Program-made: the position numbers and the translations under genes | Sequence record: KX130862 | DNA length: 64,000 nucleotides | From: Shigella phage SHFML-26 | Direction: 5' to 3' (one strand) | Part shown: positions 1 through 64,000 of the stretch, one piece after another | Position numbering within the stretch: position 1 is the stretch's first letter | Layout: every line of letters starts with the position of its first letter | Notes under the pieces: generated by a model | The model's database searches: none | What the model saw: only the letters and a program-made list of their open reading frames with translations | What the model was told of the DNA's origin: nothing

Positions 1-159
1 TTTAATTTTGTTCTGAATAACTTCCATTGCGTTATCAGAAAGAGACAAAACCCATGCTCGACGAATTTTATTTTGGTTTTGTGGATTTGATTCAGAACGC
101 ACGTGTTTTGGCTGAATATCTTTTACATCAACAGTATAATTCACAGTAATTTTAGTCAT
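1..159 (-). CDS. hypothetical protein, N-terminal part (gene continues beyond window start)
   Basis: Minus-strand ORF starting at an ATG near 159 and still open at position 1; same orientation as the gene 46 operon; not in the ORF track because it is partial. Confidence 0.25.
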
Positions 160-168
160 AATACACCT

Positions 169-357
169 TTAGTCATAATAATCAGTAACAGTCCAAGCTT
201 CATTTCTATTGGACATTATTTTTGTATATTCTGCTTTAAATGCATTCTTAAGCATAGATTCAGTAACTATATGCTCTTCATTAGAAAAATTATTTCTCAG
301 AATATATCGTTTTATTTCAGGAATAGTTAATAGATGCTGTCCAGTTGAATATTCCAT
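169..357 (-). CDS. small hypothetical protein immediately downstream of gene 46
   Basis: 62-aa minus ORF with GGAGG Shine-Dalgarno about 7 nt upstream of the ATG; co-oriented with gene 46. Confidence 0.45.
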   Translation of the reverse strand: MEYSTGQHLLTIPEIKRYILRNNFSNEEHIVTESMLKNAFKAEYTKIMSNRNEAWTVTDYYD

Positions 358-412
358 GTTTTTCCTCCATAGAGATTATACTCTAATAAATTAAAGCATA
401 ATCTCTTATAAA

Positions 413-2095
413 TTAAACCATTACAGTAAATCGACCAACTTTCTTCATTTGAAGATGCTGACCATATGCTTGCGGGTCGTGGTCTCTATGTGAAATAACA
501 AAAACATTAGTATTTTTTAAACTATCTAAAATAGTTGAAATAGCTTTTACACCTTCAACATCGGTTGCTGAATCAAAAACTTCGTCAAGAATTAACGTGT
601 TTATTTTAACACCTGAAACTTTTTCAGCAATATCACGCCAAGTAAATAAAAGAGCAATATCAATTCGTGCTTTTTCGCCTTGACTGAATGAAGCATAACT
701 AAAATCTTCACGACCGCGGGATTTAATTGTCTCATTAAATTCTTCATCTAATGTAAACACATAATCCGCTTCCATTATTTTAAGATAATGGTTAATCTGC
801 TTATTAAATAATGGAATGTACTTTTTAATAATAGCACCTTTAATACCAGAATCTTTGAGCATATCAGTCAAAATTCCTCGGTGGTATTTTTCCATTACTA
901 AATTAGTTTTTGTCTTAACAATTTTATCAAGTTCTTCTTGAAGCAGTGCTATTTCATCAGCATGGTCAATAAACTCGGATGATGCTTTTTCTATAGCTGC
1001 TTTAACTTTTTTAGCTTTATCTACAGTCGTGATTAGAGATTGCTTTTTATTGCGAATATCATTCGCCAACGTCTGCTGAGTTTTAATATTATCTCGGTAT
1101 TCATCAACAAGAACTTTTAAATTATCACGATGTGTTGAAAGCTGTTCAAACGAATGCGTACATTCAGAAACTTTATCTTTAATTTTAGAAACAACTTTAT
1201 CACCGGAACTCAATTGTGACAAACAGGTTGGACATAATCCACCTTCGTGATACATATTAATGACTTTATTATACGAGTCAATTTTTGATTTAATTAAAAC
1301 TGCTTCTTGACCGATTTTATTAAATGCATCAGTCGGGTCTTCATCTAAAACAATATTAACTAATCTTTCATTAGCTTTTTCTATTTCCGATTTTAGCGTT
1401 CTAGCTTCTTTTGCCAAATCATCATACATATTTTGCAGACGAGTAAGATTGTCACCCGTTAATTTTTTCTGGCGTTCAACGTTATCATTATATATTTTAA
1501 TTTGTTGGATAATACTATCTTTTTTAACGTCAAGCACTTGGTTTTGTGAATTTAATTCACGTATTAGTGCTTTATTAAGCTTATCCATTTCAGCTAATGT
1601 TCCTACCTCAAGCAGGTCTTCCACAAGCTTTCTTCGCGCAGGGGTCGACAAACCCATGAAAGGGGTATACCCTGCTGTACCAAGGACAACAATCTGCTTG
1701 AAACTGGCATATGACATTCCGATAAGCTGTTCAAATTCTGCTTGGAAATCTTTACTGCTGGCAGATTCATTAAGACGTGTACCGTTAACGGTGATTTCAA
1801 AAACGTTCGGTTTTTGTCCTCTTTTGATATAGTACTTTTTCTCATCATATTCCATCCACAGTTCAACTAAAAGTTCTTTCTTATTTGTGCTGTTTATTAA
1901 TTGGCCTTTCTTTACATCACGAAATGGCTTGCCAAAAAGCCCAAATGTGATGGCTTCTAACATAGTAGACTTACCACCGCCATTTCGTCCAGTAATAAGA
2001 GTTTTTTGAACCTTATCTAATTGAATGTCAACTCCATTTTGACCAACTGACATTATATTTTTATATTTTACTCTATTAAGTTTAAATGATTTCAT
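413..2095 (-). CDS. 46: recombination endonuclease subunit gp46 (SbcC/Rad50-like ATPase)
   Basis: 560 aa; N-terminal Walker A (GRNGGGKST), long coiled-coil with CPTC zinc hook, C-terminal signature and Walker B (LILDEVFD); size equals T4 gp46. Confidence 0.95.
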   Translation of the reverse strand: MKSFKLNRVKYKNIMSVGQNGVDIQLDKVQKTLITGRNGGGKSTMLEAITFGLFGKPFRDVKKGQLINSTNKKELLVELWMEYDEKKYYIKRGQKPNVFEITVNGTRLNESASSKDFQAEFEQLIGMSYASFKQIVVLGTAGYTPFMGLSTPARRKLVEDLLEVGTLAEMDKLNKALIRELNSQNQVLDVKKDSIIQQIKIYNDNVERQKKLTGDNLTRLQNMYDDLAKEARTLKSEIEKANERLVNIVLDEDPTDAFNKIGQEAVLIKSKIDSYNKVINMYHEGGLCPTCLSQLSSGDKVVSKIKDKVSECTHSFEQLSTHRDNLKVLVDEYRDNIKTQQTLANDIRNKKQSLITTVDKAKKVKAAIEKASSEFIDHADEIALLQEELDKIVKTKTNLVMEKYHRGILTDMLKDSGIKGAIIKKYIPLFNKQINHYLKIMEADYVFTLDEEFNETIKSRGREDFSYASFSQGEKARIDIALLFTWRDIAEKVSGVKINTLILDEVFDSATDVEGVKAISTILDSLKNTNVFVISHRDHDPQAYGQHLQMKKVGRFTVMV

Positions 2096-2110
2096 TTTGT
2101 ATCCAATTGT

Positions 2111-2965
2111 TCACAATGAAGAAAATTCTTTAACTAAAGCCTGTAATGAAGCCTCTATTGGATATCCATTCTTAACTAACATTTTCCTAAACATCACATG
2201 TTTAGGACGATTATATGATATCCACAATTCATACAATTTATCTTTATTATCCCAATGATAGCCTTTTCGTCGAGATGCTATATGAGCTTTTCTAATCTCC
2301 GGATTTTTCCAACTAGCAGCTACTGAATTTGATATAGCTATTTTATATTCAGGTTTTGATAAAGCAGCACGAACAGCCTTTTGGTGTTTAATTTTATTTT
2401 CTTCGTTATTAAACCATTCCCTTGAAGCCATTGAAATTTTTTGTTTTGTTTTAAAATTATTTAATCTTTCTTTGTTATCTTTCCTATTTTTTGCTACTGA
2501 AAAATATTTTAATGCCCTTTCTCTAGCAGCATTTCTATTTTGCGGATTTGAATAATATTGTTGAAGCCTTTTTGATATTGTGTCACTTACATCTTGTTTT
2601 ATAAAACTATATTCAGCAGCTATTAAATCAACTTCGGCTAAAGATAAATTTTTATATGTTTTTCCTGACATCATTCTATTTAAAGCATTTAGCATTTTTC
2701 CATTTTTACCTTTTGCTAATAAGAAATGTGCTTTAAAATGATTAAAATGACTTAAATTAACTAAATTCCATGTAGATTTTAAATATTCAGGAAATATTGA
2801 TTTAGGAAGCACGTGATGTGCTTCCGTTTTACCTGGAGTTTTAACAGTTGAATTCATAGAAATAAAATTAATGTAAGACTTGGCGTCTTCTTCACTCAAC
2901 GCTAATTTTTCAACTAATTCCTTTATTAAAAATTCATCATTAATGTCAAGTTTAAAATTCTTCAC
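2111..2965 (-). CDS. HNH-family homing endonuclease (free-standing)
   Basis: 284 aa; HNH motif (EAHHVLPKS...NLVNLSHFNHFKAH); basic C-terminal region; apparent GTG start overlapping the upstream stop (GTGA). Confidence 0.75.
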   Translation of the reverse strand: MKNFKLDINDEFLIKELVEKLALSEEDAKSYINFISMNSTVKTPGKTEAHHVLPKSIFPEYLKSTWNLVNLSHFNHFKAHFLLAKGKNGKMLNALNRMMSGKTYKNLSLAEVDLIAAEYSFIKQDVSDTISKRLQQYYSNPQNRNAARERALKYFSVAKNRKDNKERLNNFKTKQKISMASREWFNNEENKIKHQKAVRAALSKPEYKIAISNSVAASWKNPEIRKAHIASRRKGYHWDNKDKLYELWISYNRPKHVMFRKMLVKNGYPIEASLQALVKEFSSL

Positions 2966-2967
2966 AA
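2931..2967 (-). repeat. direct repeat copy 1 (about 37 bp, roughly 85 percent identical to 3134-3170)
   Basis: aattcatcattaatgtcaagtttaaaattcttcacaa versus aattcatcattaatgtcaaatgtcgaaaacttcacaa; encodes the N-terminus of the HNH gene. Confidence 0.6.
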
Positions 2968-3177
2968 AAGATTCCTTTTAATGTATCTTTTAGACCATTC
3001 TATCATATCATCATAATCTAAAAAGTATTCATCAAATTCAGCCATGCAAACAACGCCTTGTGCTGTTTTTGATGTAATATAAATTATTCCAACATATCTA
3101 GAATCTTCTTCGGTATAATCAATATTTGCTATGAATTCATCATTAATGTCAAATGTCGAAAACTTCACAATACGCAT
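2962..3177 (-). CDS. small hypothetical protein (gene 46.1 position)
   Basis: Track ORF 2962..3225; internal ATG (MRIVKFSTFDINDEF...) is the more likely start; lies between genes 47 and 46. Confidence 0.45.
   Translation of the reverse strand: MRIVKFSTFDINDEFIANIDYTEEDSRYVGIIYITSKTAQGVVCMAEFDEYFLDYDDMIEWSKRYIKRNLL
3134..3170 (-). repeat. direct repeat copy 2 (encodes the N-terminus of the 46.1-position gene)
   Basis: See copy 1; gives the two adjacent genes similar N-termini (..KFSTFDINDEF versus ..KNFKLDINDEF). Confidence 0.6.
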
Positions 3178-3412
3178 CCTTAATACAAGATACAGCCATA
3201 TCTCGTAATGATTTAAGTGTGTCATTATCTAAAATGTTGAAGTTAAAAGATACAGCCCAATCTGTACAGACCGTAACCTTTTTAATACAATTATCTTCAA
3301 CCTCTAACGGTTCAAACCAATATTCAATAATTTCTTTATGACCAATATCATCTTTTACTTCGCATTCAAAATGCTGACTCATCATAACATTTTTAAATTC
3401 ATCAAAAGTCAT
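3149..3412 (-). CDS. small hypothetical protein (gene 46.2 position)
   Basis: 87-aa ORF; ATG start overlaps the gp47 stop (ATGA). Confidence 0.5.
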   Translation of the reverse strand: MTFDEFKNVMMSQHFECEVKDDIGHKEIIEYWFEPLEVEDNCIKKVTVCTDWAVSFNFNILDNDTLKSLRDMAVSCIKDAYCEVFDI

Positions 3413-4428
3413 TGTGTTGCCTCTACATATAGCTGATTTGCATATTGAATAAGTGCTTCACGGTCAGAATCAGTGATGTCTGGAATTGCATTAATGTATT
3501 CTTCCATCAATGTCTGAAGCGATTGAACTTCAACTTCTTCACTGTCATCTGACTCGACAGAGTTATCAATCTTTGACACAACTCGTAATGAATGCACAAC
3601 TTTTTCTAGTTCAGATTCGAACTTCGTTAGATTTTTGTCTACTTCAGTTACTATAACACGTACTGATAGATTTGTAAAATCTTTATAGTCAATTTTTCCT
3701 TTAAATGGATAATGAATTCTACGATGCCAGGTAGTATTGTTTGGAATAAATTCCATTCGTTCTGTTTCTGTATCAAACATCCAGAACCCACGAGGGTCAT
3801 TCTCGTCACCTGCAGTTAGTGTCCATGGTGTCCCAATATATCTAACGTTAGCAGCCTCAGAGATAGTATGGAAGTGACCAGACCACACTTCTTTATAAGT
3901 CTTAAGGAAATCAGGTTCAAGACCGTGAGATTTCATTCCTTTATAAAAATAAAATCCATTCAGTTCCCAGTGACCAACACAAAAAGAAGCAGATGAAGTT
4001 TTGATGTGCTCAAGAATTTCACCAGTATTTTCTTCGCACATCCAAGGAATTAAATCAATTAAACATCCGTCAAAATCTACTGTAGTAGGCTTATCATATA
4101 CTTTAACATTAGGATATTTAGCCAAAAGCTCAGTAGAAGCATTTGGATGCATTACATTTTTGTAGTGGAGATCGTGATTTCCTACAATAGTATGTAATGT
4201 GATTCCAGCACCATCAAGCATTTGAACTATTTCACGGGCAAACTCCATAGTTTTATGCGTGATCGCTTTTCGTACATCAAAAATATCACCGTATTGAATC
4301 CATACCGTAATTCCATTTTTCTTAGAATATTCTATCGCTTGCTTAATTCCATCAATTTGAATACCGCGAATCCACTCATCATCAGCTTTAACGCCTAAAT
4401 GCCAATCACCCAAGTTTAGTATTTTCAT
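3409..4428 (-). CDS. 47: recombination endonuclease subunit gp47 (SbcD/Mre11-like phosphoesterase)
   Basis: 339 aa; calcineurin-like phosphoesterase motifs (GDWHLG, GDIFD, GNHD); size equals T4 gp47. Confidence 0.95.
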   Translation of the reverse strand: MKILNLGDWHLGVKADDEWIRGIQIDGIKQAIEYSKKNGITVWIQYGDIFDVRKAITHKTMEFAREIVQMLDGAGITLHTIVGNHDLHYKNVMHPNASTELLAKYPNVKVYDKPTTVDFDGCLIDLIPWMCEENTGEILEHIKTSSASFCVGHWELNGFYFYKGMKSHGLEPDFLKTYKEVWSGHFHTISEAANVRYIGTPWTLTAGDENDPRGFWMFDTETERMEFIPNNTTWHRRIHYPFKGKIDYKDFTNLSVRVIVTEVDKNLTKFESELEKVVHSLRVVSKIDNSVESDDSEEVEVQSLQTLMEEYINAIPDITDSDREALIQYANQLYVEATQ

Positions 4429-4565
4429 ATATCAAGAACCGTCATTGAAATGCAAAATAAAATTATTGAAATAAATCCATCTGGAGTGCTAAAGAACCCA
4501 ATCCAACATGCTCTAGTGAATAGATAAAATGCGAGAAAAAGTATCACATATCCAAGAAATATCAT
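4425..4565 (-). CDS. small hydrophobic ORF (about 46 aa), possible membrane peptide
   Basis: ATG-initiated minus ORF between a-gt and gene 47; stop overlaps the gp47 ATG (ATGA); below the ORF-track size cutoff. Confidence 0.3.
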   Translation of the reverse strand: MIFLGYVILFLAFYLFTRACWIGFFSTPDGFISIILFCISMTVLDI

Positions 4566-4604
4566 TATATCAAACTCCGTATAAAGCTAAAGGGCCGAAG
4601 CCCT

Positions 4605-5807
4605 TTATTTTGTAATAATGTCAAACTGTTCTTTAAAGCAGAAGCTTGAATCTTGATGCTGATACAAAAATTCATAAGCTTTTTCTCGCTCACGGTCATA
4701 AAGAGCTCGGTCAGATGACAGTTCTTTAATACGTTCAAATGTTGATTCCATGTCATTTTCATCAAACCAAATGATACCGCTATCATGCGAGGTCAAAGGA
4801 GTATTATCAACACGGAATTTTAAATTTTCGCCAGTAGATTTCCAAAATACCGGAATTGTTCCACATGCACCAAGCTCGAGATGAGTATATTCTAAAGAAC
4901 GTTGTAGATATTTTTTGTCCAACTTACTCAACTGATAACCAAATCCGGATTTACTCATGCGTTCAAGCATTTCGCTATTTACATAACGGTCAAGAATTTG
5001 CGTTGGCAAATTAGGAGCAATTTTAATTTGGTCTACTTGATGAAGACGATAATACTCATATGGAATTCCTTTTTCTTTAATAGGAATGAACGCTGGAGAA
5101 CGTTCCAGACCTTCCATAATAGTACTTAGCCCAGCAGGTTTAAGATGTTTTTCGTGAAAATCAAACATCTGATAAAAACCTTTCCATGTAGTCGTACGAC
5201 CAATCCAGCGGTTGACATTCATGTTAATTTCAGAAACATCTTTCCAGTAGGTTGATCGAACCTTCGCAATATCCATAGGAGGCTGAAAGTTGTATACAGT
5301 CGGTGCTTCTTCAATATCATCAAACAAAGAAACAGTTTCTGGATACCATTCTTTCATCAGAACTTTATTAAAATCACCATTATCAGAATGACTAAAAATA
5401 ACATCAGCTCGACGAACAGTTTCTTCTAATCCCAAATTTCGGCGCAAAGAAAGAGAAGAATGGTCATGTTGATAAACTACAACACGAACTGAAGGTTTAA
5501 TGTTATCAATAATTTTTTTATAGTTATTAATAGTGTCTTCTTCGACTGAAGTAGCAGGAACTGAATTGATAATTAGAATATCACAATCATTTACCAGCTT
5601 AAGTGTTTTATCGTATTCTTTTGCCAATAAAACCGGAATTGAAAATGATTTATAATCATGTGCACAGTTACGAGTAAATGATTTATCTTTAGCATAAACC
5701 AAAGTTACTTCATGACCATTTTTAATAAACCAATCACGTTGCTCAAGAGAAAATTTAGTTACACCGCAACCTTCAAGACCTCGAGCCATAAAAATACATA
5801 CTTTCAT
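4605..5807 (-). CDS. a-gt: DNA alpha-glucosyltransferase
   Basis: 400 aa, same length as T4 alpha-gt; N-terminus MKVCIFMARGLEGCGVTKF; sits between gene 47 and gene 55 as in T4. Confidence 0.9.
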   Translation of the reverse strand: MKVCIFMARGLEGCGVTKFSLEQRDWFIKNGHEVTLVYAKDKSFTRNCAHDYKSFSIPVLLAKEYDKTLKLVNDCDILIINSVPATSVEEDTINNYKKIIDNIKPSVRVVVYQHDHSSLSLRRNLGLEETVRRADVIFSHSDNGDFNKVLMKEWYPETVSLFDDIEEAPTVYNFQPPMDIAKVRSTYWKDVSEINMNVNRWIGRTTTWKGFYQMFDFHEKHLKPAGLSTIMEGLERSPAFIPIKEKGIPYEYYRLHQVDQIKIAPNLPTQILDRYVNSEMLERMSKSGFGYQLSKLDKKYLQRSLEYTHLELGACGTIPVFWKSTGENLKFRVDNTPLTSHDSGIIWFDENDMESTFERIKELSSDRALYDREREKAYEFLYQHQDSSFCFKEQFDIITK

Positions 5808-6050
5808 TTAATATCCTCTTTGTTTTGGTTTATTTTACCAAAAATTTATAAAGCAATATAGGAGCCGAAGCTCCTATCCACATAATACGCCATACAGAGG
5901 CTCGTTAGAACTTTTAAATTTTATGCGCTTATATTTTATAGTTCCTTCTGCTTTAGCTTTATCATGAGACTCTTTAAAGCGTCTCATCATTTCCTCTTTA
6001 GAGAAACGAATTTTATTATAATCTATTTCAGAAGTCTGGGTGTTCATCTT

Positions 6051-6257
6051 TCATAACTGCCACCATTTTTTGACTTGATAAGAATCAACCCACACTTTCA
6101 TATTAGGGTCTGCTCTTACAATAGGAGGATTAACTTCTTTAATTGAACTATCATGGTATTCTTTTTCAGAAATTTTCACACAAAGATGACCATTCAAAGA
6201 TTCAGTAAATCCTGCATTAATTTTAAGACGCTTGAATTTTACGTGTGTAAGCATCAA
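6051..6257 (-). CDS. hypothetical protein
   Basis: 68-aa ORF co-oriented with neighbours; start uncertain. Confidence 0.4.
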   Translation of the reverse strand: MMLTHVKFKRLKINAGFTESLNGHLCVKISEKEYHDSSIKEVNPPIVRADPNMKVWVDSYQVKKWWQL

Positions 6258-6540
6258 TCATATCCTCAATTTGCGATCTAGTAGTCTTCCAAAGAATACT
6301 GATGAGTTCATCGTTATATGGCTGTTTTAGAATATCCCGACTTTTCTTGATAGCATATTCGTATTGAGCAAAATTATTATTTTCAGCTGCAATCTGAGCG
6401 TGCTTATAAAGACGATTCAGTTCGCGTTTGTTTTTAGACAATAACTTATTTGCTTTTCTTTCTGCTTCAAGACGGTTCTTTTCTTCAATAGAAGAAATAA
6501 GCTTTTCCACTTCATTATTAATTTCGGGTTTATCAGTCAT
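6223..6540 (-). CDS. hypothetical coiled-coil protein
   Basis: 105-aa ORF, charged and helical. Confidence 0.5.
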   Translation of the reverse strand: MTDKPEINNEVEKLISSIEEKNRLEAERKANKLLSKNKRELNRLYKHAQIAAENNNFAQYEYAIKKSRDILKQPYNDELISILWKTTRSQIEDMIDAYTRKIQAS

Positions 6541-6541
6541 A

Positions 6542-6760
6542 TTATTTCTCTAATATAAAATAAAAATCATCATCTGTTAAATGATACCGATAGTTTAATT
6601 CTACACCATTAGATTTAAAAGCGGTATCATACGGATTTTCTGGATCAATATCAATGTCAAGAGCTAAAACTTCCCTGAGATACATTTTAAGTAAATAGGG
6701 AATAGCTTCAACTTCAGGTATTTCTTCCAAGAATCCGGAGAGGTTAATCGTTAGCCTCAT
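6542..6760 (-). CDS. hypothetical protein
   Basis: 72-aa ORF tightly packed between gene 55 and the downstream gene. Confidence 0.5.
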
Positions 6761-7301
6761 ATAAAAAATCCAAACTAGGAGAATCGTCTACAACACTTTT
6801 CTTTTCAGCCCCCGGTGTTCTATAGGTTGATTCTTCGTAATGCGTCATTTTATCGTAGATGTCTTGAATAAAAGTTTCATCTACTAACGCAACCATATCG
6901 TCGTCACGACTGTCATAGACATTGTGAACGAAGTAACTGTATTTCTTTGCAACTTCCTTACGTTCTTTTTTAATACGTTGGACGAATGCATTAAAACAAG
7001 CTTGAGTTATATACGCATGTGGGTTTTTATATTTCGTTTCATCAAAATTATGAAGCCCCTTAATAGAAGCTTCTATACCATCTGCAATCATTTCTTGTTT
7101 CCAAGACTGGGTGTATCCTGAAAAGTTGAAACGTTTAGATAAGCCTTCTGCAATAAGCATAATGGCTAATCCGATAGTATCATTCTGACGAACTACTTTA
7201 TTTGGGTCTTTATTATTTGCTAATTCTGTTTTCCAATCAATAATAGCTTGTAAAAGCTCTTTATTGTTTACGTAATTATATTTAGGCTTAGTTTCTGACA
7301 T
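6744..7301 (-). CDS. 55: late-transcription sigma factor gp55
   Basis: Track ORF 6744..7307; starting at [24 protein letters not shown] gives 185 aa, matching T4 gp55. Confidence 0.9.
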
Positions 7302-7379
7302 TTTCACCTCTTAGCTCAATTCATAGATCTATTATATCATAATATTTGAAGATCTATCTTAAAGCATAGAGGATATCAG

Positions 7380-7649
7380 TTATCTAAGTAAACAATATGC
7401 TTGGAACACTTTCTCCATCATCTTTTTAAATTCATGAATATCTATATAATGACTAGTTAAATCAGCATGATATAAAAAGTCTAAAAACTTTTCATGTGTG
7501 CTAACATATTCACTTTCATTTAATTCAGAAACATGACTTTCCCAATATCCAACACCAGTCTTATTTGGGAAAAATGAAATTTTCATGTATTGGTCAACAT
7601 AGAAAATGCCATAATTTTCAATAGTAATAGAAATATTAATAAATTTCAT
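7380..7649 (-). CDS. hypothetical protein
   Basis: 89-aa ORF in the gene 55 to nrdH block. Confidence 0.5.
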   Translation of the reverse strand: MKFINISITIENYGIFYVDQYMKISFFPNKTGVGYWESHVSELNESEYVSTHEKFLDFLYHADLTSHYIDIHEFKKMMEKVFQAYCLLR

Positions 7650-7861
7650 ACATTCATCAACTTAGCCGCTTCAAGAGCTGCATCTAGTGAATCAAATTGG
7701 TCAACATATTCAATCAATTCGCCGTAATTGGCATATAACCACCATTGGCTAAATTCATACTCAAGGATGAATCCGTTTCCTTCAATTTGAGTTAAACCAA
7801 TGCCATTTGTATTTACTTCATATCCAGCAAGACGCAAATCGTTAATAAGAGCTTCGTTCAT
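7646..7861 (-). CDS. hypothetical protein
   Basis: 71-aa acidic ORF; 4-nt overlap with the next gene. Confidence 0.5.
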   Translation of the reverse strand: MNEALINDLRLAGYEVNTNGIGLTQIEGNGFILEYEFSQWWLYANYGELIEYVDQFDSLDAALEAAKLMNV

Positions 7862-7863
7862 AA

Positions 7864-8190
7864 TTATACCTTAGTAATTTTCAGGTCTGCAAATTTTTTC
7901 TTACGTTGATTTTTCATGCGACGAATAGTTTTATCGGAAATTTCATGCTTTTGATAAGCTTTAGATTCTACACCAAAAGCTTTAACATCAAATTCTGACA
8001 AGATATATTGAACCAACAATTCACGGACAGTATTGCGTCCAATCTTCTGATCATTCTGTTTCATCGTCTGATGAAGCTCTTTTTCCCATTTATCCAAAAT
8101 TTGAGGAGTTACAATATCGCCTTTTTCTAGCAAAGAAACTACTTTATCATATGCGTAAGAATTGATGGCGTTTTTAATTTGAATAGTCAT
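7864..8190 (-). CDS. hypothetical protein
   Basis: 108-aa ORF, basic C-terminus. Confidence 0.55.
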   Translation of the reverse strand: MTIQIKNAINSYAYDKVVSLLEKGDIVTPQILDKWEKELHQTMKQNDQKIGRNTVRELLVQYILSEFDVKAFGVESKAYQKHEISDKTIRRMKNQRKKKFADLKITKV

Positions 8191-8225
8191 ACATTATCCT
8201 CAATTACGTTAAAATTTTATTATCC

Positions 8226-8245
8226 AAAAAGGGCCGAAGCCCTTA
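8226..8245 (-). terminator. intrinsic terminator (UUCG-loop hairpin plus U-tract)
   Basis: Minus strand AAGGGCUUCGGCCCUU followed by UUUUUGG after the 8243..8443 gene. Confidence 0.55.
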
Positions 8246-8443
8246 GCTAAACTTTTTGGCACCCTTCCAGCCTTCGTACATCATTGCGACTGACAATGAC
8301 AAAGCTCCTTCACATGCTGCATACTTATTATTCCAGAACCAATTTAGAAAAACTTCATCCTCAATACCATTGTGTTTCATGTTCTGGAAAAATTTGGCGC
8401 GTTCTTCAGCAATTCGCTGCGATAATTTAGATTCAGGATTCAT
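8243..8443 (-). CDS. hypothetical protein
   Basis: 66-aa ORF followed by a UUCG hairpin and U-tract. Confidence 0.5.
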   Translation of the reverse strand: MNPESKLSQRIAEERAKFFQNMKHNGIEDEVFLNWFWNNKYAACEGALSLSVAMMYEGWKGAKKFS

Positions 8444-8578
8444 TTAAATTTCCCAATTACCATTTTCATCAATAAATTTAATCCAGTCATTTACTGACCA
8501 CTTAGTTGTATCACCTTTTGGAGTAACATTTAAAATATATAGCCCTTGCTTAAAAAGCATTCGTTTGATATTCATATT
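8444..8578 (-). CDS. small hypothetical protein
   Basis: Track ORF 8444..8659 trimmed to the internal ATG (MNIKRMLF...) that abuts the upstream stop. Confidence 0.3.
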   Translation of the reverse strand, partial: NMNIKRMLFKQGLYILNVTPKGDTTKWSVNDWIKFIDENGNWEI

Positions 8579-8582
8579 TTCC

Positions 8583-8876
8583 TCAGCTGTAACGATAGCG
8601 CTCGTTTGATTTACGTTTAGCAACTCGTTGAGAAATATTATAATCAAAATCATCGTCAATGTAAACTGATTTTTTCAACTTTCTTACTTCACCACGTAAT
8701 TGACGATTCAATTCATTCTTAACCTCTGAATCAACACCTCGCATACGTCGCCATTTATCTGAGCGAAAAATGTTTTCAACCATATCTTTATGACTTACAC
8801 CATCAGGAGCTTTACGCTTTCCGAAATAGTCATAATCACGCACTTTTAAGTCTTTACGACGATACGTTTTACCCAT
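8583..8876 (-). CDS. hypothetical basic protein
   Basis: Track ORF 8583..8921 appears to begin with GTG; the ATG at MGKTYRRKDL is the more likely start. Confidence 0.45.
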   Translation of the reverse strand: MGKTYRRKDLKVRDYDYFGKRKAPDGVSHKDMVENIFRSDKWRRMRGVDSEVKNELNRQLRGEVRKLKKSVYIDDDFDYNISQRVAKRKSNERYRYS

Positions 8877-9051
8877 GGAGTTTAATTTCCTTAGCAACTG
8901 AACTAAATACAGCACGGTCACAAATCATGTGTTTATGTAACTTAAGTATAAGATAATAAACATCATAACCATTTACGTAAGTAACGCGAACAGCATTACC
9001 ATTAATAAGATAATACTGTCCCTTTTTAATTTCTTTATCAATCATAACCAT
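8869..9051 (-). CDS. hypothetical protein
   Basis: 60-aa ORF directly downstream of an early-type promoter (about 9082-9111). Confidence 0.45.
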   Translation of the reverse strand: MVMIDKEIKKGQYYLINGNAVRVTYVNGYDVYYLILKLHKHMICDRAVFSSVAKEIKLHG

Positions 9052-9081
9052 ATCAATTCCTCAAAGGCAATTCATGTGTTA

Positions 9082-9111
9082 ATAATACCACAGTTTGAGC
9101 TCGTTGTAAAC
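9082..9111 (-). promoter_or_regulatory. T4-type early promoter (GTTTAC -35, TATTAT -10)
   Basis: Minus strand GTTTAC, 18 nt, TATTAT upstream of the 8869..9051 gene, with AT-rich upstream element. Confidence 0.5.
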
Positions 9112-9209
9112 AACTTTGTGAAAATTATTTTAGGGAATGATAAGAAAGGAACGATAGCTTAGAATGGTAATATACAGAATGTGAGAAAGAAAGGCCCAGA
9201 GGGCCCGTC

Positions 9210-9533
9210 TTAATCTTCTATGATATCTCTATCATATCCAAGTGAAATGAGAGTTTCTTTGAAGTGTTTAATGTTCTTTTGTCTAGAATCATTAATGAAA
9301 ATGACTGGATAACGAATGTTAAGAGATGTGAATCCAGCGCGTTTAGCAAGAGATACAATCAGCGGACGATCATACTCAATCTTACCGTTATTTGTAAGAA
9401 CTTTATAGAAAGTAAAAGGAGCATTGAGCTCCTTTAGAAGTTTTGTAACTGATTGACATCCAGGACAACGACCTACTTCTTCGGGGATGCCATAGATTTC
9501 AATCTTATTCTTTAAGTTCGAGTTTTGTTCCAC
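9210..9533 (-). CDS. nrdH: NrdH-like glutaredoxin
   Basis: CPGC redox motif after a beta-strand (KIEIYGIPEEVGRCPGCQ); track ORF 9210..9662 is N-terminally over-extended; the start is probably a GTG near 9533 and is uncertain. Confidence 0.65.
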   Translation of the reverse strand: MEQNSNLKNKIEIYGIPEEVGRCPGCQSVTKLLKELNAPFTFYKVLTNNGKIEYDRPLIVSLAKRAGFTSLNIRYPVIFINDSRQKNIKHFKETLISLGYDRDIIED

Positions 9534-9816
9534 GAGAAATAATTCCTTGATAAGCCCAGTATGGCGGGTTAACAGAATCCTCACCAGAGTTTTCTTCAGG
9601 AAAATAAACCTGGATAACGAAGCCGGATTCATCAAAGGTGAAATAAGTAGTAGGCAGTTCACCTAACAAATCGGCACGAGCGTTGATTTCTTCGAGGTCT
9701 TGTTCACGTCCAGCCCAGAAGCTTGGGTTCAGACTACATTCATAGAAATAATAGTCATTACCGAACATATCAAAACCATTCCAACTCTCTACTACATACC
9801 GCTCAAAACTAATCAT
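9505..9816 (-). CDS. hypothetical protein
   Basis: 103-aa ATG-initiated ORF. Confidence 0.5.
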   Translation of the reverse strand: MISFERYVVESWNGFDMFGNDYYFYECSLNPSFWAGREQDLEEINARADLLGELPTTYFTFDESGFVIQVYFPEENSGEDSVNPPYWAYQGIISRGTKLELKE

Positions 9817-9818
9817 AA

Positions 9819-10034
9819 TTAAGCCTTTTTATCAAGAACAGCATTCAGCTTGTTAGTAATTTTATCCAGACGCTCATTAAACTCACTAGAAGATAAGCCC
9901 TTTTCTGGAGAAATTAAACTAATCACGAAAAATATAGCAATAAAAGGAATAAGGAAAATAGCTCCAACTGCCATAAACAGAAAGAATGTTACAGTTGTAA
10001 GAAAATCAGCTAAACCTTTACGAAATTTATACAT
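9819..10034 (-). CDS. small membrane protein
   Basis: 71 aa with a central hydrophobic helix (VTFFLFMAVGAIFLIPFIAIFFVISLI). Confidence 0.5.
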   Translation of the reverse strand: MYKFRKGLADFLTTVTFFLFMAVGAIFLIPFIAIFFVISLISPEKGLSSSEFNERLDKITNKLNAVLDKKA

Positions 10035-10149
10035 ATTTTACCCTTAATTAATTAACCAAGCATTGATAAGCACTAAACTATATTGGGAATAAAATTCTGG
10101 ACCAAAATGAAAAATCATATCATTTATAGTATCCATAATGTAATTCAGT

Positions 10150-10620
10150 TTAATCATGTTTCCACACCCCATCGGTATTTGACCAAAGTCGCTGATTATC
10201 TGATCCTCGCCACAGCTTTTTAGTCGGAAGATTTTTCTCATACTTCCCATCAATAATAACATCAACATATTTAAGCATTTCTAGCTGTTTAATATCTTCA
10301 AACTTATATCCTGTCCACAACCAAATGCTTTTATTGGGATAAAGATTTTTAATAGTTTGAACCACAGAGTGAATCACGTCTCTGTTATCAGGATAAAGAG
10401 GGTCTCCTCCAGTTATAGTTAATCCTTCTATATAATCATTATTCAAACATTCAATCAATTGTTCTAGTGTTTCACCGGTGAATGGAATACCATTTCTAGC
10501 ATTCCATGTTGATTTATTATAACACCCTTCACATTTATGCAAACAACCTGTAACGAAAAGAACAGTTCTGCAACCAGGGCCATTCACAAAGCAGCACGGG
10601 TATATTCTGTCATAATTCAT
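10150..10620 (-). CDS. nrdG: anaerobic ribonucleotide reductase activating protein NrdG (radical SAM)
   Basis: CxxxCxxC radical-SAM motif (CLHKCEGC); starting at MNYDRIYP gives 156 aa as in T4 NrdG; track ORF starts at an upstream TTG. Confidence 0.9.
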   Translation of the reverse strand: MNYDRIYPCCFVNGPGCRTVLFVTGCLHKCEGCYNKSTWNARNGIPFTGETLEQLIECLNNDYIEGLTITGGDPLYPDNRDVIHSVVQTIKNLYPNKSIWLWTGYKFEDIKQLEMLKYVDVIIDGKYEKNLPTKKLWRGSDNQRLWSNTDGVWKHD

Positions 10621-11447
10621 AATAATATCCAATTTTTCCAAGCTTCATCAGTAGAATTACAGCGTTTTAGTATAAGATGTCTAGAAACTTTTATGGCATT
10701 TGAGCACTTTTTAATTGAATCATATTTAATACCGTCAACTGAAACGGTTTTGCTAGTTGGAGAAATTTTTCCATACATTGGATTTTTTGAACCAACTTGA
10801 AGTCCTTTTAAAGCTTTTGAAAGCTTTTGTCTAGATTCCAATGACATGGGAGAATTCTTTTTACCTTCAATAATTCGCTTGCGATGAAGTTCGCGTTCTT
10901 CTTCACTCAAAGAATTGTAATATTTTTTAACACCGTTTGATATAGATAATTTATCTTTCTCAGACCGCTCTCCAGCTAATTTACTTCTAACATCTTTTCG
11001 CTTCATAGCTATGCTTACGGCTTTATTTAAATTTGCTTGATGCTCTGGCGTACGTTTATATTTCTTTAAAGCACGTGAAATAGCTATTTTAGTTTCTTCT
11101 GTTCTCTTTTTACCTTTATTTGCTAAACTATTTTTGTGGCGATGTTCAAGTGTCTGTTCATAGGCAGTTCCACCTTTTCCACCAGGTTTAATATTATATG
11201 TATTTTCTTTTAGACAATACTCTTCAGTTACAAGTTCAGCTTCTTTATCATACATTTGCTTTTCATTATCAAAAACATATAAAATTTCTTTATAAAAATT
11301 TTTTCTACCATATTTTAATAAAGCAGCACGAATCAATGTTCCTGATCCCATATAACCGTCATTTATATTATCGGTGCTATGCGCACCGATATATTCCTTT
11401 GAATTAATTATATTTGTTATTTTATAAATTATATAATACCTATGCAT
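10617..11447 (-). CDS. GIY-YIG homing endonuclease (Seg-like)
   Basis: 276 aa; N-terminal GIY-YIG module (YYIIYKITN...EYIGAHST...GYMGSG); C-terminal NUMOD-like DNA-binding repeats; overlaps the nrdD stop and the nrdG start. Confidence 0.85.
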   Translation of the reverse strand: MHRYYIIYKITNIINSKEYIGAHSTDNINDGYMGSGTLIRAALLKYGRKNFYKEILYVFDNEKQMYDKEAELVTEEYCLKENTYNIKPGGKGGTAYEQTLEHRHKNSLANKGKKRTEETKIAISRALKKYKRTPEHQANLNKAVSIAMKRKDVRSKLAGERSEKDKLSISNGVKKYYNSLSEEERELHRKRIIEGKKNSPMSLESRQKLSKALKGLQVGSKNPMYGKISPTSKTVSVDGIKYDSIKKCSNAIKVSRHLILKRCNSTDEAWKNWILL

Positions 11448-13257
11448 GTTTTACTCGTTTTACCATTTCTTTCATTTTACCTAAATTCCATGGAACAACG
11501 CTAGGAGTTCCAAGATATCCGCATGTTCTTCTTATTGTATTCATCTTTTTAGGATCAGTTTCTCCACAAATAGAACAAACAAATCCGTTTTCAGTAGGAG
11601 TCATTTCATGGGTACTTCCGCATGTAAAACACTTATCTACTGGCATGTTAACACCAAAATAATCTAAATGTTGTACAGCATAATCCCATACAGCCTCAAG
11701 ACCTTTTAGGTTATTTTTCATATCAGGAAGTTCAACATAAGAAATGTGACCACCTGTCGCAATGAAATGATATGGCGCTTCACGAGAAATTTTTTCAAAC
11801 GGAGTAATATTTTCTTCTACTGAAACGTGGAAACTATTAGTGTACCAGCCTTTATCGGTAACATCTTTTACACTTCCATATTTTTCTGTATCAAGTTTAC
11901 AGAAGCGATAACAAAGGTTTTCAGCAGGAGTCGAATATAAACTAAAAGCAAATCCAGTTCTTTCAGTCCACTGTTTAAGATGAGCATTCATTTTAGTTAA
12001 AATTTCTTGTCCAATATCACGACCGACAAGAATATTCAATTCGTGAATACCAATGTATCCTAGGGACACTGAACTTCTACCATTTTTAAATAACTCAATT
12101 ATATCGTCATCAGGTTTAAGACGAACCCCGAATGCACCTTCTTGGTAAAGAATAGGAGCAACAGTCGCTTTAACTCCTTTTAAGGAACTAATTCTACACA
12201 TCAAAGCTTCAAAACATAAATCCATTCGTTCATTGAATAATTCAACAAATTTCTGTTCATTGAACTGTGTTCCAATATAAGAATCTAACGCGATGCGAGG
12301 AAGATTCAGTGTTACAACACCAAGATTATTACGTCCATCAAGAATTTCATTACCAGTCGAATCTTTCCATACGCTCAAGAAACTACGGCAACCCATTGGA
12401 GAAACAGGAATAGATGAACCAGTGATAGCTTTATTGTTCTTAGCTGAAATAATATCAGGATACATTCTTTTGCTTGCACACTCTAGAGCAAGCTGCTTAA
12501 TATCATAGTTCGGATCGTCTTTATAAAGATTAACACCTTCTTCAACAAACATAACAAGCTTAGGGAAAATAGGAGTTATCCCATCACGACCAAGACCTTT
12601 AATACGATTTTTCAGAATTGCTTTCTGAATCATTCGTTCAGTCCAGTCAGTTCCTGTACCAAATGTAATTGTTACAAAAGGAGTCTGTCCGTTTGAACTA
12701 AAGAGAGTATTTACTTCATATTCATAAGCTTGGAATGCATCGTATACGTCTTTTTCTGTTTTAGATTGAGCATAATTTAACGCATCAGCGATTTGCCATT
12801 TTTCTGCATCCTCAATATGTTTTGCATAGGTGCGTTTAACATAAGGAGAAAGTACTTTATCTACATTAGCAAAAGTCGTTCCGCCGTATTGGTGAGAAGC
12901 AACCTGTGCAGTAATTTGTGCCATAATTGCAGTAGCAACGCCAATTGATTTAGGAGTTTCAATCTGCGCATTACCTAGCTTAAATCCGTTCTCAAGCATT
13001 CCTTTTAAATCTACTAAACAGCAATTAGTAAATGGAAGAGCAGGGGAATAATCAATATCGTGGAAATGAATAATTCCGCTTTCATGCGCTTTCATAATAA
13101 AAGACGGGACCATATTTTTGGCAATGTGTTTAGACACAATACCAGCCATAAGGTCCCGTTGAGTTGGAAAAACACGAGAATCTTTATTAGCATTCTCGTT
13201 TAAAAGGTCTTTATTAGTTTTATGAATCAATCCTTCAATTTCTTTTTCAATTGTCAT
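11440..13257 (-). CDS. nrdD: anaerobic ribonucleoside-triphosphate reductase NrdD
   Basis: 605 aa continuous ORF; C-terminal glycyl-radical region and Cys-rich zinc site (CFTCGS...CSICGE); no intron interruption. Confidence 0.95.
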   Translation of the reverse strand: MTIEKEIEGLIHKTNKDLLNENANKDSRVFPTQRDLMAGIVSKHIAKNMVPSFIMKAHESGIIHFHDIDYSPALPFTNCCLVDLKGMLENGFKLGNAQIETPKSIGVATAIMAQITAQVASHQYGGTTFANVDKVLSPYVKRTYAKHIEDAEKWQIADALNYAQSKTEKDVYDAFQAYEYEVNTLFSSNGQTPFVTITFGTGTDWTERMIQKAILKNRIKGLGRDGITPIFPKLVMFVEEGVNLYKDDPNYDIKQLALECASKRMYPDIISAKNNKAITGSSIPVSPMGCRSFLSVWKDSTGNEILDGRNNLGVVTLNLPRIALDSYIGTQFNEQKFVELFNERMDLCFEALMCRISSLKGVKATVAPILYQEGAFGVRLKPDDDIIELFKNGRSSVSLGYIGIHELNILVGRDIGQEILTKMNAHLKQWTERTGFAFSLYSTPAENLCYRFCKLDTEKYGSVKDVTDKGWYTNSFHVSVEENITPFEKISREAPYHFIATGGHISYVELPDMKNNLKGLEAVWDYAVQHLDYFGVNMPVDKCFTCGSTHEMTPTENGFVCSICGETDPKKMNTIRRTCGYLGTPSVVPWNLGKMKEMVKRVKHA

Positions 13258-13727
13258 TTTAAACTCTTTCTAAGCTGCTTCTTAAATGAAGCTATTAACT
13301 GTGTTTTGGTGTCAGATTCATTATATTCAAATCCTCTTTGAAGCATCTCGGCCATCATTTCCTCTTTTCCTAAACGAGAAAATTCCTTTGATTTATCTCC
13401 AACAAAGTTAGGGTGAATATTATTTTGGGTGTAATCGGATTTTAAATAAGTAAGTAAATTTTCTAACCATTCAAGATAATCAACACCTTGACCCTTTAAG
13501 CCAGAACGATTAAATTTGTGCTTCATTTGACCTTCTGCAGCATTGCAGAGATTACAAAGCAATCCACGTACCTTTCCTGCTTTTGGTCCATTTAATTCAT
13601 GGTCATGATCGAGGTGATTAGATTGAACATCAGGATTTAATTCTCGTTGGCAAATTAAGCATTTACCGTTTTGTGCATCATAAAATTTCTGTTTTTCTTC
13701 TTTGTATAATTTGCCAGTCAATAACAT
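13254..13727 (-). CDS. 49: endonuclease VII (Holliday junction resolvase)
   Basis: 157 aa; N-terminus MLLTGKLYKEEKQKFYDAQNGKCLICQREL with the zinc-binding Cys cluster; length equals T4 gp49. Confidence 0.95.
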   Translation of the reverse strand: MLLTGKLYKEEKQKFYDAQNGKCLICQRELNPDVQSNHLDHDHELNGPKAGKVRGLLCNLCNAAEGQMKHKFNRSGLKGQGVDYLEWLENLLTYLKSDYTQNNIHPNFVGDKSKEFSRLGKEEMMAEMLQRGFEYNESDTKTQLIASFKKQLRKSLK

Positions 13728-13767
13728 AATAAAACCCTTACCTTAAATAGATAAGGGTATTTATTAT

Positions 13768-13816
13768 TTAAGTATTGTAAAACATTCGATGCAATCGTTT
13801 ATACTGTCGAATCATC
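13768..13816 (-). repeat. direct repeat copy 1 of the pin 3' end (about 48 bp)
   Basis: aagtattgtaaaacattcgatgcaatcgtttatactgtcgaatcatc versus aagtattataaaacatttgatgcaatcgcttatattgccgaatcatt at about 13983-14030; a second shorter repeat (cagaaaaagaattttg) near 13957 and 14037. Confidence 0.6.
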
Positions 13817-13944
13817 TTTTTAGTAGGACGAGAATAGGTTCCTACGCAAGTGGTCATATGAGGGTCCGTAGAATGTCCTTTAATAAAAAGTTTCCAAACC
13901 TTACCGCCATTTAACTTTTCAGTATAAACCAATTCGGTTTTCAT
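13768..13944 (-). CDS. small ORF (58 aa) sharing its last 15 residues with Pin
   Basis: ATG-initiated minus ORF MKTELVYTEKLNGG...MIRQYKRLHRMFYNT; the C-terminus is encoded by a direct repeat of the pin 3' end; below the track cutoff. Confidence 0.3.
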   Translation of the reverse strand: MKTELVYTEKLNGGKVWKLFIKGHSTDPHMTTCVGTYSRPTKKMIRQYKRLHRMFYNT

Positions 13945-13980
13945 TAAAATGCCTTGTCAGAAAAAGAATTTTGAGTTTTT

Positions 13981-14466
13981 TCAAGTATTATAAAACATTT
14001 GATGCAATCGCTTATATTGCCGAATCATTTGGTCAGAAAAAGAATTTTGTGTTTCAAGCCATTCAATGTACTCTGCGGCAGCTTGCATTAAATTTCCTTC
14101 ATAACCATCAATATCTTTTTTCAATGCCACTTTAGCTAATGCATATGAAATACGTTCACCTTGAAAAGCGGCTTTAGGCTTCTGAGCATCTTGGCTAGTT
14201 CTCTCTACAACTTCTTCAATTTCGCCATTTTCAACGGATTCAGTATTCCACAAGCACCAATACGTAATTGGCTTATCATAGATGTTAATAATCTTTCCGT
14301 CGGAAAGTTCAATTTCAATAATTCCAGTATCAGGCTCTATATCATCTTCACATTCTTTTGTAAGTTCACGAACTTTAAAGACAGTACCTGCACTAAGTTC
14401 CGGCCAGTAATTACATAGCCCTGTATCAACACGATTAATTCTAAACCACTTATCTACTGTAATCAT
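13981..14466 (-). CDS. pin: Pin, inhibitor of host Lon protease
   Basis: Track ORF 13981..14484 begins at TTG; the ATG at MITVDKWFRINRV gives 161 aa as in T4 Pin; positioned next to gene 49. Confidence 0.7.
   Translation of the reverse strand: MITVDKWFRINRVDTGLCNYWPELSAGTVFKVRELTKECEDDIEPDTGIIEIELSDGKIINIYDKPITYWCLWNTESVENGEIEEVVERTSQDAQKPKAAFQGERISYALAKVALKKDIDGYEGNLMQAAAEYIEWLETQNSFSDQMIRQYKRLHQMFYNT
13983..14055 (-). repeat. direct repeat copy 2 (3' end of pin)
   Basis: See copy 1. Confidence 0.6.
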
Positions 14467-14617
14467 GTCCCATCTCCATATCAATTAAGTCATTTATCGT
14501 TGGTTCATTATATACTGTTTCTTCATCAGTGTAAACCGGTTCTTCCGGCTCTGGCTCTACAGTTTCCCATCTAGCCGCCCACCAGGGTTTAACCCCGAAG
14601 CTTATTAAGTTCTTCAT
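14450..14617 (-). CDS. small ORF (about 55 aa)
   Basis: ATG-initiated minus ORF MKNLISFGVKPWW... filling the gap upstream of pin; below the track cutoff. Confidence 0.25.
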   Translation of the reverse strand: MKNLISFGVKPWWAARWETVEPEPEEPVYTDEETVYNEPTINDLIDMEMGHDYSR

Positions 14618-14759
14618 AATCAATCCAGGATTCTAGTCCTGATGGCAAATCAGATTCAATTTCCCAAAGAAGCTCTTCAATTTTCTGAAGACGATCTAGT
14701 TCTTCAGCTGGAATAGTAACCATTGATGGAGTTCTTGATACACTAATATCGTAAATCAT
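14589..14759 (-). CDS. small hypothetical protein
   Basis: Track ORF 14589..14798 starts at GTG; the internal ATG (MIYDISV...) abuts the upstream stop. Confidence 0.4.
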   Translation of the reverse strand: MIYDISVSRTPSMVTIPAEELDRLQKIEELLWEIESDLPSGLESWIDYEELNKLRG

Positions 14760-14761
14760 AT

Positions 14762-14977
14762 TTACCCCAGTTTGACCATGCAATCGCCGTATTTCCACTT
14801 AGAAATAGACTTTTCGCCATTAGAATAATAAACTTCGAGTTTAGCACGGTTATTTTTAATTTGAATAACCTTGGCTGTCATTAAAGTTCCATACCCATAG
14901 TAAACTGCAACTTCATCACCTACATATACCGCGCTTCCGCGGTAATCATGGATATAATCAGTTCCTTCGAGCATCAT
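14762..14977 (-). CDS. hypothetical protein
   Basis: 71-aa ORF; ATG overlaps the nrdC stop (ATGA). Confidence 0.5.
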   Translation of the reverse strand: MMLEGTDYIHDYRGSAVYVGDEVAVYYGYGTLMTAKVIQIKNNRAKLEVYYSNGEKSISKWKYGDCMVKLG

Positions 14978-15237
14978 TTAAAGTATTCCCGCAATTGGTC
15001 AAATCCACCAATATGACTTCCATCAGGAGCAAATACCTGAGGCATTGTTAAGCCGATTTGAGTATCACGACCTAGTTTAGTCAGAAGCTCAGCGATTTTC
15101 TCATCATCAAAAACACCTTTTTCCGGCATAATGTTGATAAATTCAAACGGCTGTTTCTTCACGGTCAAAAGACGTTTTGCATTATCGCAATACACGCATT
15201 TGTGGATGTTGCTATCATAACCATATACTTTAAACAT
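14974..15237 (-). CDS. nrdC: glutaredoxin (phage thioredoxin) NrdC
   Basis: 87 aa; MFKVYGYDSNIHKCVYCDNAKRLL with CVYC active site; matches T4 NrdC. Confidence 0.9.
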   Translation of the reverse strand: MFKVYGYDSNIHKCVYCDNAKRLLTVKKQPFEFINIMPEKGVFDDEKIAELLTKLGRDTQIGLTMPQVFAPDGSHIGGFDQLREYFK

Positions 15238-15238
15238 A

Positions 15239-15481
15239 TTATTCCTTAATTCCTAATACTTGTTTAAAAGTCTCGTCGTAATCAAGACTTTGGCCTGTTT
15301 GTTCTTTATGTTTGTATATAATATCACTTACTTCTGATAGCATATTTTTATATGAACGAGTTAAAGCAGATTTAAGCACGCTGTATCTATCAGGAAATTT
15401 ACCGTGTTCATTATAATAAGCTATTGCTAATTCACGGACTGCCTTTTCAGCAGCCTCCATATATTCTTTACGCTTTGTCAT
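15239..15481 (-). CDS. hypothetical protein
   Basis: Track ORF 15239..15622 trimmed to the internal ATG ([15 protein letters not shown]...). Confidence 0.45.
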
Positions 15482-15782
15482 TTTCTTCTCGGTCAAATCG
15501 GTGTTTACAATGGCGACATTTATAACGAAGATTACTAGTCTGCCAATGGACCAATTGCACCTGTTCAGTTCCACATTCAGGGCAATTAGGAACGTTTTTA
15601 GAAGCACGTTCGCGGCGTTCAACCATGACCATTACAGAATCCCAATTAATAGGGCTGCTATAATCATCACAACCATGAATCTTTCCACGCATTTCCAAAT
15701 CGTCTTCTTCACCGGCCATAATAATTTTAATTAAACTGGAATTACTTGAAGCTGCAATGTCTTCTAATAGACGCTTTTTCAT
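15468..15782 (-). CDS. zinc-ribbon protein
   Basis: 104 aa; CPEC...CRHC four-Cys motif near the C-terminus. Confidence 0.55.
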
Positions 15783-16708
15783 TTCAATACCTCAATAGCA
15801 TTACGTAAACCATTTGCTTTTGCATTAAGAGCTTTTAACAATTTGGTGTGTTCTGCAATTTGGGCTTCAACTTCAATCAAACGAGCATTGAGATATTCGC
15901 GTTCTTCACTCAGATTATCAGCCTTTTCTGCTTTAGGTTCTTTTACAACTTGCTTATATGTATTAGGGTTCTTCAGTTTAATTAGAATGCGTGAACTGTA
16001 CAGCATTGAACCATTATCTTCGGTTTCGTCATACATTTCCACTACGTCCATCATCTCCACCATCGTGCAGAGTTTATAAGACAACGAACGAATAATTTTG
16101 TTGTGCTTATTAATTTCTCTAGCTGTCATGGTGCCGAGATTACGTGAGTAATAATAAGGAACCTGGATATTAATTAATACTGATGAACCACCTGGCTTGT
16201 GTGTTACTTCATCAGCAATAACCCAATCCTTAACATGAACTGTATTTGTACGGTCATCGCCCGCGGTAAATAGTTTACGAGCATGCTTAAAAAGCATATT
16301 CACTTGGTCATTGAATTGACAAGCGAATTTATCAGCAAATTTAGTTTCGGGAATGGTAGATAACCAATCAGCCAAATGGGTCCTTTTAACATCGTTAACA
16401 ATAGTAAATTCAACCAAATCGGTTATAGATGTCTCAGATTTAATGAAGCTCGGCTTCATAAAGTTTTTAATGTTATCACTAGCTACAGTAGAAGATAACA
16501 GACGAGAACGTTTAAACCATTGAAGCAAATTGCCTAACGAATGAGAATAAGCGTTCTGAGTATCTTTACAGATATGATTTTCCTGGCCAACATATTGAAG
16601 GAAATCACGAAGAATATTATTGATTACTGCCCTGTGTCCTATCTGATAATTACGATGTTTAGTAATAAGACTGTCAAAATAATCAATATAATGTTTACGA
16701 GTTTTCAT
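15779..16708 (-). CDS. hypothetical protein with C-terminal coiled-coil
   Basis: 309 aa; last 40 residues are a heptad-repeat helix; first of four similar tandem genes. Confidence 0.6.
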   Translation of the reverse strand: MKTRKHYIDYFDSLITKHRNYQIGHRAVINNILRDFLQYVGQENHICKDTQNAYSHSLGNLLQWFKRSRLLSSTVASDNIKNFMKPSFIKSETSITDLVEFTIVNDVKRTHLADWLSTIPETKFADKFACQFNDQVNMLFKHARKLFTAGDDRTNTVHVKDWVIADEVTHKPGGSSVLINIQVPYYYSRNLGTMTAREINKHNKIIRSLSYKLCTMVEMMDVVEMYDETEDNGSMLYSSRILIKLKNPNTYKQVVKEPKAEKADNLSEEREYLNARLIEVEAQIAEHTKLLKALNAKANGLRNAIEVLK

Positions 16709-16760
16709 GTTCTTCTCACTTTGTTAATGGTTTATACTCCGAGCCATCCTTGGCTTTAAA

Positions 16761-17762
16761 TTACTTAATTAACTGTAAAGCTTGTTCAAGACGATCCAGG
16801 CGATTAACAGATTCTTCCCAAATCCTTTTAGCCTGCTCATATTCTTTCTGTGCTTTATTAGAAATTTCTAGAACTTCTTTATAAGCTTTTTCTAGTGCAA
16901 TAACTTCTGGACGAATTTCTATCGGTTCAGGTGAATCGTCAAGACATTCCATTAGTTCCTCAAGGGTAGTTTCTTCTTTAGGAGTATTCACAATTTCATC
17001 ACATTTTTGTTGGTAAATTTCTTTATCAGTCGGTGAGTACGCGCACTTTACTTCACGAAGACTAACTACAATTTTATATCCTTCCCAACCACCCATATTT
17101 TTGAAAGGATATGTATGAATACTTTTTACAGTTTCCATACAATCCAAAGCCGTCTCTAATTGATGAGTTATAGTGCTAGCAATTGAGAAAAATTTATTAA
17201 TATTCTTTTGGTTAGCTTCTGGTGTAAAAAATTCGTAATTCACAAAAATAGCTACTTTATTTTTATCAAGCTCATATTCTTTTACGATAATCATATCAGA
17301 AGCCAAAGGATGAATTTGACGATAATCGCCATAACATAATTTAGAAGCTGATTTTAGAATTTGTCCTTTAAAAAGTCTGAAATTACTAATCCAACGACGA
17401 GTAAAAATATTCTTAGGGTCTTCTTTGATATTAAGATGATAAGAATTAACATCACCGAACCAATTGTATCCTATTACACCTTTAGTTCGTTTAATTTCTT
17501 TCCCAAAATTATCAAGAATATCCCGATTAACCAAATATGAAAGAAGACGAGACCCTTTAAAGGTTTTCTTGATAACATCTTTATCTACACGGCTAGAAAT
17601 TTTACGAATTTCATGAATAAATTTAGTAGAAGAAACAATACTTGCATCAATACTACTGAGCCATTGATTGATAATAGAAAGAACAGCGTTCTGACTAGAC
17701 ATGGGTTTAACTTTATCATCAATAACCCTATTGAATGATTTGATATATTCGTTACGAGTCAT
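16761..17762 (-). CDS. hypothetical protein with C-terminal coiled-coil
   Basis: Track ORF 16761..17792; the first ATG sits inside the promoter -10 element, so the ATG at MTRNEYIKSF with a GAGGAG SD is preferred. Confidence 0.6.
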   Translation of the reverse strand: MTRNEYIKSFNRVIDDKVKPMSSQNAVLSIINQWLSSIDASIVSSTKFIHEIRKISSRVDKDVIKKTFKGSRLLSYLVNRDILDNFGKEIKRTKGVIGYNWFGDVNSYHLNIKEDPKNIFTRRWISNFRLFKGQILKSASKLCYGDYRQIHPLASDMIIVKEYELDKNKVAIFVNYEFFTPEANQKNINKFFSIASTITHQLETALDCMETVKSIHTYPFKNMGGWEGYKIVVSLREVKCAYSPTDKEIYQQKCDEIVNTPKEETTLEELMECLDDSPEPIEIRPEVIALEKAYKEVLEISNKAQKEYEQAKRIWEESVNRLDRLEQALQLIK

Positions 17763-17790
17763 ATTAATCTCCTCAGTAGAAAGTAAGAAC

Positions 17791-17820
17791 ATTATACCAC
17801 ATCCTTGTGGAAAAGTAAAC
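17791..17820 (-). promoter_or_regulatory. T4-type early promoter (GTTTAC -35, TATAAT -10)
   Basis: Minus strand GTTTACttttccacaaggatgtggTATAAT upstream of the 16761..17762 gene. Confidence 0.55.
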
Positions 17821-18842
17821 TAGTTCAGTGCATTTAGTGCATTGTTCAGTTTAGAACGTTGCTTCGTAAGATTTTTGACTTTTTCTTGAGCTTTTTCCAG
17901 CATCTTTTCAGCTTCTAACACTTCATTAGTTGCTTTAACAAGTTCATCATCTACTGCCTTGATAGACTTCTCAATCGCATCCGCGTGCCATTTTTCAACA
18001 GGTTTAAGACTCGGATTTTCAACAGGAAGAAAATTCACTTTATTAAATTTCCATGCGTCTTTATTACCTGAGCTATACATCCAAAATTTAGGATCGTTTG
18101 ATGAGCAATTAGATAAATTTAAGTTATCTTGCACTTCCTGCTTTTTCTCTTGCGGGACTTCGTCCTTTCTCAAAAAATCGTATTTAAATGAAACGATCAT
18201 ATCAAGTTCATATGTTGTTGTATGTTCCCAATTTCGCTCAAAACGAGGTAAAATCTTAGATTGAACAGCAGCAACAACATCCATATACTTAAATGCTTCT
18301 GTCAGCTGTGATTTAAGACATTCACAAATTGAAAGAGAATTTTTAGTATTAGGCTTAAAGCTAATTCGTGCAGTTCTATTATTTTCTTTTAATGGTCTTA
18401 CTTCCATCTGAAGAGTATAACCATCAAATTTCAGATTCTTTAAGTTAATATCAGAGCCTTTTAATCGACTAGCAGTAGACAAAATTTGCTTTAATTGTCT
18501 ACGGAACAGAGCAATAAATCTCCATTCAATACGATAATGATTTGGATTGAAAAATCCAGATGATAAATCGACCTTACTTTGACCAACGCCTTGAACAATC
18601 AAAGGATTTTTATAATCAATAGTTTTACAGAAATCGGTGAGCTGTTCACGAGCAGTCATTTGCGTAATATACCCTGCTTTACTAAAATTACGCACCCATT
18701 CGCTGCTATTCAGATATTTAAAGTGATGAATAGCACGATTAACTTTATCAGGGTCTAAATTATTTTCACACAAAAATGTCATAACATCACGAGTATAGCT
18801 GGCATTACGAACCATATCTTCAATTTGAGAACGAGTTTTCAT
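17820..18842 (-). CDS. hypothetical protein with C-terminal coiled-coil
   Basis: 340 aa; C-terminal helix ...VLEAEKMLEKAQEKVKNLTKQRSKLNNALNALN. Confidence 0.6.
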   Translation of the reverse strand: MKTRSQIEDMVRNASYTRDVMTFLCENNLDPDKVNRAIHHFKYLNSSEWVRNFSKAGYITQMTAREQLTDFCKTIDYKNPLIVQGVGQSKVDLSSGFFNPNHYRIEWRFIALFRRQLKQILSTASRLKGSDINLKNLKFDGYTLQMEVRPLKENNRTARISFKPNTKNSLSICECLKSQLTEAFKYMDVVAAVQSKILPRFERNWEHTTTYELDMIVSFKYDFLRKDEVPQEKKQEVQDNLNLSNCSSNDPKFWMYSSGNKDAWKFNKVNFLPVENPSLKPVEKWHADAIEKSIKAVDDELVKATNEVLEAEKMLEKAQEKVKNLTKQRSKLNNALNALN

Positions 18843-18850
18843 AGTGTTCC

Positions 18851-19741
18851 TTAAGATTTAAGTAAATCGACAATTTTAATTAACTTTTCACGCTCAGATT
18901 TAGCTTTACTACTCAGTCCAGATAGTCTGAAAATTTCATCATCATATTGTTGAATAGAAATATTTAGCTCTTCAATCTGCTTATTAAAATAAGCAATTTG
19001 TTCAGAATGTTTTTCATTACTACGAACTGGTACAGGTTTTGTAGGCAATTTAGTTGAACTGGATTCATCTGGGCGATAAATTAAAATACAACTTGAACCA
19101 ATCGGACATTTAGCACCAGACACATATTCTAATGTTCCGGCTTCTTTTAAAACTTCAAAAGCTAAACAGAGATGATGCCCCATATTAACATAATCAGTAG
19201 AGCGAGCTCTGATGTAATAATCATCTCCGCGAATACTAAATTTAAAGCATTTAAGGTCTTCTGTATTATTGGTCTTAAAAATCATTTGTTTATCTAGACC
19301 TTTAGCTAATCGAGCGCCTAATGCTAATAATCGTCGTTGATTTTCCCACAAATCCGCAATCATTTGATCGAATGACAATTTCGGCATTAGTCTACCATAA
19401 AGGTCATATCCTTTATTATAATTGCGAAGAATTTCACTCGCGTTAATACGAGACAACGCTCCAATTTTATTAAGGGCTTTCATGATGCGATTAGATAAAC
19501 TCATTCCAGACCCGTTTGTTCGCTGTAAATGTTTTTCTAATCCAAATCCAATATCAACTTTAAATTTATCTAAAATTTTGGCATGAACATCTCTGTCAAT
19601 AACATTCAAATCCAAAGTTGGGTTAAATCTATGAAAAAATTTATCTGGCTCTCCACGACGAAGTACAGTCCATTCATTCATCATTTTTTTATTAACTAAA
19701 GATTTAATTACTGCATTGACATTATTAATTACTACTGACAT
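18851..19741 (-). CDS. hypothetical protein with C-terminal coiled-coil
   Basis: Track ORF 18851..19756 starts at TTG; the ATG at MSVVINNV is the likely start. Confidence 0.6.
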   Translation of the reverse strand: MSVVINNVNAVIKSLVNKKMMNEWTVLRRGEPDKFFHRFNPTLDLNVIDRDVHAKILDKFKVDIGFGLEKHLQRTNGSGMSLSNRIMKALNKIGALSRINASEILRNYNKGYDLYGRLMPKLSFDQMIADLWENQRRLLALGARLAKGLDKQMIFKTNNTEDLKCFKFSIRGDDYYIRARSTDYVNMGHHLCLAFEVLKEAGTLEYVSGAKCPIGSSCILIYRPDESSSTKLPTKPVPVRSNEKHSEQIAYFNKQIEELNISIQQYDDEIFRLSGLSSKAKSEREKLIKIVDLLKS

Positions 19742-19752
19742 ATTTTCCTCAC

Positions 19753-20157
19753 TCAATTTTCAATTTTACTAAATACACAGAATATGATGGAAAAGACTAT
19801 ATAAGCACCGCACACAGATTGAACTAATACCATTCCAAAGAACCAAATAATATTATCAAACAGTGTCTGTTTTACGTCGAAAGGACGTAAACTTACAGTA
19901 ATATTATCACCTTTTTCTATTGAAGAATACATCTCTGGGGAAATATATTCACTAAATCTATAACCGTCTTTGAGTTCATATACAGCAATAAACGATAAAC
20001 TAGACCCCTTTCCTTGAGTTCCTGTAAGGGTATTAACTACAGTAACATCATAATCTTTATAATGCATATAATCATTAATTGCGTAATAACCATATGCAAC
20101 TACTACACATAAACAACATATCAATAAATTCAATCTTTTAATTATCAACTGTTTCAT
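19753..20157 (-). CDS. membrane protein
   Basis: 134 aa with N-terminal and C-terminal transmembrane helices. Confidence 0.55.
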   Translation of the reverse strand: MKQLIIKRLNLLICCLCVVVAYGYYAINDYMHYKDYDVTVVNTLTGTQGKGSSLSFIAVYELKDGYRFSEYISPEMYSSIEKGDNITVSLRPFDVKQTLFDNIIWFFGMVLVQSVCGAYIVFSIIFCVFSKIEN

Positions 20158-20212
20158 AATAATCTCAATTAAAAGGGCTTAGAACCATTATACCATCCTT
20201 GGTATAAAGCGG

Positions 20213-20740
20213 TTATGCGAGTACCGTCTTTAACCGTTCTTCAAACTTCCGAAGAGTATTCTGGCGTTCAGCTCTTTGCTTTTTGTAAGTTTCAATACGC
20301 TCTGAAATGAGAGTGTATCGTTCATTTACTGATTCTTTCATAAAATCAGGAATTTCACGAGAAGCTTTAATCTCATCAAATTTATCAATAACAGCTTGCT
20401 CTTCAGCAATTAAGTTATCATACATCAAAATATCTTTCTTGATGAACTCAATATCTTCTTGAGTTACACGAGATAATTTAGATGCTTTATCCTTTTTGTA
20501 TTGTTCGTTAGTATCACGAGACCAGTGTAATGTACGATTTTTATTCGTATTCTTGTAAATTTCTACAATACCAATCTCATCAATAATAACGATCCAATTC
20601 CAACGGGATTTGTAAATTTGTCCTCCATCAACTGTAATTTCACCTCCGATTGAGATGTCATTAAAGAACTTGCTTTGTGCTTCAGATTTAAATTTACCAT
20701 CGTTGTAATTTACCAGGTTGAAAATATCTTTAGCGTTCAT
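20213..20740 (-). CDS. hypothetical protein
   Basis: Track ORF 20213..20800 runs into the conserved promoter leader (TIQLSTTEE); true start is the ATG at MNAKDIFNL after a GGAGGA SD. Confidence 0.55.
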   Translation of the reverse strand: MNAKDIFNLVNYNDGKFKSEAQSKFFNDISIGGEITVDGGQIYKSRWNWIVIIDEIGIVEIYKNTNKNRTLHWSRDTNEQYKKDKASKLSRVTQEDIEFIKKDILMYDNLIAEEQAVIDKFDEIKASREIPDFMKESVNERYTLISERIETYKKQRAERQNTLRKFEERLKTVLA

Positions 20741-20768
20741 TTTGTGTTCCTCCGTAGTTGATAGTTGT

Positions 20769-20798
20769 ATAGTACCACAGAGGAACGGTCTTGTAAAC
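20769..20798 (-). promoter_or_regulatory. T4-type early promoter with conserved leader
   Basis: GTTTAC, 18 nt, TACTAT, then conserved leader ACAACTATCAACTA and GGAGGA SD before the ATG near 20740. Confidence 0.55.
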
Positions 20799-20800
20799 AA

Positions 20801-21115
20801 CTAAAAGAAACTTCTTTCACAATTTTTTCCACTGAACCAAGCGCTCACTGCTTTCTTAGTCTCAGGAGCGGTGTTATCCATAAACCATTCAAAGGCAGCC
20901 TTTTTATGATTCTGGAGGGCTTCTCGGGCTTTAATCTGCTCACGGTCTATTAACACTAACATATGAGCCTTTCTTGTCACCATGGGCTTCTTATGATTTT
21001 TTGAATACTCCCAATCATTTGTCCATCGCATTGTCGTTGCGAACTGAAATACTGCTTCTTTAATTTTAGTTTCGTAAATTTCACGAGCCTTTGAGTATAA
21101 CATCATTACCTCCAT
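20801..21115 (-). CDS. hypothetical protein
   Basis: 104-aa ORF. Confidence 0.5.
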   Translation of the reverse strand: MEVMMLYSKAREIYETKIKEAVFQFATTMRWTNDWEYSKNHKKPMVTRKAHMLVLIDREQIKAREALQNHKKAAFEWFMDNTAPETKKAVSAWFSGKNCERSFF

Positions 21116-21205
21116 TTACCAGTTTAATTCTAGTCATCTTTTTAATGGCAGTCCATATAATCTATTTCTGAACTGCCTTTTTGTCTTAGAAGTCCTCTTA
21201 TGAAT

Positions 21206-22174
21206 TTATTTCAGAAGAGTAACCTCAGCGATTTCTTCCCAACCGTTTTTGTCGGTCATAATAAAGTCAGCAAGATAAAGAGCAGTACGCAGTGAAACAT
21301 TACGTAAACGGTTAACATTGACTTTCATCCATGATAATGCTTTATAAGTTTCTTCATCAGAAAGACCGCGCTTTTGCATCATGTCGGTTGAAAGAATAAC
21401 ATCTTCAACCCTGACCATAATTTCTTCATTAGTGTGAACACCCAAATCTAAATAAACTGAGCGGGACACTAATGCTTGTAAATGTGGAGCAAGTTTAGTA
21501 CCACGGTCTAATTCGCGGTCAATATCAACGTTTGTGATAAAAACAATTGTTCCTTTAAATTCAAACTCACGGTCAATGCCTTTTTCTTCTAAGTAAGAAG
21601 ATGCAGTGCTCCAGCAGACTTTACGGGTCTCTCCAGTGTCCAGAGCAGCTTTCAGAAGATTAAGAATGTCCATATCAGAGAAAACATCCACATCATCAAT
21701 CAAAAGGACAGAATTCTCTTCACGATTATTCCAAAGCTGCTCATAAAGACCAATACCAGAGATTTTACCATTAATGCTTTTATATTCAATGTATCCAATA
21801 TCATTTGCTTTATTCAAAGCTTTATCTAAAGAATACGTTTTACCAATACCCGCCGCACCAGAGATAATTAATGAACGAATGTTTCCGTTAATAATACCAT
21901 TCGTCATCATTCCCATAACATTAAATCTTTTATTAATGCGGGTTTTCATATCTTCATACGATTCTTTAACTTCTTCAACTTTTACACCATCATATGAAAT
22001 GTCTGATTTGTAAACCCAAACACCGCGACGCTTACCGTCAATTTCAACAAAAACTTTACCATCTCCTTGTGCATCTACCGGAGCATTATCTGGGAACCAT
22101 TCGCCTAAGAGCTCAAAAGTTCCAGAGATTTCTTTACCGAAGTAGATACCCTTATTGATAGTTACAGTTTTCAT
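21206..22174 (-). CDS. P-loop NTPase (AAA-like ATPase)
   Basis: Walker A GAAGIGKT and Walker B VLLIDDVD; own early promoter upstream; track ORF 21206..22186 begins at TTG, ATG at MKTVTINKG preferred. Confidence 0.7.
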   Translation of the reverse strand: MKTVTINKGIYFGKEISGTFELLGEWFPDNAPVDAQGDGKVFVEIDGKRRGVWVYKSDISYDGVKVEEVKESYEDMKTRINKRFNVMGMMTNGIINGNIRSLIISGAAGIGKTYSLDKALNKANDIGYIEYKSINGKISGIGLYEQLWNNREENSVLLIDDVDVFSDMDILNLLKAALDTGETRKVCWSTASSYLEEKGIDREFEFKGTIVFITNVDIDRELDRGTKLAPHLQALVSRSVYLDLGVHTNEEIMVRVEDVILSTDMMQKRGLSDEETYKALSWMKVNVNRLRNVSLRTALYLADFIMTDKNGWEEIAEVTLLK

Positions 22175-22208
22175 TTTATTCTCCAAATCCGTATTAGTTG
22201 ATAGTTGT

Positions 22209-22238
22209 ATAGTACCATAAAGCTTTATGCTTGTAAAC
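22209..22238 (-). promoter_or_regulatory. T4-type early promoter with conserved leader
   Basis: Same module upstream of the ATPase gene (start 22174). Confidence 0.55.
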
Positions 22239-22261
22239 CGTTTTGTGAAAAATTTTTGAAA

Positions 22262-22288
22262 TAAAAAAGGGAGCCCGAAGGCTCCCTA
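22262..22288 (-). terminator. intrinsic terminator (UUCG-loop hairpin plus U-tract) after the nucleotidyltransferase-like gene
   Basis: Minus strand AGGGAGCCUUCGGGCUCCCU followed by UUUUUUAUUU. Confidence 0.65.
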
Positions 22289-23302
22289 TCATTTATAATA
22301 ACTTCGGTGGTTTTCAAGATAGACCTTCTCAAGGAAGTCATCCCAGAAACCCATGTCTACTTTTTGCTGCATACCGTTCTTAGAAGCTTCAGTAGATGCT
22401 GCTTCTACTTGATCGACCACATCTTCCAAAAACTCTTGAACCGTTTTAAATGGATGTTTACCCAACTTCACGTCGAGAATAAATGGAGCGTCTTGAAGTG
22501 GATAAATCAAGTCGCCAGTTTTGTAAATTTCCAATAGTTGGAGTCCACCACGACAAGCATGGCTCAGAGCTTTCCAGTCAATACCTTCATTGGCTTCAGC
22601 CTTACGAGCGCGTTCACCATATTCAGCATCTAATTTGTTCAGTGACTGCTTAAGCTCAATAAGAGAAAGAGTTGTCTGATATTTACGACCCAACACTGTG
22701 TAAAACGTCTGTGGGCCTGTTTTCTCATGATTATGGAACACCCATTCACAGAATTCGTTTTCTGGAAGACGATGCTTAATATCTTCAACTTTAGTGCGAC
22801 GCTGCTTAATAGAACCATCTTCTTGATAATCAATCCATTGCTCAGGGATTTGATTAACTACTTTCAATACATCACGTAATGCAGCCAAACGAGAACCCTT
22901 GACACCGTATTTAGAAGCTTGCTTACGGACATATCCTAAATAGGATTTCATGTTAGTCGTATAAAAACGAGAACGGTTGTCTTGAATAAACTTCCATACA
23001 TCAGGCAAATCGGATTTAACCACTAGTTCAGGTGGAGTGTGAAGCATATCCAACGCTACAGTTTCACCATCTGCTGCTAATTTAAAGAAATACTTAAGAC
23101 TGTATAGTTCATGGTCAATATCATCTTTAGTGTTTTTAGATGATGTGTTGTTAGTGTTTTTACTCATATGCTCTTTAACATTTCCGATAAGAATATCGCG
23201 AGCAGGAGGAACAAAGATTTCTTTAAAATCTACATCAGATTCTGGGGTAGAAGTTCCATAAAGATGACTACCAAAATAGCTTTTCATTACTGTTTTCATC
23301 AT
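22289..23302 (-). CDS. nucleotidyltransferase-fold protein (Pol-beta superfamily-like)
   Basis: 337 aa; N-terminal GS-x10-DxD motif (GSHLYGTSTPESDVDF) with a further acidic cluster (KDDIDHE) about 35 residues later; followed by an intrinsic terminator. Confidence 0.6.
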   Translation of the reverse strand: MMKTVMKSYFGSHLYGTSTPESDVDFKEIFVPPARDILIGNVKEHMSKNTNNTSSKNTKDDIDHELYSLKYFFKLAADGETVALDMLHTPPELVVKSDLPDVWKFIQDNRSRFYTTNMKSYLGYVRKQASKYGVKGSRLAALRDVLKVVNQIPEQWIDYQEDGSIKQRRTKVEDIKHRLPENEFCEWVFHNHEKTGPQTFYTVLGRKYQTTLSLIELKQSLNKLDAEYGERARKAEANEGIDWKALSHACRGGLQLLEIYKTGDLIYPLQDAPFILDVKLGKHPFKTVQEFLEDVVDQVEAASTEASKNGMQQKVDMGFWDDFLEKVYLENHRSYYK

Positions 23303-23760
23303 TCAGCCTTATATTCAATAACAGGACATACTTTAGCTTTACGAGCTTTTAAAAATTCAACGATAATCGATTTCTTGGGTTGAATAGGAGGTAAACCTTT
23401 ATACGCCCTATCAATATTTTCTACGTGTAAAGCATAATCCTTTTTCCATTTATAATCTTTATATTTTTCACGCAAATGTGCAGGAATAACAAATGAACCG
23501 ATAATAAGTAAAACAACCAAAAGCGCAAGTATAAATGCCGATGGAAGAAGAGTCCATAAACTACCGAAAATAAGCCAACGTTGTAGGCTTTCTGCACAAA
23601 TAATTGTTAGCCCTACGAGTATAGCACATCCAAAAATAGAAACGAAAAATGTAGGAATGGCAATAGACCAAAAATATGCGCATAGTGTCTTAGGTCGTTG
23701 CCATTCATCGTTAAATAGTTTAAATAATTTATAGTGCCAAGAGTTTTCATTAATAATCAT
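23299..23760 (-). CDS. integral membrane protein
   Basis: 153 aa with three predicted transmembrane helices. Confidence 0.55.
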   Translation of the reverse strand: MIINENSWHYKLFKLFNDEWQRPKTLCAYFWSIAIPTFFVSIFGCAILVGLTIICAESLQRWLIFGSLWTLLPSAFILALLVVLLIIGSFVIPAHLREKYKDYKWKKDYALHVENIDRAYKGLPPIQPKKSIIVEFLKARKAKVCPVIEYKAE

Positions 23761-23762
23761 AA

Positions 23763-24284
23763 TTATCCTTTCATTGAAGGCGTAACAGTTGTTAAATACT
23801 TAATCATAGCCTCAGCTTCTGATTTTGATAATGAAATTTCTCCATTGTTTTGACGAATAGAAATAAAATCCGGATGACGGTCACCACCAGCTTTTAAAAC
23901 ACACATATAAGTATCAGTTTCATCTTCAATATTTGAAATGATTGAAGCAGTTCCACATGAATGCGGTTTTTGATAAATCAATACAGCTTTTCTTCCGCCA
24001 TTTGACTGTTCATAAACTTTTAATACATCAAACAAATCACTTCTTTTATCAATAGCTAAAATGTTATTTTCATCTTCAATGTTAAATCCTTCGGATACTT
24101 CATAAAGTGTCACCCATAAATCGCCAATATCAATAACAGCGTTCACTTTTCCATGACTTTCAAGAGCATGACAAATTTTCTTGATTTCGTCATAACTCAT
24201 TTTAATAATATCATCTCCTTGAATAAGAAAGATGTCATTTTTAAATTCAACACGAATTAAACCACTTCCACTTGAAATAAACAT
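23763..24284 (-). CDS. hypothetical protein (tandem paralog A)
   Basis: 173 aa; C-terminus SKSEAEAMIKYLTTVTPSMKG resembles that of the adjacent gene. Confidence 0.55.
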   Translation of the reverse strand: MFISSGSGLIRVEFKNDIFLIQGDDIIKMSYDEIKKICHALESHGKVNAVIDIGDLWVTLYEVSEGFNIEDENNILAIDKRSDLFDVLKVYEQSNGGRKAVLIYQKPHSCGTASIISNIEDETDTYMCVLKAGGDRHPDFISIRQNNGEISLSKSEAEAMIKYLTTVTPSMKG

Positions 24285-24290
24285 ATTTCC

Positions 24291-24848
24291 TCACTTTGAA
24301 ATCATAGTTGGAATGACAGAATCAAGATAAGTCTTTAGTGCAATAGCTTCGTCTTTGGTAAATGTGACAATATGTGATCGAAAATCGTCGATTTGGCGAA
24401 TAGTTAAGACATCTCCCTCTTCATAACATTTTGATACATTTAAAAGAGTTTCATCATTCTGATTGCAAGCGTTAGTAATAATAGCATTGCAATTTTTGAG
24501 CCATTTTAAACTATGTTTTCTTTCATTAGAATAATAAAAATATTTAATCTTAGCTATAAAACTATCCCAATGGATAACTGATAAACACATTGACTCACTT
24601 TTAATATTAAATCCTGGGCATGAAGAATAAAAATGAATTTTGTGCTCATCATTGATACTTACTATTTTATCAGTATAAGGATATTCAATTTGGGTTAAAT
24701 GAATGATTTCACTAGGCGTAAAATATAGCATATCGTCTTCTTGCGTCAAACGATACATGTTATTTACTTTTTCTATAGCCAATTCACCAAAAAGCGGACT
24801 AACTTCTAATACTAATCGTTTCATATTGATTCTCTTCGACTCACTCAC
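24291..24848 (-). CDS. hypothetical protein (tandem paralog B)
   Basis: 185 aa; C-terminus TKDEAIALKTYLDSVIPTMISK; early-type promoter upstream. Confidence 0.55.
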   Translation of the reverse strand: MSESKRINMKRLVLEVSPLFGELAIEKVNNMYRLTQEDDMLYFTPSEIIHLTQIEYPYTDKIVSINDEHKIHFYSSCPGFNIKSESMCLSVIHWDSFIAKIKYFYYSNERKHSLKWLKNCNAIITNACNQNDETLLNVSKCYEEGDVLTIRQIDDFRSHIVTFTKDEAIALKTYLDSVIPTMISK

Positions 24849-24983
24849 AATTACATACTCCTTTGAATAATATCAATAATGTTGTTCATCAGATTATAAG
24901 TAAACATTGGGTAATTATATTGAATCATTACATACACAACAAACAAAACTTTCATTCTCTTCTCCTTGACAGTTGACAAGATT

Positions 24984-25013
24984 ACTATACCATAACCTTG
25001 CCAACTTGTAAAC
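24984..25013 (-). promoter_or_regulatory. T4-type early promoter
   Basis: GTTTAC, spacer, TATAGT upstream of the 24291..24848 gene. Confidence 0.45.
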
Positions 25014-25015
25014 CG

Positions 25016-25189
25016 TTAAATGTTGTTTTCAATAAAATTCTGAAGCTTTGTGTGAGCATCAACCATGATTTTCATTTCTTCCTTTGCGAAAGCTGTACCT
25101 CTTTCCCGAGCAGAATACTCATAGTCAGAAACTGCATTAGCATATTCTTCAATTAGCTTCATTAAAAACATCTGCTTTTCAGTTTTCAT
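25016..25189 (-). CDS. small ORF (57 aa) beginning MKTEKQ
   Basis: ATG-initiated minus ORF whose ribosome-binding site and first six codons repeat those of the gene at 25376..25576; below the track cutoff. Confidence 0.3.
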   Translation of the reverse strand: MKTEKQMFLMKLIEEYANAVSDYEYSARERGTAFAKEEMKIMVDAHTKLQNFIENNI

Positions 25190-25373
25190 TATTCCACCTA
25201 ATCATTTCAAGATATTGGACTAACTTAGCTTTAGATTTATCCAAATCCCTTTTAGCTGATTCTATACCATCGTATGAATATCCTTCACAATGCTCAACTG
25301 CTAATTGATATGAATCTATTTCAACATCACGTGCTAATTTAATGATTTTTTCAAACTGTTCGTGCGTTAGCAT
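25179..25373 (-). CDS. hypothetical protein
   Basis: 64-aa ORF. Confidence 0.4.
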   Translation of the reverse strand: MLTHEQFEKIIKLARDVEIDSYQLAVEHCEGYSYDGIESAKRDLDKSKAKLVQYLEMIRWNNEN

Positions 25374-25375
25374 AC

Positions 25376-25576
25376 TTAAACTCTCGTATTATGATCGATA
25401 ATTTCATCAAGAAACATATCTAACGCTTCTAAAGCATTATCGACTTTAGTTTCAAAGTCTTTAATGCCTTTATTCGAAATACCCGATGAATACCAAGCAA
25501 AGTCAATCAGCTCTTCATCTGCTTTACGAATTGAAGCCACTAATTCCTTAATTTTATCCGCTTGCTTTTCAGTTTT
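25376..25576 (-). CDS. small hypothetical protein beginning MKTEKQ
   Basis: Track ORF 25376..25615 trimmed to the internal ATG ([13 protein letters not shown]...). Confidence 0.45.
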   Translation of the reverse strand, partial: KTEKQADKIKELVASIRKADEELIDFAWYSSGISNKGIKDFETKVDNALEALDMFLDEIIDHNTRV

Positions 25577-25578
25577 CA

Positions 25579-25767
25579 TTATTCCACCACATATGACAGA
25601 GAGAATATTGCACACGCCATATGAGTTGCAGCTTCATCACACATATCATAACGTTTCTTAAGAAGTTCTACAAGTTCTTCACTAGTAACTTCATCCATGT
25701 CGACGAAAAAATCACCATTAATGATGACGTAGATATTTCCTTCTTGATTAAGTGCTTCAATTTTCAT
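25579..25767 (-). CDS. hypothetical acidic protein
   Basis: Track ORF 25579..25812 includes promoter-leader translation; ATG at [10 protein letters not shown] follows the conserved leader and SD. Confidence 0.45.
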
Positions 25768-25795
25768 GATGTTCTCCTCTTTATCCGATAGTTGT

Positions 25796-25825
25796 ATAGT
25801 ATCACAGTTCAAATGGAAAGTAAAC
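25796..25825 (-). promoter_or_regulatory. T4-type early promoter with conserved leader
   Basis: GTTTAC, spacer, TACTAT and leader ACAACTATCGGATAAAGAGGAGAAC before the ATG near 25767. Confidence 0.55.
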
Positions 25826-25834
25826 CGGTAAAAT

Positions 25835-25858
25835 GAAAAAAGTCTCCCGAAGGAGACT
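25835..25858 (-). terminator. intrinsic terminator (UUCG-loop hairpin plus U-tract)
   Basis: Minus strand AGUCUCCUUCGGGAGACU followed by UUUUUUC after the 25863..26249 gene. Confidence 0.6.
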
Positions 25859-25862
25859 AATG

Positions 25863-26249
25863 TTATTCGAGGGAAAGAAGATATTTACTCTGGTAAAACA
25901 TCCCAGTAATATCATCTATCGTGCTTTGAATGGCTGGAGGCATTTCTTTATAAATGCTGTTAGATTGGTCTAGTATGCGATCAATCATTTTAATTGTGTC
26001 GGTAGGAAGTTTACTGGCATCTGGAATAGAAGGCGTGTATTTTCTACCAGAATACCCCAAATATTGCTCACCAAATTTATCAATCAAATCTGGCAACTCA
26101 GAGAAAATAAAATCGTATGCTTTGTGTCTAGCATAACTTTTAGTTTCAAAATGCGCAGAATGAAAATAAGCTTGTGCAGCCATTAATAAACCTAAGTATT
26201 CATCTGCCTTTGAAGGTTTTCCACTTTGTGAAAAGTCGCTGAATTTCAT
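25863..26249 (-). CDS. hypothetical protein (position upstream of rI)
   Basis: 128-aa ORF; stop followed by a UUCG hairpin terminator. Confidence 0.55.
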
Positions 26250-26539
26250 TCAGTCTCCAATTTAATGTTCATAATTCTAGCGTATGATTGTGCCATCTCC
26301 GCGCCTCGCTCTATACATTCAAAATCAGAAGAGCACGGGTCATTTTTATAAGTCGTTCGCATAAAACTATAGAACTGTTCAGATGATTCTACGCTTTTAT
26401 TTTCAAAAAGCATATAAACGTGTCTAATACCAGATTCCATAAATTTATCAAAATGAGGATCGACATTCGCTTCAATTGGTGGAGATAAAGCAAACGCTAA
26501 TCCTAGCATGGCAAATAGTGCCGTTGCTTTTAAGGCCAT
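26246..26539 (-). CDS. rI: lysis inhibition regulator RI
   Basis: 97 aa; N-terminal signal-anchor MALKATALFAMLGLAFALSPPIEA; length and sequence match T4 RI. Confidence 0.9.
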   Translation of the reverse strand: MALKATALFAMLGLAFALSPPIEANVDPHFDKFMESGIRHVYMLFENKSVESSEQFYSFMRTTYKNDPCSSDFECIERGAEMAQSYARIMNIKLETE

Positions 26540-26551
26540 AAAGGCCTCCTA

Positions 26552-26764
26552 TCATTTTTGTCCTGTATTTACTTTATGCCGATGCACGGCCTTAACTTTA
26601 TCAAGGTATTTTTCAAAATTTCGCAATCTAGTATAGTCTGCCGGAGATTGGTTGAGTGATACTTCTCGACGCAAAGCTGAAATGATATTTCCAACTTCCC
26701 TACGAATTTCATCTAATTGAAGAACAGTAAGATTGCGAAGTTGCTTTTCAGTTAATTGTAGCAT
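26552..26764 (-). CDS. hypothetical protein
   Basis: 70-aa ORF between rI and tk. Confidence 0.5.
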
Positions 26765-26806
26765 ATATACCCCTTTAGTTAGATAAACCTATTTATAACT
26801 TTTGCA

Positions 26807-27388
26807 CTAACCGAGCTTTTTAGTTAATTCGTTCCAATGTTTTCTACACAAAGAAACATAAATTTCATCACCAATACAGATTTGATTACCTTCTTTAACT
26901 GGTGTTCCATCTTCCATTAATCGAGCTGTCATAATAGCTTTTTTACCACAATGACAAACTGCCTTTAGTTCAATAAGTTTATCTGCAATCGCCAAAAGTT
27001 CTTTAGAACCTTCAAATAATTTTCCAGCGAAATCAGTCCTTAGCCCATAAGCCATAACAGGAACATTATATGTATCAACAATTCGACTTAATTGATGCAC
27101 CTGTTCGGTTTTTAAAAACTGAGCTTCATCTACAAATACACAATGAATATCTTTTTGTGCTTCAGCCCATTTATAGAACTCAAAAATATCCATATCATCC
27201 GTAATAATATTCGCTTCCTGCTTAATTCCAATGCGAGAAACGACTTCACAGACAGAATCACGAGTATCAATAGCAGGCTTAAGAACTAATACACCCATTC
27301 CGCGTTCTTTATAATTATGTGCAGCAGTCAAAAGAGAAGCAGATTTTCCAGCATTCATTGCTGCGTAAGTAAAAATTAAACTCGCCAT
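26807..27388 (-). CDS. tk: thymidine kinase
   Basis: 193 aa; P-loop AMNAGKS, FVDEAQF, C-terminal zinc-binding cysteines; length equals T4 Tk. Confidence 0.95.
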   Translation of the reverse strand: MASLIFTYAAMNAGKSASLLTAAHNYKERGMGVLVLKPAIDTRDSVCEVVSRIGIKQEANIITDDMDIFEFYKWAEAQKDIHCVFVDEAQFLKTEQVHQLSRIVDTYNVPVMAYGLRTDFAGKLFEGSKELLAIADKLIELKAVCHCGKKAIMTARLMEDGTPVKEGNQICIGDEIYVSLCRKHWNELTKKLG

Positions 27389-27397
27389 ATCACCTTC

Positions 27398-27583
27398 TTA
27401 AAGCGTATTCACATAAGCTATTAATTCGTTTTCTTTCTTATCAAACCGATCAGCAAATTCTTCTTGCTGATCGGGAGATAGCGGGCCGTATTCATCATAA
27501 AAGGTGTTTGCTTCTGTATGCTCATCTAGAAGTTCATGGATAAGCTCAAACAATTTATCTTTTTGTTCTTTACTCAGACTCAT
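27398..27583 (-). CDS. small acidic hypothetical protein
   Basis: 61-aa ORF. Confidence 0.5.
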   Translation of the reverse strand: MSLSKEQKDKLFELIHELLDEHTEANTFYDEYGPLSPDQQEEFADRFDKKENELIAYVNTL

Positions 27584-27753
27584 ATATTAATTTCCAGGAG
27601 TTTTAAAATAATTCGCTTTTGCTTAAATATTTCCATAGTTAAATGACCAGTATCTTTTTGACCGATTCCAATGGCAAAACCTTTATTGACAGCGAGTTCA
27701 ATTAAATTATCAAGCTCACGTAACACTTCATATTGTAACTCAAAACTATTCAT
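27580..27753 (-). CDS. small ORF (about 57 aa)
   Basis: ATG-initiated minus ORF coupled to neighbours by ATGA overlaps at both ends; below the track cutoff. Confidence 0.3.
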   Translation of the reverse strand: MNSFELQYEVLRELDNLIELAVNKGFAIGIGQKDTGHLTMEIFKQKRIILKLLEINI

Positions 27754-27977
27754 TTTGGTTTACCTTCTTTAACGAAATCAGGATAAGGATAAAATCCTGA
27801 ATAAAATCCTTCACCTTTATGATTGATGCATCCTTTATTAGAACAATAGCACCAATAATCGAAATCACAAGCCATTTCATCATTACATAAAGCAAAAACA
27901 ATCGGCCATTCACACTTTTCGCAGTGGGCATTTTTAAGAATACTAGTTTGGCTCATAACCATGTAACCTTTAAACAA
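27750..27977 (-). CDS. Cys-rich small protein (putative zinc binding)
   Basis: 75 aa with 8 cysteines (HCEKCEW...CDFDYWCYC...GC). Confidence 0.45.
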   Translation of the reverse strand: MFKGYMVMSQTSILKNAHCEKCEWPIVFALCNDEMACDFDYWCYCSNKGCINHKGEGFYSGFYPYPDFVKEGKPK

Positions 27978-28165
27978 TATTCTTCTACATGTTGTTTACG
28001 ACCTTTCCTATCAATAAAGGTATATTCAACGAATGTTCCAATATAGTCTTTATCTACATCATGTGGACTATTAATTGGGCATTTAGTACGGCAAATGCGT
28101 TCCCATTGACGAATAATTTCCACTTTGTTTTTAGGATCAAACGGATGCGGGTAATGTACTTTCAT
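27953..28165 (-). CDS. hypothetical protein
   Basis: 70-aa ORF. Confidence 0.45.
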   Translation of the reverse strand: MKVHYPHPFDPKNKVEIIRQWERICRTKCPINSPHDVDKDYIGTFVEYTFIDRKGRKQHVEEYCLKVTWL

Positions 28166-28616
28166 AATCCACCACTATTAAATCAATATCAGGAGTAAAC
28201 ATGTCGATTAATTTAGAAACCTTATCCCAATCGCCGCCAGCAATACCGCAACCTATGCGTGGAATGTAAATTACTGGTTTAAACAAAAGGGTTTCTGCCT
28301 GTAGATTTAATTCTATCATGCAGTTTACTAAAGCACCATAATCAAGATTAGGACCCGGTTCGTATTGTGTATACAGGTTATAGCATATACCAAATCCCGT
28401 AGGACTATGTTTAAAAACAATAGACATATCGCCTAATTTATCACGAGAACCGTACTCGGTAGTGGTTTTATCTATTTCTAAAATTTTGGGATAGGCTCTT
28501 GCTAATTGACCTGCTACGCCAGAGCCCATTGTGTGGAAGCAATTGCACCCGTGCGCAATAATATTACCTTGAAGAAATAGGGCGACAATATCGCCCTTGA
28601 TATATTTTACAATCAT
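28137..28616 (-). CDS. macro-domain protein (TARG1/OARD1-like ADP-ribose processing fold)
   Basis: 159 aa; motifs GDIVAL...IAHGCNCFHTMGSGVAG and PRIGCGIAGGDW resemble ADP-ribose binding/hydrolysing macro domains. Confidence 0.65.
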   Translation of the reverse strand: MIVKYIKGDIVALFLQGNIIAHGCNCFHTMGSGVAGQLARAYPKILEIDKTTTEYGSRDKLGDMSIVFKHSPTGFGICYNLYTQYEPGPNLDYGALVNCMIELNLQAETLLFKPVIYIPRIGCGIAGGDWDKVSKLIDMFTPDIDLIVVDYESTLPASV

Positions 28617-28954
28617 CTAGTACTCAATCCTCGATTATAAGAATCTACTAAACGGTCAACCATTGAATGACAAGCGGCTTTATCTTTCTCCTCCGCAACT
28701 GAACATTCTAAGGTATTCCACTTTTTAGCATATCGTTTTAACAATGTATCATTTTTGTATCTGCTTGATTTATCTCTTTCTCCGTCTTTATATGCATATA
28801 TTAATTTCTGCGCAAATTCAGCTTGGCATGCTTTATTTTTCCCGCAATAATCCGCTGCAGTACGGTTTACATACTCTCTAATTTCAGTATATGATGTATC
28901 TGCTAACGCAGAAAATGAAATTAATCCTATACATAAAACCAAAATTTTAGTCAT
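28613..28954 (-). CDS. secreted or periplasmic hypothetical protein
   Basis: 113 aa; N-terminal signal peptide MTKILVLCIGLISFSALA; several cysteines. Confidence 0.55.
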   Translation of the reverse strand: MTKILVLCIGLISFSALADTSYTEIREYVNRTAADYCGKNKACQAEFAQKLIYAYKDGERDKSSRYKNDTLLKRYAKKWNTLECSVAEEKDKAACHSMVDRLVDSYNRGLSTR

Positions 28955-29309
28955 TTACTATTTCCAAAAGTTTATTATTTTTAAGGTAATTAGCCTTTTC
29001 TAGGACTTCAGAAGCATATTTAGAACCTGCTTTAACATTCCATCCCGAATTATAAGAGGATATTGCTTTTCTTATATCGCCCTTATGTATATTTAACCAA
29101 TAAGAAAGTTCAATGTACGCCCAGGAAGCTGAATTGGACCGTTTATTCAACATTCTTTTTATTTCAGCATCGGTCATATTATAACCAAGTTCCTTGACTC
29201 TCGCTCGCATAGTAGGCAAATAATTTTGGAACATTCCATAGGCATGATGCTTTGGTTTAGATTTTAAATTAACTCCGGCAGAGCTTTCTTGCCACAAAAT
29301 AGCAGCCAT
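28947..29309 (-). CDS. lytic transglycosylase-like (SLT) domain protein
   Basis: ILWQESSAG, YGMFQ and SYNSG motifs resemble SLT catalytic motifs; track ORF 28947..29321 starts at TTG, ATG at MAAILWQ overlaps the upstream stop (TAATG). Confidence 0.6.
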   Translation of the reverse strand: MAAILWQESSAGVNLKSKPKHHAYGMFQNYLPTMRARVKELGYNMTDAEIKRMLNKRSNSASWAYIELSYWLNIHKGDIRKAISSYNSGWNVKAGSKYASEVLEKANYLKNNKLLEIVND

Positions 29310-29491
29310 TATATGACCCAATCCGCTCTTATGGATGTTTTTGTGTGTTTTATATTTTCCATCCTTAGAAAATTGTTCCCGAATTGATACGCGTAACGCA
29401 TGTTATCGAGTTGGACATTACTGAAAGTATGCTCGGAGCTATGTGCCATCATTGAAATGGCCAATAGACCAGCGAGTAGTGCTTTTCTCAT
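29309..29491 (-). CDS. small protein with signal peptide
   Basis: 60 aa; MRKALLAGLLAISMMAHS signal-like N-terminus; translationally coupled to the SLT gene. Confidence 0.45.
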   Translation of the reverse strand: MRKALLAGLLAISMMAHSSEHTFSNVQLDNMRYAYQFGNNFLRMENIKHTKTSIRADWVI

Positions 29492-29498
29492 GCTTACC

Positions 29499-29960
29499 TC
29501 ATTGAGTTTTAATTACTGCTTTAGAAGCCTTTCCTGGTAAACGACGACTGTTGATAATTGCCATCCTGCATTGAAGTGACGGGTTTTTGAACTTCTCATT
29601 AGGCTTACAAACCGTAAATCCAAGCCAAAGATTTCCATCTGTGATTTCTAAACGTCCAGGACGATATTCAACCCCATCAATAAAATCCTCGTCAATGTCA
29701 GGACGCGGAGGCATACTCAGGAATTCATTAACTTCTAAAACATGGTCTTTTATTTTATGGAATAATTCAAAAACATATGTCTCATCAATCTCCCGTTGAA
29801 TTGCACGATCAAGAAGATGTTGAGAATATTTTAGATGAAACGATGAGACTCCTGCTGCTTTTGATGCCTCACGAATCTCATTGTTAATTTGACGAAACTC
29901 CGACTCAAAATGACGACGAAGCTTATTTCGACGGATAAAAACTTCTGTATTGATAGTCAT
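29499..29960 (-). CDS. regB: RegB sequence-specific endoribonuclease
   Basis: 153 aa; MTINTEVFIRRNKLRRHFESEFRQ; early promoter (GTTTAC -35, TATAAT -10) and GAGGAG SD upstream; matches T4 RegB. Confidence 0.95.
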   Translation of the reverse strand: MTINTEVFIRRNKLRRHFESEFRQINNEIREASKAAGVSSFHLKYSQHLLDRAIQREIDETYVFELFHKIKDHVLEVNEFLSMPPRPDIDEDFIDGVEYRPGRLEITDGNLWLGFTVCKPNEKFKNPSLQCRMAIINSRRLPGKASKAVIKTQ

Positions 29961-29988
29961 GTTGTTCTCCTCTTAACTGATAGAAAAA

Positions 29989-30017
29989 TTATACCACAGT
30001 CAAGAGGAAAAGTAAAC
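29989..30017 (-). promoter_or_regulatory. T4-type early promoter of regB
   Basis: Minus strand GTTTACttttcctcttgactgtggTATAAT followed by GAGGAGAA SD and the regB ATG. Confidence 0.65.
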
Positions 30018-30019
30018 AG

Positions 30020-30298
30020 TTATTCTTTAAATCTAATCAATTTATTCATAGACTTTGAAACTTCTGCACGAACCTCATGTAGATTTTTGAGCTGTTCAAG
30101 ACGCTGCGTATAGTAAGCAATTTCATCTTCTTCGAGACAGTCCTGTGAATCTTCTTTAAGATAACGTGCATAGTCCTGGAAAGCGTTACGGACTACTTCC
30201 TGGAAATCATCAAGACTTTGAATTTTCTTAGGAGCAACAGATACACGACGAGGGGCAGTATAATACTCATAACCAAACCCTGCGCTTAATTGAGCCAT
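30020..30298 (-). CDS. hypothetical helical protein
   Basis: Track ORF 30020..30340 trimmed to the ATG ([13 protein letters not shown]...) that abuts the upstream stop. Confidence 0.5.
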
Positions 30299-30600
30299 TA
30301 GTATTTTTCCTCTGGTTGGAACACTGCACGACAAGCCCACATACTGGATTCTTTGAGTTTCGTTTTAGCAATAGTTAACTGATCGAGGCTTTCGGCGTAA
30401 TTCTTCGCGAGTTCATCATCTTCACAGCTATCAAATGCTTCCCAAAATTCATCGTATAAAGCATCAAAGATAAGTCCTAAACGAACTTCAGCGTCTTTAA
30501 TAGCATTTACTTTACCGATTTTTTCGTCGGTATGTGGCTTATAACCTTTAATATCTTCAATCATATTTGACTTCCTCACCAGTACATAAATCGTATTCAA
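30298..30600 (-). CDS. hypothetical helical protein (vs.4 position; possible Acb2-like cyclic-nucleotide sponge)
   Basis: 100-aa ORF (start may be the internal MIEDIKG); second gene after regB, the position of vs.4 in T4; assignment by synteny only. Confidence 0.45.
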
Positions 30601-30778
30601 CTAAACGAATAGGTTCATGAATGCCATATCCCTGAACAGAAATTTCTGTAGTAGGATAAATTCCATTAATATCACCCATGTTCCATGCTTCGTTAAATTG
30701 CTGTTCGCCTGAATTACTAAACCATTCGGCGAAAGCATTTAGCACATCTTCAGAACCTTCAATAATTATCTTTGCCAT
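30557..30778 (-). CDS. hypothetical acidic protein
   Basis: 73-aa ORF. Confidence 0.45.
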   Translation of the reverse strand: MAKIIIEGSEDVLNAFAEWFSNSGEQQFNEAWNMGDINGIYPTTEISVQGYGIHEPIRLVEYDLCTGEEVKYD

Positions 30779-31140
30779 TACAAACTCTCGGTAAAGGTAC
30801 GAGCGATAACATCGCGCTGCTGTTCCGGAGTCAGAGAGTTAAAGCGAACTGCATAACCGGATACACGGATGGTCAGCTGCGGATATTTTTCCGGATGCTT
30901 AACTGCATCTTCCAGAGTTTCACGACGCAGAACGTTAACGTTCAGGTGTTGACCACCTTCAATTTTAACTGTAGGCTGTTGCTCAATTTCAATTTCACGG
31001 GCATGCAAACCGTAGAAAATTTCTGGGTCTACAAAAGAGTCCTCTTTAAAGGTTTTAGAGACAATAATTCGTGCTTGAATACCATCTTCAAAATAAATAG
31101 TACCTTTATGTGTGCCTTCAAGAATTTGATATGCTTTCAT
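30778..31140 (-). CDS. autonomous glycyl-radical cofactor (GrcA/YfiD-like)
   Basis: 120 aa; C-terminal half ([61 protein letters not shown]) is essentially identical to enterobacterial GrcA, including the RVSGYAV glycyl-radical site. Confidence 0.9.
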
Positions 31141-31147
31141 ATAAACC

Positions 31148-31477
31148 TCAATTAGAAAATAAATTTATCCAAGATTGTTCTTTAATTAAAAACGGCTCAG
31201 AATCATATGCCATTAAACTTTGCGTAATTAATCCTTTAAAAGGTCCATCAATAAATTCCATGGTAAAATATGGAATTTTATTCATTAGCCGTGCATTAGG
31301 AGCAGTGCACAAAACTCTGCATCCTTTGAATACGCCTTTTTGTAATTTGTATTGCTTAGGATAAAATTCGCTTAAAATGTTATTTTTTGCCAAAATTTCA
31401 AAATGATTCACCAATTTATTTTTAATAGTTTTTGGCGAAAAATAAAGATATTCGAAAAGCTGAGTGTCTGTCATCAT
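31148..31477 (-). CDS. hypothetical protein
   Basis: Track ORF 31148..31528 trimmed to the ATG at [10 protein letters not shown] to avoid a long overlap. Confidence 0.4.
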
Positions 31478-32061
31478 TGCATTCCGATTACGAAAAACTG
31501 CGGACGAGTAATACCACCAATGCAACATTTACTATTACAGCAGTGTTGCACAGTTTCAATATGAATATCGTAAATTTTATCCATATCAGGAGATTTAACA
31601 GGCTCATCGATTATATACAAAATTCGCGAAAGAGATAAACCTCTGAACTTGCTTCCTTTATTACCGATAAAACTACGGACAGAATCAGTAAATAAGCGGA
31701 ATCGAATATCATCACTAGAATAACGAGAAAATTCTTTTTTAATGTGGCCTGCAGAAATTTTAGCGTAAGCTGAAGTATTAGAAAGAACAATAACTGTTCC
31801 ACCGTCATACAGCCAATTAGCAGCAAAGTTAGTCACAGCAGTTGATTTACCAGATTGGCGTCCACCATCTAGTCGAAGTGTACAATATTGTTTAAGCAAG
31901 TCTTCAAATGGTGGGGTATAATCGTTTTTACAAATTTCTTCTACTCTAGCATCAGAATGGTGTGTAAAAGCATTCATCAGGGATAGATAAGGACCAGTTA
32001 AAAATGTTCTCATTTTATTCTCTCTAAATTTGGGCCATTCCATGGCACATGAATTGTCCAT
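31474..32061 (-). CDS. small P-loop NTPase
   Basis: Walker A GGRQSGKST and Walker B ILYIIDEP; start ambiguous (M1, M7 or M17). Confidence 0.55.
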   Translation of the reverse strand: MDNSCAMEWPKFRENKMRTFLTGPYLSLMNAFTHHSDARVEEICKNDYTPPFEDLLKQYCTLRLDGGRQSGKSTAVTNFAANWLYDGGTVIVLSNTSAYAKISAGHIKKEFSRYSSDDIRFRLFTDSVRSFIGNKGSKFRGLSLSRILYIIDEPVKSPDMDKIYDIHIETVQHCCNSKCCIGGITRPQFFVIGMQ

Positions 32062-32166
32062 TTCTGTATTTACCTATTACCGCACTTGGGCTCGACCTTA
32101 TTACAGGTTGGCGGGAATCCCTCATAGAATCATGAGGTCCAGCTTGTTCCCATATTTCTTATTTGC

Positions 32167-32640
32167 TTATTTGAATGATTTGACGTACTGAATAGAGCCT
32201 TTGCTATTCACGAAAGCGATTTTACCATTTTTATTATACATGGTAGCATTACGCTGATAACCATAAGTTTGTTTACCAGATTGATAACCAACTAATGCAA
32301 AATTATCTTCACCCATTTTATTCTGTTTAGCGCGAATGCGTTCATGACCATGTGCCATAAGAACCTTAGCATCACCAGTTGCAATGGATCGACGAGTTTT
32401 TTCATCTTCAACTGTATTAACAAAGTCGTCAAATGAATCAAATTTAGCATGAGATTTATTATACAATTTTCCATCTACTGCATAATTATATCCCTGTACA
32501 TCCATCTCAACTTCTGTACCATCATCCAATACAGCAGTAATTTTTTGACCTTTTTTAAATTTCAAAAGATCAGTAAAAGATTCAGCAATAATTTGAGAAT
32601 TAATAGCTGCTTCAGTGATAAATTCTTGATATGTTTTCAT
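32167..32640 (-). CDS. internal protein (head-packaged) with capsid targeting sequence
   Basis: 157 aa; N-terminus MKTYQEFITEA matches the T4 internal-protein targeting sequence that is cleaved by the prohead protease. Confidence 0.7.
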   Translation of the reverse strand: MKTYQEFITEAAINSQIIAESFTDLLKFKKGQKITAVLDDGTEVEMDVQGYNYAVDGKLYNKSHAKFDSFDDFVNTVEDEKTRRSIATGDAKVLMAHGHERIRAKQNKMGEDNFALVGYQSGKQTYGYQRNATMYNKNGKIAFVNSKGSIQYVKSFK

Positions 32641-32649
32641 GGGTTTCCT

Positions 32650-33066
32650 TTAAATGTAAATATTTTTACCGTAATACTTATACCAATGTGGTTTCATTAA
32701 AATTTTTTCATCAAGTCGTTGTTGACTCAATTTAATAGCTGATTTGCATGGATTATAATCATTTTTCCATTCTACTGGAATATCGCTGATGTCAGGAACT
32801 TCAGTATCTTTTATACTGAACCTGCGTTTTAAGCATTCCGTTATAATGTCTGATTGACGCTTTCGCAAAAATTCTAACTTATCGTAAAAGAACGTAACAT
32901 GACCAGAACCTAAAATAAACTTGGAAGATATTTTAAAATCTTTAACCCGTTTACCATTTGCCACATGTTTACGAACTATACCAAAAACACGTGGCAATTC
33001 ACGGTATTCTGCGATTAAATGTTGATCAGCAAGTTCAGATACTAAAGTCAAATTAATACGAGTCAT
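32650..33066 (-). CDS. denV: endonuclease V (pyrimidine dimer DNA glycosylase)
   Basis: 138 aa; [17 protein letters not shown]...; length equals T4 DenV; early promoter upstream. Confidence 0.95.
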
Positions 33067-33091
33067 TTTATCCCTCCAAGTAACTGTGAAT

Positions 33092-33121
33092 ATACTATCA
33101 CAATTCTAGGAGAAAGTAAAC
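33092..33121 (-). promoter_or_regulatory. T4-type early promoter of denV
   Basis: GTTTAC, 18 nt, TAGTAT, then GGAGGGA SD before the denV ATG. Confidence 0.55.
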
Positions 33122-33125
33122 AACT

Positions 33126-33656
<531 letters not shown>

Positions 33657-34097
33657 TTAAAAGAGGCTGTTCATTATTCGGTAAAGTGAAGGACCCATCA
33701 CATATTGCCACTGAGTACGAGGAATAAGAGCAAAAGCATCCATCTCTGGAATCATAACGCCATCTTTATTTTCAAAATAAGACTCGCAGCGGCAATTTCT
33801 AAACATCTCATGCTCTACTGGAATCGTATAGTAAAATAGCTGTAAGTCTTTATTACTAGAATATTTAAATACACCTAGGTCTTCTAGAAGGTCTGGATTA
33901 TAATTGCTAAAGCCAGTCTCTTCTAAACATTCTCTTCGTGCTGCATCTAGCGCGCTTAAATCAGAATTTTCTACACGGCCCTTTGGAATATCCCAGCGAT
34001 GGGCCATCATTCCAGGCTTACGAGAACCGGTAACCCGACCCATAAATAAATCTTTATCTTCTGTCATAAAGATAATACCAGCTGATAATGTTTTCAT
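33657..34097 (-). CDS. nudE: Nudix hydrolase
   Basis: Nudix box GRVENSDLSALDAARRECLEETG; track ORF 33657..34112, ATG at MKTLSAGIIF preferred; sits beside e as in T4 (e.1). Confidence 0.85.
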   Translation of the reverse strand: MKTLSAGIIFMTEDKDLFMGRVTGSRKPGMMAHRWDIPKGRVENSDLSALDAARRECLEETGFSNYNPDLLEDLGVFKYSSNKDLQLFYYTIPVEHEMFRNCRCESYFENKDGVMIPEMDAFALIPRTQWQYVMGPSLYRIMNSLF

Positions 34098-34582
34098 TTT
34101 AATTTCCTGCATTCAGTGATAAAGTTATTTAAATTTTGAGTATATTTCTTTTCATCAAAAATCTTTTGTTGTCTGCGTAGCCGCCATGGCATTTCAATGA
34201 ACATACGCCATATTCCTGATAATACTGCTGCTGTAAAAATATTAACAAGTATAGTTAAAAGAACCCAATCTCCTATTCTGTCCATTGGATTTTTTATAAA
34301 AAAGTAAAATACGAACGATGATATAGGAAGACTAATGATATACCACAGAAGAACCTTCTTATCTGTGAACCAATCAGCATTCGTTAACTTAGCGCGACCG
34401 TTTTGAATACATACGAACTTATCATCTGTTACAGTAAATGGCTTAGCTGCTTGATATCCCATTCTAAACTCCCTAATCAACAAATTTTTCATATCTTCGG
34501 AACAACCATTCCAGTCAACTCTATCAACTGAAATGCCATCATCCCCATCATCTAAATCATACCAGCGAGTTTTTAAAATCAT
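34094..34582 (-). CDS. membrane protein
   Basis: 162 aa with two central transmembrane helices. Confidence 0.55.
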   Translation of the reverse strand: MILKTRWYDLDDGDDGISVDRVDWNGCSEDMKNLLIREFRMGYQAAKPFTVTDDKFVCIQNGRAKLTNADWFTDKKVLLWYIISLPISSFVFYFFIKNPMDRIGDWVLLTILVNIFTAAVLSGIWRMFIEMPWRLRRQQKIFDEKKYTQNLNNFITECRKLK

Positions 34583-34658
34583 TTAATTTTCCTACAATCA
34601 CTCACAAACTCTTCCATTGATTCTTTTTCAATATAAGACATGTAGCTATTATATTCCT

Positions 34659-34940
34659 TTAATTGTATTTTGTAATCTTTTTTCTTTGCCAATTTATTTT
34701 AAAATTATCATAATGAAAATATAATATGGTACCAAAGAATGAAAACAATGAAATAATTTTAGTATAGCGAAGTTCACTCCAAACTTCTATTATATTTACT
34801 GTGCCGTCAATGTTTAAAATAAGACAGTCAATTAACAATCCAAAAAGACTACCCGCAAGAGCTGCAGCCAACGCCACAGCAAAAATTAAAAATGACTCAG
34901 GAAGCGAATATTTGACTTTATTTAGTTTTGGCTTTTGCAT
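34659..34940 (-). CDS. small membrane protein
   Basis: 93 aa with two hydrophobic helices. Confidence 0.5.
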   Translation of the reverse strand: MQKPKLNKVKYSLPESFLIFAVALAAALAGSLFGLLIDCLILNIDGTVNIIEVWSELRYTKIISLFSFFGTILYFHYDNFKINWQRKKITKYN

Positions 34941-35335
34941 CGTGATTCCTTAACAAATTTCATAATTTCATCAAATTCATACGCAGCAAGTTTAAGCTGA
35001 TGTTCCTTTTTAATCTTTTTACACTGTGCTTTCCAATCACGTACGCGTTTACGATAATGCCTTCCTTGATACCAGTATCCTATCCAATTTACAGGTACTA
35101 ATAAAAGCGGAACTACCAATGGAAGAATTAGTGTTGACGCAAATATTACATTAGATTCAATATTAGTCATAACATCTATAATTATTCCAACCCCCAGTAG
35201 AATTACAAATGATACAGCTATTACAGGACCTATTAATACATCAGTAGAAATTAGCTGGCGCTTTAATTCATACTTTAAGGGTTTACTTGGAAGATACATT
35301 GATGGCTTTGACATATTCTCTACATTCCTTAACAA
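34922..35335 (-). CDS. membrane protein
   Basis: 137 aa with two transmembrane helices and a basic C-terminus. Confidence 0.5.
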   Translation of the reverse strand: MLRNVENMSKPSMYLPSKPLKYELKRQLISTDVLIGPVIAVSFVILLGVGIIIDVMTNIESNVIFASTLILPLVVPLLLVPVNWIGYWYQGRHYRKRVRDWKAQCKKIKKEHQLKLAAYEFDEIMKFVKESRCKSQN

Positions 35336-35897
35336 ATTTTTCTAGTAATAAATCACTTTCAAAATTAGGATTTTCCACTAATTTATCAAAAAGATCATCA
35401 ACAATATTCAAGATATTTCTTTTACTAAGAATACGTTTATTTTCATGCTTCGTTTCAGAATCAACTATAAGAGTAAAGAAATATTTCTTTCCCTGAAATT
35501 TTACTGTAGTATCAATATAGAATAAATTTGACTTTTGTAAGTTACGTTTAAACCATGCGTCACTTAAACTATAAACGCCAAGATAATCATAATCGTCGTT
35601 TAAATAACAAACCGTCCATTCAGGAGAAATGAAATCAGTAAATTCAACATCAAAATCACACGTCAATGAATGAATTGATTCAATACTGTTAATGAGTATT
35701 CCAGGACGTATTAAAGACTTTTTACCTCTAGAAAATCTTCCGGAAAGGCTTTCATCAGTTTCATATGAAGACCCCCAATAGTAATTACGTCCTTCTGCCA
35801 TGCGTTTAAGAGCATTTAGTAATTGGTCTGGAACATCAACCTGTCTTTGGAACTCTTCAAACATTGAATTGAAATCACTTTGCATTTTCATTTTCAT
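35283..35897 (-). CDS. hypothetical protein
   Basis: 204-aa ORF; start among several N-terminal Met codons. Confidence 0.5.
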   Translation of the reverse strand: MKMKMQSDFNSMFEEFQRQVDVPDQLLNALKRMAEGRNYYWGSSYETDESLSGRFSRGKKSLIRPGILINSIESIHSLTCDFDVEFTDFISPEWTVCYLNDDYDYLGVYSLSDAWFKRNLQKSNLFYIDTTVKFQGKKYFFTLIVDSETKHENKRILSKRNILNIVDDLFDKLVENPNFESDLLLEKFVKECREYVKAINVSSK

Positions 35898-35938
35898 TCC
35901 TATTTACTCCAAGTATAAGGGGCCGAAGCCCCTTATCA

Positions 35939-36532
35939 TTATTTCAGAGAATTAATATATTCCTGAACATCGGCAGAGGTAGTTTCAACCCCAGAAATAT
36001 TACCATTAAAGGTTTCAACTCGAGCAAGAGTATCTTCAATATCAACCTTAGTCAGTGCTGCAATTTCAACTACATCATCAGCAGTACTAATTCCAAGGGC
36101 ATTCGCTGCACGAGTTTCACGGATATATTCCAATTTAACCGCAAGTTCTTGGCGTGCATCATCCAATTCAACTACTTTCTTAGCGATTTCAATTCGCATT
36201 TCAGCATAACCGTCAGCCTTAGTAGTCAACTGCTCAGCTGTTCGACGATATAGTAAACCGAGTTTAGCATGCATTGTTACATCTTGGCCTTCGGAAAGAA
36301 GTTTACGAATTTCACGCTCTTTTGATTCGGCCTGTCGATTCTTTTCGACAATAAGTTCACGAATACGTTTTTCTTCATTAATAGATTTAACAGAAGCAGT
36401 TTTTAGATCTTTAATTTTATCAAGTAGTTTTGCTGCTGCAGCAGTATACTGTTCTTCAACAGATAAATTTTTAGCCATAGCAGAACCAAGTTTAGTGCGA
36501 ATAAACTCAACAATTTTCTTCAGTGTGTTCAT
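35939..36532 (-). CDS. coiled-coil protein (weak PspA-like character)
   Basis: 197 aa, almost entirely helical heptad repeats. Confidence 0.5.
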
Positions 36533-36633
36533 AGTATTTCCTTAGGTTAATTGAGATTTAAAATCCGTAGGAGTATAATACTCTATCGTCAAATTATAGG
36601 CTCATAATATCTCAATCATGAGCCTGTGTAAAC

Positions 36634-36897
36634 TTATTTCATATTATTGAAATATTCTTCTGCGATTTCGTCGTTATCATGGTAAACTTTAGAAGACAGT
36701 TTAACATAACCTTCTGCTGTGAACATATTAATCACAACTTTTACAGTATACCACTGACCGTCTTCATTACCCATTACTGCGTAAGTTTCAAACATCGGAT
36801 GATCAGGACCGATAACTTTAATATCATTCACTGTACGACCGAAATCTTCTGAAACGCATTTCATAAAGAAGTTGAACAGTTCGCCGTAATTATCCAT
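36634..36897 (-). CDS. hypothetical protein
   Basis: Track ORF 36634..37017 includes promoter-leader translation (GTIQLSTTDTEN); ATG at MDNYGELF preferred. Confidence 0.5.
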   Translation of the reverse strand: MDNYGELFNFFMKCVSEDFGRTVNDIKVIGPDHPMFETYAVMGNEDGQWYTVKVVINMFTAEGYVKLSSKVYHDNDEIAEEYFNNMK

Positions 36898-36940
36898 TTC
36901 ATTCTCCAAGTTGTTTTCTGTATCAGTAGTTGATAGTTGT

Positions 36941-36970
36941 ATAGTACCATGGAAGAACAGAGATGTAAAC
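36941..36970 (-). promoter_or_regulatory. T4-type early promoter with conserved leader
   Basis: Same module (GTTTAC, TACTAT, leader ACAACTATCAACTACTGATACAGAAAAC) upstream of the 36634..36897 gene. Confidence 0.55.
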
Positions 36971-37092
36971 AGTTTTGTGAAAAAATTTTTAGGGAATTCT
37001 AGGGCAGGGATGGGCAATTAAAGGATAGGATAATATATTATAAAGAGTAGAAACTAAATGATGTCTAGAGAGGCCCGGAAAGGCCTAGATAC

Positions 37093-37122
37093 CAAAAAGC
37101 CCCAACCTTTCGGTCGGGGCTA
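37093..37122 (-). terminator. terminator of the tRNA/stable-RNA transcription unit
   Basis: Minus strand hairpin AGCCCCGACCGAAAGGUUGGGGCU followed by UUUUUGG; a second hairpin GGCCUUUCCGGGCC lies just downstream. Confidence 0.5.
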
Positions 37123-37126
37123 AGCC

Positions 37127-37433
37127 TTGCGGCAACCTTGTCGGGGTTCTACCTGCTAAGGCAAGTGTTTGTACGAAACGCCGGGATTCGAACCCGGTTA
37201 TTAAGCAGTTGACGCTACTCAATATTTTTAAAAGGCCATATCTCGACCATATCCGAACGTTCCGTCAAAAACGCTACTCGGCTTATGGCAAAGATATTTC
37301 CTCGAATCGATAATTCGGTGCGCCGTTTCTGTTGTGATAGTAAAGAGCCAGAACATAGTAAAACTGTGGGAGGAACTATACTCCAGGGAACATCAGTCCG
37401 ACGACTTGCCGGTAGCGACCCGGCTTCTTGTCT
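37127..37433 (-). ncRNA. putative small stable RNA region (like T4 species 1/2 RNAs rnaC/rnaD) downstream of tRNA-Arg
   Basis: Non-coding stretch with a tRNA-like T-arm (CCGGGTTCGAATCCCGG on the minus strand near 37181-37197) and strong hairpins; position matches the stable RNAs after tRNA-Arg in T4; boundaries approximate. Confidence 0.3.
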
Positions 37434-37435
37434 GG

Positions 37436-37508
37436 TCGAGGCAGTAGGGATCGAACCTACGACCCAGGACTTAGAAGGTCCTTGCTCTTCCTTCTGAGCT
37501 ATGCCCCG
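37436..37508 (-). tRNA. tRNA-Arg (anticodon TCT)
   Basis: Minus-strand cloverleaf: acceptor CGGGGCA/TGCCTCG, T-loop GGTTCGATCC, anticodon loop CTTCTAA. Confidence 0.8.
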
Positions 37509-37511
37509 TAA

Positions 37512-38177
37512 TTAAAATTTCATTTTTCGACCTTTAAACCATCCTTCTGGAATTGGGTCAGTTTTCTTAATACGTTTAGAAACTTTTTCATCTAATGAAT
37601 GAATCCACATCATACCAAATTGGGAATTCTTTTCACCTTTCTGGTGATTATTTTTAGCGTGAATTTCTTTCATTTTATTAATAGTTTCATCTGAATGGGA
37701 CTTACCCAAGAAAGATTTAGTATTTGAAAATTTCTCTCTATACTTAGGATTATCCCAAAGCTGTTTAAACCTTTCTGAACCCATTTTACGATATTTTTCT
37801 TTAAGGTCTGGGTCGTTCTCAAATCTGGTTTTAAAAGCGGCAGCTCCTTTTAAGGAAGCTTCTTTCTTTTTATCCAAATATTCTTTAGTGTTTAAATGGT
37901 CCCAACCACCTTCACCACCTAATTTCAAATTATAAACATCAGGGCGCTTTAAAAACTCTTCAGTCACAATATTCTTTTCTGACTCAAACATAGAGGTTTT
38001 ATCGTCAAAGAACTCTAATATTTCTTTAGAAAAATTTTCTATACCATACTTATCTTGGGCTCTTTTTAATAATTTACCAGAACCCATATATCCATCATCT
38101 AAATTTTCAGTTGAATGGGCGCCTATATAAATTTTATTATTAATTTTATTTGTTATTTTATAAGTGTAATAGAACAT
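37512..38177 (-). CDS. segB: GIY-YIG homing endonuclease SegB-like
   Basis: 221 aa; GIY-YIG module (YYTYKITN...IYIGAHST...GYMGSG); embedded in the tRNA cluster as segB is in T4. Confidence 0.8.
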   Translation of the reverse strand: MFYYTYKITNKINNKIYIGAHSTENLDDGYMGSGKLLKRAQDKYGIENFSKEILEFFDDKTSMFESEKNIVTEEFLKRPDVYNLKLGGEGGWDHLNTKEYLDKKKEASLKGAAAFKTRFENDPDLKEKYRKMGSERFKQLWDNPKYREKFSNTKSFLGKSHSDETINKMKEIHAKNNHQKGEKNSQFGMMWIHSLDEKVSKRIKKTDPIPEGWFKGRKMKF

Positions 38178-38219
38178 AAATATCTCCTATTTCTAAGAGT
38201 ATTTATGTTCTCAAAATAT

Positions 38220-38290
38220 GGCCCTGGGTGGAATTGAACCACCATCTGGCGATTATGAGTCGCTTGCTTGAACCTTCCAGCTACAGGGCC
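38220..38290 (-). tRNA. tRNA-Ile (anticodon CAT, Ile2-type)
   Basis: Minus-strand sequence GGCCCTGTAGCTGGAAGGTT...CTCATAA...GGTTCAATTCCACCCAGGGCCA. Confidence 0.75.
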
Positions 38291-38296
38291 TTGATA

Positions 38297-38369
38297 TGCT
38301 GATTGACGGAATCGAACCGCCGACCTTCTCATTACAAGTGAGTTGCTCTACCTACTGAGCTAAATCAGC
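38297..38369 (-). tRNA. tRNA-Thr (anticodon TGT)
   Basis: Minus-strand GCTGATTTAGCTCAGTAGGTAGAGC...CTTGTAA...GGTTCGATTCC...AATCAGCA. Confidence 0.8.
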
Positions 38370-38376
38370 GAAATTA

Positions 38377-38463
38377 CGGAGGCGATAGGATTTGAACCTA
38401 TGAGTCGCCGGAGCGACTGCCGGTTTTCAAGACCGGTGCATTAAACCACTCTGCCACGCCTCC
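38377..38463 (-). tRNA. tRNA-Ser (anticodon TGA)
   Basis: Minus-strand GGAGGCGTGGCAGAGTGGTTTAATGC...CTTGAAA...long variable arm...GGTTCAAATCC; G discriminator. Confidence 0.8.
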
Positions 38464-38465
38464 AG

Positions 38466-38539
38466 TCTCCGCGGCAGGATTTGAACCTGCGACATTCTGC
38501 TCCCAAAGCAGACGCTCTACCAAACTGAGCTACACGAAG
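38466..38539 (-). tRNA. tRNA-Pro (anticodon TGG)
   Basis: Minus-strand CTTCGTGTAGCTCAGTTTGGTAGAGC...TTTGGGA...GGTTCAAATCCTGCCGCGGAGA. Confidence 0.8.
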
Positions 38540-38550
38540 TAAATTAAATT

Positions 38551-38623
<73 letters not shown>

Positions 38624-38629
38624 AAACTT

Positions 38630-38716
38630 TGGTACGAGAAGTGGGACTCGAACCCACAAGGAAATCATTCCGCAGCATTTTAAGTGCTGTGCCTTTACCA
38701 ATTTGACCATTCTCGC
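38630..38716 (-). tRNA. tRNA-Leu (anticodon TAA)
   Basis: Minus-strand GCGAGAATGGTCAAATTGGTAAAGGCACAGCACTTAAAATGCTG...long variable arm...GGTTCGAGTCCCAC...ACCA (CCA encoded). Confidence 0.8.
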
Positions 38717-38717
38717 G

Positions 38718-38790
38718 CTGGGAATAAAGGACTCGAACCTTTGCATCCTGGAATCAAAATCCAGTGCCTTACCAACTTGGCTAATTCCCA
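38718..38790 (-). tRNA. tRNA-Gln (anticodon TTG)
   Basis: Minus-strand TGGGAATTAGCCAAGTTGGTAAGGCACTGGATTTTGATTCCAG...GGTTCGAGTCC...ATTCCCAG. Confidence 0.8.
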
Positions 38791-38876
38791 ATTATTAACA
38801 AAGGCTCTTAAGCAAGAACCCTTGATGATAGAGGGTATTAATCAGTGCGGTATGAGTTAATAATAACAAATAATTC

Positions 38877-39401
38877 TTAAAGCAAATTAAACATTTTAAC
38901 GGTCGGCAAAACAATTTCTTCTTCTATATAAGAGTATTTAACACTCTCAACTACACGCAAAAAATCATAATCATAATACTCAGAAGCATTACCTAAAATA
39001 TTAATAAGTCCTTCAAGCACTTTATTACCATTCACAAAGAATAAGTCAAATACACGTTCTTCATCTTCTTCAGATTTATTACCAAGATCAACTTCTATGC
39101 GAAAGACCTTTTTAATGAATTCTGGATAAAGCTGGTCTGAGAACAGTCCTTCAACTAAGTATTCATAAATAAAAACAGATTGCTCGCTGAACAAACCATT
39201 ACCACAATAGCGCTCAATTTTAGTACTAGAATATCTGCTTTTAAATTTCTTTAAAAGATACTGAAATTGTAAGATTTCATGCTCTTCTACGCCAAACAGT
39301 GTTTTAGTTTTATAGTTGTCACCATCATTTTCCCAGGTAGTGACATCAATTACGTAACCCTGCGGAATTGTAGTACCCAAACAAATATTCATTTTCACCA
39401 C
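38877..39401 (-). CDS. hypothetical protein
   Basis: 174-aa ORF between the tRNA cluster and the internal-protein genes. Confidence 0.5.
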   Translation of the reverse strand: MVKMNICLGTTIPQGYVIDVTTWENDGDNYKTKTLFGVEEHEILQFQYLLKKFKSRYSSTKIERYCGNGLFSEQSVFIYEYLVEGLFSDQLYPEFIKKVFRIEVDLGNKSEEDEERVFDLFFVNGNKVLEGLINILGNASEYYDYDFLRVVESVKYSYIEEEIVLPTVKMFNLL

Positions 39402-39685
39402 GCTGCATTAATGTAAGTATATTTAATACATTCAAGACCCAAAGGATTCTTGAAAATATCATATTCAAGAAGACCTTTTTCTGTTTCAATAAAGAAATCA
39501 AAATTTACTGTATTAAATTTACGTTCTTCCTTCACTAATTTAACTTGTGAAGATGAACGGTCAATGTAAACCTTTTCAACTTCAAAACATGTTAAAATGC
39601 CATAATCATCAATCAAGGCTTTAGCTGCTTCTTGATCATATTTATATCCATTTTCAATGGATGATACTTTAGCATAAAGAATCAT
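39395..39685 (-). CDS. hypothetical protein
   Basis: 96-aa ORF. Confidence 0.5.
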   Translation of the reverse strand: MILYAKVSSIENGYKYDQEAAKALIDDYGILTCFEVEKVYIDRSSSQVKLVKEERKFNTVNFDFFIETEKGLLEYDIFKNPLGLECIKYTYINAAW

Positions 39686-39687
39686 TA

Positions 39688-40086
39688 TCAGCCTTCATCA
39701 ACAATAGTGTGAGTATTAGCATTTACGATTTGCCACCAATCAAAGCGATTAGAATCCATAGGTTTGTTTTCATTTTCTTTGATAATGTCACGGAGTTCAT
39801 CTTCAGAGAATGCTTTAGCAATTAAATCGGTATACCCACCACGGGGATAATAATTATCACCTGCAAACAAAAGGAAATTTACCTTCCCGGAAGGAACATA
39901 CGCTTCCTTAGGATACTTGTTTCCTGCGTGGTCAACCACTTCAATATAACGGTAAGGAATATCGGTTCTTTCAACCCATTGCCATGCCGCTGCAGGGGAA
40001 TCGAAAGCATCTACACCTAAACGATTATCTTCATCTTTAGACGGATTATTTTCGTAATCCGCATATACATAATATTCAACGTTCAT
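39688..40086 (-). CDS. hypothetical protein
   Basis: 132-aa ORF. Confidence 0.5.
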   Translation of the reverse strand: MNVEYYVYADYENNPSKDEDNRLGVDAFDSPAAAWQWVERTDIPYRYIEVVDHAGNKYPKEAYVPSGKVNFLLFAGDNYYPRGGYTDLIAKAFSEDELRDIIKENENKPMDSNRFDWWQIVNANTHTIVDEG

Positions 40087-40271
40087 TATTCACCTTTAGA
40101 AATTTTATCCATAACGATAGCAATTAAACCAATTAAAAATGCTACTACAAGTGAAAAAACATTTTCTGCCGTAGTCAATAATCCGCATATAAATCCAACA
40201 AACATTGAAAAACTGAAAGCGGAAGCAGAAATTGCAATAGCAACATTTCGAATTAATTCACAACGTTTCAT
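40086..40271 (-). CDS. small membrane protein (61 aa)
   Basis: Track ORF 40086..40412 includes promoter-leader translation; ATG at MKRCELIR follows the conserved leader and SD; two hydrophobic helices. Confidence 0.45.
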   Translation of the reverse strand: MKRCELIRNVAIAISASAFSFSMFVGFICGLLTTAENVFSLVVAFLIGLIAIVMDKISKGE

Positions 40272-40298
40272 TTTATTCTCCTCAGTAGTTGATAGGGT

Positions 40299-40328
40299 AA
40301 TAGTATCACTACCCCATCTAAAAGTAAA
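40299..40328 (-). promoter_or_regulatory. T4-type early promoter with conserved leader
   Basis: Upstream of the small membrane-protein gene (start near 40271). Confidence 0.5.
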
Positions 40329-40329
40329 C

Positions 40330-40563
40330 TTATTTTTTACGAAAAATTGATTTATTTTCTGCTGCCCATTTTTCAATAACTGCAGCAGGACCAGTAACAA
40401 CAATTTTATCACCGTAATCTTCTGCGGCGAGTTGACCGAAATTATCTAATGCATCACGAAGAACTCCATGAGGCATTTCACCCATTTTATCTTTCTTGCC
40501 GGTGTAAATAAACTCAACTTTTGCATCAGAAGATTCAGCGATAAATTCTTTGAAAGTTTTCAT
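40330..40563 (-). CDS. internal protein with capsid targeting sequence (IPI-like)
   Basis: Track ORF 40330..40575; starts MKTFKEFIAES, the internal-protein targeting consensus; own early promoter. Confidence 0.65.
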   Translation of the reverse strand: MKTFKEFIAESSDAKVEFIYTGKKDKMGEMPHGVLRDALDNFGQLAAEDYGDKIVVTGPAAVIEKWAAENKSIFRKK

Positions 40564-40600
40564 TTTAGTTTCCATTCGATTGTTTTGTTTTGATAGGGTA

Positions 40601-40630
40601 ATAGTATCACAACTAAAACCCTATGTAAAC
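40601..40630 (-). promoter_or_regulatory. T4-type early promoter of internal-protein gene 40330..40563
   Basis: GTTTAC, 18 nt, TACTAT; about 60 bp block nearly identical to the one at 40921-40950. Confidence 0.55.
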
Positions 40631-40642
40631 AACTTTGTGAAA

Positions 40643-40900
40643 TTATTTTAAATCTTCTAATCGTTTCTTCATCTTAGAACCATTTTTAGCAATTTCTCCT
40701 GCATCGGAGCATAATGCTAAAAGTGCTTTAACTTTCGTTTGGTCTCCTTTAAAAGATGAAGGATCTACTGCAGCAGCAAGTTCTTTAATACGAGAGAAAA
40801 GACGCTCAGCTTCAGCTAAAGCCATTCCAAGCTTTACTTCCATACCGTGGGAAGATTCAGTGATAGTAGTTTTTGTAGCAAACTCTTTGAAAGTTTTCAT
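40643..40900 (-). CDS. internal protein with targeting-sequence-like N-terminus
   Basis: 85 aa; starts MKTFKEFATK; preceded by a near-identical copy of the promoter module of the neighbouring internal-protein gene. Confidence 0.6.
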   Translation of the reverse strand: MKTFKEFATKTTITESSHGMEVKLGMALAEAERLFSRIKELAAAVDPSSFKGDQTKVKALLALCSDAGEIAKNGSKMKKRLEDLK

Positions 40901-40920
40901 TTTATTTTCCTAATTAATTT

Positions 40921-40950
40921 TGATGAGGTAATAGTATCACTACCTCATCA
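40921..40950 (-). promoter_or_regulatory. T4-type early promoter of internal-protein gene 40643..40900
   Basis: Duplicate promoter module (ttgtgaaattattttaaat ... gtaaac ... atagta). Confidence 0.55.
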
Positions 40951-40972
40951 GCATGTAAACAACTTTGTGAAA

Positions 40973-41657
<685 letters not shown>

Positions 41658-41658
<1 letters not shown>

Positions 41659-42383
41659 TATAGTACCTTTAGTGTATTTTTAATTTTAGAAAAAAGTTCT
41701 TCAAGAGAACCATCGTTTGTAATTACTAAATCGCCATCACGAATTGGCAATCCAGCTTCTGTAATATGTGTATCATTGGATTTTTGACCAGGACGAACTA
41801 CATGAATTACTGTAGCACCCATCGCCCTAGCCGCATCCATTTCATGATCTTGACGAGTATCAGGAACGATATAATAATCATAACCTGAGTTAAATTTATC
41901 AAGATAATCTAAAGCAAATAATTTTACCCAGTACATGCGATCGAAGTTATTAACAATCAAATCCGTACCTAGGGCTTGCATCAGACGACGGACTGACCAT
42001 TGATCTTCAATATTATTTATAACGTCAATAATCTTGTTAAATGATACGGAATTAACTGATTCTTGTCCTTCGTCATCAAAAACAAACACACCTTTAATTG
42101 GGCTTTTACCATTAAGATAGCAAAATGCTTGTTCCATAATCGTGATTACTTCTAATTTAGTCAGATTTAAATTAGTCTCACGATCATAGTCAATTCCTTC
42201 AAACTCTTTACGAGTTAAGCAAGGATAGTCAGTGTTTGCTGCAAATACGCCCCATGCATAAGCCAATGCATCCTTAATAGGACCAGCAAGTTGGTATTTA
42301 ACTGCAGAATAATTGCTCATGATAAAATCAGCAGTAGTATCTTTTCCACTACGCTTTACACCGCTTAAAAAGATTAGTTTCAT
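41658..42383 (-). CDS. 1: deoxynucleoside monophosphate kinase gp1
   Basis: Track ORF 41658..42422; starting at MKLIFLSGVKRSGKDT gives 241 aa as in T4 gp1; P-loop GVKRSGKDT. Confidence 0.92.
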
Positions 42384-42432
42384 GTGTTTCTCCTCAAATT
42401 TAATTAAGATTATAACACACAAAACTGAAGCA

Positions 42433-42963
42433 TTAAACTTCTGCTATAATTTTACCATCTTTTTCTACTTGAAAATAGGTGTAAGGAATCGTGGCTGTAC
42501 ATACTAAAGCCGGGTCTGAATCTTCTGTGTAGCTAAATTCTACTTCAGATAGGTCAGAAACCCAAGGCTTATAAAAATTTATTGACATCACGATTTCAGT
42601 TTTGCTATTATCTAAGATGTAAAGCGTAATGTACTCAGGACCTGTTTTTTGGGCAGTATTTTCGCCTGTAAGATAGTTACTAGTTCCTAGCATCCATTCA
42701 TACATTCCTATCCACGACTTAAGCTCTTCGTCAACTATAAATCTCACGATGAGTGGATCGTATTCAAATGTAACTCCTGGACGTTGTGCTCTGCCTAGTC
42801 CAAACGGCCCAGTCACGGTATCAGTAACAGGTATTCTAATTCCCGGAATAGGAACTGACTGAGCATTTAAAGTAAAAGCAGATGTAGTATTACTATGTGG
42901 TATTGATACTACAAAGTTAGTTGTATTTGCTTGGTTAAAAATTTGTTGCAGTGCTTGCGACAT
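42433..42963 (-). CDS. 3: tail completion and sheath stabiliser gp3
   Basis: Track ORF 42433..43044; starting at MSQALQQIFNQ gives 176 aa as in T4 gp3. Confidence 0.85.
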   Translation of the reverse strand: MSQALQQIFNQANTTNFVVSIPHSNTTSAFTLNAQSVPIPGIRIPVTDTVTGPFGLGRAQRPGVTFEYDPLIVRFIVDEELKSWIGMYEWMLGTSNYLTGENTAQKTGPEYITLYILDNSKTEIVMSINFYKPWVSDLSEVEFSYTEDSDPALVCTATIPYTYFQVEKDGKIIAEV

Positions 42964-43069
42964 ATATTCCTCATAATGCTTTATAACTGTTGGTGGTATA
43001 ATGGGTCTAAGTCCCTTCCATTCAATTCCATTTAGAACAAACAACAGAAAAGAATGGAAGATAATAGAA

Positions 43070-43894
43070 TTAGATATTTGACCAGACTTTGTTTGCAGAG
43101 AAACGTTTTCCTTTTGAAACGAACTGCTGAAGTGGCATTAACACAACGTTCTCCCAGTCTTTCGGGGCGATTTCAACAAGGCTACCCATAATATTACCGG
43201 GGATATATGCCTTAATCATTTGGTCTGCACCCCTAAATCCTTTCACTTGACTCCAATCAATTTTTAATTTCGTTTTATTAGTAATAGTAGGTGTATTTGC
43301 ATATTGCTTTAAAAGCTCTTCTAGAAATTGCTGACGAGCTTTAGGTGGAATATAGTGCAAGTTCAATCCGTACATTAAATTATGTTTACCTAAACCAAGG
43401 TAAATTATTAAAGGAAATTTATCCCAGTAAGGAAGAGTTTCCTTGTGTTTAGCATCATAAGCAAAAGCATATATTCGTCCCGGCTGCGGGCGAACAACTT
43501 TATGTCCTTTTACTTGCTTAATAGTTTCGGCAAACCACTTTCTTGTTTTATTATTAATTGCTGCACCTTCATTACGAATTTTATCACGCAATGTTTGTCT
43601 GAATGAATTTATCATAAGCAGTTGTCTTTCTTGCTTATTGAGTTTATTCATTGGTTTTGATTCAAGCTTTTGAATCTTTTCAGCCGTTTTAATTCCTGAA
43701 GCATATTTTGACATTGCTGAAGTAAACGTAGAGTATTTGATTCCTCTTTCTTCAGCAAATTGCTTTCCTGTCATTCCTTTTGCTTTGGCCTTTTTATATT
43801 CAAGACCTATCTGAATCCATTTCTTTTCGTTTAATGATTGCTTAACCTTTGGAACTTGGGGAGTGCTTTCATTAATTATTTGAAAAATAGCCAT
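43070..43894 (-). CDS. 2: DNA end protector gp2
   Basis: 274 aa, basic; length and position (between genes 3 and 4) equal T4 gp2. Confidence 0.85.
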
Positions 43895-44346
43895 TATGCC
43901 CCCTTAAAGCCAAGAGCTCGTAATCCATCTTCTGTTAAAATTCTAAATTTTATTCCACGCTTTTCAGCTAAAGATTGTGCTGCTTTCCATTTGTCGGTAT
44001 TAACAGAATATGTATAAATTTCATTCATAAATCTTTTCTTCGCTGCAGTTGTTAGATGTGCCGGTTTAACTGGTGGTTGTGTTTCTTTTTTAGGTTTTAT
44101 TTCAATAAAAAATTCTTGTCCAGAAGAATCTTTCATCCAAATATCCATGAAGTATCTACGTTTTTTCCCTTCTGCATTACAAAAATAAGGAATTACTGCT
44201 GTTTCACTACCCCATGCAATAATTTCTGGATTTTTATCTAACCATTCAAAAAAGAATTTTTCCCAATTTGATCTATACGTAATTTTTTTAGGGTCACCTC
44301 TATACTTTGATATATTTTTAGGAACCCATTTTCCAGAATATGCCAT
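43894..44346 (-). CDS. 4: head completion protein gp4
   Basis: 150 aa; length and position equal T4 gp4; divergent from gene 53 across a late-promoter region. Confidence 0.85.
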
Positions 44347-44357
44347 TGGATTCTCCT

Positions 44358-44365
44358 TATAAATA
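44358..44365 (+). promoter_or_regulatory. late promoter TATAAATA for gene 53
   Basis: Exact TATAAATA about 30 nt upstream of the gene 53 ATG. Confidence 0.6.
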
Positions 44366-44372
44366 GATAATA

Positions 44373-44380
44373 TATTTATA
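44373..44380 (-). promoter_or_regulatory. late promoter TATAAATA (minus strand) for gene 4
   Basis: Reverse-complement TATAAATA about 27 nt upstream of the gene 4 ATG; divergent from the gene 53 promoter. Confidence 0.5.
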
Positions 44381-44393
44381 AACAGGAGGGCCC

Positions 44394-44984
44394 ATGCTCT
44401 TTACATTTTTTGATCCGATTGAATATGCGGCCAAAACGGTGAATAAAAACGCGCCGACTATTCCTATGACAGATATTTTTAGAAACTATAAAGACTATTT
44501 TAAACGTGCTCTTGCGGGATACCGCTTACGTACTTATTATATTAAAGGTTCACCACGCCCGGAAGAATTAGCAAATACTATATATGGAAATCCACAGTTG
44601 TATTGGGTTTTATTGATGTGTAATGATAATTATGATCCGTATTATGGATGGATTACTTCACAAGAAGCTGCTTATCAAGCATCTATACAAAAATATAAAA
44701 ATGTGGGTGGAGACCAAATAGTATATCATGTGAATGAGAACGGTGAAAAATTTTATAATTTAATATCATACGATGATAATCCATATGTTTGGTATGATAA
44801 AGGTGATAAAGCTAGAAAATATCCTCAATATGAAGGAGCACTTGCTGCTGTTAATACGTATGAAGATGCTGTTCTTGAAAATGAAAAACTTCGTCAAATA
44901 AAAATAATAGCAAAATCAGACATTAATTCATTTATGAACGACCTTATACGTATAATGGAGAAATCTTATGGAAATGATAAGTAA
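44394..44984 (+). CDS. 53: baseplate wedge protein gp53
   Basis: 196 aa; TATAAATA late promoter and AGGAGGG SD upstream; length equals T4 gp53. Confidence 0.9.
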   Translation: MLFTFFDPIEYAAKTVNKNAPTIPMTDIFRNYKDYFKRALAGYRLRTYYIKGSPRPEELANTIYGNPQLYWVLLMCNDNYDPYYGWITSQEAAYQASIQKYKNVGGDQIVYHVNENGEKFYNLISYDDNPYVWYDKGDKARKYPQYEGALAAVNTYEDAVLENEKLRQIKIIAKSDINSFMNDLIRIMEKSYGNDK

Positions 44985-46695
44985 TAACCTTAATTGGTTT
45001 GTCGGTGTTGTTGAAGATAGAATGGACCCATTAAAATTAGGTCGTGTTCGTGTTCGTGTGGTTGGTCTGCATCCACCTCAAAGAGCACAAGGTGATGTAA
45101 TGGGTATTCCAACTGAAAAATTACCATGGATGTCAGTTATTCAACCTATAACTTCTGCAGCAATGTCAGGAATTGGAGGTTCTGTTACTGGACCGGTAGA
45201 AGGAACTAGAGTTTATGGTCATTTTTTGGACAAATGGAAAACTAACGGAATTGTCCTTGGCACGTATGGTGGAATAGTTCGCGAAAAACCGAATAGACTT
45301 GAAGGATTTTCTGACCCAACTGGGCAGTATCCTAGACGTTTAGGAAATGATACTAACGTACTAAACCAAGGCGGAGAAGTAGGATATGATTCGTCTTCTA
45401 ACGTTATCCAAGATAGTAATCTAGACACCGCAATAAATCCCGATGATAGACCACTATCAGAGATTCCAACCGATGATAATCCAAATATGTCAATGGCTGA
45501 AATGCTTCGCCGTGATGAAGGATTAAGACTAAAAGTTTATTGGGATACCGAAGGATATCCGACAATTGGTATTGGTCATCTTATCATGAAGCAGCCAGTT
45601 CGTGATATGGCTCAAATTAATAAAGTTTTATCAAAACAAGTTGGTCGTGAAATTACTGGAAACCCAGGTTCTATTACGATGGAAGAGGCGACGACTTTAT
45701 TTGAGCGTGATTTGGCTGATATGCAACGTGACATTAAATCACATTCTAAAGTAGGACCAGTCTGGCAAGCTGTCAACCGTTCTCGTCAAATGGCATTAGA
45801 AAATATGGCATTTCAGATGGGTGTTGGTGGTGTAGCTAAATTTAACACAATGTTAACTGCTATGTTAGCCGGAGATTGGGAAAAAGCATATAAAGCTGGT
45901 CGTGATTCATTGTGGTATCAACAAACAAAAGGCCGTGCATCCCGTGTTACCATGATTATTCTTACGGGGAATTTGGAATCATATGGTGTTGAAGTGAAAA
46001 CCCCAGCTAGGTCTCTATCAGCAATGGCTGCTACTGTAGCTAAATCTTCTGACCCTGCTGACCCTCCTATTCCAAATGACTCGAGAATTTTATTCAAAGA
46101 ACCAGTTTCTTCATATAAAGGTGAATATCCTTATGTGCATACAATGGAAACTGAAAGCGGACATATTCAGGAATTTGATGATACCCCTGGGCAAGAACGA
46201 TACAGATTAGTTCATCCAACTGGAACTTATGAAGAAGTATCACCCTCAGGAAGAAGAACAAGAAAAACTGTTGATAATTTGTATGATATAACAAACGCTG
46301 ATGGTAATTTTTTGGTAGCCGGTGATAAAAAGACTAACGTCGGTGGATCAGAAATTTATTACAACATGGATAATCGTCTTCACCAAATAGATGGAAGCAA
46401 TACAATATTTGTACGTGGCGATGAAACTAAGACGGTTGAAGGTAATGGAACTATCCTAGTCAAAGGTAATGTTACTATCGTAGTTGAAGGTAATGCTGAC
46501 ATTACAGTTAAAGGAGATGCTACCACTTTAGTTGAAGGAAATCAGACTAATACAGTAAATGGAAATCTTTCTTGGAAAGTTGCTGGGACAGTTGATTGGG
46601 ACGTTGGTGGTGATTGGACAGAAAAAATGGCATCTATGAGTTCTATTTCATCTGGTCAATACACAATTGATGGATCGAGGATTGACATTGGCTAA
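44968..46695 (+). CDS. 5: baseplate central spike and tail lysozyme gp5
   Basis: 575 aa; N-terminal OB domain, central T4-lysozyme-like domain (MLRRDEGLRLKVYWDTEGYPTIGIGHL), C-terminal VxGxxxxx beta-helix repeats. Confidence 0.97.
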   Translation: MEMISNNLNWFVGVVEDRMDPLKLGRVRVRVVGLHPPQRAQGDVMGIPTEKLPWMSVIQPITSAAMSGIGGSVTGPVEGTRVYGHFLDKWKTNGIVLGTYGGIVREKPNRLEGFSDPTGQYPRRLGNDTNVLNQGGEVGYDSSSNVIQDSNLDTAINPDDRPLSEIPTDDNPNMSMAEMLRRDEGLRLKVYWDTEGYPTIGIGHLIMKQPVRDMAQINKVLSKQVGREITGNPGSITMEEATTLFERDLADMQRDIKSHSKVGPVWQAVNRSRQMALENMAFQMGVGGVAKFNTMLTAMLAGDWEKAYKAGRDSLWYQQTKGRASRVTMIILTGNLESYGVEVKTPARSLSAMAATVAKSSDPADPPIPNDSRILFKEPVSSYKGEYPYVHTMETESGHIQEFDDTPGQERYRLVHPTGTYEEVSPSGRRTRKTVDNLYDITNADGNFLVAGDKKTNVGGSEIYYNMDNRLHQIDGSNTIFVRGDETKTVEGNGTILVKGNVTIVVEGNADITVKGDATTLVEGNQTNTVNGNLSWKVAGTVDWDVGGDWTEKMASMSSISSGQYTIDGSRIDIG

Positions 46696-46729
46696 TATAC
46701 TTCCAATGAGCGCTGATTTAGGAGAATCC

Positions 46730-47224
46730 ATGGAAGGTTCTTCTATCGACGTCACCTTTACCGCTCAATTAGAAACAGGTGAAACGTTAGTATCTATAAA
46801 TATAACTAGTTACGAAGAAACTCCTGGGGTTTTAGTAGAAGAAAATCGCTTATATGGAACATATGAATCTGTGTTTGGATTTGGAAATGACGCGTTGAAA
46901 TATCGACTAGGCGATGAATTTAAAACTGCTGCTTCATGGGAAGAACTTCCTACTGATTCTGATACTCAGTTGTATTTGTGGAAAGCTCCTCAGAACCTCC
47001 AGAAGACATTCACTTACGAAGTAACATTAATATATGACTACCAAGAACAAAGTGAATCTGGAGGTTCTGGCAGTAATTCTAGGTCATCCTCTGATACTAC
47101 TGAACCGACGGATCCTCCTGCTCCAGTAAGAAAAACTCTAGTTAAAAATTATACTAAAACTATAGTTGGAAATTGGAGTCGTTGGGCTAATAAATTGAGA
47201 GAATATGCCTATGCAAGACCATAA
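46730..47224 (+). CDS. hypothetical protein (gene 5.1 position)
   Basis: Track ORF 46667..47224; the ATG at MEGSSIDVTF has an AGGAGAA SD and avoids overlap with gene 5. Confidence 0.6.
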   Translation: MEGSSIDVTFTAQLETGETLVSINITSYEETPGVLVEENRLYGTYESVFGFGNDALKYRLGDEFKTAASWEELPTDSDTQLYLWKAPQNLQKTFTYEVTLIYDYQEQSESGGSGSNSRSSSDTTEPTDPPAPVRKTLVKNYTKTIVGNWSRWANKLREYAYARP

Positions 47225-47801
47225 ATATTTTTATTTGTATTCAATAACTAATAAAACAACAGGAAAAATTTATGTAGGCGTCCACAAAACTTCAAATTTG
47301 GATGATGGGTATATGGGTTCTGGCGTTGCCATTAAAAATGCCATTAAAAAATATGGCATAGATAATTTTTATAAGCATATTATAAAATTCTTTGAATCTG
47401 AAAAAGCTATGTATGACGCAGAGGCAGAAATAGTCACAGAGGAATTTGTTAAATCTAAGAAAACTTATAATATGAAACTAGGCGGTATCGGTGGCTTCCC
47501 AAAACATAACACAGCGGGTGCTAAAAATGGATTTTACGGTAAATCTCATTCGCGTGAAACTAGATTGAAAATTAGCATTAAATCGTCTAGAAAAAGAGGG
47601 CCTAGAGGGCCTAGAGGTAAAACTCTGAAGATGTGTGGCGCCAATAACCCAAGGTATGGCAAAATAGCCCCTAATGCTAAATCTGTTATTATCAACGGCG
47701 TTTTATATAAAAGTATTAAAATCGCAGCTAAAGCTCTTAATATAAATTATAGTACCTTAAAGGGGCGAGTTAAAGCGGGGTATTATAAATGTCAGGATTG
47801 A
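47205..47801 (+). CDS. GIY-YIG homing endonuclease (SegC-like)
   Basis: 198 aa; GIY-YIG module (YFYLYSITN...IYVGVHKT...GYMGSG) and NUMOD-like C-terminus similar to the nrdG/nrdD-junction endonuclease. Confidence 0.8.
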
Positions 47802-48082
47802 GTTATGATAAGTGTGTTACTGCTGGCCATGAAGCGTGGCCTCCAACAGTTGTGAATGCTACGCAAAGTAAAGTATTCACTGGAGGAATTGCTGTTCTAG
47901 TAGAAGGCGATCCAATTACAGAACATACAGAAATTAAAAAGCCATATGAAACACATGGCGGAGTGACACAACCCAGAACTTCTAAGGTATATGTCACTGG
48001 AAAGAAAGCTGTTCAAATGGCTGATCCAATATCATGTGGTGATACTGTGGCTCAGGCATCATCTAAAGTATTCATTAAATAG
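47789..48082 (+). CDS. 5.4: baseplate spike tip protein gp5.4 (PAAR-like)
   Basis: 97 aa; [43 protein letters not shown] matches T4 gp5.4. Confidence 0.9.
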
Positions 48083-48090
48083 GATTTAAA

Positions 48091-50073
48091 ATGGCAAATA
48101 CCCCTGTAAATTATCAATTAACAAGAACAGCAAATGCTATTCCCGAGATATTCGTCGGGGGTACGTTTGCTGAAATAAAACAAAACCTCATTGAATGGCT
48201 TAATGGCCAAAATGAATTTTTGGATTATGATTTTGAAGGCTCAAGATTAAACGTTCTGTGTGACCTTTTGGCTTATAATACGCTGTACATTCAGCAGTTT
48301 GGTAATGCTGCTGTATATGAAAGCTTTATGCGTACTGCTAACTTACGAAGCTCAGTTGTTCAAGCTGCACAAGATAACGGATATTTACCTACTTCAAAAT
48401 CCGCTGCGCAAACCGAAATTATGTTAACATGCACCGACGCATTGAATAGGAATTACATTACTATTCCTCGTGGTACTCGCTTTTTAGCATATGCAAAGGA
48501 TACTTCTGTTAATCCATATAACTTCGTTTCTACCGAAGACGTTATTGCTATTCGTGATAAAAATAACCAATATTTTCCACGTTTAAAATTGGCCCAGGGA
48601 CGTATAGTAAGAACTGAAATCATTTATGATAAATTAACACCTATTATCATTTATGACAAAAATATAGATAGAAACCAAGTTAAACTATATGTCGATGGAG
48701 CAGAATGGATTAACTGGACAAGAAAGTCAATGGTTCATGCTGGTTCTACATCAACAATTTACTACATGCGTGAAACTATTGATGGAAATACTGAGTTTTA
48801 TTTTGGTGAAGGCGAGATTTCTGTTAATGCGGCAGAAGGAGCATTGACTGCTAATTATATTGGAGGTCTTAAACCTACCCAGAACTCTACGATTGTTATT
48901 GAGTACATCAGTACTAATGGTGCTGACGCGAACGGAGCAGTCGGATTTTCATACGCAGATACATTAACAAATATAACTATCATCAATATTAATGAAAATC
49001 CAAACGGTGACCCAGATTTTGTTGGGGCAGATGGAGGCGGTGATCCAGAAGATATTGAGCGTATTCGCGAATTGGGTACTATTAAACGCGAAACCCAGCA
49101 ACGATGCGTAACTGCGACTGACTATGATACATTCGTTTCAGAGAGATTTGGTTCTATTATTCAAGCTGTTCAAACTTTCACTGATTCTACTAAACCCGGG
49201 TATGCATTTATTGCTGCTAAACCTAAATCAGGACTGTATTTAACTACTGTACAGCGTGAAGATATTAAAAATTATCTCAAAGACTATAATTTAGCTCCTA
49301 TTACGCCATCAATTATTTCTCCTAATTATCTTTTTATTAAGACTAATTTAAAAGTCACATATGCTTTAAATAAACTACAAGAATCCGAGCAGTGGCTTGA
49401 AGGTCAAATAATTGATAAAATTGATCGCTATTATACCGAAGATGTAGAAATTTTTAACTCGTCTTTCGCTAAATCTAAGATGTTAACTTATGTAGATGAT
49501 GCAGATCATTCTGTCATTGGTTCATCAGCGACTATTCAAATGGTTCGTGAAGTACAAAACTTCTATAAAACACCTGAAGCAGGTATTAAATACAATAATC
49601 AAATAAAAGATCGTTCTATGGAATCTAATACGTTTTCATTTAATTCTGGACGAAAGGTTGTAAATCCTGATACTGGTTTAGAAGAAGATGTATTATATGA
49701 TGTTCGTATAGTATCAACAGACCGAGATTCTAAAGGAATTGGTAAAGTTATTATTGGTCCATTTGCTTCTGGCGATGTTACAGAAAATGAAAACATTCAG
49801 CCATATACAGGCAATGATTTTAATAAATTAGCAAATTCTGATGGACGCGACAAATACTATGTTATCGGTGAAATAAATTATCCGGCTGACATGATTTATT
49901 GGAATATCGCTAAAATTAATTTAACATCTGAAAAATTTGAGGTTCAGACTATTGAATTATATTCTGACCCAACCGATGATGTTATCTTTACCCGTGATGG
50001 TTCACTGATTGTATTTGAAAATGATTTACGTCCGCAATACTTAACTATCGATTTGGAGCCTATATCACAATGA
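48091..50073 (+). CDS. 6: baseplate wedge protein gp6
   Basis: 660 aa, equal to T4 gp6; position after 5.4. Confidence 0.95.
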   Translation: MANTPVNYQLTRTANAIPEIFVGGTFAEIKQNLIEWLNGQNEFLDYDFEGSRLNVLCDLLAYNTLYIQQFGNAAVYESFMRTANLRSSVVQAAQDNGYLPTSKSAAQTEIMLTCTDALNRNYITIPRGTRFLAYAKDTSVNPYNFVSTEDVIAIRDKNNQYFPRLKLAQGRIVRTEIIYDKLTPIIIYDKNIDRNQVKLYVDGAEWINWTRKSMVHAGSTSTIYYMRETIDGNTEFYFGEGEISVNAAEGALTANYIGGLKPTQNSTIVIEYISTNGADANGAVGFSYADTLTNITIININENPNGDPDFVGADGGGDPEDIERIRELGTIKRETQQRCVTATDYDTFVSERFGSIIQAVQTFTDSTKPGYAFIAAKPKSGLYLTTVQREDIKNYLKDYNLAPITPSIISPNYLFIKTNLKVTYALNKLQESEQWLEGQIIDKIDRYYTEDVEIFNSSFAKSKMLTYVDDADHSVIGSSATIQMVREVQNFYKTPEAGIKYNNQIKDRSMESNTFSFNSGRKVVNPDTGLEEDVLYDVRIVSTDRDSKGIGKVIIGPFASGDVTENENIQPYTGNDFNKLANSDGRDKYYVIGEINYPADMIYWNIAKINLTSEKFEVQTIELYSDPTDDVIFTRDGSLIVFENDLRPQYLTIDLEPISQ

Positions 50074-53000
50074 CAGTAAAAGCACCTTCAGTCACTAGTC
50101 TCAGAATTTCCAAGTTATCCGCAAATCAGGTGCAAGTACGCTGGGATGACGTTGGTGCTAATTTCTACTATTTTGTAGAAATCGCTGAGACAAAAACAGA
50201 CTCGGGGGAAAATCTCCCGAGTGATCAATATCGTTGGATTAATTTAGGATATACAGCAAACAATAGTTTCTTTTTTGATGATGCTGATCCACTAACATCA
50301 TACATCATTAGAGTAGCTACAGCTGCACAAGATTTTGAGCAATCTGATTGGGTTTATACGGAAGAGTTTGAAACTTTTGCTACGAATGCTTACACATTTC
50401 AAAACATGATTGAAATGCAATTAGCCAATAAATTCATTCAGGAAAAGTTTACTCTTAACAATTCTAATTATGTCAATTTTAATAATGACACTATAATGGC
50501 TGCATTGATGAATGAATCGTTCCAATTCAGCCCATCATATGTTGATGTTTCATCAATCAGTAATTTTATTATTGGTGAAAATGAGTATCATGAAATACAA
50601 GGTTCCATTCAGCAAGTATGTAAGGATATTAACCGAGTTTATTTGATGGAATCAGAAGGGATTCTATATCTTTTTGAGCGTTATCAACCCGTGGTTAAAG
50701 TATCTAATGATAAAGGACAAACCTGGAAAGCTGTAAAGCTCTTCAATGACCGTGTAGGATATCCTTTATCTAAGACAGTATATTACCAATCTGCAAACAC
50801 AACATACGTTCTAGGATACGACAAGATTTTCTACGGCCGTAAATCTACTGATGTTAGATGGTCAGCTGATGATGTCAGATTTAGTTCGCAGGATATAACA
50901 TTTGCTAAACTTGGTGACCAATTGCATCTAGGATTTGATGTAGAAATTTTTGCCACTTATGCGACTTTACCAGCGAATGTATACCGCATTGCAGAAGCTA
51001 TTACTTGCACCGATGATTACATTTACGTTGTCGCCAGAGATAAAGTTAGATACATAAAAACGAGTAATGCACCTATAGATTCTGATCCATTATCTCCAAC
51101 ATATTCGGAAAGACTTTTTGAACCTGATACAATGACTATAACTGGAAATCCTAAAGCAGTATGCTATAAAATGGATTCTATCGGTGATAAAGTTTTTGCT
51201 CTTATTATTGGTGAAGTTGAAACATTAAATGCCAATCCGAGAACTTCAAAAATAATTGATTCTGCTGATAAAGGAATATATGTTTTAAATCATGACGAAA
51301 AAACATGGAAAAGAGTTTTCGGTAATACCGAAGAAGAAAGAAGACGTATTCAACCCGGATATGCGAATATGTCAACTGACGGTAAATTAGTTTCTCTATC
51401 TTCGAGTAATTTTAAATTTTTAAGTGATAACATTGTTAATGACCCTGAAACTGCAGCAAAATATCAGTTAATCGGTGCTGTTAAATATGAATTTCCTCGT
51501 GAATGGTTAGCTGATAAGCATTATCATATGATGGCATTTATAGCGGATGAAAAATCTGATTGGGAGACTTTTACTCCTCAACCAATGAAATACTACGCAG
51601 AACCGTTCTTTAACTGGTCTAAAAAATCTAACACACGCTGTTGGATAAACAATTCTGATAGAGCTGTAGTAGTTTATGCTGATTTAAAATACACTAAAGT
51701 TATAGAAAATATTCCGGAAACATCACCAGATAGATTAGTTCATGAATACTGGGATGATGGTGATTGCACTATAGTAATGCCAAATGTTAAATTCACTGGA
51801 TTTAAAAAATATGCATCAGGAATGCTTTTCTATAAAGCCTCCGGTGAAATAATTTCTTACTATGATTTTAACTATCGTGTGAGAGATACAGTAGAAATTA
51901 TTTGGAAGCCGACTGGAGTATTTTTAAAAGCATTTTTACAAAACCAAGAGCATGAGACTCCTTGGTCACCAGAAGAAGAGCATGGATTAGCTGATCCTGA
52001 TTTAAGACCATTAATTGGCACAATGATGCCTGATTCTTATTTGTTGCAGGATTCGAATTTTGAGGCATTTTGCGAAGCATATATTCAGTATCTTTCTGAT
52101 GGATATGGAACTCAGTATAACAATTTACGAAATTTAATTCGTAATCAGTATCCACGAGAAGAGCATGCATGGGAATATTTGTGGTCAGAGATATATAAAA
52201 GAAACATTTATTTGAACGCGGATAAGCGAGATGCTGTTGCAAGATTTTTTGAATCACGTAGCTATGATTTTTATTCTACTAAAGGAATTGAAGCATCATA
52301 CAAGTTTCTTTTTAAAGTTCTTTATAATGAAGAAGTTGAAATTGAAATTGAATCTGGGGCTGGTACTGAATATGACATAATCGTTCAATCTGATTCTTTG
52401 ACTGAAGATTTAGTAGGACAAACGATTTATACAGCCACAGGAAGATGTAATGTTACTTATATAGAAAGAAGTTATTCTAATGGTAAATTGCAATGGACCG
52501 TAACTATTCATAATCTTTTGGGAAGATTAATTGCTGGTCAAGAAGTTAAAGCAGAAAGACTCCCTAGTTTTGAAGGCGAAATTATTCGTGGAGTTAAAGG
52601 AAAGGATTTGCTTCAAAACAATATAGACTATATTAATAGAAGTAGATCATACTATGTAATGAAAATTAAATCCAATTTACCTTCTTCCCGCTGGAAATCT
52701 GACGTTATTCGTTTTGTTCATCCAGTAGGATTTGGATTTATAGCAATTACCCTTTTAACGATGTTTATTAATGTTGGTTTAACTCTTAAACATACAGAGA
52801 CTATAATTAATAAATACAAAAACTATAAATGGGATTCTGGATTGCCTACTGAATATGCTGATAGAGTAGCTAAATTAACTCCAACCGGTGAAATTGAGCA
52901 TGATTCAGTAACAGGCGAAGCAATTTATGAGCCTGGCCCAATGGCTGGTGTAGAATATCCTCTTCCTGATGACTATAATGCTGAAAATAATAATTCAATA

Positions 53001-53168
53001 TTTCAAGGTCAATTGCCGTCTGAACGACGTAAATTAATGAGTCCCCTATTTGATGCTTCTGGAACAACATTTGCGCAATTTAGGGATTTAGTTAATAAAC
53101 GTCTAAAAGATAATATAGGAAATCCAAGAGACCCTGAAAATCCAACACAGGTTAAAATAGATGAATGA
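50070..53168 (+). CDS. 7: baseplate wedge protein gp7
   Basis: 1032 aa, equal to T4 gp7; overlapping start/stop with neighbours. Confidence 0.95.
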   Translation: MTVKAPSVTSLRISKLSANQVQVRWDDVGANFYYFVEIAETKTDSGENLPSDQYRWINLGYTANNSFFFDDADPLTSYIIRVATAAQDFEQSDWVYTEEFETFATNAYTFQNMIEMQLANKFIQEKFTLNNSNYVNFNNDTIMAALMNESFQFSPSYVDVSSISNFIIGENEYHEIQGSIQQVCKDINRVYLMESEGILYLFERYQPVVKVSNDKGQTWKAVKLFNDRVGYPLSKTVYYQSANTTYVLGYDKIFYGRKSTDVRWSADDVRFSSQDITFAKLGDQLHLGFDVEIFATYATLPANVYRIAEAITCTDDYIYVVARDKVRYIKTSNAPIDSDPLSPTYSERLFEPDTMTITGNPKAVCYKMDSIGDKVFALIIGEVETLNANPRTSKIIDSADKGIYVLNHDEKTWKRVFGNTEEERRRIQPGYANMSTDGKLVSLSSSNFKFLSDNIVNDPETAAKYQLIGAVKYEFPREWLADKHYHMMAFIADEKSDWETFTPQPMKYYAEPFFNWSKKSNTRCWINNSDRAVVVYADLKYTKVIENIPETSPDRLVHEYWDDGDCTIVMPNVKFTGFKKYASGMLFYKASGEIISYYDFNYRVRDTVEIIWKPTGVFLKAFLQNQEHETPWSPEEEHGLADPDLRPLIGTMMPDSYLLQDSNFEAFCEAYIQYLSDGYGTQYNNLRNLIRNQYPREEHAWEYLWSEIYKRNIYLNADKRDAVARFFESRSYDFYSTKGIEASYKFLFKVLYNEEVEIEIESGAGTEYDIIVQSDSLTEDLVGQTIYTATGRCNVTYIERSYSNGKLQWTVTIHNLLGRLIAGQEVKAERLPSFEGEIIRGVKGKDLLQNNIDYINRSRSYYVMKIKSNLPSSRWKSDVIRFVHPVGFGFIAITLLTMFINVGLTLKHTETIINKYKNYKWDSGLPTEYADRVAKLTPTGEIEHDSVTGEAIYEPGPMAGVEYPLPDDYNAENNNSIFQGQLPSERRKLMSPLFDASGTTFAQFRDLVNKRLKDNIGNPRDPENPTQVKIDE

Positions 53169-54165
53169 TTCAAGTGTTATCTATCGTGCGATAGTTACTT
53201 CAAAATTTAGAACAGAAAAAATGTTGAATTTTTATAATTCAATTGGAAGTGGTCCGGATAAAAACACTATCTTTATCACATTTGGAAGATCAGAACCGTG
53301 GTCATCAAATGAAAATGAGGTGGGCTTTGCCCCACCTTATCCAACCGATTCTGTATTAGGCGTAACTGACATGTGGACGCATATGATGGGAACAGTAAAG
53401 GTTCTTCCATCAATGCTTGACGCAGTTATTCCTCGTCGAGATTGGGGAGATACTAGATATCCGGATCCATACACATTTAGAATTAACGATATTGTAGTGT
53501 GTAACTCAGCTCCTTACAACGCTACTGAATCAGGCGCAGGCTGGTTAGTATATCGTTGTTTAGATGTTCCTGATACTGGAATGTGTTCAATCGCATCTTT
53601 AACTGATAAGGATGAATGCCTTAAATTAGGCGGAAAATGGACACCTTCTGTTAGGTCAATGACTCCTCCTGAAGGTCGAGGAGATGCTGAAGGAACAATT
53701 GAACCTGGGGACGGGTATGTATGGGAATATCTTTTTGAGATTCCACCCGATGTATCTATAAATAGATGCACGAATGAATATATTGTGGTTCCTTGGCCTG
53801 AGGAATTAAAAGAAGACCCGACTAGATGGGGATATGAAGATAATCTCACTTGGCAGCAAGATGATTTTGGATTAATTTACCGGGTTAAGGCAAATACTAT
53901 CCGTTTTAAAGCATATTTAGATTCAGTTTATTTTCCTGATGCTGCATTGCCAGGAAATAAAGGATTTAGACAAATATCAATAATCACGAATCCTCTTGAA
54001 GCTAAAGCTCATCCAAATGACCCAAACGTTAAAGCTGAAAAGGATTATTATGACCCAGAAGATTTAATGAGGCATTCGGGCGAAATGATTTATATGGAAA
54101 ATAGGCCACCTATTATTATGGCAATGGATCAAACAGAAGAAATCAATATTCTGTTTACATTTTAA
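53161..54165 (+). CDS. 8: baseplate wedge protein gp8
   Basis: 334 aa, equal to T4 gp8; followed by a strong intrinsic terminator. Confidence 0.95.
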   Translation: MNDSSVIYRAIVTSKFRTEKMLNFYNSIGSGPDKNTIFITFGRSEPWSSNENEVGFAPPYPTDSVLGVTDMWTHMMGTVKVLPSMLDAVIPRRDWGDTRYPDPYTFRINDIVVCNSAPYNATESGAGWLVYRCLDVPDTGMCSIASLTDKDECLKLGGKWTPSVRSMTPPEGRGDAEGTIEPGDGYVWEYLFEIPPDVSINRCTNEYIVVPWPEELKEDPTRWGYEDNLTWQQDDFGLIYRVKANTIRFKAYLDSVYFPDAALPGNKGFRQISIITNPLEAKAHPNDPNVKAEKDYYDPEDLMRHSGEMIYMENRPPIIMAMDQTEEINILFTF

Positions 54166-54169
54166 ATTA

Positions 54170-54196
54170 AGGGAGCCCATGGGCTCCCTTTTTTCT
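54170..54196 (+). terminator. intrinsic terminator after gene 8
   Basis: Perfect hairpin GGGAGCCCATGGGCTCCC followed by TTTTTTC. Confidence 0.7.
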
Positions 54197-54197
54197 T

Positions 54198-54205
54198 TAT
54201 AAATA
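54198..54205 (+). promoter_or_regulatory. late promoter TATAAATA for gene 9
   Basis: Exact TATAAATA about 25 nt upstream of the gene 9 ATG. Confidence 0.6.
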
Positions 54206-54229
54206 TTATAAACTCATAAGGAAACCGCT

Positions 54230-55096
54230 ATGTTCATTCAAGAACCAAAGAAATTGATTGATACCGGCGAAATTGGTAACGCTTCTACTGGTGATATCTT
54301 ATTCGACGGTGGTAATAAAATTAATAGTGATTTTAACGCAATTTATAATGCGTTTGGCGATCAGCGTAAAATGGCAGTAGCAAATGGCACTGGAGCAGAT
54401 GGTCAAATTATCCATGCTACTGGGTATTATCAAAAACACTCTATTACAGAGTACGCAACTCCAGTGAAAGTTGGCACTAGACATGATATTGATACCTCTA
54501 CTGTAGGTGTTAAAGTTATTATTGAAAGAGGCGAACTCGGCGATTGTGTTGAATTCATTAACTCTAATGGATCAATATCAGTTACTAATCCTTTAACAAT
54601 TCAAGCTATTGATTCAATTAAAGGTGTTTCAGGTAATTTAGTAGTAACTAGCCCATATAGTAAAGTTACTTTACGATGTATTTCATCTGATAATTCTACA
54701 TCTGTTTGGAATTATTCTATTGAAAGTATGTTTGGACAAAAGGAATCACCAGCTGAAGGTACATGGAATATTTCTACATCTGGATCAGTTGACATTCCAC
54801 TATTTCACCGTACTGAATATAACATGGCTAAATTGTTAGTTACGTGCCAATCGATAGATGGAAGAAAAATTAAAACAGCAGAAATAAATATTCTTGTGGA
54901 TAATGTTAATTCAGAGGTCATTTCTTCTGAATATGCTGTCATGCGAGTTGGGAATGAAACCGAAGAAGACGAAATCGCTAATATTGCATTTAGTATTAAA
55001 ACCAACTATGTAACGGCGACTATAAGTTCTTCTACCGTTGGCATGAGAGCAGCAGTTAAAGTTATCGCTACGCAGAAAATCGGGGTGGCTCAATAA
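54230..55096 (+). CDS. 9: baseplate wedge, long-tail-fibre attachment protein gp9
   Basis: 288 aa; MFIQEPKKLIDTGEIGNASTGDILFDGGNK matches T4 gp9; TATAAATA late promoter upstream. Confidence 0.95.
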   Translation: MFIQEPKKLIDTGEIGNASTGDILFDGGNKINSDFNAIYNAFGDQRKMAVANGTGADGQIIHATGYYQKHSITEYATPVKVGTRHDIDTSTVGVKVIIERGELGDCVEFINSNGSISVTNPLTIQAIDSIKGVSGNLVVTSPYSKVTLRCISSDNSTSVWNYSIESMFGQKESPAEGTWNISTSGSVDIPLFHRTEYNMAKLLVTCQSIDGRKIKTAEINILVDNVNSEVISSEYAVMRVGNETEEDEIANIAFSIKTNYVTATISSSTVGMRAAVKVIATQKIGVAQ

Positions 55097-56901
55097 TGAA
55101 ACAAAATATTAATATCGGTAATGTTGTTGATGATGGTACCGGTGACTACCTGCGTAAAGGTGGTATAAAAATAAATGAAAACTTTGATGAACTTTATTAT
55201 GAACTTGGCGATGGAGATGTTCCATATTCAGCCGGTGCCTGGAAAACTTATAATGCTTCATCTGGTCAAACATTAAAAGCTAAGTGGGGAAAATCATACG
55301 CTATTAATACCTCTTCTGGAAGAGTAACTTTACAACTTCCTAAAGGAACTGTTAATGATTATAATAAAGTAATTAGAGCTAGGGATGTATTTGCAACATG
55401 GAACATTAATCCAGTTACTTTAGTAGCTGCTTCTGGAGATACAATTAAAGGGTCGTCATCATCGGTTGAAATTAATACTCAATTTAGTGATTTAGAGCTC
55501 GTTTATTGCGCTCCAGGACGTTGGGAGTATGTCAAAAACAAACAAATTGACAAAATTATTAGTTCAGATATTAGTAATGTAGCACGTAAAGAATTTTTAG
55601 TCGAAGTTCAAGGACAAACGGACTTTTTAGATGTTTTCCGCGGAACTAGCTATAATGTTAATAACATCCGAGTAAAACACCGTGGTAATGAATTATATTA
55701 CGGCGATGTATTTAGTGAAAACAGTGACTTTGGCTCTCCTGGGGAAAATGAAGGAGAATTGATTCCTCTTGATGGATTTAATATTAGGTTAAGACAGCCT
55801 TGTAATATTGGTGACACTGTTCAAATTGAAACATTTATGGATGGTATATCACAATGGAGAAGTTCATATACAAGACGCCAAATAAAAGTATTAGATTCAA
55901 AATTAACGTCAAAAACTTCTTTAGAAGGAAGTATTTACGTTACTGATTTATCAACAATGAAATCAATTCCATTCTCTGCATTTGGATTAATTCCTGGAGA
56001 ACCTATTAATCCTAATTCTCTTGAAGTTCGTTTTAATGGAATTTTACAACAACAAGCTGGAACAGCAGGATATCCTCTGTTTTTGTGTGAAGGTGCTAAC
56101 TCAGATACGCAAGCAGGATGTATATCTCTTGGTGGTGAATGGAAAGAATCGAACACAGATTATTCTATAGAATATGAAGATGGAAAACCTGTCAGTCTTT
56201 TATTTGATAGAAAATTTGAATCAGGTGATATAATCGTTATAACATGGTTTAATAATGATTTAGGAACTCTTTTAGAAAAAGATGACATTATTGAATTAAC
56301 TGATGACCGTTATGTTAGTAAAGGATCATCTACTGAAGTTACTGGGGATGTAGCCTTAACAGATTTTGATAAAATCGGTTGGCCAAATGTTGAAAAAGTT
56401 GATTCTTATACTAGAACGTATAATTCAATATCATCTATTTTCGACAGCATTTATCCTGTTGGTTCAATTTATGAAAATGCTATAAACCCAAATAATCCGG
56501 TGACTTATATGGGATTTGGTTCATGGAAATTATTTGGTAAAGGACAAGTTTTAGTAGGATGGAATGATGATGTTACGGATCCAAACTTTGCTTTAAACAA
56601 TAATGATTTAGATTCTAGCGGAAATCCTTCACATACTGCCGGTGGAACAGTTGGTACAACATCAGTAACGCTTGAAAACGCAAATCTTCCTGCGACTAAA
56701 ACTGATGAAAGAGTTTTAATTGAAGACGAAAATGGATCAGTTATTATTGGAGGTTGCCAATATGACCCAGACGAAACTGGTCCTATATATACAAAATATC
56801 GTGAAGACTACGCAACAACAAACTCTTCACATACTCCTCCTGCTAATATTAGTAATATTCAACCGTCTATTACTGTATACCGTTGGATAAGGATTGCATA
56901 A
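55096..56901 (+). CDS. 10: baseplate wedge protein gp10
   Basis: 601 aa, close to T4 gp10 (602 aa). Confidence 0.95.
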
Positions 56902-57560
56902 TGAGTTTACTTAATAATAAAGCGGGAGTTATTTCCCGCTTAGCAGATTTTCTTGGTTTTAGAACTAAGAAAAATGATATTTCGGTTATGAATAATCAAC
57001 CGGTAGGCGCTGTAACAATTTCACAAATAGCAAAAGGTTTTTATGACTCAAATGTAGAATCTGCTATCAATGATGTTAGAAATATGGCAGAGCAACAGGT
57101 TGGAGCTGTATTAATTAATATAAGCGGCGTATCTCCTACTGGCGTGCAACAAACCGACTATTGGTCATTTGAAGGAACTGTTACTGATACTTCAGCCAAA
57201 CCAGGTGACCCAGTTATTGTTAACATGTTTGGTATTCCAGTTAAAGCTACTAATGGAATGACTTCAATTGAATTTACTAGTGCTGTTAGAACAGCTCTAC
57301 AGGAAATGGTTGTAAAATTTATTGCAATTGATTCATTTGAAGACCATCCTACTATAGGGAATAAAATACAAGTTAAGTATTTAGATAACCAAGAACATAT
57401 CTTAGAGCAATACTCTGATAAAGGAATTACTTTCAAACAAGAAATAATTTCTCCTTCTAAACCCGGGTATGGAACTTGGCAATTATTAGGTGCGCAAACT
57501 GTTACGCTAGATAGTCACACACAACCTACAGTATTTTATTATTTTGAGAGAATAGCATGA
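56901..57560 (+). CDS. 11: baseplate wedge, short-tail-fibre attachment protein gp11
   Basis: Track ORF 56883..57560; ATG at [20 protein letters not shown] gives 219 aa as in T4 gp11 (TAATG overlap with gene 10). Confidence 0.93.
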
Positions 57561-59113
57561 GTAACAATACATATCAGCACGTATCAAATGAATCAAAATA
57601 TGTTAAATTCGATCCTACTGGATCGAATTTTCCTGGCACTGTTACGACAGTACAGTCTGCATTATCAAAAATAAGTAATATCGGCGTAAATGGTATTCCT
57701 GATGCAACTATGGAAGTTAAAGGAATAGCAATGATTGCATCAGAGCAAGAGGTTTTAGATGGAACAAATAATTCTAAAATCGTTACACCAGCTACATTAG
57801 CAACAAGATTATTGTATCCAAACGCTACTGAAACTAAATATGGTTTAACGCGCTATTCAACAAATGAAGAAACATTAGAAGGCTCAGATAATAATTCATC
57901 AATAACGCCTCAAAAACTGAAATACCATACTGATGATGTGTTCCGAAATAGATATTCATCTGAGTCATCAAACGGGGTTATTAAAATATCATCTACGCCT
58001 GCAGCTTTGGCTGGTGTCGATGATACTACGGCGATGACTCCGTTGAAAACCCAAAAACTTGCAATAAAATTAATTTCACAAATAGCTCCTTCAGAAGACA
58101 CTGCAACAGAATCTGTGAGAGGAGTAGTTCAATTATCTACTGTTGCACAAACTCGTCAAGGAACTCTCCGTGAAGGATATGCAATTTCCCCGTATACCTT
58201 TATGAATTCTGTTGCAACACAAGAATATAAGGGTGTTATACGTCTAGGAACACAAGCAGAAATTAATAATAATTTGGGGGATGTTGCAGTAACAGGTGAA
58301 ACACTAAATGGTCGAGGAGCTACTGGTTCTATGCGTGGAGTAGTAAAATTAACGACGCAAGCTGGTATTGCTCCTGAAGGTGATAGCTCTGGGGCATTAG
58401 CCTGGAACGCAGATGTAATTAATACTCGTGGTGGACAAACTATTAATGGTTCTTTAAATTTAGACCATCTTACAGCAAATGGAATTTGGTCGCGCGGCGG
58501 AATGTGGAAAAATGGCGATCAACCTGTTGCCACTGAAAGATATGCGTCCGAACGGGTTCCGGTTGGAACTATTATGATGTTTGCGGGTGATTCAGCACCT
58601 CCAGGTTGGATTATGTGTCATGGTGGAACTGTGTCAGGAGACCAATATCCTGATTATAGAAACACGGTTGGAACAAGATTTGGCGGGGATTGGAATAATC
58701 CAGGGATTCCTGATATGCGAGGTCTTTTCGTCAGAGGAGCGGGCACCGGCGGTCATATTTTAAATCAACGAGGACAAGATGGTTATGGGAAGGATAGACT
58801 TGGTGTAGGATGTGATGGAATGCATGTTGGCGGTGTTCAAGCACAGCAAATATCATACCATAAACATGCTGGTGCCTGGGGGGAAAATGGAAATAACAGA
58901 GGTTATGCACCGTTTGGCGCATCTAATGGCAATGGATATTTGGGCAATGGTAGAAGCGCCGACTGGGACAACCATTTGTTCTTTACTAATGACGGATTTG
59001 AAATGGGTGGTCCTCGTGACTCGTTCGGCACGTTAAATCGCGAAGGATTAATTGGTTATGAAACTAGACCATGGAATATATCATTAAACTATATTATTAA
59101 AATTCATTACTAA
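57557..59113 (+). CDS. 12: short tail fibre protein gp12
   Basis: 518 aa; repeats and receptor-binding C-terminus typical of T4 gp12. Confidence 0.93.
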
Positions 59114-59122
59114 GGATTACAA

Positions 59123-60580
59123 ATGATTGAATTAAAAGATTTACCTTTTGTTGATAGCGTTCCTGGCGAAGGTCAGGAACGTATTTCATGGATTAAAAAT
59201 GGTGAAGAAATACTAGGAGCTAGTACTAAGTATGGAAACGATGGATCAATGAATAGACCAACTGTTTCCGTGTTTAAAAATGTCGAAGTTCTTGATGAAA
59301 ATGTGGGAATTCTTAAAACTGCCATTGAAACATCGCAGAAAGATATTAAAACAATTCAAGGAGTTTTAGATGTATCAGGAGATATAGAAGCACTATCGCA
59401 GATCAGTGTTAATAAAAATGACATATCAAATTTAAAGACACTTACTAATGAACACACTGATATATTAACTGGAACTAATAATACAGTTGACAAAATTATT
59501 GCTGATATAGGTCCATTTAATGATGAAGAAAACTCTGTTTATAGAACAATTAGAAATGATTTATTGTGGATTAAACAAGAACTAGGGCAATATTCTGGCC
59601 AAGACATTAACGGTCTTCCTGTTGTTGGTAATGCTAGCACAGGAATGAAACATAGAATAATAACAAATAGTACATTATTATCTTCACAAGGCATTCGTTT
59701 AAGTGAATTAGAAAATAAATTTACTGAATCTGACGTAGGATCATTGACGGTTGAAGTTGGTAAATTACGCGATGAACTTGGTAATAAACCAGTAGATTTT
59801 GGGCCAAATATTTATAATAGATTAAGCATTATAGATGATAAACAGTCTTTAATAAATTCTGATATAGCAGAAATTAAATCTTCTATTGGATATCCAGAAA
59901 ATGTTTCTATAATAACAGAAATTAATAATAACAAAAGTAGCATTGAATCTATTAATAATGAATTAAATCAGAGTGAAGGTGTTAAACAGCGCTTAACGGC
60001 TATTGAAACTTCTATAGGTTCAGATGATATTCCTTCTAGTATTAAAGGAAAAATTAAAAATCACACAACTTCTATTGAGTCTTTAAACGGAATTGTTGGT
60101 GAAAACACTTCGTCTGGTTTAAGAGCGAATGTTTCGTGGTTAAATCAAATTGTTGGAACTGACTCCAGCGGAGGACAACCGTCTCCTTCTGGATCTCTAT
60201 TAAATAAAGTTTCAGTGCTTGAAGGAGAAGTTTCAGTTTTAAACAATAATGTTCAAAATATACAAGTTGAAATAGGAAATAATAGAACAGGAATTAAAGG
60301 TCAAGTTATTGAACTTACTTCACTTATAAATGGAAATAATCCTGACGGATCAACTGTTGAAGAACGAGGATTAACTAATTCTATAAAAACGAATGAAACT
60401 AATATTGCGGCAGTCACGCAGGAAGTAAATACAGTTAAAGACGATATATCCTCTTTACAGAGCAGCGTTCAATCTCTACAAGAAGCGGGTTATATTCCTG
60501 AAGCTCCAAGAGATGGGCAAGCTTACGTTCGTAAAGACGGCGAATGGGTACTACTTTCTACCTTTTTATCACCAGCATAA
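59123..60580 (+). CDS. wac: fibritin (whisker antigen control)
   Basis: 485 aa; long coiled-coil with C-terminal foldon ([27 protein letters not shown]). Confidence 0.95.
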
Positions 60581-60583
60581 CAT

Positions 60584-60599
60584 GGGGCCGCAAGGCCCC
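60584..60599 (+). other. GC-rich stem-loop between wac and gene 13 (no U-tract; possible RNA stability or processing element)
   Basis: GGGGCCGCAAGGCCCC immediately after the wac stop. Confidence 0.4.
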
Positions 60600-60611
60600 A
60601 AAGGATTTTAA

Positions 60612-63121
<2,510 letters not shown>

Positions 63122-63162
63122 TAAATATTATAAACTAATTAAAGCCCAAATTAGGAGAAATC

Positions 63163-63981
63163 ATGTTTGGTTATTTTTATAATTCGTCTTTTAGACGATA
63201 TGCTACCTTGATGGGCGATTTGTTTTCAAATATCCAAATCAAACGTCAGTTAGAATCTGGTGATAAGTTTATACGTGTTCCTATTACATATGCGTCAAAG
63301 GAACACTTTATGATGAAATTGAATAAATGGACATCAATAAATTCACAAGAAGATGTAGCTAAAGTTGAAACGATTCTACCTCGCATAAATTTACATTTAG
63401 TTGATTTTAGCTATAATGCTCCATTTAAAACAAACATTTTAAATCAGAATTTACTGCAAAAAGGTGCAACTTCTGTAGTATCGCAGTATAATCCATCTCC
63501 TATTAAAATGATTTATGAATTGAGTATCTTTACTCGTTACGAAGATGATATGTTTCAAATAGTTGAACAGATTCTTCCATATTTTCAACCTCATTTTAAT
63601 ACAACTATGTACGAACAGTTCGGAAATGATATTCCATTTAAAAGGGATATTAAAATTGTACTGATGTCTGCTGCTATAGACGAAGCTATAGATGGAGATA
63701 ATTTATCTCGTCGTAGAATTGAATGGTCATTAACATTTGAAGTAAATGGATGGATGTATCCTCCGGTAGATGATGCAGAAGGATTAATTCGTACTACTTA
63801 TACAGATTTTCACGCCAATACAAGAGATTTGCCTGATGGCGAAGGTGTTTTTGAATCTGTCGATAGCGAAGTTGTTCCTCGAGATATTGACCCAGAAGAC
63901 TGGGATGGAACAGTAAAACAAACTTTCACTAGCAGTGTAAATAGACCAACACCGCCAGAACCTCCTGGCCCAAGAACATAG
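63163..63981 (+). CDS. 15: tail sheath stabiliser and completion protein gp15
   Basis: 272 aa, equal to T4 gp15. Confidence 0.93.
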   Translation: MFGYFYNSSFRRYATLMGDLFSNIQIKRQLESGDKFIRVPITYASKEHFMMKLNKWTSINSQEDVAKVETILPRINLHLVDFSYNAPFKTNILNQNLLQKGATSVVSQYNPSPIKMIYELSIFTRYEDDMFQIVEQILPYFQPHFNTTMYEQFGNDIPFKRDIKIVLMSAAIDEAIDGDNLSRRRIEWSLTFEVNGWMYPPVDDAEGLIRTTYTDFHANTRDLPDGEGVFESVDSEVVPRDIDPEDWDGTVKQTFTSSVNRPTPPEPPGPRT

Positions 63982-64000
63982 AGGTTATTATGGAAGGTCT

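Follow-up and report, generated by a model that had tools for sequence, protein, structure and literature searches.

The nrdC.3-nrdC.6 array and its surroundings

The window analyzed here, a 64,000-nucleotide stretch of Shigella phage SHFML-26 (KX130862), is from a Tequatrovirus approximately 97% identical to RB3 (96.9% over 4.9 kb of the array region). Four minus-strand open reading frames, located exactly where an earlier note on this sequence had placed them, are the orthologues of T4 nrdC.3, nrdC.4, nrdC.5, and nrdC.6, and they lie between nrdC.2 and nrdC.7 in the order of T4 and RB3. The genes and a promoter-like site among them are as follows:

15779..16708, minus strand: nrdC.3 orthologue, 309 aa; phrog_1435, the same as nrdC.4
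16761..17762, minus strand: nrdC.4 orthologue, 333 aa, starting MTRNEY; phrog_1435, the same as nrdC.3
17820..18842, minus strand: nrdC.5 orthologue, 340 aa; Pfam DUF7235 (PF23882)
18851..19741, minus strand: nrdC.6 orthologue, 296 aa; relatives placed by the database in PF26899
17791..17819, minus strand: promoter-like site between nrdC.5 and nrdC.4, reading GTTTACT, 17 nt, TGgTATAAT; built like a T4 early promoter and matching it at 10 of 12 positions plus TG

All four genes begin with ATG, with a Shine-Dalgarno-like GAGG/AGGA a short way upstream. They are separated by 8 nt (nrdC.6/nrdC.5), 57 nt (nrdC.5/nrdC.4), and 52 nt (nrdC.4/nrdC.3), and the gap between nrdC.7 and nrdC.6 is 11 nt, so that nrdC.7, nrdC.6, and nrdC.5 are nearly contiguous; at the other end, the nrdC.3 stop overlaps the nrdC.2 start (ATGA). 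Because promoter-like sites in the region are no more numerous than in shuffled sequences (25 versus 26 ± 5.3), the site at 17791..17819 is to be read as a mere consensus match in a sensible place. The gene for the Lon inhibitor Pin is present in the neighborhood of the array, and gp49.2, whose T6 and T4 versions inhibit OLD (PMC13096335), is absent from the window; in T-even phages pin and gp49.2 are positioned just upstream of the nrdC array.

Identity to the T4 counterparts is 94% for the product of nrdC.5, 91% for that of nrdC.4, and 61% for that of nrdC.3, whose allele is a different one; for nrdC.6, it is 98% over residues 1-259. In the T4 reference sequence, a frameshift removes the nrdC.6 tail; if this frameshift is real, the laboratory strain can do without the tail or without the gene. 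All four window proteins match their own database families over the full length and with high scores (Pfam PF23882, PF26897, and PF26899; PHROGs 1435, 2351, and 2257), and a PHROG is shared by nrdC.3 and nrdC.4 only.

Members of the family sit in the gp49-nrdC-nrdC.11 accessory region, adjoining or near nrdC.2, as seen in the window, T4, RB3, VR25, IME540, moha, IME523, PEi20, PM2, Kosakonia 305, and Marfa. Their copy number, which the earlier note had suggested comparing across T-even genomes, is 1, 3, or 4 according to genus. Between Tequatrovirus and Gaprivervirus, identity is 53% for nrdC.4, 43% for nrdC.6, and 25% for nrdC.5, compared to 64-84% for the neighbors nrdC.2, nrdC.8, nrdC.11, and nrdC; the bodies of the array proteins evolve faster than neighboring genes. 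Within a single genus nrdC.3 occurs as two alleles only 61% identical; the allele in the window is 79% identical to the Mosigvirus gene, compared to 61% for that of T4. In sister genera, the slot adjoining nrdC.2 is occupied by a gene of the nrdC.3 type in some cases and of the nrdC.4 type in others. Given these slot contents and the Mosigvirus-like allele, the array probably did not arise by a simple recent tandem duplication, which qualifies the duplication origin proposed earlier.

Some natural isolates of Tequatrovirus are without one to three of the members and are viable. Phages Manna, ACG-C40, and Pinarejo show natural deletions and fusions, and the fusions have formed at short stretches of microhomology, one of them the 10-nt TGATGAAATT. 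Across 472 Tequatrovirus records, nrdC.6 is 95-99% identical, a near-identity atypical of an arms-race gene within a genus.

Relationship and architecture of the protein bodies

Pairwise BLAST among the four proteins yielded nothing beyond a match between nrdC.3 and nrdC.4 (BLASTP, 26% over 160 aa). The families were compared as profiles with HHalign, on shallow alignments scored without secondary structure. The nrdC.3 and nrdC.4 families matched at 98.3% (E 1e-14) and the nrdC.4 and nrdC.5 families at 71% (E 4e-5); with the bodies only, the corresponding values were 97% and 76%. Direct comparison of the nrdC.6 family with the nrdC.3, nrdC.4, or nrdC.5 family gave E values of 0.003-0.1, and nrdC.6-type proteins were not found when an nrdC.3/4/5 HMMER profile was run against 1.84 billion representatives.

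The missing connection was supplied by a bridge family, a single-copy gene adjoining nrdC.2 in Kanagawavirus, Mosugukvirus, and Marfavirus. It matched the nrdC.5 family at 97.3% (E 2e-11, 243 columns), the nrdC.6 family at 93.7% (E 2e-7, 205 columns), and the nrdC.4 family at 92.9% (E 4e-7), with alignments spanning 163-243 columns and including the core domain. The nrdC.3 family matched it weakly (44%, E 2e-4) and is thus joined to the superfamily via nrdC.4 (98%), whereas nrdC.6, given its weak direct comparisons, is joined only via the bridge family and Foldseek. As a control, a bridge profile built without any Tequatrovirus sequence was run against the 69 open reading frames of the window; exactly nrdC.3-nrdC.6 ranked as the top four (E 4e-7, 8e-5, 3e-4, and 0.035), and unrelated window frames scored 0.06 or worse.

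The two AlphaFold2 models (pLDDT 76 and 71), made for NrdC.5 and NrdC.6 (four of the five NrdC.5 models were at approximately 56), show an identical order of elements, namely, a helical N-domain, an aa-bb-a-bb core, a disordered linker, and a long C-terminal helix. The modeled cores and linkers map as follows:

18168..18530, minus strand: NrdC.5 core domain, residues ~105-225; helix pair, beta hairpin, helix, beta hairpin
17997..18164, minus strand: NrdC.5 disordered linker, residues 227-282; pLDDT below 50 there
19076..19372, minus strand: NrdC.6 core domain, residues ~124-222; elements ordered as in NrdC.5
19019..19075, minus strand: NrdC.6 disordered linker, residues 223-241; pLDDT below 50 over 227-241

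The most conserved NrdC.6 motif, NQRRLLALGARLxxGxDKQMxFKT, sits in the core domain; its aligned counterparts are NWRMILTLGSRLCVG..ELEFKT in the bridge family and FRRQLKQILSTASRLKG in NrdC.5. The NrdC.5 linker region varies in length between family members. With residues paired through the bridge family, the secondary structures of NrdC.5 and NrdC.6 agree at 77% of positions, compared to 29-65% when the pairing is shifted. Foldseek searches with the NrdC.6 model retrieved the IME523 bridge protein (E 1.4e-6), and a single T4-like target, the Yersinia phage protein A0A1V0DXL6, is common to the lists obtained with the two models (E 1.5e-4 and 1.7e-6).

Altogether, the data support that nrdC.3-nrdC.6 are very distant paralogues of one Tevenvirinae accessory gene, forming a superfamily by profile similarity that includes the bodies. 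Both profile comparison and structure prediction thus bear out the paralogous family with variable heads that the earlier note had proposed, with the correction that the heads, although divergent, are homologous and not unrelated. Of the two findings that the note had said would refute it, heads lacking any profile or structural similarity and C-termini lacking a coiled coil, neither was obtained. Only T3, R4, F71, L332, and A335 are invariant across the nrdC.3/4/5 families. T3 and R4, invariant in an 18-sequence alignment, make the MKTR start to which the note had drawn attention a homologous feature, whereas the MTARE it had also singled out is a chance likeness: its two occurrences, at residues 194 and 62, do not correspond in position, and some 5-mer is common to 39% of shuffled sets. 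The genes were already known, and the databases list DUF7235 (PF23882), PF26897, and PF26899 as three separate families of unknown function, as opposed to the one superfamily obtained here through the bridge; what appears to be new is the joining of nrdC.3-nrdC.6 in it, together with a predicted role for three of these genes.

C-terminal heptad helices

We examined the C-terminal tails by comparing hydrophobicity power at a period of 3.5 residues with that of 2,000 shuffles, and the following helices were delimited:

15782..15919, minus strand: NrdC.3 heptad helix, residues ~264-309; periodicity p = 0.025; a/d positions 85% hydrophobic across orthologues
16764..16910, minus strand: NrdC.4 heptad helix, residues ~285-333; p < 0.0005; a/d positions 86% hydrophobic
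17823..17993, minus strand: NrdC.5 C-terminal helix, residues 284-340; p < 0.0005; AlphaFold2 single helix 284-339, pLDDT 75-92
18854..19018, minus strand: NrdC.6 C-terminal helices, residues 242-272 and 278-295 (AlphaFold2); p = 0.0025

The heptad helices are real, as the 3.5-residue periodicity in all four proteins and the AlphaFold2 models of NrdC.5 and NrdC.6 indicate, but they are 45-56 residues long, not the 40 or so first estimated. Across orthologues, a/d positions are hydrophobic in 77-91% of cases, compared to 22-26% for the remaining positions. Each tail is a long helix with heptad-spaced hydrophobic residues, free of proline and glycine save for one glycine-containing kink in NrdC.6, at LSGLSS. 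The NrdC.4 tail is the strongest 42-residue periodicity window in its whole protein, that of NrdC.5 has alanine-rich d positions, and that of NrdC.3 is the weakest by periodicity. The pattern L..hh.hh+ is common to all four C-termini. Within orthologue groups no other region is as well conserved as the tail, yet between paralogues the tails are only 9-23% identical; in NrdC.6, the tail is the part of the protein best kept between genera (57-69% identity, versus 28-41% for the body).

Proposed function of the family and alternative explanations

Srikant, Guegler and Laub (eLife 2022) reported that nrdC.5, a non-essential early gene, when supplied in trans lets a T4 deletion clone plate again on cells with ECOR17 Dsr1 (PMC9391042). 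Their paper gives the genetic result only; neither a mechanism nor a structure or family relationship is proposed, and nrdC.3, nrdC.4, and nrdC.6 go unmentioned in it (PMC9391042). The targeting of host factors suggested by the earlier note thus has experimental backing for one member. Since the window gene at 17820-18842 is the orthologue of T4 NrdC.5 (NP_049703), with 94% identity, equal length and position, and nothing material differing in sequence, we infer that its product has anti-Dsr1 activity. By their paralogy with nrdC.5, nrdC.3, nrdC.4, and nrdC.6 are candidate inhibitors of other defenses. The counter-defense evidence covers one of the four genes, and the action of that gene could be indirect.

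Searches of Pfam, NCBIfam, and PDB sequences gave no match to an enzyme family, and across the nrdC.3/4/5 families none of the invariant positions is an acidic residue, His, Cys, or Ser. An NAD+-restoring enzyme of the NARP type was rejected for lack of an enzyme domain match and of conserved catalytic residues. A role as a late essential virion component, that of a tail terminator or completion protein (gpU-like, DUF3168, SPP1 gp17-like), was also rejected, as nrdC.5 is described as non-essential and early, members are lost in isolates, and the genes lie in a minus-strand early accessory region.

The explanation we favor, and consider probable, is that these genes encode a small family of non-enzymatic, oligomerizing inhibitors of host immunity, in which direct binding, oligomerization through the tails, and the roles of nrdC.3, nrdC.4, and nrdC.6 are predicted. 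The ancestral accessory gene would survive as the single copy beside nrdC.2 in Kanagawavirus, Mosugukvirus, and Marfavirus. The four proteins, each expected to have the helical N-domain, core, linker, and tail described above, would be early-expressed binders that neutralize host immunity proteins. The fast-evolving body would recognize one specific target in the host, in the case of NrdC.5 the SIR2 NADase Dsr1. The tail, kept within an orthologue group but distinct between paralogues, would cause each of the proteins to form homo-oligomers, and such homo-oligomers may gain avidity for oligomeric immune proteins with no cross-pairing between paralogues.

Some evidence could be read otherwise. 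The four proteins may be paralogues whose counter-defense is indirect, binding a phage or host housekeeping component instead of immune proteins. In variants of this idea, they would mask or chaperone the phage trigger of an immune sensor or change host physiology early in infection. What has been published for nrdC.5 is genetic suppression of Dsr1 (PMC9391042), and hiding of a trigger is conceivable, since what the Dsr1 sensor, a relative of Avs7, recognizes is the major capsid protein of phages, of Drexlerviridae at any rate (PMC13581612); the strong conservation of nrdC.6 within Tequatrovirus fits as well. However, the nrdC genes are early (PMC9391042, and the promoter-like site), whereas capsid and tail proteins are late, their loss in natural isolates leaves viability intact, and the quick divergence of the bodies between genera is more in keeping with host targets that vary than with virion partners that are conserved. 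We regard indirect action as unlikely. It is also very unlikely that all four proteins form one hetero-oligomeric complex acting as a single machine, an arrangement suggested by their heptad tails, the common C-terminal pattern, and the adjacency of the genes, with nrdC.7, nrdC.6, and nrdC.5 so closely packed: some genera have one copy and others three, natural isolates of Tequatrovirus do without one to three of the genes, plasmid-borne nrdC.5 alone is enough for complementation (PMC9391042), and the low tail identity between paralogues, compared to that between nrdC.6 orthologues, is better explained by paralogue-specific pairing.

That the genes are unrelated, with no body family and with coiled-coil tails gained independently or by domain shuffling, is extremely improbable. 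Such a view could draw on the single BLAST link, the three separate Pfam families, and natural fusions in which a body has come to carry the tail of another member, but body-only HHalign still pairs nrdC.3 with nrdC.4 and nrdC.4 with nrdC.5, the bridge alignments extend through the core domain, the NrdC.5 and NrdC.6 models agree in secondary-structure order, and the fusions are deletions at microhomologies, which do not speak for modular design.

Several known systems resemble the proposed family of oligomerizing inhibitors. DSAD1 of SPbeta-like phages is reported to be, as proposed for NrdC.5, a non-enzymatic phage protein that neutralizes a defense-associated sirtuin (DSR2); the likeness is functional only, and the host proteins differ, DSR2 recognizing the tail tube protein and the Dsr1 sensor the capsid protein. 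The dmd/tifA/adfA anti-toxin island, pin, and gp49.2 (anti-OLD) are, like the array, non-essential early genes in a variable region that are lost or amplified under selection, each tuned to one host defense. Those genes are mutually unrelated in sequence, whereas nrdC.3-nrdC.6 represent one fold multiplied to three or four paralogues with a common tail. More speculatively, and in our estimate quite unlikely, the family could be a tail-terminator-like virion fold copied from the late module, given an oligomerizing coiled coil, and deployed early as decoys or plugs for sensors of the Dsr1/Avs type, bacterial pattern-recognition receptors for conserved structural proteins of phages, one receptor per paralogue. 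If this were true, a single scaffold would provide T-even phages with a small repertoire of anti-sensors that can be expanded.

Paralogy of the four array genes

On the basis of the T4 and RB3 annotations, the array consists of four neighboring orthologues of T4 nrdC genes, and the coordinates assigned in the earlier note proved exact in a check of the gene models:

15779-16708, minus strand, nrdC.3 orthologue
16761-17762, minus strand, nrdC.4 orthologue
17820-18842, minus strand, nrdC.5 orthologue
18851-19741, minus strand, nrdC.6 orthologue

All four genes begin with ATG, with a ribosome-binding stretch of the GAGG/AGGA type in front of it. The intergenic gaps within the array are 8, 57, and 52 nt. 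The array is flanked by nrdC.2, whose start overlaps the stop of nrdC.3, and by the membrane protein gene nrdC.7. Promoter-like sites in the region did not outnumber those in shuffled sequence. By nucleotide comparison, the 4.9 kb around the array is 96.9% identical to RB3, RB5-7, RB9, and RB10, and 733 phage records match the array region, nearly all of them T4-like, from Escherichia, Shigella, Yersinia, and Salmonella.

When 11 genes of the region were compared pairwise by BLASTP, the sole link was between NrdC.3 and NrdC.4 (26% identity over 160 residues), whose genes already form one PHROGs family, phrog_1435. HHalign, applied to small family alignments from Tequatro-, Gapriver-, Dhaka-, and Mosigvirus loci, joined nrdC.3 to nrdC.4 (97-98%, E down to 1e-14) and nrdC.4 to nrdC.5 (71-76%, E 2e-5 to 4e-5), the latter over approximately 160 co-linear columns of the N-terminal body with the C-terminal tails removed. 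Direct HHalign comparison gave no significant match between the nrdC.6 family and the other three (E 0.003-0.1), and an HMMER search of 1.84 billion representative proteins with an nrdC.3/4/5 profile returned 18 matches, none of the nrdC.6 type. A scan of viral contigs with NrdC.5 retrieved close relatives only; a word-indexed protein search with NrdC.5 alone found only sequences at least 81% identical, and with a mixed alignment it overlooked many known members.

A 315-residue protein from Marfa-like phages of Klebsiella, one of the HMMER matches, led us to a bridge family. Marfavirus, Kanagawavirus (IME523, PEi20, Kosakonia 305), and Mosugukvirus (PM2) each carry one copy of it, immediately upstream of nrdC.2. 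The bridge family aligned with the array families as follows.

HHalign comparison of the bridge family with each array family
nrdC.5 family: 97.3%, E 2e-11, 243 columns
nrdC.6 family: 93.7%, E 2e-7, 205 columns
nrdC.4 family: 92.9%, E 4e-7, 163 columns
nrdC.3 family: 44%, E 2e-4, 242 columns

As a control, a bridge profile devoid of any Tequatrovirus sequence was run against all window ORFs of at least 100 residues (n = 69); the top four were exactly nrdC.3 to nrdC.6 (E 4e-7, 8e-5, 3e-4, and 0.035), with the remaining ORFs at E 0.06 or worse. Altogether, direct HHalign, the bridge family, and model comparison support the paralogous family proposed in the earlier note, whose interpretation was essentially right and whose feature is real rather than a product of chance. 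Common ancestry of all four genes is well supported; being transitive, via the bridge family, the link to nrdC.6 is the least secure.

Shared architecture and heptad tails

The AlphaFold2 model of NrdC.6 (pLDDT 76) matched the IME523 bridge protein in BFVD by Foldseek (E 1.4e-6), and the NrdC.6 and NrdC.5 (pLDDT 71) models had a common match in a 313-residue protein of Yersinia phage fHe-Yen9-01 (E 1.5e-4 and 1.7e-6, respectively). With the residue correspondence between NrdC.5 and NrdC.6 taken solely from sequence alignments of each to the bridge family, their secondary structures agreed at 77% of 198 positions, compared to 29-65% with shifted correspondence; for the bodies alone, agreement was 72% versus 20-56%. 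A further Foldseek match of the NrdC.6 model, E5EPQ6 (E 1e-5), is probably gp122 of Acinetobacter phage Acj9 (325 aa), whose overall layout is like that of the family. Acj9 gp122 gave no profile similarity to the family (E 0.01 or worse), so that a wider spread in Straboviridae is indicated by structure matches only.

The proteins follow a five-part plan. A variable helical N-terminal region, partly absent in the nrdC.5-like proteins of Gapriver- and Dhakavirus, precedes a conserved kinked helix pair with the best family-wide motif (FRRQLKQILSTASRLKG in NrdC.5, FRLFKGQILKSASKL in NrdC.4, NQRRLLALGARLAKG in NrdC.6, and NWRMILTLGSRLCVG in the bridge family); a beta hairpin, a helix, and a second hairpin follow, and then a disordered linker of 20-55 residues and the heptad helix. 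Searches of Pfam, NCBIfam, and PDB yielded no sequence match to an enzyme family, a solved structure, or an NCBIfam model, and an 18-sequence alignment across the nrdC.3/4/5 families contained no invariant polar residue typical of a catalytic site. The sole outside hint for the helical N-terminal region is a weak match of NrdC.3 residues 30-86 (window 16451-16621) to an XerD-type tyrosine recombinase N-terminal domain in NCBIfam; at E 0.0015, far below cut-off, it is probably noise.

Tail hydrophobicity at a period of 3.5 residues exceeded that of 2000 shuffles in NrdC.3 (p = 0.025), NrdC.4 and NrdC.5 (p < 0.0005 each), and NrdC.6 (p = 0.0025), and in the last three the tail is the strongest such window of the whole protein. 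Across orthologues, the a/d positions are 77-91% hydrophobic versus 22-26% elsewhere and are less variable, and the end of the helix has the common pattern L..hh.hh+. In the AlphaFold2 models, the tail is one unbroken helix in NrdC.5 (284-339) and two helices in NrdC.6 (242-272 and 278-295), preceded in both by a disordered linker. The C-terminal heptad tails described in the earlier note are thus borne out by periodicity, a/d positions, and, for two proteins, models; they span 45-56 residues, somewhat longer than the roughly 40 claimed. Of the short motifs noted with them, the MKTR start is truly shared, with T3 and R4 invariant in the 18-sequence nrdC.3/4/5 alignment from four genera. MTARE is not a family motif: it lies at residue 194 in NrdC.3 versus 62 in NrdC.5, positions non-equivalent in the family alignment, and some pair of the four proteins has a 5-mer in common in 39% of shuffled sets. 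The nearby nrdC.8 (window 20213-20740, 175 aa) has a heptad-like helix at its end as well (periodicity p = 0.045) and is much better conserved between genera (67-84%); it was ruled out as a family member (HHalign E 0.035-0.07).

Divergence, copy number, and natural rearrangements

Rates were compared as the identity of window phage proteins to those of Gaprivervirus VR25.

Identity between the window phage and VR25
nrdC: 84%
nrdC.11: 82%
nrdC.8: 67%
nrdC.2: 64%
nrdC.4: 53%
nrdC.6: 43%
nrdC.5: 25%

Conservation inside each orthologue group peaks in the tail, at 57-69% identity versus 28-41% for the body in NrdC.6 and 61-65% versus 36-61% in NrdC.4, and the paralogue tails of one genome are only 9-23% identical. 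Two nrdC.3 alleles, 61% identical to each other, occur in Tequatrovirus (window 15779-16708 was compared with T4, NC_000866, locus L001 8934-9860, and locus L011 9191-10141); their identity is 87% in the N-terminal 75 residues, 46% in the middle, and 77% in the tail, and the window allele is nearer to the Mosigvirus gene (79%) than to that of T4. Approximately 360 records carry the window type and 130 the T4 type, and the genes flanking this dimorphic gene are 96-100% identical. The 79% likeness of the window type to the Mosigvirus gene suggests allele exchange across genera. Copy number is one in the bridge genera, three in Gapriver- and Dhakavirus (nrdC.6, nrdC.5-like, and nrdC.4) and in Mosigvirus (nrdC.6-like, nrdC.5-like, and nrdC.3-like), and four in Tequatrovirus. 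The copy numbers and nrdC.3 alleles across genera argue against one recent tandem duplication as the origin of the array.

Members of the array are dispensable in nature. In Salmonella phage Manna (L008 5215-6252), a deletion at a 10-nt microhomology, TGATGAAATT, which corresponds to a window repeat (16992-17012 and 18932-18952), takes out nrdC.5 and most of nrdC.4 and fuses NrdC.6 residues 1-269 in frame to approximately 253-333 of NrdC.4. Phage ACG-C40 (L015 4805-5216) retains only the first 71 nrdC.5 codons and the last ~72 nrdC.3 codons, and phage Pinarejo (L013 ~5936-6149) lacks nrdC.6 except its last 46 codons. In the 299-aa protein P0056, NrdC.5(146-271) is fused to NrdC.3(137-309) at non-equivalent positions. 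The Manna and P0056 fusions were not counted as evidence of modular exchange, being deletions at microhomologies with non-equivalent or roughly equivalent positions. P0070, from an 803-nt ENA metagenome contig (L014), joins a 120-residue head in frame to an exact NrdC.5 tail followed by the nrdC.4 start; the head had no match in the phage collection, and T4-like DNA is confined to contig positions 480-803. Its body may truly have been replaced or the contig may be an assembly chimera, and P0070 was not accepted as body swapping. The NrdC.6 of Shigella phage Sf25 (P0071, 378 aa) has an internal tandem duplication of ~83 residues that covers the core end, linker, and tail start. In the T4 reference, nrdC.6 (L001 12067-12894) is one nucleotide shorter than its window counterpart (890 versus 891 nt), and the frameshift caused by this deletion after residue ~258 gives a 275-aa product without the coiled-coil tail, which is still readable in another frame; the deletion reflects either mutation of the laboratory strain or an error in sequencing.

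Small ORFs also vary around the array. In all other genera examined (L009 4844-5059, L010 4856-5071, L011 7897-8097, and L016/L018/L019/L020), the nrdC.5-like or single-copy gene is directly preceded by one of 66-71 codons, which is missing in the window, where the nrdC.6-nrdC.5 gap is only 8 nt; in the single-copy genera, an unrelated conserved 256-261-aa protein lies ahead of this small ORF. Between gene 49 (endonuclease VII) and pin, the window (13768-13944, 13977-14028) has an extra 58-codon ORF, absent from that position in T4 and RB3 (gap of only ~41 nt), whose last 15-18 codons copy the pin 3' end as a 52-nt direct repeat, 87% identical. Window 14450-14977 has no homologue of T4 gp49.2 or gp49.3; two small ORFs (69 and 71 codons) lie there between 49.1 and nrdC, also in RB3.

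A candidate counter-defence family

[quoted passage not shown] In the literature searched, that paper alone assigns a function within the array, and none was found for nrdC.3, nrdC.4, or nrdC.6. The immediate neighborhood is a counter-defence region too: pin is a Lon inhibitor, and gp49.2 is a published OLD inhibitor in T6 and T4 (PMC13096335), where it lies near the array, whereas the window lacks gp49.2 and keeps pin.

We consider it fairly probable that the four genes encode early binding proteins without enzymatic activity that form a small family, in which the fast-diverging body would recognize a particular host immunity protein by direct binding and the tail, conserved inside an orthologue group and different from paralogue to paralogue, would make a homo-oligomer; nrdC.3, nrdC.4, and nrdC.6 would then act in counter-defence as well. 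The main rival, to which we give a limited chance, keeps the paralogy and makes the counter-defence effect indirect, for example by masking of a phage trigger; the sensor domain of Dsr1, common to Avs7, recognizes, at least for Drexlerviridae, the major capsid protein of the phage (PMC13581612). That all four proteins form a single hetero-complex is unlikely, given that genera with a single copy exist, natural isolates have lost members, and nrdC.5 alone complements. Unrelated genes with convergent tails would be highly improbable, contradicted as they are by the body-only alignments.

These genes have long been known as T4 hypothetical proteins, one with a published phenotype. Pfam places the proteins in three separate families, searches on the three accessions gave no results, and the proteins are absent from the EVADES anti-defence catalogue; across these sources, no paper or database uniting nrdC.3 to nrdC.6 was found. 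The finding is of moderate interest and not a surprise. T4 is the best studied phage, and about half of its genes are without known function. If nrdC.3, nrdC.4, and nrdC.6 are nrdC.5 paralogues, three old T4 unknowns become testable counter-defence candidates, which would inhibit further E. coli defence systems. The family would then exemplify a counter-defence repertoire growing by duplication of one scaffold and would help to explain why therapeutic T4-like phages, which vary at this locus in copy number, alleles, and deletions, differ in host range.

Follow-up and report, generated by a model that had tools for sequence, protein, structure and literature searches.

What do two neighboring genes on the minus strand of a T4-like phage, both lying in the block between nrdC and rI, do, and do they do it together? 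The window, by which we mean the whole 64,000-nucleotide stretch analyzed here (Shigella phage SHFML-26, record KX130862), comes from a Tequatrovirus and also carries a phage tRNA cluster. The two genes are the orthologues of T4 nrdC.11 (22289..23302) and nrdC.10 (21206..22174). An earlier note, made from the DNA letters alone, had read them as a Pol-beta-superfamily nucleotidyltransferase adjoining a P-loop (AAA+) ATPase, had placed them in the nrdC-to-rI block, and had raised the possibility that they correspond to T4 nrdC.11 and nrdC.10. Both open reading frames lie where that note put them and encode the motifs that it named, the placement in the block agrees with annotated relatives, and the orthology is borne out, with NrdC.11 sharing 98% amino acid identity with its T4 counterpart and 100% with that of phage G4498. 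GenBank records often mislabel the two genes, variously as ‘thioredoxin’, ‘HNH homing endonuclease’, ‘clamp loader’ or ‘FleQ’.

The nrdC.11 open reading frame (22289..23302, minus strand) encodes a product of 337 amino acids and 39.0 kDa that matches the PHROG family phrog_388, a nucleotidyltransferase, with E = 1.8e-136. Its start overlaps the stop codon of an upstream membrane-protein open reading frame in the sequence ATGATGA; because of this overlap, and because most homologues are 336 amino acids long, translation may instead begin at the second ATG, at 23299, which would give a protein of 336 residues. Near the N-terminus, the translation contains an hG[GS]-x10-DxD motif, the NTP- and metal-binding signature of Pol-beta nucleotidyltransferases, in the form GSHLYGTSTPESDVD (residues 11–25, G11 S12 ... 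D23 V D25; 23228..23272, minus strand). A second acidic cluster, DDIDHE (residues 60–65; 23108..23125, minus strand), lies 35–40 residues past the first and contains D61 and D63, candidates for the third catalytic carboxylate. Across 146 relatives of 32–53% identity, G11 never varies, and S12, D23, D25, D61, D63 and D85 are each at least 90% conserved; five divergent phage homologues all retain D60, D61, D63 and E65. Because these residues persist among relatives of such low identity, the motif is not a product of chance, and translation and conservation together show the Pol-beta catalytic signature: hG[GS], DxD and a third conserved carboxylate.

The earlier note held that the family of this nucleotidyltransferase could not be told. 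Profile searches supply an answer: its sequence places NrdC.11 in the RlaP family (PF10127), with a match of 44.3 bits against a gathering cut-off of 23 (E = 2.3e-11) that spans residues 7–135, equivalent to profile positions 23–142 of 249. The same model is matched by 145 of the 146 relatives (best E 2.2e-19). Lying outside the alignment are the C-terminal two thirds of NrdC.11, including a variable insertion discussed below. The family is large, comprising 5163 clusters at 50% identity with E ≤ 1e-3, and a repeat search for homologues, this time starting from a divergent profile, again returned mostly close T4-like clusters. RlaP was reportedly first described by Burroughs and Aravind in 2016. 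T4 NrdC.11 has itself been named as a family member, in cluster 5 of the RlaP sequence similarity network (SSN), by a preprint of December 2025 (10.64898/2025.12.29.696909).

This assignment bears on two other substrates that a Pol-beta fold could imply. One option offered by the earlier note was a signaling enzyme akin to CD-NTase, cGAS or OAS, which would undermine host immunity by making or altering a nucleotide second messenger. What such enzymes share with NrdC.11 is the generic Pol-beta signature, common to all of these families, and nothing else; they act on another class of substrate in another genomic context. No Pfam model for CD-NTase, SMODS, Mab-21 or OAS matches NrdC.11 at E ≤ 1, neither NrdC.11 nor NrdC.10 has a hit among the PADLOC and NCBIfam models, and the one significant match is to RlaP, a family whose neighbors are RNA-repair genes and whose members, where tested, use RNA 3′ ends as substrates rather than pairs of NTPs (10.64898/2025.12.29.696909). 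We regard a signaling role as extremely improbable.

Minimal nucleotidyltransferase (MNT) antitoxins are known to nucleotidylylate their targets, and NrdC.11 might likewise act as MNT or KNTase enzymes do, transferring a nucleotidyl group to a protein or small molecule; it could, for instance, AMPylate and neutralize a host HEPN or toxin RNase. In favor of this, PF01909 (NTP_transf_2) does align weakly across the motif, and Polbeta or NTP_transf_2 is matched by 3 of the 146 relatives. The PF01909 alignment, however, is below its gathering score (13.5 bits against a cut-off of 21) and covers residues 10–27 only. Further, no HEPN-like partner gene adjoins nrdC.11 in the window or in annotated relatives, and neither E. 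coli proteins nor DNA serve as substrates of bacterial RlaP (10.64898/2025.12.29.696909). Such an activity is, in our judgment, very unlikely. CCA-adding enzymes and poly(A) polymerases, which are class I/II Pol-beta nucleotidyltransferases, resemble RlaP in their template-independent addition to an RNA 3′-OH and in their catalytic motif; they differ in that NrdC.11 matches neither PF01743 nor related models in Pfam, and in that RlaP adds just one or two nucleotides with little base specificity.

In the AlphaFold2 model of NrdC.11 (built on an 18-sequence alignment of 49–99% identity), residues 1–66, the catalytic core, have a pLDDT below 50, and the C-terminal part (pLDDT ~75–89) is predicted to be mostly helical and to contain a variable, beta-rich insertion spanning approximately residues 155–209. 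The helices of the roughly 250-residue helical domain described in the earlier note are therefore present in the model, but the insertion makes that description only roughly right. A Foldseek search of the PDB with this model had a best E of 0.23 and no hit at E ≤ 0.001, a result that carries no meaning because of the low pLDDT of the modeled catalytic N-terminus. The PDB was also searched with NrdC.11 alone, with a 5-sequence profile and with the 146-sequence profile; no relative was found in a set that apparently does not include the structure of PfRlaP. In that crystal structure, a Pol-beta nucleotidyltransferase core with clustered carboxylates is joined to a C-terminal helical domain that forms a cleft (10.64898/2025.12.29.696909). 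NrdC.11 resembles characterized RlaP in the order of its parts, with a putative N-terminal nucleotidyltransferase, where the PF10127 match and the conserved G[GS], DxD and D residues fall, followed by a C-terminal region predicted to be largely helical. It differs in being longer, with the insertion and a C-terminal part that extends beyond the Pfam match, and in belonging to SSN cluster 5, whereas the characterized enzymes belong to cluster 1a (10.64898/2025.12.29.696909).

The biochemistry of these characterized enzymes comes from bacterial Pf and Pa RlaP, which add one or two NMPs to an RNA 3′-OH, but not to a 3′-phosphate or to DNA, and which prefer Mn2+ and the 5′ half of a cleaved tRNA (10.64898/2025.12.29.696909). 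RlaP partly restores aminoacylation to a tRNA missing a nucleotide, and its 3′-OH product suits 5′-phosphate ligases; because addition is untemplated and of low NTP specificity, the correct nucleotide is installed in only a fraction of molecules (10.64898/2025.12.29.696909). A review of phages predicts the same RNA-repair role for the RlaP proteins of jumbo phages (PMC7824862).

A further likeness to RlaP is that relatives of NrdC.11 adjoin genes for RtcB, Pnkp/Hen1 and Rnl1. Among 80 viral loci, seven, all in distant phages, have an Rnl1 ligase (PF09511, E = 9e-27) 1.1–1.6 kb upstream of the NrdC.11 homologue and an HD plus AAA_33 kinase 2.6–3.1 kb upstream; in phiM19, a gene annotated as ‘2′-5′ RNA ligase’ ends ~3.3 kb upstream of the homologue. 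The neighbors that recur at 80 bacterial and archaeal loci are RtcB (8), Pnkp (7–8), Hen1 (4–5), Ro60/TROVE (5) and PrfH (3). By clustering of open reading frames, at least one RNA-repair neighbor (RtcB, Pnkp, Hen1, TROVE or PrfH) is present at 16 of these 80 cellular loci, and a more sensitive BLAST adds Pnkp at one locus (L137) and Rnl1-like matches at two (L092 and L137). Genes of this kind thus accompany a minority of the relatives, 7/80 viral and 16/80 cellular.

The T4-like phages depart from this arrangement, in that they do not carry nrdC.11 and a ligase gene in one operon. The nrdC-to-rI block, both in the window and in annotated relatives, is free of ligase and kinase genes. In T4-like genomes Rnl1 is distant from nrdC.11 (the two map to ~86 kb and ~167 kb, respectively, in phage CHD16UKE1), and the RNA ligase and Pnkp genes of T4 are likewise at other places in the genome than nrdC.11. 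Counts of phage records that carry Rnl1 and NrdC.11, respectively, are nearly equal genus by genus (Escherichia, 637/609; Klebsiella, 287/286; Shigella, 81/81; Aeromonas, 78/75; Acinetobacter, 69/69; Enterobacter, 56/56), which may simply mirror both genes being common in Straboviridae.

RNA repair was first discovered in T4, in which Pnkp/PseT and Rnl1 are set against the anticodon nuclease PrrC. This pathway and NrdC.11 belong to the same type of phage, Rnl1 and NrdC.11 have near-identical distributions across genera, and NrdC.11 is proposed here as an additional step in healing and sealing. It would nevertheless stand outside the classical two-enzyme pathway and would come into play only when the damage includes a loss of nucleotides, as it does with RloC. 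By analogy with the bacterial homologues, the mechanism of the phage protein is most likely the following. A host ribotoxin would cleave a tRNA, perhaps within its anticodon loop, and phage Pnkp would take off the 2′,3′-cyclic or 3′ phosphate to leave a 3′-OH. NrdC.11 would then put one or two untemplated NMPs on this 3′-OH through a metal site formed by D23, D25 and D61–D63, replacing nucleotides trimmed by ‘smart’ anticodon nucleases such as RloC. Finally, a phage 5′-phosphate RNA ligase, Rnl1 or Rnl2, would reseal the full-length tRNA; the ligases of T4-type phages are of this 5′-phosphate kind and not RtcB. We know of no RloC-type nuclease that restricts T4 in its usual hosts. The protein would be an accessory, non-essential counter-defense enzyme; the region from nrdC.11 to mobD.3 of T4 can be deleted, i.e., nrdC.11 is dispensable (PMC9825161). 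Of the roles listed in the earlier note, counter-defense by acting on RNA or tRNA 3′ ends is the one to which the evidence points.

An enzyme of RNA 3′ ends could, however, have some other target, whether it mends trimmed 3′-CCA ends of tRNAs or, during host takeover, puts short tails on host or phage RNAs and so alters how stable they are. Given total RNA, the bacterial enzyme labels both full-length tRNAs and species of rRNA size, with little NTP specificity (10.64898/2025.12.29.696909), which is compatible with such breadth, as are the separation of T4-like nrdC.11 from ligase and Pnkp genes, the distinct and larger C-terminal region of the NrdC.11 clade outside the Pfam model, and the tRNA cluster of the window. 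On the other side, the clade's recurrent neighbors are ligases and end-healing enzymes rather than RNA decay factors, and RlaP, given a choice between the acceptor 3′ end and the 3′ end of the 5′ tRNA half, favors the latter (10.64898/2025.12.29.696909). We consider a different RNA target unlikely, though with an appreciable chance of being correct.

The adjacent gene, nrdC.10 (21206..22174, minus strand), encodes 322 amino acids from an ATG at 22174, which is preferred because it is preceded by a GGAG Shine-Dalgarno sequence; a longer reading from a TTG at 22186 is unlikely. The model of NrdC.10 comprises an N-terminal beta domain (approximately residues 1–61), a linker helix, an AAA+ core and a helical lid. 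The GAAGIGKT and VLLIDDVD sequences on which the earlier note based its P-loop assignment are both found, the former as Walker A (residues 106–113; 21836..21859, minus strand) and the latter as Walker B (with D160 and D161; 21686..21709, minus strand). In 26 homologues, G106, A107, G109, G111, K112 and T113 of Walker A are invariant; also invariant are D160, D161, D163, the sensor-1 residue N215, and arginines R238, R291 and R296. With both Walker motifs, sensor 1, conserved arginines and a predicted alpha/beta core with its helical lid, NrdC.10 is, according to a confident model, an AAA+ ATPase.

Within that superfamily the MoxR and sigma-54-activator clade comes nearest to NrdC.10, though the resemblance is not specific, and the closest known systems are AAA+ proteins of those two types (NorQ, CbbQ, DmpR, FlrC). 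The combination of MoxR-type profiles (AAA_3/AAA_5) and a vWA-domain partner gene that would mark a MoxR-family member was not found for NrdC.10. The label ‘clamp loader’ given in some records was rejected, as the matches to gp44/RFC-type PHROGs are weak (E ~1e-4, residues 89–179); the strong PHROG match is to phrog_1250, annotated as ‘unknown function’.

Does the ATPase work with the nucleotidyltransferase, as their adjacency had implied to the earlier note? The two could form a module in which, for instance, NrdC.10 remodels damaged tRNA or a host nuclease or delivers it to NrdC.11. In the window, the genes are separated by a candidate intrinsic terminator, a G+C-rich hairpin (AGGGAGCC-UUCG-GGCUCCCU) with a T-run directly after the nrdC.11 stop codon (22258..22287, minus strand), and a terminator is annotated at the matching place in phages NR1 and KAW1E185. 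This is followed, upstream of nrdC.10, by a site resembling a T4 early-type promoter with an extended TG (GTTTACA-17-TGgTACTAT; 22209..22237, minus strand), so that the early promoter which the earlier note had ascribed to nrdC.10 is present as a consensus match. It is with the membrane-protein gene upstream, and not with nrdC.10, that nrdC.11 has its start/stop overlap.

Comparison across genomes argues further against a module. A homologue of NrdC.10 lies within 10 kb of NrdC.11 at 31 of 38 loci where NrdC.11 identity is at least 60%, at 3 of 18 loci in the 50–60% range and at none of 24 below 50%. Starting instead from NrdC.10, NrdC.11 is nearby at 9/9 loci of at least 66% identity and at 0/34 of 58% or less. 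Adjacency is limited to T-even-like phages and T4-like phages of Acinetobacter; it is missing at three loci with 82% NrdC.11 identity, and none of 80 bacterial and archaeal loci of the NrdC.11 family has a NrdC.10 homologue. Two viral contigs carry both genes, ~91 kb and ~19 kb apart. In Vibrio phages, NrdC.10 homologues adjoin topoisomerase, clamp-loader, dUTPase or helicase genes, and distant NrdC.10 homologues have no recurrent partner, their neighbors being baseplate-like proteins, QueE, a topoisomerase subunit, dUTPase and exonuclease. The adjacency thus finds no echo in distant homologues, a functional pairing is not supported, and we consider a two-gene module quite improbable. NrdC.10 is next to nrdC.11 only through an inherited, lineage-specific gene order, and it is probably not the partner of the nucleotidyltransferase.

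Taken together, we think it reasonably probable that NrdC.11 is an RlaP RNA-repair nucleotidyltransferase working by the mechanism proposed above and that NrdC.10 is an AAA+ ATPase unlinked to it. The T-even-like NrdC.11 clade, with its own C-terminal region and variable insertion, might instead have diverged in function from the bacterial enzymes of RtcB operons, acting on a different RNA end (such as the tRNA acceptor end or specific host RNAs) or with the MoxR-like, lineage-specific NrdC.10 as a helper; this we hold to be rather improbable, and, if true, it would amount to a phage counter-defense step as yet undescribed. The finding is real and largely known already in kind; the window adds no new kind of system, because the hypothesis has been stated in the literature (10.64898/2025.12.29.696909; PMC7824862). 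If NrdC.11 does put back the nucleotides that RloC and other wobble-excising tRNases cut out, the classical pathway would gain a third, ‘fill-in’ step beside Pnkp and Rnl1, and this would explain how phages defeat nucleases thought to be repair-proof.

The window belongs to a T4-like phage (Tequatrovirus), and the 4.5 kb around the two genes shares 97-98% nucleotide identity with many T4-like phages of Escherichia, Shigella and Yersinia. Both minus-strand ORFs reported in the earlier note are present: 22289..23302 (-) encodes a 337-aa protein of 39.0 kDa, and 21206..22174 (-) a 322-aa protein of 36.4 kDa. Set against vB_Eco_NR1, an annotated relative, they correspond to nrdC.11 and nrdC.10, respectively, and lie in the nrdC-to-rI block; together with the 98% amino acid identity of NrdC.11 to the T4 protein (100% to that of phage G4498), this bears out the orthology the note had raised. 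Their translations contain the motifs as it described them, namely the nucleotidyltransferase motif GSHLYGTSTPESDVD at NrdC.11 residues 11-25, the acidic cluster DDIDHE at residues 60-65, and GAAGIGKT and VLLIDDVD in NrdC.10. Misannotation of both orthologues is widespread in public records: the label 'thioredoxin' seems to have been inherited from the gene name nrdC, and other labels include 'putative HNH homing endonuclease', 'processivity clamp loader', 'FleQ', 'RarA' and 'XRE-type DNA-binding protein'.

NrdC.11 scores 44.3 bits with PF10127 (RlaP, 'RNA repair pathway DNA polymerase beta family'), whose gathering score is 23. The match spans residues 7-135, the nucleotidyltransferase core, and the C-terminal two thirds lie outside it. 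PHROG 388, 'nucleotidyltransferase', is a further match. When 1.84 billion representative proteins were searched with a profile, 5163 clusters passed E<=1e-3, and the best 150 of the 5163 were all full-length alignments. An alignment of 146 of these, at 32-53% identity, has G11 in every sequence, while conservation is at least 90% at S12, D23, D25, D61, D63 and D85; similarly conserved in the C-terminal region are Y124, Q128, K131, Y132, G136, R138, YG-RA and DWK--HA-R. Because PF10127 is matched by NrdC.11 and by 145 of the 146 relatives, and because the motifs are conserved, membership of the RlaP family by sequence is secure and the catalytic residues are under strong constraint. We regard NrdC.11 as very probably an RlaP-family RNA 3'-end nucleotidyltransferase. 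The earlier note had left the family open, with a signalling enzyme among the options for such a motif. Pfam searches found no match to CD-NTase, OAS, Mab-21 or CCA-adding models, searches of PADLOC defence models and NCBIfam found none either, and the minimal-nucleotidyltransferase model PF01909 reached only a sub-threshold score confined to the motif. A signalling role is highly improbable.

The structural model of NrdC.11 was built from a shallow alignment that predates the diverse set of relatives, and its catalytic core (residues 1-66) has pLDDT below 50; searches of the PDB copy used here found no solved relative. Inside an otherwise helical C-terminal region, a beta-rich insertion at about residues 155-209 (22676..22840) is modelled at pLDDT of about 75-89. 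This insertion is hypervariable in length and sequence among aligned homologues and could be a substrate-specificity element.

The family to which NrdC.11 belongs has already been named and biochemically characterised, and the T4 orthologue is cited in the literature. Domain matches of nrdC.11 to nucleotidyltransferases and of nrdC.10 to AAA ATPases were noted in 2006 (PMC1524935). A December 2025 preprint characterised the RlaP enzymes of P. fluorescens and P. aeruginosa, which add one or two NMPs to RNA 3'-OH ends, prefer Mn2+, show little NTP specificity and are inactive on 3'-phosphate ends, DNA and protein (10.64898/2025.12.29.696909). We give very little credence to the possibility that NrdC.11, as a nucleotidyltransferase, instead modifies proteins. 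The favoured substrate of the bacterial enzymes is the 3' end of the 5' half of a cleaved tRNA, and when a tRNA lacks one anticodon-loop nucleotide, treatment with RlaP before ligation partly restores aminoacylation; the 3'-OH product directly suits 5'-phosphate ligases (10.64898/2025.12.29.696909). The authors propose that RlaP serves as an antidote to 'smart' ribotoxins, RloC among them, that cut and then remove a nucleotide; they explicitly assign T4 NrdC.11 to cluster 5 of their PF10127 similarity network, describing it as 'of unknown function' (10.64898/2025.12.29.696909). Two papers describe the wobble-excising activity of RloC (PMC2610378, PMC3458546). According to a 2021 review of jumbo phages, RlaP is the nucleotidyltransferase most prevalent in phages and is predicted to refill, ahead of ligation, nucleotides that RloC-like nucleases have removed (PMC7824862). 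Further, nrdC.11-mobD.3 was removed in a T4 genome-reduction study, so nrdC.11 is dispensable in the laboratory (PMC9825161).

The earlier note had paired the nucleotidyltransferase with the neighbouring ATPase, and among close relatives the two genes do travel together. Within 10 kb downstream of NrdC.11, a same-strand NrdC.10 is present in 4/4 loci at >=90% identity, 9/12 at 75-90% and 18/22 at 60-75%; the fraction falls to 3/18 at 50-60% and 0/24 below 50%. Across these loci the gaps are 112 to 2284 bp. Starting from NrdC.10, NrdC.11 is nearby in all nine loci at >=66% identity and in none of 34 at <=58%. On two viral contigs that carry the pair, the distances between them are about 91 kb and about 19 kb, and no NrdC.10 relative was found in 80 cellular loci with an NrdC.11-like protein. 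Distant NrdC.10 neighbourhoods yielded no recurrent partner gene. Homologues in Vibrio phages adjoin topoisomerase, clamp-loader, dUTPase or helicase genes, and the homologue of an E. coli jumbo phage is surrounded by small ORFs of no related function.

A strong hairpin with a UUCG loop and T-run (22287..22268) directly follows the nrdC.11 stop codon; downstream of it, GTTTACA-17-TGgTACTAT (22237..22209, -) matches a T4 early promoter in sequence, in line with the early promoter previously ascribed to nrdC.10, and a GGAG Shine-Dalgarno precedes the nrdC.10 ATG at 22174. The TTTACA-17-TACTAT element with extended TG occurs in two copies, at 22209..22237 (-) upstream of nrdC.10 and at 20769..20797 (-) upstream of an nrdC.8-like ORF, consistent with several independent early transcription units in the block. 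Because linkage is lost with distance and a terminator and promoter separate the genes, the evidence speaks against a functional module, which we consider very unlikely, and fits inherited synteny in the phage 'hyperplastic' region. NrdC.10 thus has no demonstrable link to NrdC.11; the earlier interpretation stands for a nucleotidyltransferase, now in a named family, and not for its tie to the ATPase.

On its 5' side nrdC.11 instead overlaps a 153-aa ORF at that ORF's stop codon (ATGATGA), placing the nrdC.11 start at 23302 or 23299 and suggesting translational coupling to that ORF rather than to nrdC.10. The ORF (23299..23760, -) has several hydrophobic stretches and no Pfam match was found for it; the gene at this position is labelled 'membrane protein' in several relatives. 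Downstream of nrdC.10, an NrdC.9-like 104-aa ORF (20801..21115, -) matches Pfam DUF7203 (E=3.9e-15).

The NrdC.10 model is confident (mean pLDDT 89.7). An N-terminal beta domain (~1-61) and a long linker helix precede the AAA+ alpha/beta core, and a helical lid completes the architecture. Walker A (106-113), Walker B (D160/D161) and sensor-1 N215 all map to the core, as does a beta-hairpin inserted ahead of sensor 1; R238, R291 and R296 are invariant in homologues. Foldseek matches at E ~2e-5 spread over many AAA+ proteins, including ORC/Cdc6, NSF, dynein, E1 helicase, Hda, PspF, RFC and RuvB; Pfam AAA matches are all below cut-offs and the PHROG label is 'unknown function'. NrdC.10 is therefore a genuine AAA+ ATPase without a specific family assignment.

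The NrdC.11 clade has an RNA-repair neighbourhood. We took 80 viral loci and 80 from bacteria or archaea, each with an NrdC.11-like protein, and clustered the ORFs around them. Seven distant phage loci (~40% identity) encode an Rnl1-type RNA ligase (PF09511, E=9e-27) at 1.1-1.6 kb upstream, an HD and P-loop kinase protein at 2.6-3.1 kb and a second kinase at ~4 kb, both also upstream; in Sinorhizobium phage phiM19, a gene labelled '2'-5' RNA ligase' ends ~3.3 kb upstream. The commonest Pfam-confirmed neighbours in cellular loci are RtcB (8), Pnkp (7-8), Ro60/TROVE (5), Hen1 (4-5) and PrfH (3). By ORF clustering, 16/80 cellular loci have at least one RNA-repair gene within 8 kb, and more sensitive BLAST adds Pnkp in locus L137 and Rnl1-like proteins in L092 and L137. 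In T4-like phages, nrdC.11 is not physically clustered with repair genes. Per genus, the numbers of GenBank phage records with an Rnl1 and with an NrdC.11 homologue, uncorrected for shared ancestry, nearly coincide, for example 637/609 for Escherichia, 287/286 for Klebsiella, 81/81 for Shigella and 69/69 for Acinetobacter.

Other genes also recur. An SPFH/Band-7 protein (PF01145, E=1.4e-15) is encoded upstream of the NrdC.11 homologue, at 4-9 kb, in nine T4-like loci of distant relatives (for example L061:1330-2253); Burroughs and Aravind reportedly proposed SPFH modules as RNA-repair scaffolds in 2016, and the recurrence may be plain synteny. NAD-salvage genes lie within a few kb in two subsets of distant loci that share no locus identifier, with a NadR-like cytidylyltransferase and Nudix gene in 11 and a NAMPT gene in 9 (examples of salvage genes, L087:14061-15131 and L051:13701-15179). 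Two records labelled bacterial, L089 and L090 (a Bacilli MAG and a 178-kb Flagellimonas marina contig), encode NrdC.11 homologues 52-53% identical beside T4-like neighbours (thymidine kinase, NadR-Nudix) and are probably phage sequence that binning or assembly placed with bacterial genomes.

T4 has genes for Pnkp, Rnl1 and Rnl2. In the repair pathway we propose, a host ribotoxin would break a tRNA, leaving a cyclic or 3'-phosphate end; T4-type Pnkp would turn this end into a 3'-OH; NrdC.11 would refill the one or two nucleotides removed by a trimming nuclease; and Rnl1 or Rnl2 would seal the break. On the basis of family membership, catalytic-residue conservation and clade neighbourhood, and of 3'-OH NMP addition by the bacterial enzymes, we lean modestly towards this specific role in infected cells. 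The main rival, in which NrdC.11 acts on RNA 3' ends for another purpose, for example to mend tRNA acceptor ends or to tail RNA, seems rather unlikely beside the repair-gene neighbours. The window also holds a T4-type region of eight tRNA genes at 37433..38790 (-), for Arg-tct, Met-cat, Thr-tgt, Ser-tga, Pro-tgg, Gly-tcc, Leu-taa and Gln-ttg, which may be relevant as another route past tRNA-targeting defences. That T4 NrdC.11 might defeat nucleotide-excising tRNases is a well-posed idea that has already been articulated.

What the first reader, a model, noticed from the sequence alone, without database searches (positions are those of the whole stretch)
23299..24848. Membrane protein followed by a tandem pair of paralogous genes
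The 23763..24284 and 24291..24848 products share a similar C-terminal segment (SKSEAEAMIKYLTTVTPSMKG versus TKDEAIALKTYLDSVIPTMISK) and similar length, indicating a tandem duplication. They follow a three-helix membrane protein and sit where T4 has the mobD endonuclease block as I recall it; no endonuclease is present here. Their function is unknown.
Basis: seen in the sequence. Interest (0 to 1): 0.4.

Follow-up and report, generated by a model that had tools for sequence, protein, structure and literature searches.

The report
Duplicated T4 mobD.1 genes, PUR-like fold
The two genes are a real, old tandem duplication of the T4 gene mobD.1; they are predicted to fold like PUR/Whirly/PC4 single-strand nucleic-acid-binding proteins, sit next to a conserved small membrane protein, and were already catalogued but never functionally studied, so this is only a modest curiosity.

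Summary
The window is a T4-like phage (Tequatrovirus), and all genes in the interval lie on the minus strand. The paralogy is real. BLASTP gives E=1e-8 over the full length, and the similarity stays significant without the C-terminal motif. Both proteins match Pfam T4_y05I_N and T4_y05I_C.

The upstream copy (24291-24848) is the ortholog of T4 MobD.1. The downstream copy (23763-24284) is a diverged paralog found only in Tequatrovirus. The RB32 GenBank record already flags it as "similar to mobD.1".

T4 keeps the ribosome-binding site, the ATG and the first six codons of the paralog. Its mobD endonuclease gene then replaces the rest of the paralog and the whole membrane gene. The arrangement in this window is therefore the ancestral one.

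The membrane protein has two hydrophobic segments, not three. Across several Tevenvirinae genera, a gene carrying a y05I_C repeat sits directly upstream of this membrane gene.

The genes are under purifying selection, yet they are dispensable: absent in T4 and frameshifted in T2. Function is inferred, not shown.

The parts
24984..25012 (-). T4-type early promoter-like site (TTTACA-17-TATAGT with TG) upstream of mobD.2
   Evidence: It is the best sigma-70-like match in 22000-26500, 10 of 12 positions with an extended -10. The equivalent site is annotated as a T4 early promoter in phage SA21RB.
24851..24955 (-). mobD.2 (34 aa)
   Evidence: ORF seen. It has the same position and length as RB32 and T4 mobD.2.
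24291..24848 (-). MobD.1 ortholog (185 aa from GTG 24848, or 177 aa from ATG 24824). y05I_N covers about 24525-24815 and y05I_C about 24303-24512.
   Evidence: 86% identical to T4 MobD.1. Matches PF24449 at E 5e-39 and PF24448 at E 6e-21. dN/dS is 0.06-0.24.
23763..24284 (-). Diverged MobD.1 paralog (173 aa). y05I_N covers about 24000-24281 and y05I_C about 23772-23981. Predicted to consist of three beta4-alpha repeats.
23299..23760 (-). Small inner-membrane protein (153 aa). Hydrophobic segments lie at aa 25-56 (23593-23688) and aa 62-94 (23479-23577). The C-terminal tail is basic and carries a conserved KARKxKVCPxIEY motif.
   Evidence: PHROG 944 'membrane protein', E 4e-50. Hydropathy and charge. 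Low-confidence AF2 model. Homologs in 917 phage records. dN/dS is 0-0.17.
22289..23302 (-). nrdC.11, an RlaP-type nucleotidyltransferase. Its start overlaps the stop of the membrane gene (ATGA).
   Evidence: PF10127 RlaP at E 2e-11. Annotation. Sequence.
22268..22287 (-). Intrinsic terminator-like hairpin that closes the transcription unit
   Evidence: 8-bp stem with 6 GC pairs followed by a T run. A terminator is annotated at the same place in SA21RB.
23304..24265 (.). Segment that T4 lacks and fills with the mobD HNH endonuclease gene. It spans paralog codon 7 to the end of the membrane gene.
   Evidence: blastn breakpoints between window and T4. Junction sequences are shown.

Best explanation
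SHOWN.
- The two genes are an old tandem duplication of mobD.1 (Pfam y05I family). The upstream copy is the conserved ortholog. The downstream copy is a diverged paralog seen only in Tequatrovirus.
- They lie in one tightly packed minus-strand unit: early promoter, mobD.2, MobD.1, paralog, membrane protein, NrdC.11, terminator.
- T4 lost the paralog and the membrane gene when the mobD homing-endonuclease gene replaced them. A 19-nt stub of the paralog remains in T4.

PREDICTED.
- Each protein consists of three beta-beta-beta-beta-alpha repeats of the PC4-like / PUR / Whirly fold class.
- Repeats 1 and 2 (y05I_N) form a closed two-repeat domain like Pur-alpha repeats I-II.
- Repeat 3 (y05I_C) is a half-domain that also exists as a stand-alone protein of 63-87 aa in other Tevenvirinae.

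INFERRED.
- As with Pur-alpha repeat III and the Borrelia Pur-alpha homologue (Bpur), the free third repeat pairs with another such repeat. The proteins would then act as homodimers or as MobD.1/paralog heterodimers.
- The dimer binds single-stranded RNA or DNA early in infection.
- It acts together with the downstream two-pass membrane protein, next to which it is encoded in every Tevenvirinae genome examined here that has a y05I gene.
- The module is a non-essential accessory function, involved in host interaction or exclusion rather than core replication.
For: Paralogy.

Orthology and single-copy state elsewhere: Dhakavirus VR5 and Mosigvirus JN02 have one MobD.1 followed by the membrane gene and nrdC.11.

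T4 stub. T4 reads TGAGGAAATATGTTTATTTCAAGTGGAA, identical to the window, and then diverges into mobD. Homology resumes at the nrdC.11 start. mobD occurs in only 47 records, all >=99% identical. The paralog occurs in about 432 records at 90-100% identity.

Coupling to the membrane gene.
- A y05I_C-bearing ORF ends <=21 nt upstream of the membrane gene in 13 of 16 IMG/VR loci.
- The same adjacency holds in Tequatrovirus, Mosigvirus, Dhakavirus, Jiaodavirus, Gelderlandvirus, Moonvirus and Yersinia phage P8.
- Phage SEA1 carries a second copy of the pair.

Early operon.

Selection: dN/dS is 0.05-0.24 in all but one near-identical pair.

Dispensability: absent in T4; frameshifted in T2; the T4 nrdC.11-mobD.3 segment can be deleted (PMC9825161).
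Against: - No sequence-level match to the PurA, Whirly or PC4 families, or to any PDB chain.
- The C-domain is modelled with only pLDDT 57-84.
- The whole family is acidic: pI 4.2-5.7 and net charge -5 to -25 in the full-length proteins.
- The best conserved N-domain motifs are acidic (TQEDD, GFNIExE). This is atypical for non-specific nucleic-acid binders.
- Dimerisation, nucleic-acid binding and any contact with the membrane protein are untested.
- Membrane-protein homologs in an Aeromonas phage and in Erwinia jumbo phages have no y05I neighbour.
Confidence: 0.5

Rival explanations
1. The fold is the same but the proteins do not bind nucleic acid. The acidic PC4-like scaffold would act as a protein-binding adaptor or nucleic-acid mimic. 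It would dock on the basic cytoplasmic tail of the downstream membrane protein or on a host DNA/RNA-binding protein. This would be comparable to SsgB, a Whirly-like protein that works through protein contacts.
For: - The family is uniformly acidic, while the tail of the membrane protein is basic: net +7, with a conserved KARKxKVCP motif.
- Synteny with the membrane gene is strict, and the pair is duplicated as a unit in SEA1.
- The conserved N-domain residues are mostly acidic.
Against: - Most members of this fold class bind single-stranded nucleic acids (PMC7549692).
- Several basic residues are conserved in repeat 3: K99, K106, R144 and K154.
- The HHsearch note points to an ssDNA-binding PC4-like protein.
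- There is no direct evidence for any protein partner.
Confidence: 0.3
2. The proteins are classical soluble transcription factors, as the Pfam label suggests. They would bind promoter DNA or RNA polymerase to redirect transcription, independently of the membrane protein.
For: - Pfam names the family 'y05I-like putative transcription factor'.
- PC4, Pur-alpha, p24 and Bpur are transcription regulators.
- The genes are expressed from an early promoter.
Against: - The genes are dispensable in T4 and T2.
- The charge is acidic.
- No literature on their function was found.
- This model does not explain the conserved pairing with a membrane protein.
Confidence: 0.1
3. The downstream copy is a redundant, decaying duplicate with no function of its own.
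For: - It is lost in T4.
- It is frameshifted in T2.
- It is fused with MobD.1 into a single hybrid gene in some contigs.
Against: - It is intact and 90-100% identical in about 432 phage records.
- dN/dS is 0.08-0.22 in all informative pairs, similar to MobD.1.
- Some contigs keep only the paralog-type gene.
Confidence: 0.04
4. The similarity between the two ORFs is due to chance or composition, so there was no duplication.
For: None beyond the low identity of 27% and the absence of DNA-level similarity.
Against: BLASTP E=1e-8. z=12.3, and z=7.1 without the C-terminal motif. Both proteins hit the same two Pfam families and the same PHROG.
Confidence: 0.01

Closest known systems
T4 MobD.1 (UniProt Y05I_BPT4; Pfam PF24449 T4_y05I_N + PF24448 T4_y05I_C; PHROG 1502)
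   Same: The upstream gene is its ortholog, with 86% identity and the same flanks. The downstream gene has the same two-domain architecture and a similar length.
   Different: The downstream copy is only 24-27% identical. T4 itself has one copy and carries the mobD endonuclease where this window has the second copy and the membrane gene. No function is known for any member.
Pur-alpha (PURA), with three PUR repeats: I-II form an intramolecular domain and III dimerises
   Different: There is no detectable sequence relationship. The phage proteins are acidic. Dimerisation and nucleic-acid binding are not shown. The taxonomic distribution is restricted to Tevenvirinae.
Single-repeat PC4-like proteins that work as homodimers (Borrelia Bpur, S. 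pneumoniae SP_0782, L. lactis YdbC, the phage T5 PC4 homolog)
   Same: Stand-alone y05I_C proteins of 63-87 aa in Jiaodavirus, Gelderlandvirus and Moonvirus have the same size and one-repeat layout. One of them was linked to SP_0782 by an annotator's HHsearch.
   Different: Here the single repeats are encoded directly upstream of a membrane protein, often as tandem pairs. Their biochemistry is unknown.
ChmC, the Whirly-fold RNA-binding protein of chimallivirus jumbo phages
   Different: ChmC is essential, forms tetramers, has a disordered tail and is associated with the phage nucleus. The MobD.1 family is dispensable and is linked to a membrane protein.
T4 MobD, a free-standing HNH homing endonuclease
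   Same: It occupies the same genomic slot between nrdC.11 and mobD.1.
   Different: It is unrelated in sequence and absent from this window. It replaces window 23304-24265 rather than being homologous to it.

Membership tests
T4 MobD.1 / Pfam y05I family | Match to PF24449 (T4_y05I_N) above the gathering score | tested here: met
   118.5 and 133.3 bits against a cut-off of 24.9
T4 MobD.1 / Pfam y05I family | Match to PF24448 (T4_y05I_C) above the gathering score | tested here: met
   82.7 and 75.0 bits against a cut-off of 27
T4 MobD.1 / Pfam y05I family | Orthologous position between mobD.2 and nrdC.11, with high identity to T4 MobD.1 | tested here: met
   Met for the upstream copy: 86% identity and collinear flanks. 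The downstream copy is a paralog at 24-27% identity.
PC4-like / PUR / Whirly fold class | [quoted passage not shown] | tested here: met
   The AF2 model shows three such units. This is a prediction, not an experimental structure.
PC4-like / PUR / Whirly fold class | Significant structural similarity to solved members | tested here: inconclusive
PC4-like / PUR / Whirly fold class | Sequence-profile match to the PurA, Whirly, PC4 or DUF2128 families | tested here: not met
   No such Pfam hit at E<=1. No PDB sequence hit. The only link is a third-party HHsearch note to SP_0782.
PC4-like / PUR / Whirly fold class | Binding of single-stranded DNA or RNA | not testable with these tools
   This needs biochemistry. 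The acidic pI of 4.2-5.7 argues for caution.
Pur-alpha-type architecture | Repeats I-II form an intramolecular domain and repeat III dimerises | tested here: inconclusive
   95 residues align to Pur-alpha repeats I-II, and 55-58 residues align to repeat III structures. Stand-alone repeat-3 proteins exist. The oligomeric state cannot be tested here.
HNH homing endonuclease (MobD) | An HNH endonuclease ORF between nrdC.11 and mobD.1 | tested here: not met
   T4 56450-57257 has no counterpart in the window. None of the three proteins hits an endonuclease family.
PHROG 944 phage membrane protein | Profile match plus hydrophobic transmembrane segments | tested here: met
   E 3.8e-50. Two uncharged runs of 32 and 33 residues.
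Known anti-phage defence proteins (PADLOC) | Match to a PADLOC model | tested here: not met
   No hit better than E=0.02

The most novel reading that the evidence does not exclude
The Tevenvirinae carry a conserved two-gene module. In it, a PUR-like repeat protein (one repeat, or three as here) works physically with a two-pass inner-membrane protein. The module could be a membrane-tethered binder of single-stranded nucleic acid, or a mimic, used for exclusion of superinfecting phage or against host defences. MobD.1 and its paralog would form heterodimers through their third repeats. According to the 2020 review, Pur-alpha is the only reported protein that combines an intramolecular and an intermolecular PC4-like domain. 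The MobD.1 family would then be the second such case.
Probability: 0.2. Interest if true: 0.55.

Novelty: new member of a known kind. Interest (0 to 1): 0.3.

Why it matters
The practical value is modest.

- It gives a structural class and a testable hypothesis to a T4 gene family that has had no function for decades. The hypothesis is a dimeric PUR/PC4-like binder paired with a membrane protein.
- It shows that the mobD homing-endonuclease gene of T4 replaced two resident genes rather than inserting into empty space. This narrows the search for MobD's unknown target site to the paralog/membrane-gene interval.
- If the three-repeat, Pur-alpha-like architecture is confirmed, it would be a rare bacterial-virus parallel to a eukaryotic RNA/DNA-binding design.

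Tried and rejected
- Foldseek of the model against the PDB gave no significant hit. The afdb50 library was not available.
- BFVD returned only members of the same family.
- HMMER profile searches of PDB sequences with the full-length alignment and with the C-domain alignment gave nothing. The best matches were E=0.19 and E=0.58, to CsoS1D and Nmd3, which I treat as chance.
- NCBIfam and PADLOC gave nothing.
- Rfam on 22000-26500 gave only sub-threshold hits.
- A C-domain HMM run over all six frames of the window found no further copies.
- The AF2 model of the membrane protein was too poor (pLDDT 63.6, pTM 0.28) to justify a fold search.
- Literature searches for mobD.1, y05I, the RB32/RB69 ORF names and the Pfam accessions found no functional work.
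- The search for related loci with the C-domain alignment failed because it has no sufficiently conserved stretch.
- The apparent 56%-identical paralog in T2 is a tblastn artefact caused by frameshifts.
- The two paralogs share no DNA-level similarity, so I reject a recent duplication.
Full report
IDENTITY OF THE WINDOW AND GENE LAYOUT

The interval 23200-24990 is 97-99% identical to many Tequatrovirus (T4-like) genomes, including AR1, RB32 and T6. A match occurs in 507 phage records.

All real genes here are on the minus strand. In transcription order they are:
- mobD.2 (24851-24955)
- MobD.1 ortholog (24291-24848 from a GTG start, or 24291-24824 from an ATG start)
- a second y05I-family gene (23763-24284)
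- a small membrane protein (23299-23760)
- nrdC.11 (22289-23302)

The genes are packed tightly. A TGA stop lies inside the next gene's Shine-Dalgarno sequence, there is a 2-nt gap, and there is an ATGA stop/start overlap.

The best sigma-70-like site in the region, TTTACA-17-TATAGT with a TG extension, lies at 25012-24984, just upstream of mobD.2. Hairpin-plus-T-run terminators lie after rI.-1 and after nrdC.11. The SA21RB GenBank record annotates a T4 early promoter and a terminator at the equivalent places. Plus-strand ORFs in the interval are short and unsupported. Rfam finds nothing above threshold.

CHECK OF THE OBSERVATION

The two products align end to end: BLASTP 27% identity, E=1e-8. 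The local alignment score lies 12.3 standard deviations above 2000 shuffles. With the last 25 residues of both proteins removed it is still 7.1 standard deviations above, and no shuffle reached it. Both proteins match Pfam PF24449 (T4_y05I_N) and PF24448 (T4_y05I_C) far above threshold, and both match PHROG 1502.

The upstream copy is 86% identical to T4 MobD.1. The downstream copy is 24% identical to it in the three-way alignment A1. No further copy exists anywhere in the 64-kb window. The two genes share no DNA-level similarity, so the duplication is old.

The RB32 GenBank record already says 'similar to mobD.1' for the downstream gene. For the membrane gene it says 'similar to RB69ORF104c and 44RRORF212c; replaces mobD'.

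RELATION TO T4 AND DIRECTION OF THE CHANGE

T4 has nrdC.11 - mobD - mobD.1. Homology between the window and T4 is continuous except for window 23304-24265.

At the left junction T4 reads ...TCAAAGTGAGGAAATATGTTTATTTCAAGTGGAA. This is identical to the window through the MobD.1 stop, the ribosome-binding site, the ATG and the first six codons (MFISSG) of the paralog. T4 then diverges into the mobD cassette. Homology resumes at the nrdC.11 start. T4 thus carries a stub of the paralog.

mobD is found in only 47 records, all >=99% identical. The paralog is found in about 432 records at 90-100% protein identity. I infer that the arrangement in this window is ancestral and that the mobD cassette replaced the paralog and the membrane gene in the T4 lineage.

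The review of T4 mobile elements lists mobD's insertion site as nrdC.11/mobD.1 and its target as unknown (PMC2988022). The replaced interval is the obvious place to look for that target.

DISTRIBUTION

HMMER against 1.84 billion cluster representatives found only 24 proteins at E<=0.001. About five of them are full length. The family is confined to T4-like phages of enterobacteria.

- Dhakavirus VR5, Mosigvirus JN02 and Yersinia phage P8 have one full-length MobD.1 directly upstream of the membrane gene.
- Jiaodavirus, Gelderlandvirus and Moonvirus have stand-alone one-repeat y05I_C proteins of 63-81 aa in the same slot. In SEA1 and NM4.3 they occur as tandem pairs. All stand-alone proteins tested match PF24448.
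- SEA1 has a second copy of the pair 'one-repeat protein, then membrane protein' about 2 kb downstream.
- In an independent IMG/VR sample, a y05I_C-bearing ORF ends no more than 21 nt upstream of the membrane gene in 13 of 16 membrane-homolog loci. The exceptions are a 354-kb jumbo phage and two partial matches. That sample is biased towards close relatives by the search patterns used.
- The membrane protein family is broader, with 917 phage records including Aeromonas and Erwinia phages that lack a y05I neighbour.

The two full-length copies in tandem were seen only in Tequatrovirus.

STRUCTURE PREDICTION

An AlphaFold2 model of the 173-aa paralog, built from a 25-sequence alignment, has mean pLDDT 79.4. 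The N-domain scores 83-93 and the C-domain 57-84. The model has three successive units of four or five beta strands followed by a helix: strands 2-29 with helix 31-43, strands 49-78 with helix 81-96, and strands 100-153 with helix 154-167.

All of these belong to the PC4-like / PUR / Whirly class reviewed in PMC7549692.

A profile-profile comparison shows that repeats 1 and 3 are related in sequence: probability 88%, E=3e-6. Repeat 2 is similar only in structure. Annotators of Moonvirus NM4.3 recorded an HHsearch hit of a stand-alone y05I_C protein to the PC4-like SP_0782/ssDNA complex.

Caveats:
- Foldseek found no significant PDB match.
- BFVD comparisons show that the two domains match well individually but not as a rigid body. 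This points to a flexible linker and probably explains the Foldseek result.
- No HMMER-level link exists to PurA, Whirly or PC4 families or to any PDB sequence.

MEMBRANE PROTEIN

Hydropathy shows two uncharged runs, residues 25-56 and 62-94, separated by a short polar loop. The N-terminal region is slightly basic and the C-terminal tail strongly basic (15 K+R against 8 D+E).

The AF2 model is of low confidence (pLDDT 63.6). Its helices at 8-20, 26-64, 68-120 and 132-144 agree with a two-pass hairpin in which both ends lie on the same side of the membrane. This is an inference from the positive-inside rule.

Conserved motifs are NSWHY...P(K)xLCAYFW at the N-terminus and KARKxKVCPxIEY at the C-terminus. 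No function is recorded for this protein.

SELECTION AND DISPENSABILITY

Among five Tequatrovirus alleles, pairwise dN/dS is 0.06-0.24 for MobD.1 and 0-0.17 for the membrane gene. For the paralog it is 0.08-0.22, apart from one pair, win vs AR1, at 0.76. That pair differs by only four substitutions, so its ratio is uninformative. All three are therefore maintained as protein-coding genes.

They are nevertheless not needed on laboratory hosts:
- T4 lacks two of them.
- T2 has frameshifts in all three.
- A genome-reduction study recovered viable T4 lacking nrdC.11-mobD.3 (PMC9825161).

Natural rearrangements also occur. One is a hybrid gene made of MobD.1 nt 1-378 joined to paralog nt 361-520, with the crossover at a shared GATGAAACT. 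It is followed directly by the membrane gene. Another contig keeps only a paralog-type gene. A third is a deletion that fuses the MobD.1 N-terminus to NrdC.11.

HOW IT MOST LIKELY WORKS

Shown: an old tandem duplication of mobD.1, an operon with an early-promoter-like site, conserved pairing with the membrane gene, and replacement by mobD in T4.

Predicted: a three-repeat PUR/PC4-like architecture.

Inferred: repeats 1-2 form a closed domain. Repeat 3 needs a partner repeat, so the proteins act as homodimers or as MobD.1/paralog heterodimers. The assembly binds single-stranded RNA or DNA, possibly at the inner membrane together with the two-pass protein. The whole module is a non-essential accessory function.

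The main weakness is charge. The full-length proteins have pI 4.2-5.7 and net charge -5 to -25, and the most conserved N-domain motifs are acidic. A serious rival follows from this: the fold may be used for protein binding or mimicry, with the basic tail of the membrane protein as the obvious candidate partner.

COMPARISON WITH WHAT IS KNOWN, AND NOVELTY

Both genes are members of the T4 MobD.1/y05I family, and the membership tests are met. They resemble Pur-alpha in fold and repeat plan. They cannot be filed as PurA, Whirly or PC4 family members, because the sequence-profile test is not met and binding is untested.

The paralogy and the 'replaces mobD' relation were already recorded in GenBank in 2006, and Pfam already hints at a transcription-factor-like fold. 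Four points appear to be new here:
- the explicit three-repeat, Pur-alpha-like reading
- the stand-alone third-repeat proteins
- the conserved pairing with the membrane gene
- the paralog stub in T4, which gives the polarity of the mobD replacement

I rate the finding as a new member of a known kind. It is of modest interest (0.3).

Noticed in passing
L003 (T4 NC_000866) about 57258-57282, equivalent to window 24266-24290: T4 retains the Shine-Dalgarno sequence, the ATG and the first six codons (MFISSG) of the paralog it lacks. This leaves a short unannotated ORF, MFISSGTDMCYKCKAKLNETKNQ, that runs into the mobD start.
   Followed up: yes
L009-L012 (Logan contigs); protein P0011: A natural hybrid gene made of MobD.1 nt 1-378 plus paralog nt 361-520. 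The crossover lies at a shared 9-nt GATGAAACT. It reduces the tandem pair to one gene, which is still followed by the membrane gene.
   Followed up: yes
Protein P0073 (210 aa, ENA contig): A fusion of the MobD.1 N-terminus to the C-terminal part of NrdC.11. This is a natural deletion of roughly 2 kb that removes the rest of MobD.1, the paralog, the membrane gene and the 5' part of nrdC.11.
   Followed up: partly
L006 (phage T2, PV648363) 1940-3481: mobD.1, the paralog and the membrane gene all carry frameshifts in T2 and are annotated as fragments. The apparent 56% identity of the T2 paralog is an artefact of this.
   Followed up: yes
window 25016-25189, 25179-25373, 25376-25579 (minus strand): mobD.2a, mobD.3 and mobD.4 are three tandem paralogs of Pfam DUF7438 (E 1e-15 to 1e-16). 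They form a second tandem gene family directly upstream of the finding.
   Followed up: partly
L008 (Salmonella phage SEA1) 4763-5234 and 2957-3460: SEA1 has a second 'one-repeat y05I_C protein, then membrane protein' pair. Separately, the C-terminus of SEA1_gp0099 (...GAFYQLKYLLTLE) resembles the C-terminus of RI.-1 (window 25863-26249, ...[13 protein letters not shown]) rather than the usual KVCPxIEY ending.
   Followed up: partly
L013 (Shigella phage ESh28) 2127-2580; L009 2546-2999; L014 1282-1536: Some relatives carry an 84-88-aa Phage_tudor (PF24144) gene directly upstream of the y05I-family gene. In ESh28 and L009 it lies next to a 61-aa DUF7438 gene, in a roughly 430-bp longer interval. 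The region upstream of mobD.1 is therefore variable too.
   Followed up: partly
window 21116-21205: Only about 90 nt separate nrdC.9 and nrdC.10 here. AR1 and RB32 carry a seg-like GIY-YIG endonuclease gene at that position (L001 1013-1510, L002 791-1510).
   Followed up: partly
Public records for L001, L013, L018 and T2: There are propagated misannotations. MobD.1 and MobD.5 are called 'molybdopterin-guanine dinucleotide biosynthesis protein MobD'. NrdC.11 is called 'thioredoxin'. A MobD.1 homolog is called 'thymidine kinase'. A T2 MobD.1 fragment is called 'prohead core scaffold protein'.
   Followed up: no
Paralog residues 22-25 and 66-72 (window about 24210-24221 and 24069-24089): The best conserved N-domain motifs of the family are acidic or polar (L-T/I-Q-E/G-D-D and G-F-N-I-E-x-E). 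This is unexpected for a nucleic-acid-binding sheet and remains unexplained.
   Followed up: no
window 22253-22416 (minus strand): A weak Rfam L20_leader match (27 bits against a gathering score of 58.7, E=0.028) overlaps the terminator after nrdC.11. It is probably chance.
   Followed up: no

Follow-up and report, generated by a model that had tools for sequence, protein, structure and literature searches.

The gene at 28137..28616 on the minus strand of Shigella phage SHFML-26 (record KX130862, of which a 64,000-nt stretch, hereafter the window, was analysed) is, judged by its sequence and gene order, a divergent allele and ortholog of T4 tk.4, which has been renamed adfM. By analogy with its characterized relatives, the encoded macrodomain protein probably acts as a free-standing, antitoxin-like DNA ADP-ribosylglycohydrolase against DarT2 of the DarTG2 system. 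The gene itself is already known: its A1pp/macro-domain annotation is old, and the anti-DarTG2 role was published in 2025.

The minus-strand translation contains exactly the motifs that an earlier note, which gave no strand, had quoted for this 159-aa ORF (GDIVAL, AHGCNCFHTMGSGVAG and PRIGCGIAGGDW), and also MIVKYIKGDIVALFLQGNIIAHGCNCFHTMGSGVAGQ...PRIGCGIAGGDWDKV. The Pfam Macro profile PF01661 matches it with 32 bits (cut-off 22, E = 1.3e-7) over profile positions 2-117 of 118, and PHROG 335 with E = 1e-71. An AF2 model with a pLDDT of 93.5 has the three-layer alpha/beta/alpha macro fold, and a tblastn search with the protein matched 2788 phage records. As far as sequence and model comparison can tell, the product is confirmed to be a macrodomain, with a match well beyond chance. 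Both the macro fold and the glycine-rich loop, the loss of which the earlier note had named as grounds for abandoning this assignment, are retained (G122 and G124 are invariant in 42 homologs). The ORF lies between tk and regB, as the same note had placed it, in the following arrangement:

26807..27388, tk, one end of the block
27398..27583, minus strand, tk.2-like ORF abutting tk (68% nt identity to T4 tk.2)
27580..27753, minus strand, RB32ORF110c (phrog_3452), an insertion without T4 counterpart
27750..27977, minus strand, RB32ORF111c (phrog_2306), an insertion without T4 counterpart
27953..28165, minus strand, tk.3, downstream neighbour of tk.4 (ORF listing, PHROG 2008)
28137..28616, minus strand, tk.4/adfM coding sequence, ATG start, 159 aa, single macrodomain (ORF listing)
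28613..28954, minus strand, vs (valyl-tRNA synthetase modifier), upstream neighbour of tk.4 (PHROG 1256, E 5e-40)
28628..28632, minus strand, Shine-Dalgarno-like GAGGA, read from the sequence, 11 nt before the ATG of tk.4
29309..29491 (60 aa) and 28947..29321 (124 aa), minus strand, vs.1 fragments split by a frameshift
29499..29960, regB, the other end of the block

The T4 protein (T4p110, NP_049723, 155 aa) aligns with the window protein over 155 aa at 58% identity (E 1e-70, gapless). The two share the locus (tk.3-tk.4-vs-vs.1-regB), a similar length, the single macrodomain and all invariant active-site residues, whereas 42% of residues differ and the window protein has four extra C-terminal residues. 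In the T4 record (NC_000866) the gene order is tk, tk.1, tk.2, tk.3, tk.4, vs, vs.1, regB, and tk.4 is annotated as "phosphatase; contains A1pp phosphatase motif". The gene-named record LR746311, which labels the ORF at the matching position tk.4, has the order tk, tk.2, RB32ORF110c, RB32ORF111c, tk.3, tk.4, vs, vs.1, regB. The position of tk.4 between tk.3 and vs is thus conserved in the window, LR746311 and T4, and the earlier note was mistaken in not recognising a T4 gene here. Over the 3.2 kb surrounding the ORF, many Tequatrovirus genomes (for example the BASEL phage WilhelmHis at 99.3%, UTI-E2 and vB_SsoM_113) show 98.6-99.3% identity to the window, with coverage of at least 80% in 465 records. 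The window allele is present in identical or nearly identical form in over 300 phage records, and a number of these name the product "macro domain protein".

The same note had counted more ORFs in this block than in T4, and it was right by one: four small ORFs (tk.2-like, RB32ORF110c, RB32ORF111c and tk.3) lie between tk and tk.4 here, compared with three (tk.1, tk.2 and tk.3) in T4. The macrodomain gene itself is not among the extra ORFs, which are RB32ORF110c and RB32ORF111c; T4 tk.1 is absent from the tk-tk.4 block of the window. RB32ORF111c is rich in cysteine (CEKC...CNDEMAC...CYCSNKGC) and may be a small protein that binds zinc. On the other side of the gene, an indel at about 29377 shifts the reading frame of vs.1 (28947-29491, minus strand), which in T4 encodes a lytic-transglycosylase-like protein of 181 aa; the CCCC run of T4 and vB_SsoM_113 is one C shorter here. 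The deletion is absent from all 501 matching phage records, of which the best has 99.0% identity and a span of 102 nt compared with 101. Either vs.1 is truly a pseudogene in this phage, or the missing C is a sequencing error in the homopolymer.

The genes around tk.4 overlap. Its start shares the ATGA at 28613-28616 with the stop of vs, and tk.3 begins 29 nt within its 3' end, an overlap of 4 nt in T4. The overlapping regB, vs.1, vs and tk.4 are probably co-transcribed. A promoter and terminator scan of the region found no specific site directly upstream of tk.4, and sigma-70-like sites were not enriched (15, compared with 19.5 +/- 4.9 in shuffled sequence). The best minus-strand site, TTTACT-17-TATAAT at 30016-29988 (10 of 12 positions, with an upstream TG), is found shortly before regB and could serve the early transcription of regB-vs.1-vs-tk.4. 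Within tk.4, codons 7-13 contain a GC-rich hairpin, AGGGCGAT-ATT-GTCGCCCT (28579-28597, minus strand), which was scored as terminator-like in both orientations. T4 has the same sequence there, since the 5' end of tk.4 is conserved, and the stability of the hairpin exceeds that of shuffled sequences only marginally (z -1.64). In a second predicted helix the start-codon region is paired with the upstream UUAUAAUC.

The active site was read from an alignment of 42 homologs with 39-80% identity to window Tk.4. Residues G8, H22, G23, N25, C26, G33, A35, D49, G62, N80, Y82, T83, Q84, G88, P119, G122, G124 and W130 are invariant in all 42. The conserved Asn and both glycine-rich loops are present, with N25, G31/G33 and G122/G124/G127/G128 invariant or nearly so. 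The relevant positions are:

28509..28553, minus strand, residues 22-36 HGCNCFHTMGSGVAG, first ADP-ribose-binding loop, with invariant H22, G23, N25, C26, G33 and A35
28542-28544, minus strand, N25 codon, aligned with SCO6735 Asn27 (hhalign to SCO6735/BT1257)
28365..28379, minus strand, residues 80-84 NLYTQ, with N80, Y82, T83 and Q84 invariant in 42 of 42
28365-28367, minus strand, Q84 codon (CAA), where DarG (K80) and TARG1 (K84) have the catalytic Lys and SCO6735 has Gln85
28227..28262, minus strand, residues 119-130 PRIGCGIAGGDW, glycine-rich phosphate-binding loop, with P119, G122, G124 and W130 invariant

The profile comparison with macrodomain structures that the earlier note had proposed located equivalents of catalytic-site residues at N25 and Q84. 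Against SCO6735 and BT1257, hhalign gave a probability of 99.1% (E 1e-18), with N25 on Asn27 and Q84 on Gln85. Against a profile of DarG and PhiKZ gp104 the probability was 98.6%, and Q84 fell on the Lys of FPTK, which is K80 in DarG. The phosphate loop aligns with PRIGCGLAGG of BT1257 and SCO6735 and with PRIGCGLDRLQW of TARG1. The place of TARG1 Asp125 (PRIGCGLD) is taken by A126 (PRIGCGIA); among the 42 homologs, 38 have Ala there, 4 have Gly and none has an acidic residue.

From this alignment the active site of window Tk.4 is predicted to be of the SCO6735 type, with Gln where DarG and TARG1 have their catalytic Lys. SCO6735 lacks that Lys and yet de-ADP-ribosylates DarT-modified thymidine in DNA (PMC9411070). 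Its Q85, equivalent to TARG1 K84, is indispensable there, the Q85A mutant being inactive and N27S almost inactive; Gln85 was proposed to position the distal ribose, with a backbone-held water starting catalysis (PMC9411070). SCO6735 (Streptomyces coelicolor, PDB 5E3B) and BT1257 (PDB 2FG1/2AFC) are Gln-type ALC1-like proteins with about 26-29% identity to window Tk.4, and are encoded by bacterial chromosomal genes, not by phages. The Gln at the Lys position and the stabilising Asn of this subgroup are found in the window protein; the longer loop with Lys89 is not. According to hhalign, five residues are missing directly after Q84-Y-E in the mobile loop, which is therefore as short as in DarG and TARG1. 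The SCO6735 loop is five residues longer than theirs, and mutation of Lys89 considerably lowers its activity on DNA (PMC9411070). Since the Tk.4 family is without the longer loop, including Lys89, transfer of the mechanism from SCO6735 is inexact. In addition, Gly23 of the window protein stands in place of Val25, at a position that acts through the backbone.

All of the nearest structural and sequence neighbours of window Tk.4 belong to the ALC1-like class (ALC1, TARG1, DarG, SCO6735 and Poa1p), which sets it apart from the MacroD, CoV Mac1 and PARG classes. The reading of the earlier note, a macrodomain of TARG1/OARD1 type, is partly supported. TARG1/OARD1 (PDB 4J5R/4J5S) is the top Foldseek match (E 3.9e-10, TM 0.72-0.84) and shares the PRIGCG loop; however, identity is about 20% and the Lys84/Asp125 dyad is replaced by Q84/A126. 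With Q84 invariant and position 126 never acidic, TARG1-type catalysis was rejected.

Membership in the DarG family was rejected as well. The NCBIfam NF048014 model requires 250 bits and gave 27.7, matching only at positions 2-142 of its 338; the Lys at the K80 position is absent, and there is no C-terminal DarT-binding domain. Nor is there a darT beside tk.4 in the window, where the neighbours are vs and tk.3. The DarG macrodomain (PDB 5M3I, 5M31/5M3E, 7OMU) and PhiKZ gp104 carry the catalytic Lys in FPTK, whereas Gln is invariant in the Tk.4 family. Likewise, gp104, the sequence of which was translated from the methods of PMC13309987, matches Mtb DarG at E 9e-25, compared with 5e-5 for window Tk.4. 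We rejected gp104 as a close homolog of window Tk.4, as BLASTP returned short local matches only. A bacterial member of the Tk.4 family is encoded on the Pelagimonas phthalicica chromosome (40% identity, 6001-6459 of the examined locus). At this single locus, inspected for signs of a co-opted toxin-antitoxin origin, no DarT neighbour was seen, and housekeeping genes (peroxiredoxin, M23 peptidase, tryptophan halogenase and biotin synthase) lie nearby; in this one case the homolog resembles an orphan macrodomain such as SCO6735.

Genetic evidence on function comes from T4. When a T4 transposon library was screened on a DarTG2-expressing host, in work that used M9-glucose at 30 C, tk.4 was the single significant hit, and a clean tk.4 knockout sensitised T4 to DarTG2 (bioRxiv 10.1101/2025.11.20.689424, not peer reviewed). 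The gene was accordingly renamed adfM, for anti-DarT factor Macrodomain, and a structural likeness to Mtb DarG was noted (bioRxiv 10.1101/2025.11.20.689424). The same authors say only that enzymatic removal of ADP-ribose from DNA by T4 Tk.4 "seems likely" (bioRxiv 10.1101/2025.11.20.689424), and the enzymatic activity is thus an inferred one. A DarTG2 role of tk.4 fits the finding that T4 without adfA and adfN is still fully DarTG2-resistant (PMC11825919); adfN is gene 30.3 and encodes a NADAR enzyme that reverses the guanosine modification made by DarT1 (PMC11825919).

Biochemical evidence comes from other macrodomains. PhiKZ gp104, independently named AdfM (Cell Reports 2026, PMC13309987), strips ADP-ribose from a DarT2-modified TNTC oligonucleotide in vitro, with lower activity in the N23A mutant, and rescues DarT2 toxicity (PMC13309987). 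DarG, TARG1 and SCO6735 all hydrolyse synthetic T-ADPr, with a preference for TCT(ADPr)C ssDNA (JACS 2026, PMC12879935), and dT-ADPr hydrolysis is therefore a general property of the class. The two proteins named AdfM, the T4 Tk.4 type and gp104, align with each other only at the profile level. Gp104 is of the Lys type and DarG-like, while T4 Tk.4 is of the Gln type and SCO6735-like, so that they belong to different ALC1-like subgroups and one name covers two mechanistically different enzymes.

We infer the same activity and biological role for the window allele as for its relatives, the DarTG2 phenotype having been obtained solely with T4 tk.4, whose product shares 58% identity with that of the window gene, and the dT-ADPr chemistry with SCO6735, DarG, TARG1 and gp104, which are not Tk.4-family proteins. 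The suggestion in the earlier note that the gene could reverse a DarT-like ADP-ribosylation defence was a good one: the T4 ortholog is needed against DarTG2, and the role probably extends to the window allele by analogy. According to the proposed mechanism, window Tk.4 would be made during infection and act as an orphan antitoxin-like enzyme. Host DarT2 would attach ADP-ribose to thymidines in single-stranded phage DNA, at TNTC motifs. Lodged between the two glycine-rich loops of the macrodomain, the ADP-ribose would be released by hydrolysis of the thymidine-ribose bond, with invariant Gln84, held by invariant Asn25, predicted to position the distal ribose. Erasure of the ADP-ribose would restore replicable DNA, and replication would continue. 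Because the protein, at 159 aa, has no second, DarT-binding domain, it would erase the modification only and could not sequester the toxin as full-length DarG does.

Other substrates have to be weighed against DarT2-modified DNA. The T4 annotation and the PHROG 335 label both speak for a housekeeping ADP-ribose-1''-phosphate phosphatase, which would act in the manner of Poa1p on a tRNA splicing or repair by-product or a related metabolite. This annotation is motif-based, however, with no assay behind it, and DarTG2 sensitivity is the one phenotype reported for T4 tk.4. Macrodomains commonly show weak Appr-1''-p phosphatase activity in vitro as a side reaction. The N-terminal half of window Tk.4 does resemble the yeast enzyme (PDB 6LFQ-6LFU; E 1.6e-9), but the match is weak after residue 80 or so, the Poa1p substrate is a small molecule with no link to phage defence, and BT1257 and SCO6735 are nearer than Poa1p in both sequence and fold. 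We therefore regard the phosphatase as an unlikely function.

A protein mono-ADP-ribosyl hydrolase, removing ADP-ribose that host ADP-ribosylating toxins or defence enzymes place on Asp or Glu, or tuning the modifications made by the phage Alt, ModA and ModB enzymes, would agree with the rank of TARG1 in the Foldseek search and with the ability of TARG1 and SCO6735 to de-modify Glu-linked auto-modified PARP1 as well (PMC9411070, PMC12879935). Set against this are the absence of the Lys84/Asp125 dyad and of any report of a corresponding phenotype, and we consider such a role decidedly unlikely. T4 Alt, ModA and ModB modify arginine. Cleavage of arginine-ADP-ribose is not known for macrodomains of the ALC1-like class, which counts against the tuning of these enzymes. 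We judge very improbable a role in reversing RNA ADP-ribosylation, for example by CmdT-like mRNA ADP-ribosyltransferases or by uracil-modifying enzymes, or in degrading an ADP-ribose-derived immune signal, for neither of which there is genetic evidence. Defences that ADP-ribosylate RNA and enzymes that reverse them do exist, SCO6735 is mentioned in papers on them, and the similarity of thymine and uracil would make U-ADPr a plausible substrate. The mRNA ADP-ribosyltransferase system CmdTAC robustly defends against T-even phages (PMC11618068). These phages carry tk.4, which therefore evidently does not neutralise CmdT. Hydrolysis of DarT2-made thymidine-ADP-ribose thus appears to be the probable function of window Tk.4.

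The divergence of tk.4 from its T4 counterpart lies in a stretch with sharp borders, delimited by 60-nt sliding identity in a MAFFT alignment of the window with T4 and by blastn segments:

28128..28594, no strand assigned, divergent tk.4 allele cassette compared with T4 (nt identity 45-78%; flanks 87-100%)

The flanks at 87-100% identity comprise tk.3, vs, vs.1 and regB. The first 20 or so nucleotides of tk.4 are about 98% identical to T4; the upstream border of the cassette falls directly behind them, within the coding sequence. On a larger scale, blastn matched the window to T4 at 93.6% from 24266 through tk, at 68% over tk.2 and at 89.8% overall from tk.3 to vs.3, with 27585-27951 unmatched. 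An identity of 45-78% in tk.4 between flanks of 87-100% points to a swapped allele, and the locus looks like one of cassette exchange in counter-defence. In the phage database, a window-type allele (at least 90% aa identity) occurs in 311 records, a T4-type allele (at least 90%) in 224 and an allele with 80-90% identity to T4 in 159; metagenomic intermediates at 62-82% exist. The differences between alleles lie outside the three conserved active-site blocks. In the phosphate loop, the window protein has GCGIAGG and T4 Tk.4 has GAGIGKG. With 45-67% nucleotide identity between the two alleles, their synonymous positions are saturated.

It is possible, although on balance doubtful, that the Tk.4 family represents a distinct third ALC1-like active-site design, combining the Gln type with a short loop, and that the alleles at this locus (window-type, T4-type and intermediate) are specificity variants under an arms race. 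That race could be driven by variation in DarT2, by other toxins that ADP-ribosylate bases or by host factors directed against the macrodomain itself. Window-type and T4-type alleles would then not be interchangeable.

The tk.4 locus behaves like an exchangeable allele cassette, which is typical of genes under defence and counter-defence selection. Specialists may find this of interest, as well as the combination of a Gln-type site and a short loop and the collision of the AdfM name with the Lys-type PhiKZ protein. In terms of annotation, "phosphatase" or "hypothetical protein" in several hundred Tequatrovirus genomes should become macrodomain anti-DarT2 factor (adfM). As published for T4, T-even phages layer their erasers, with the NADAR enzyme AdfN for guanosine modified by DarT1 and the macrodomain Tk.4/AdfM for thymidine modified by DarT2.
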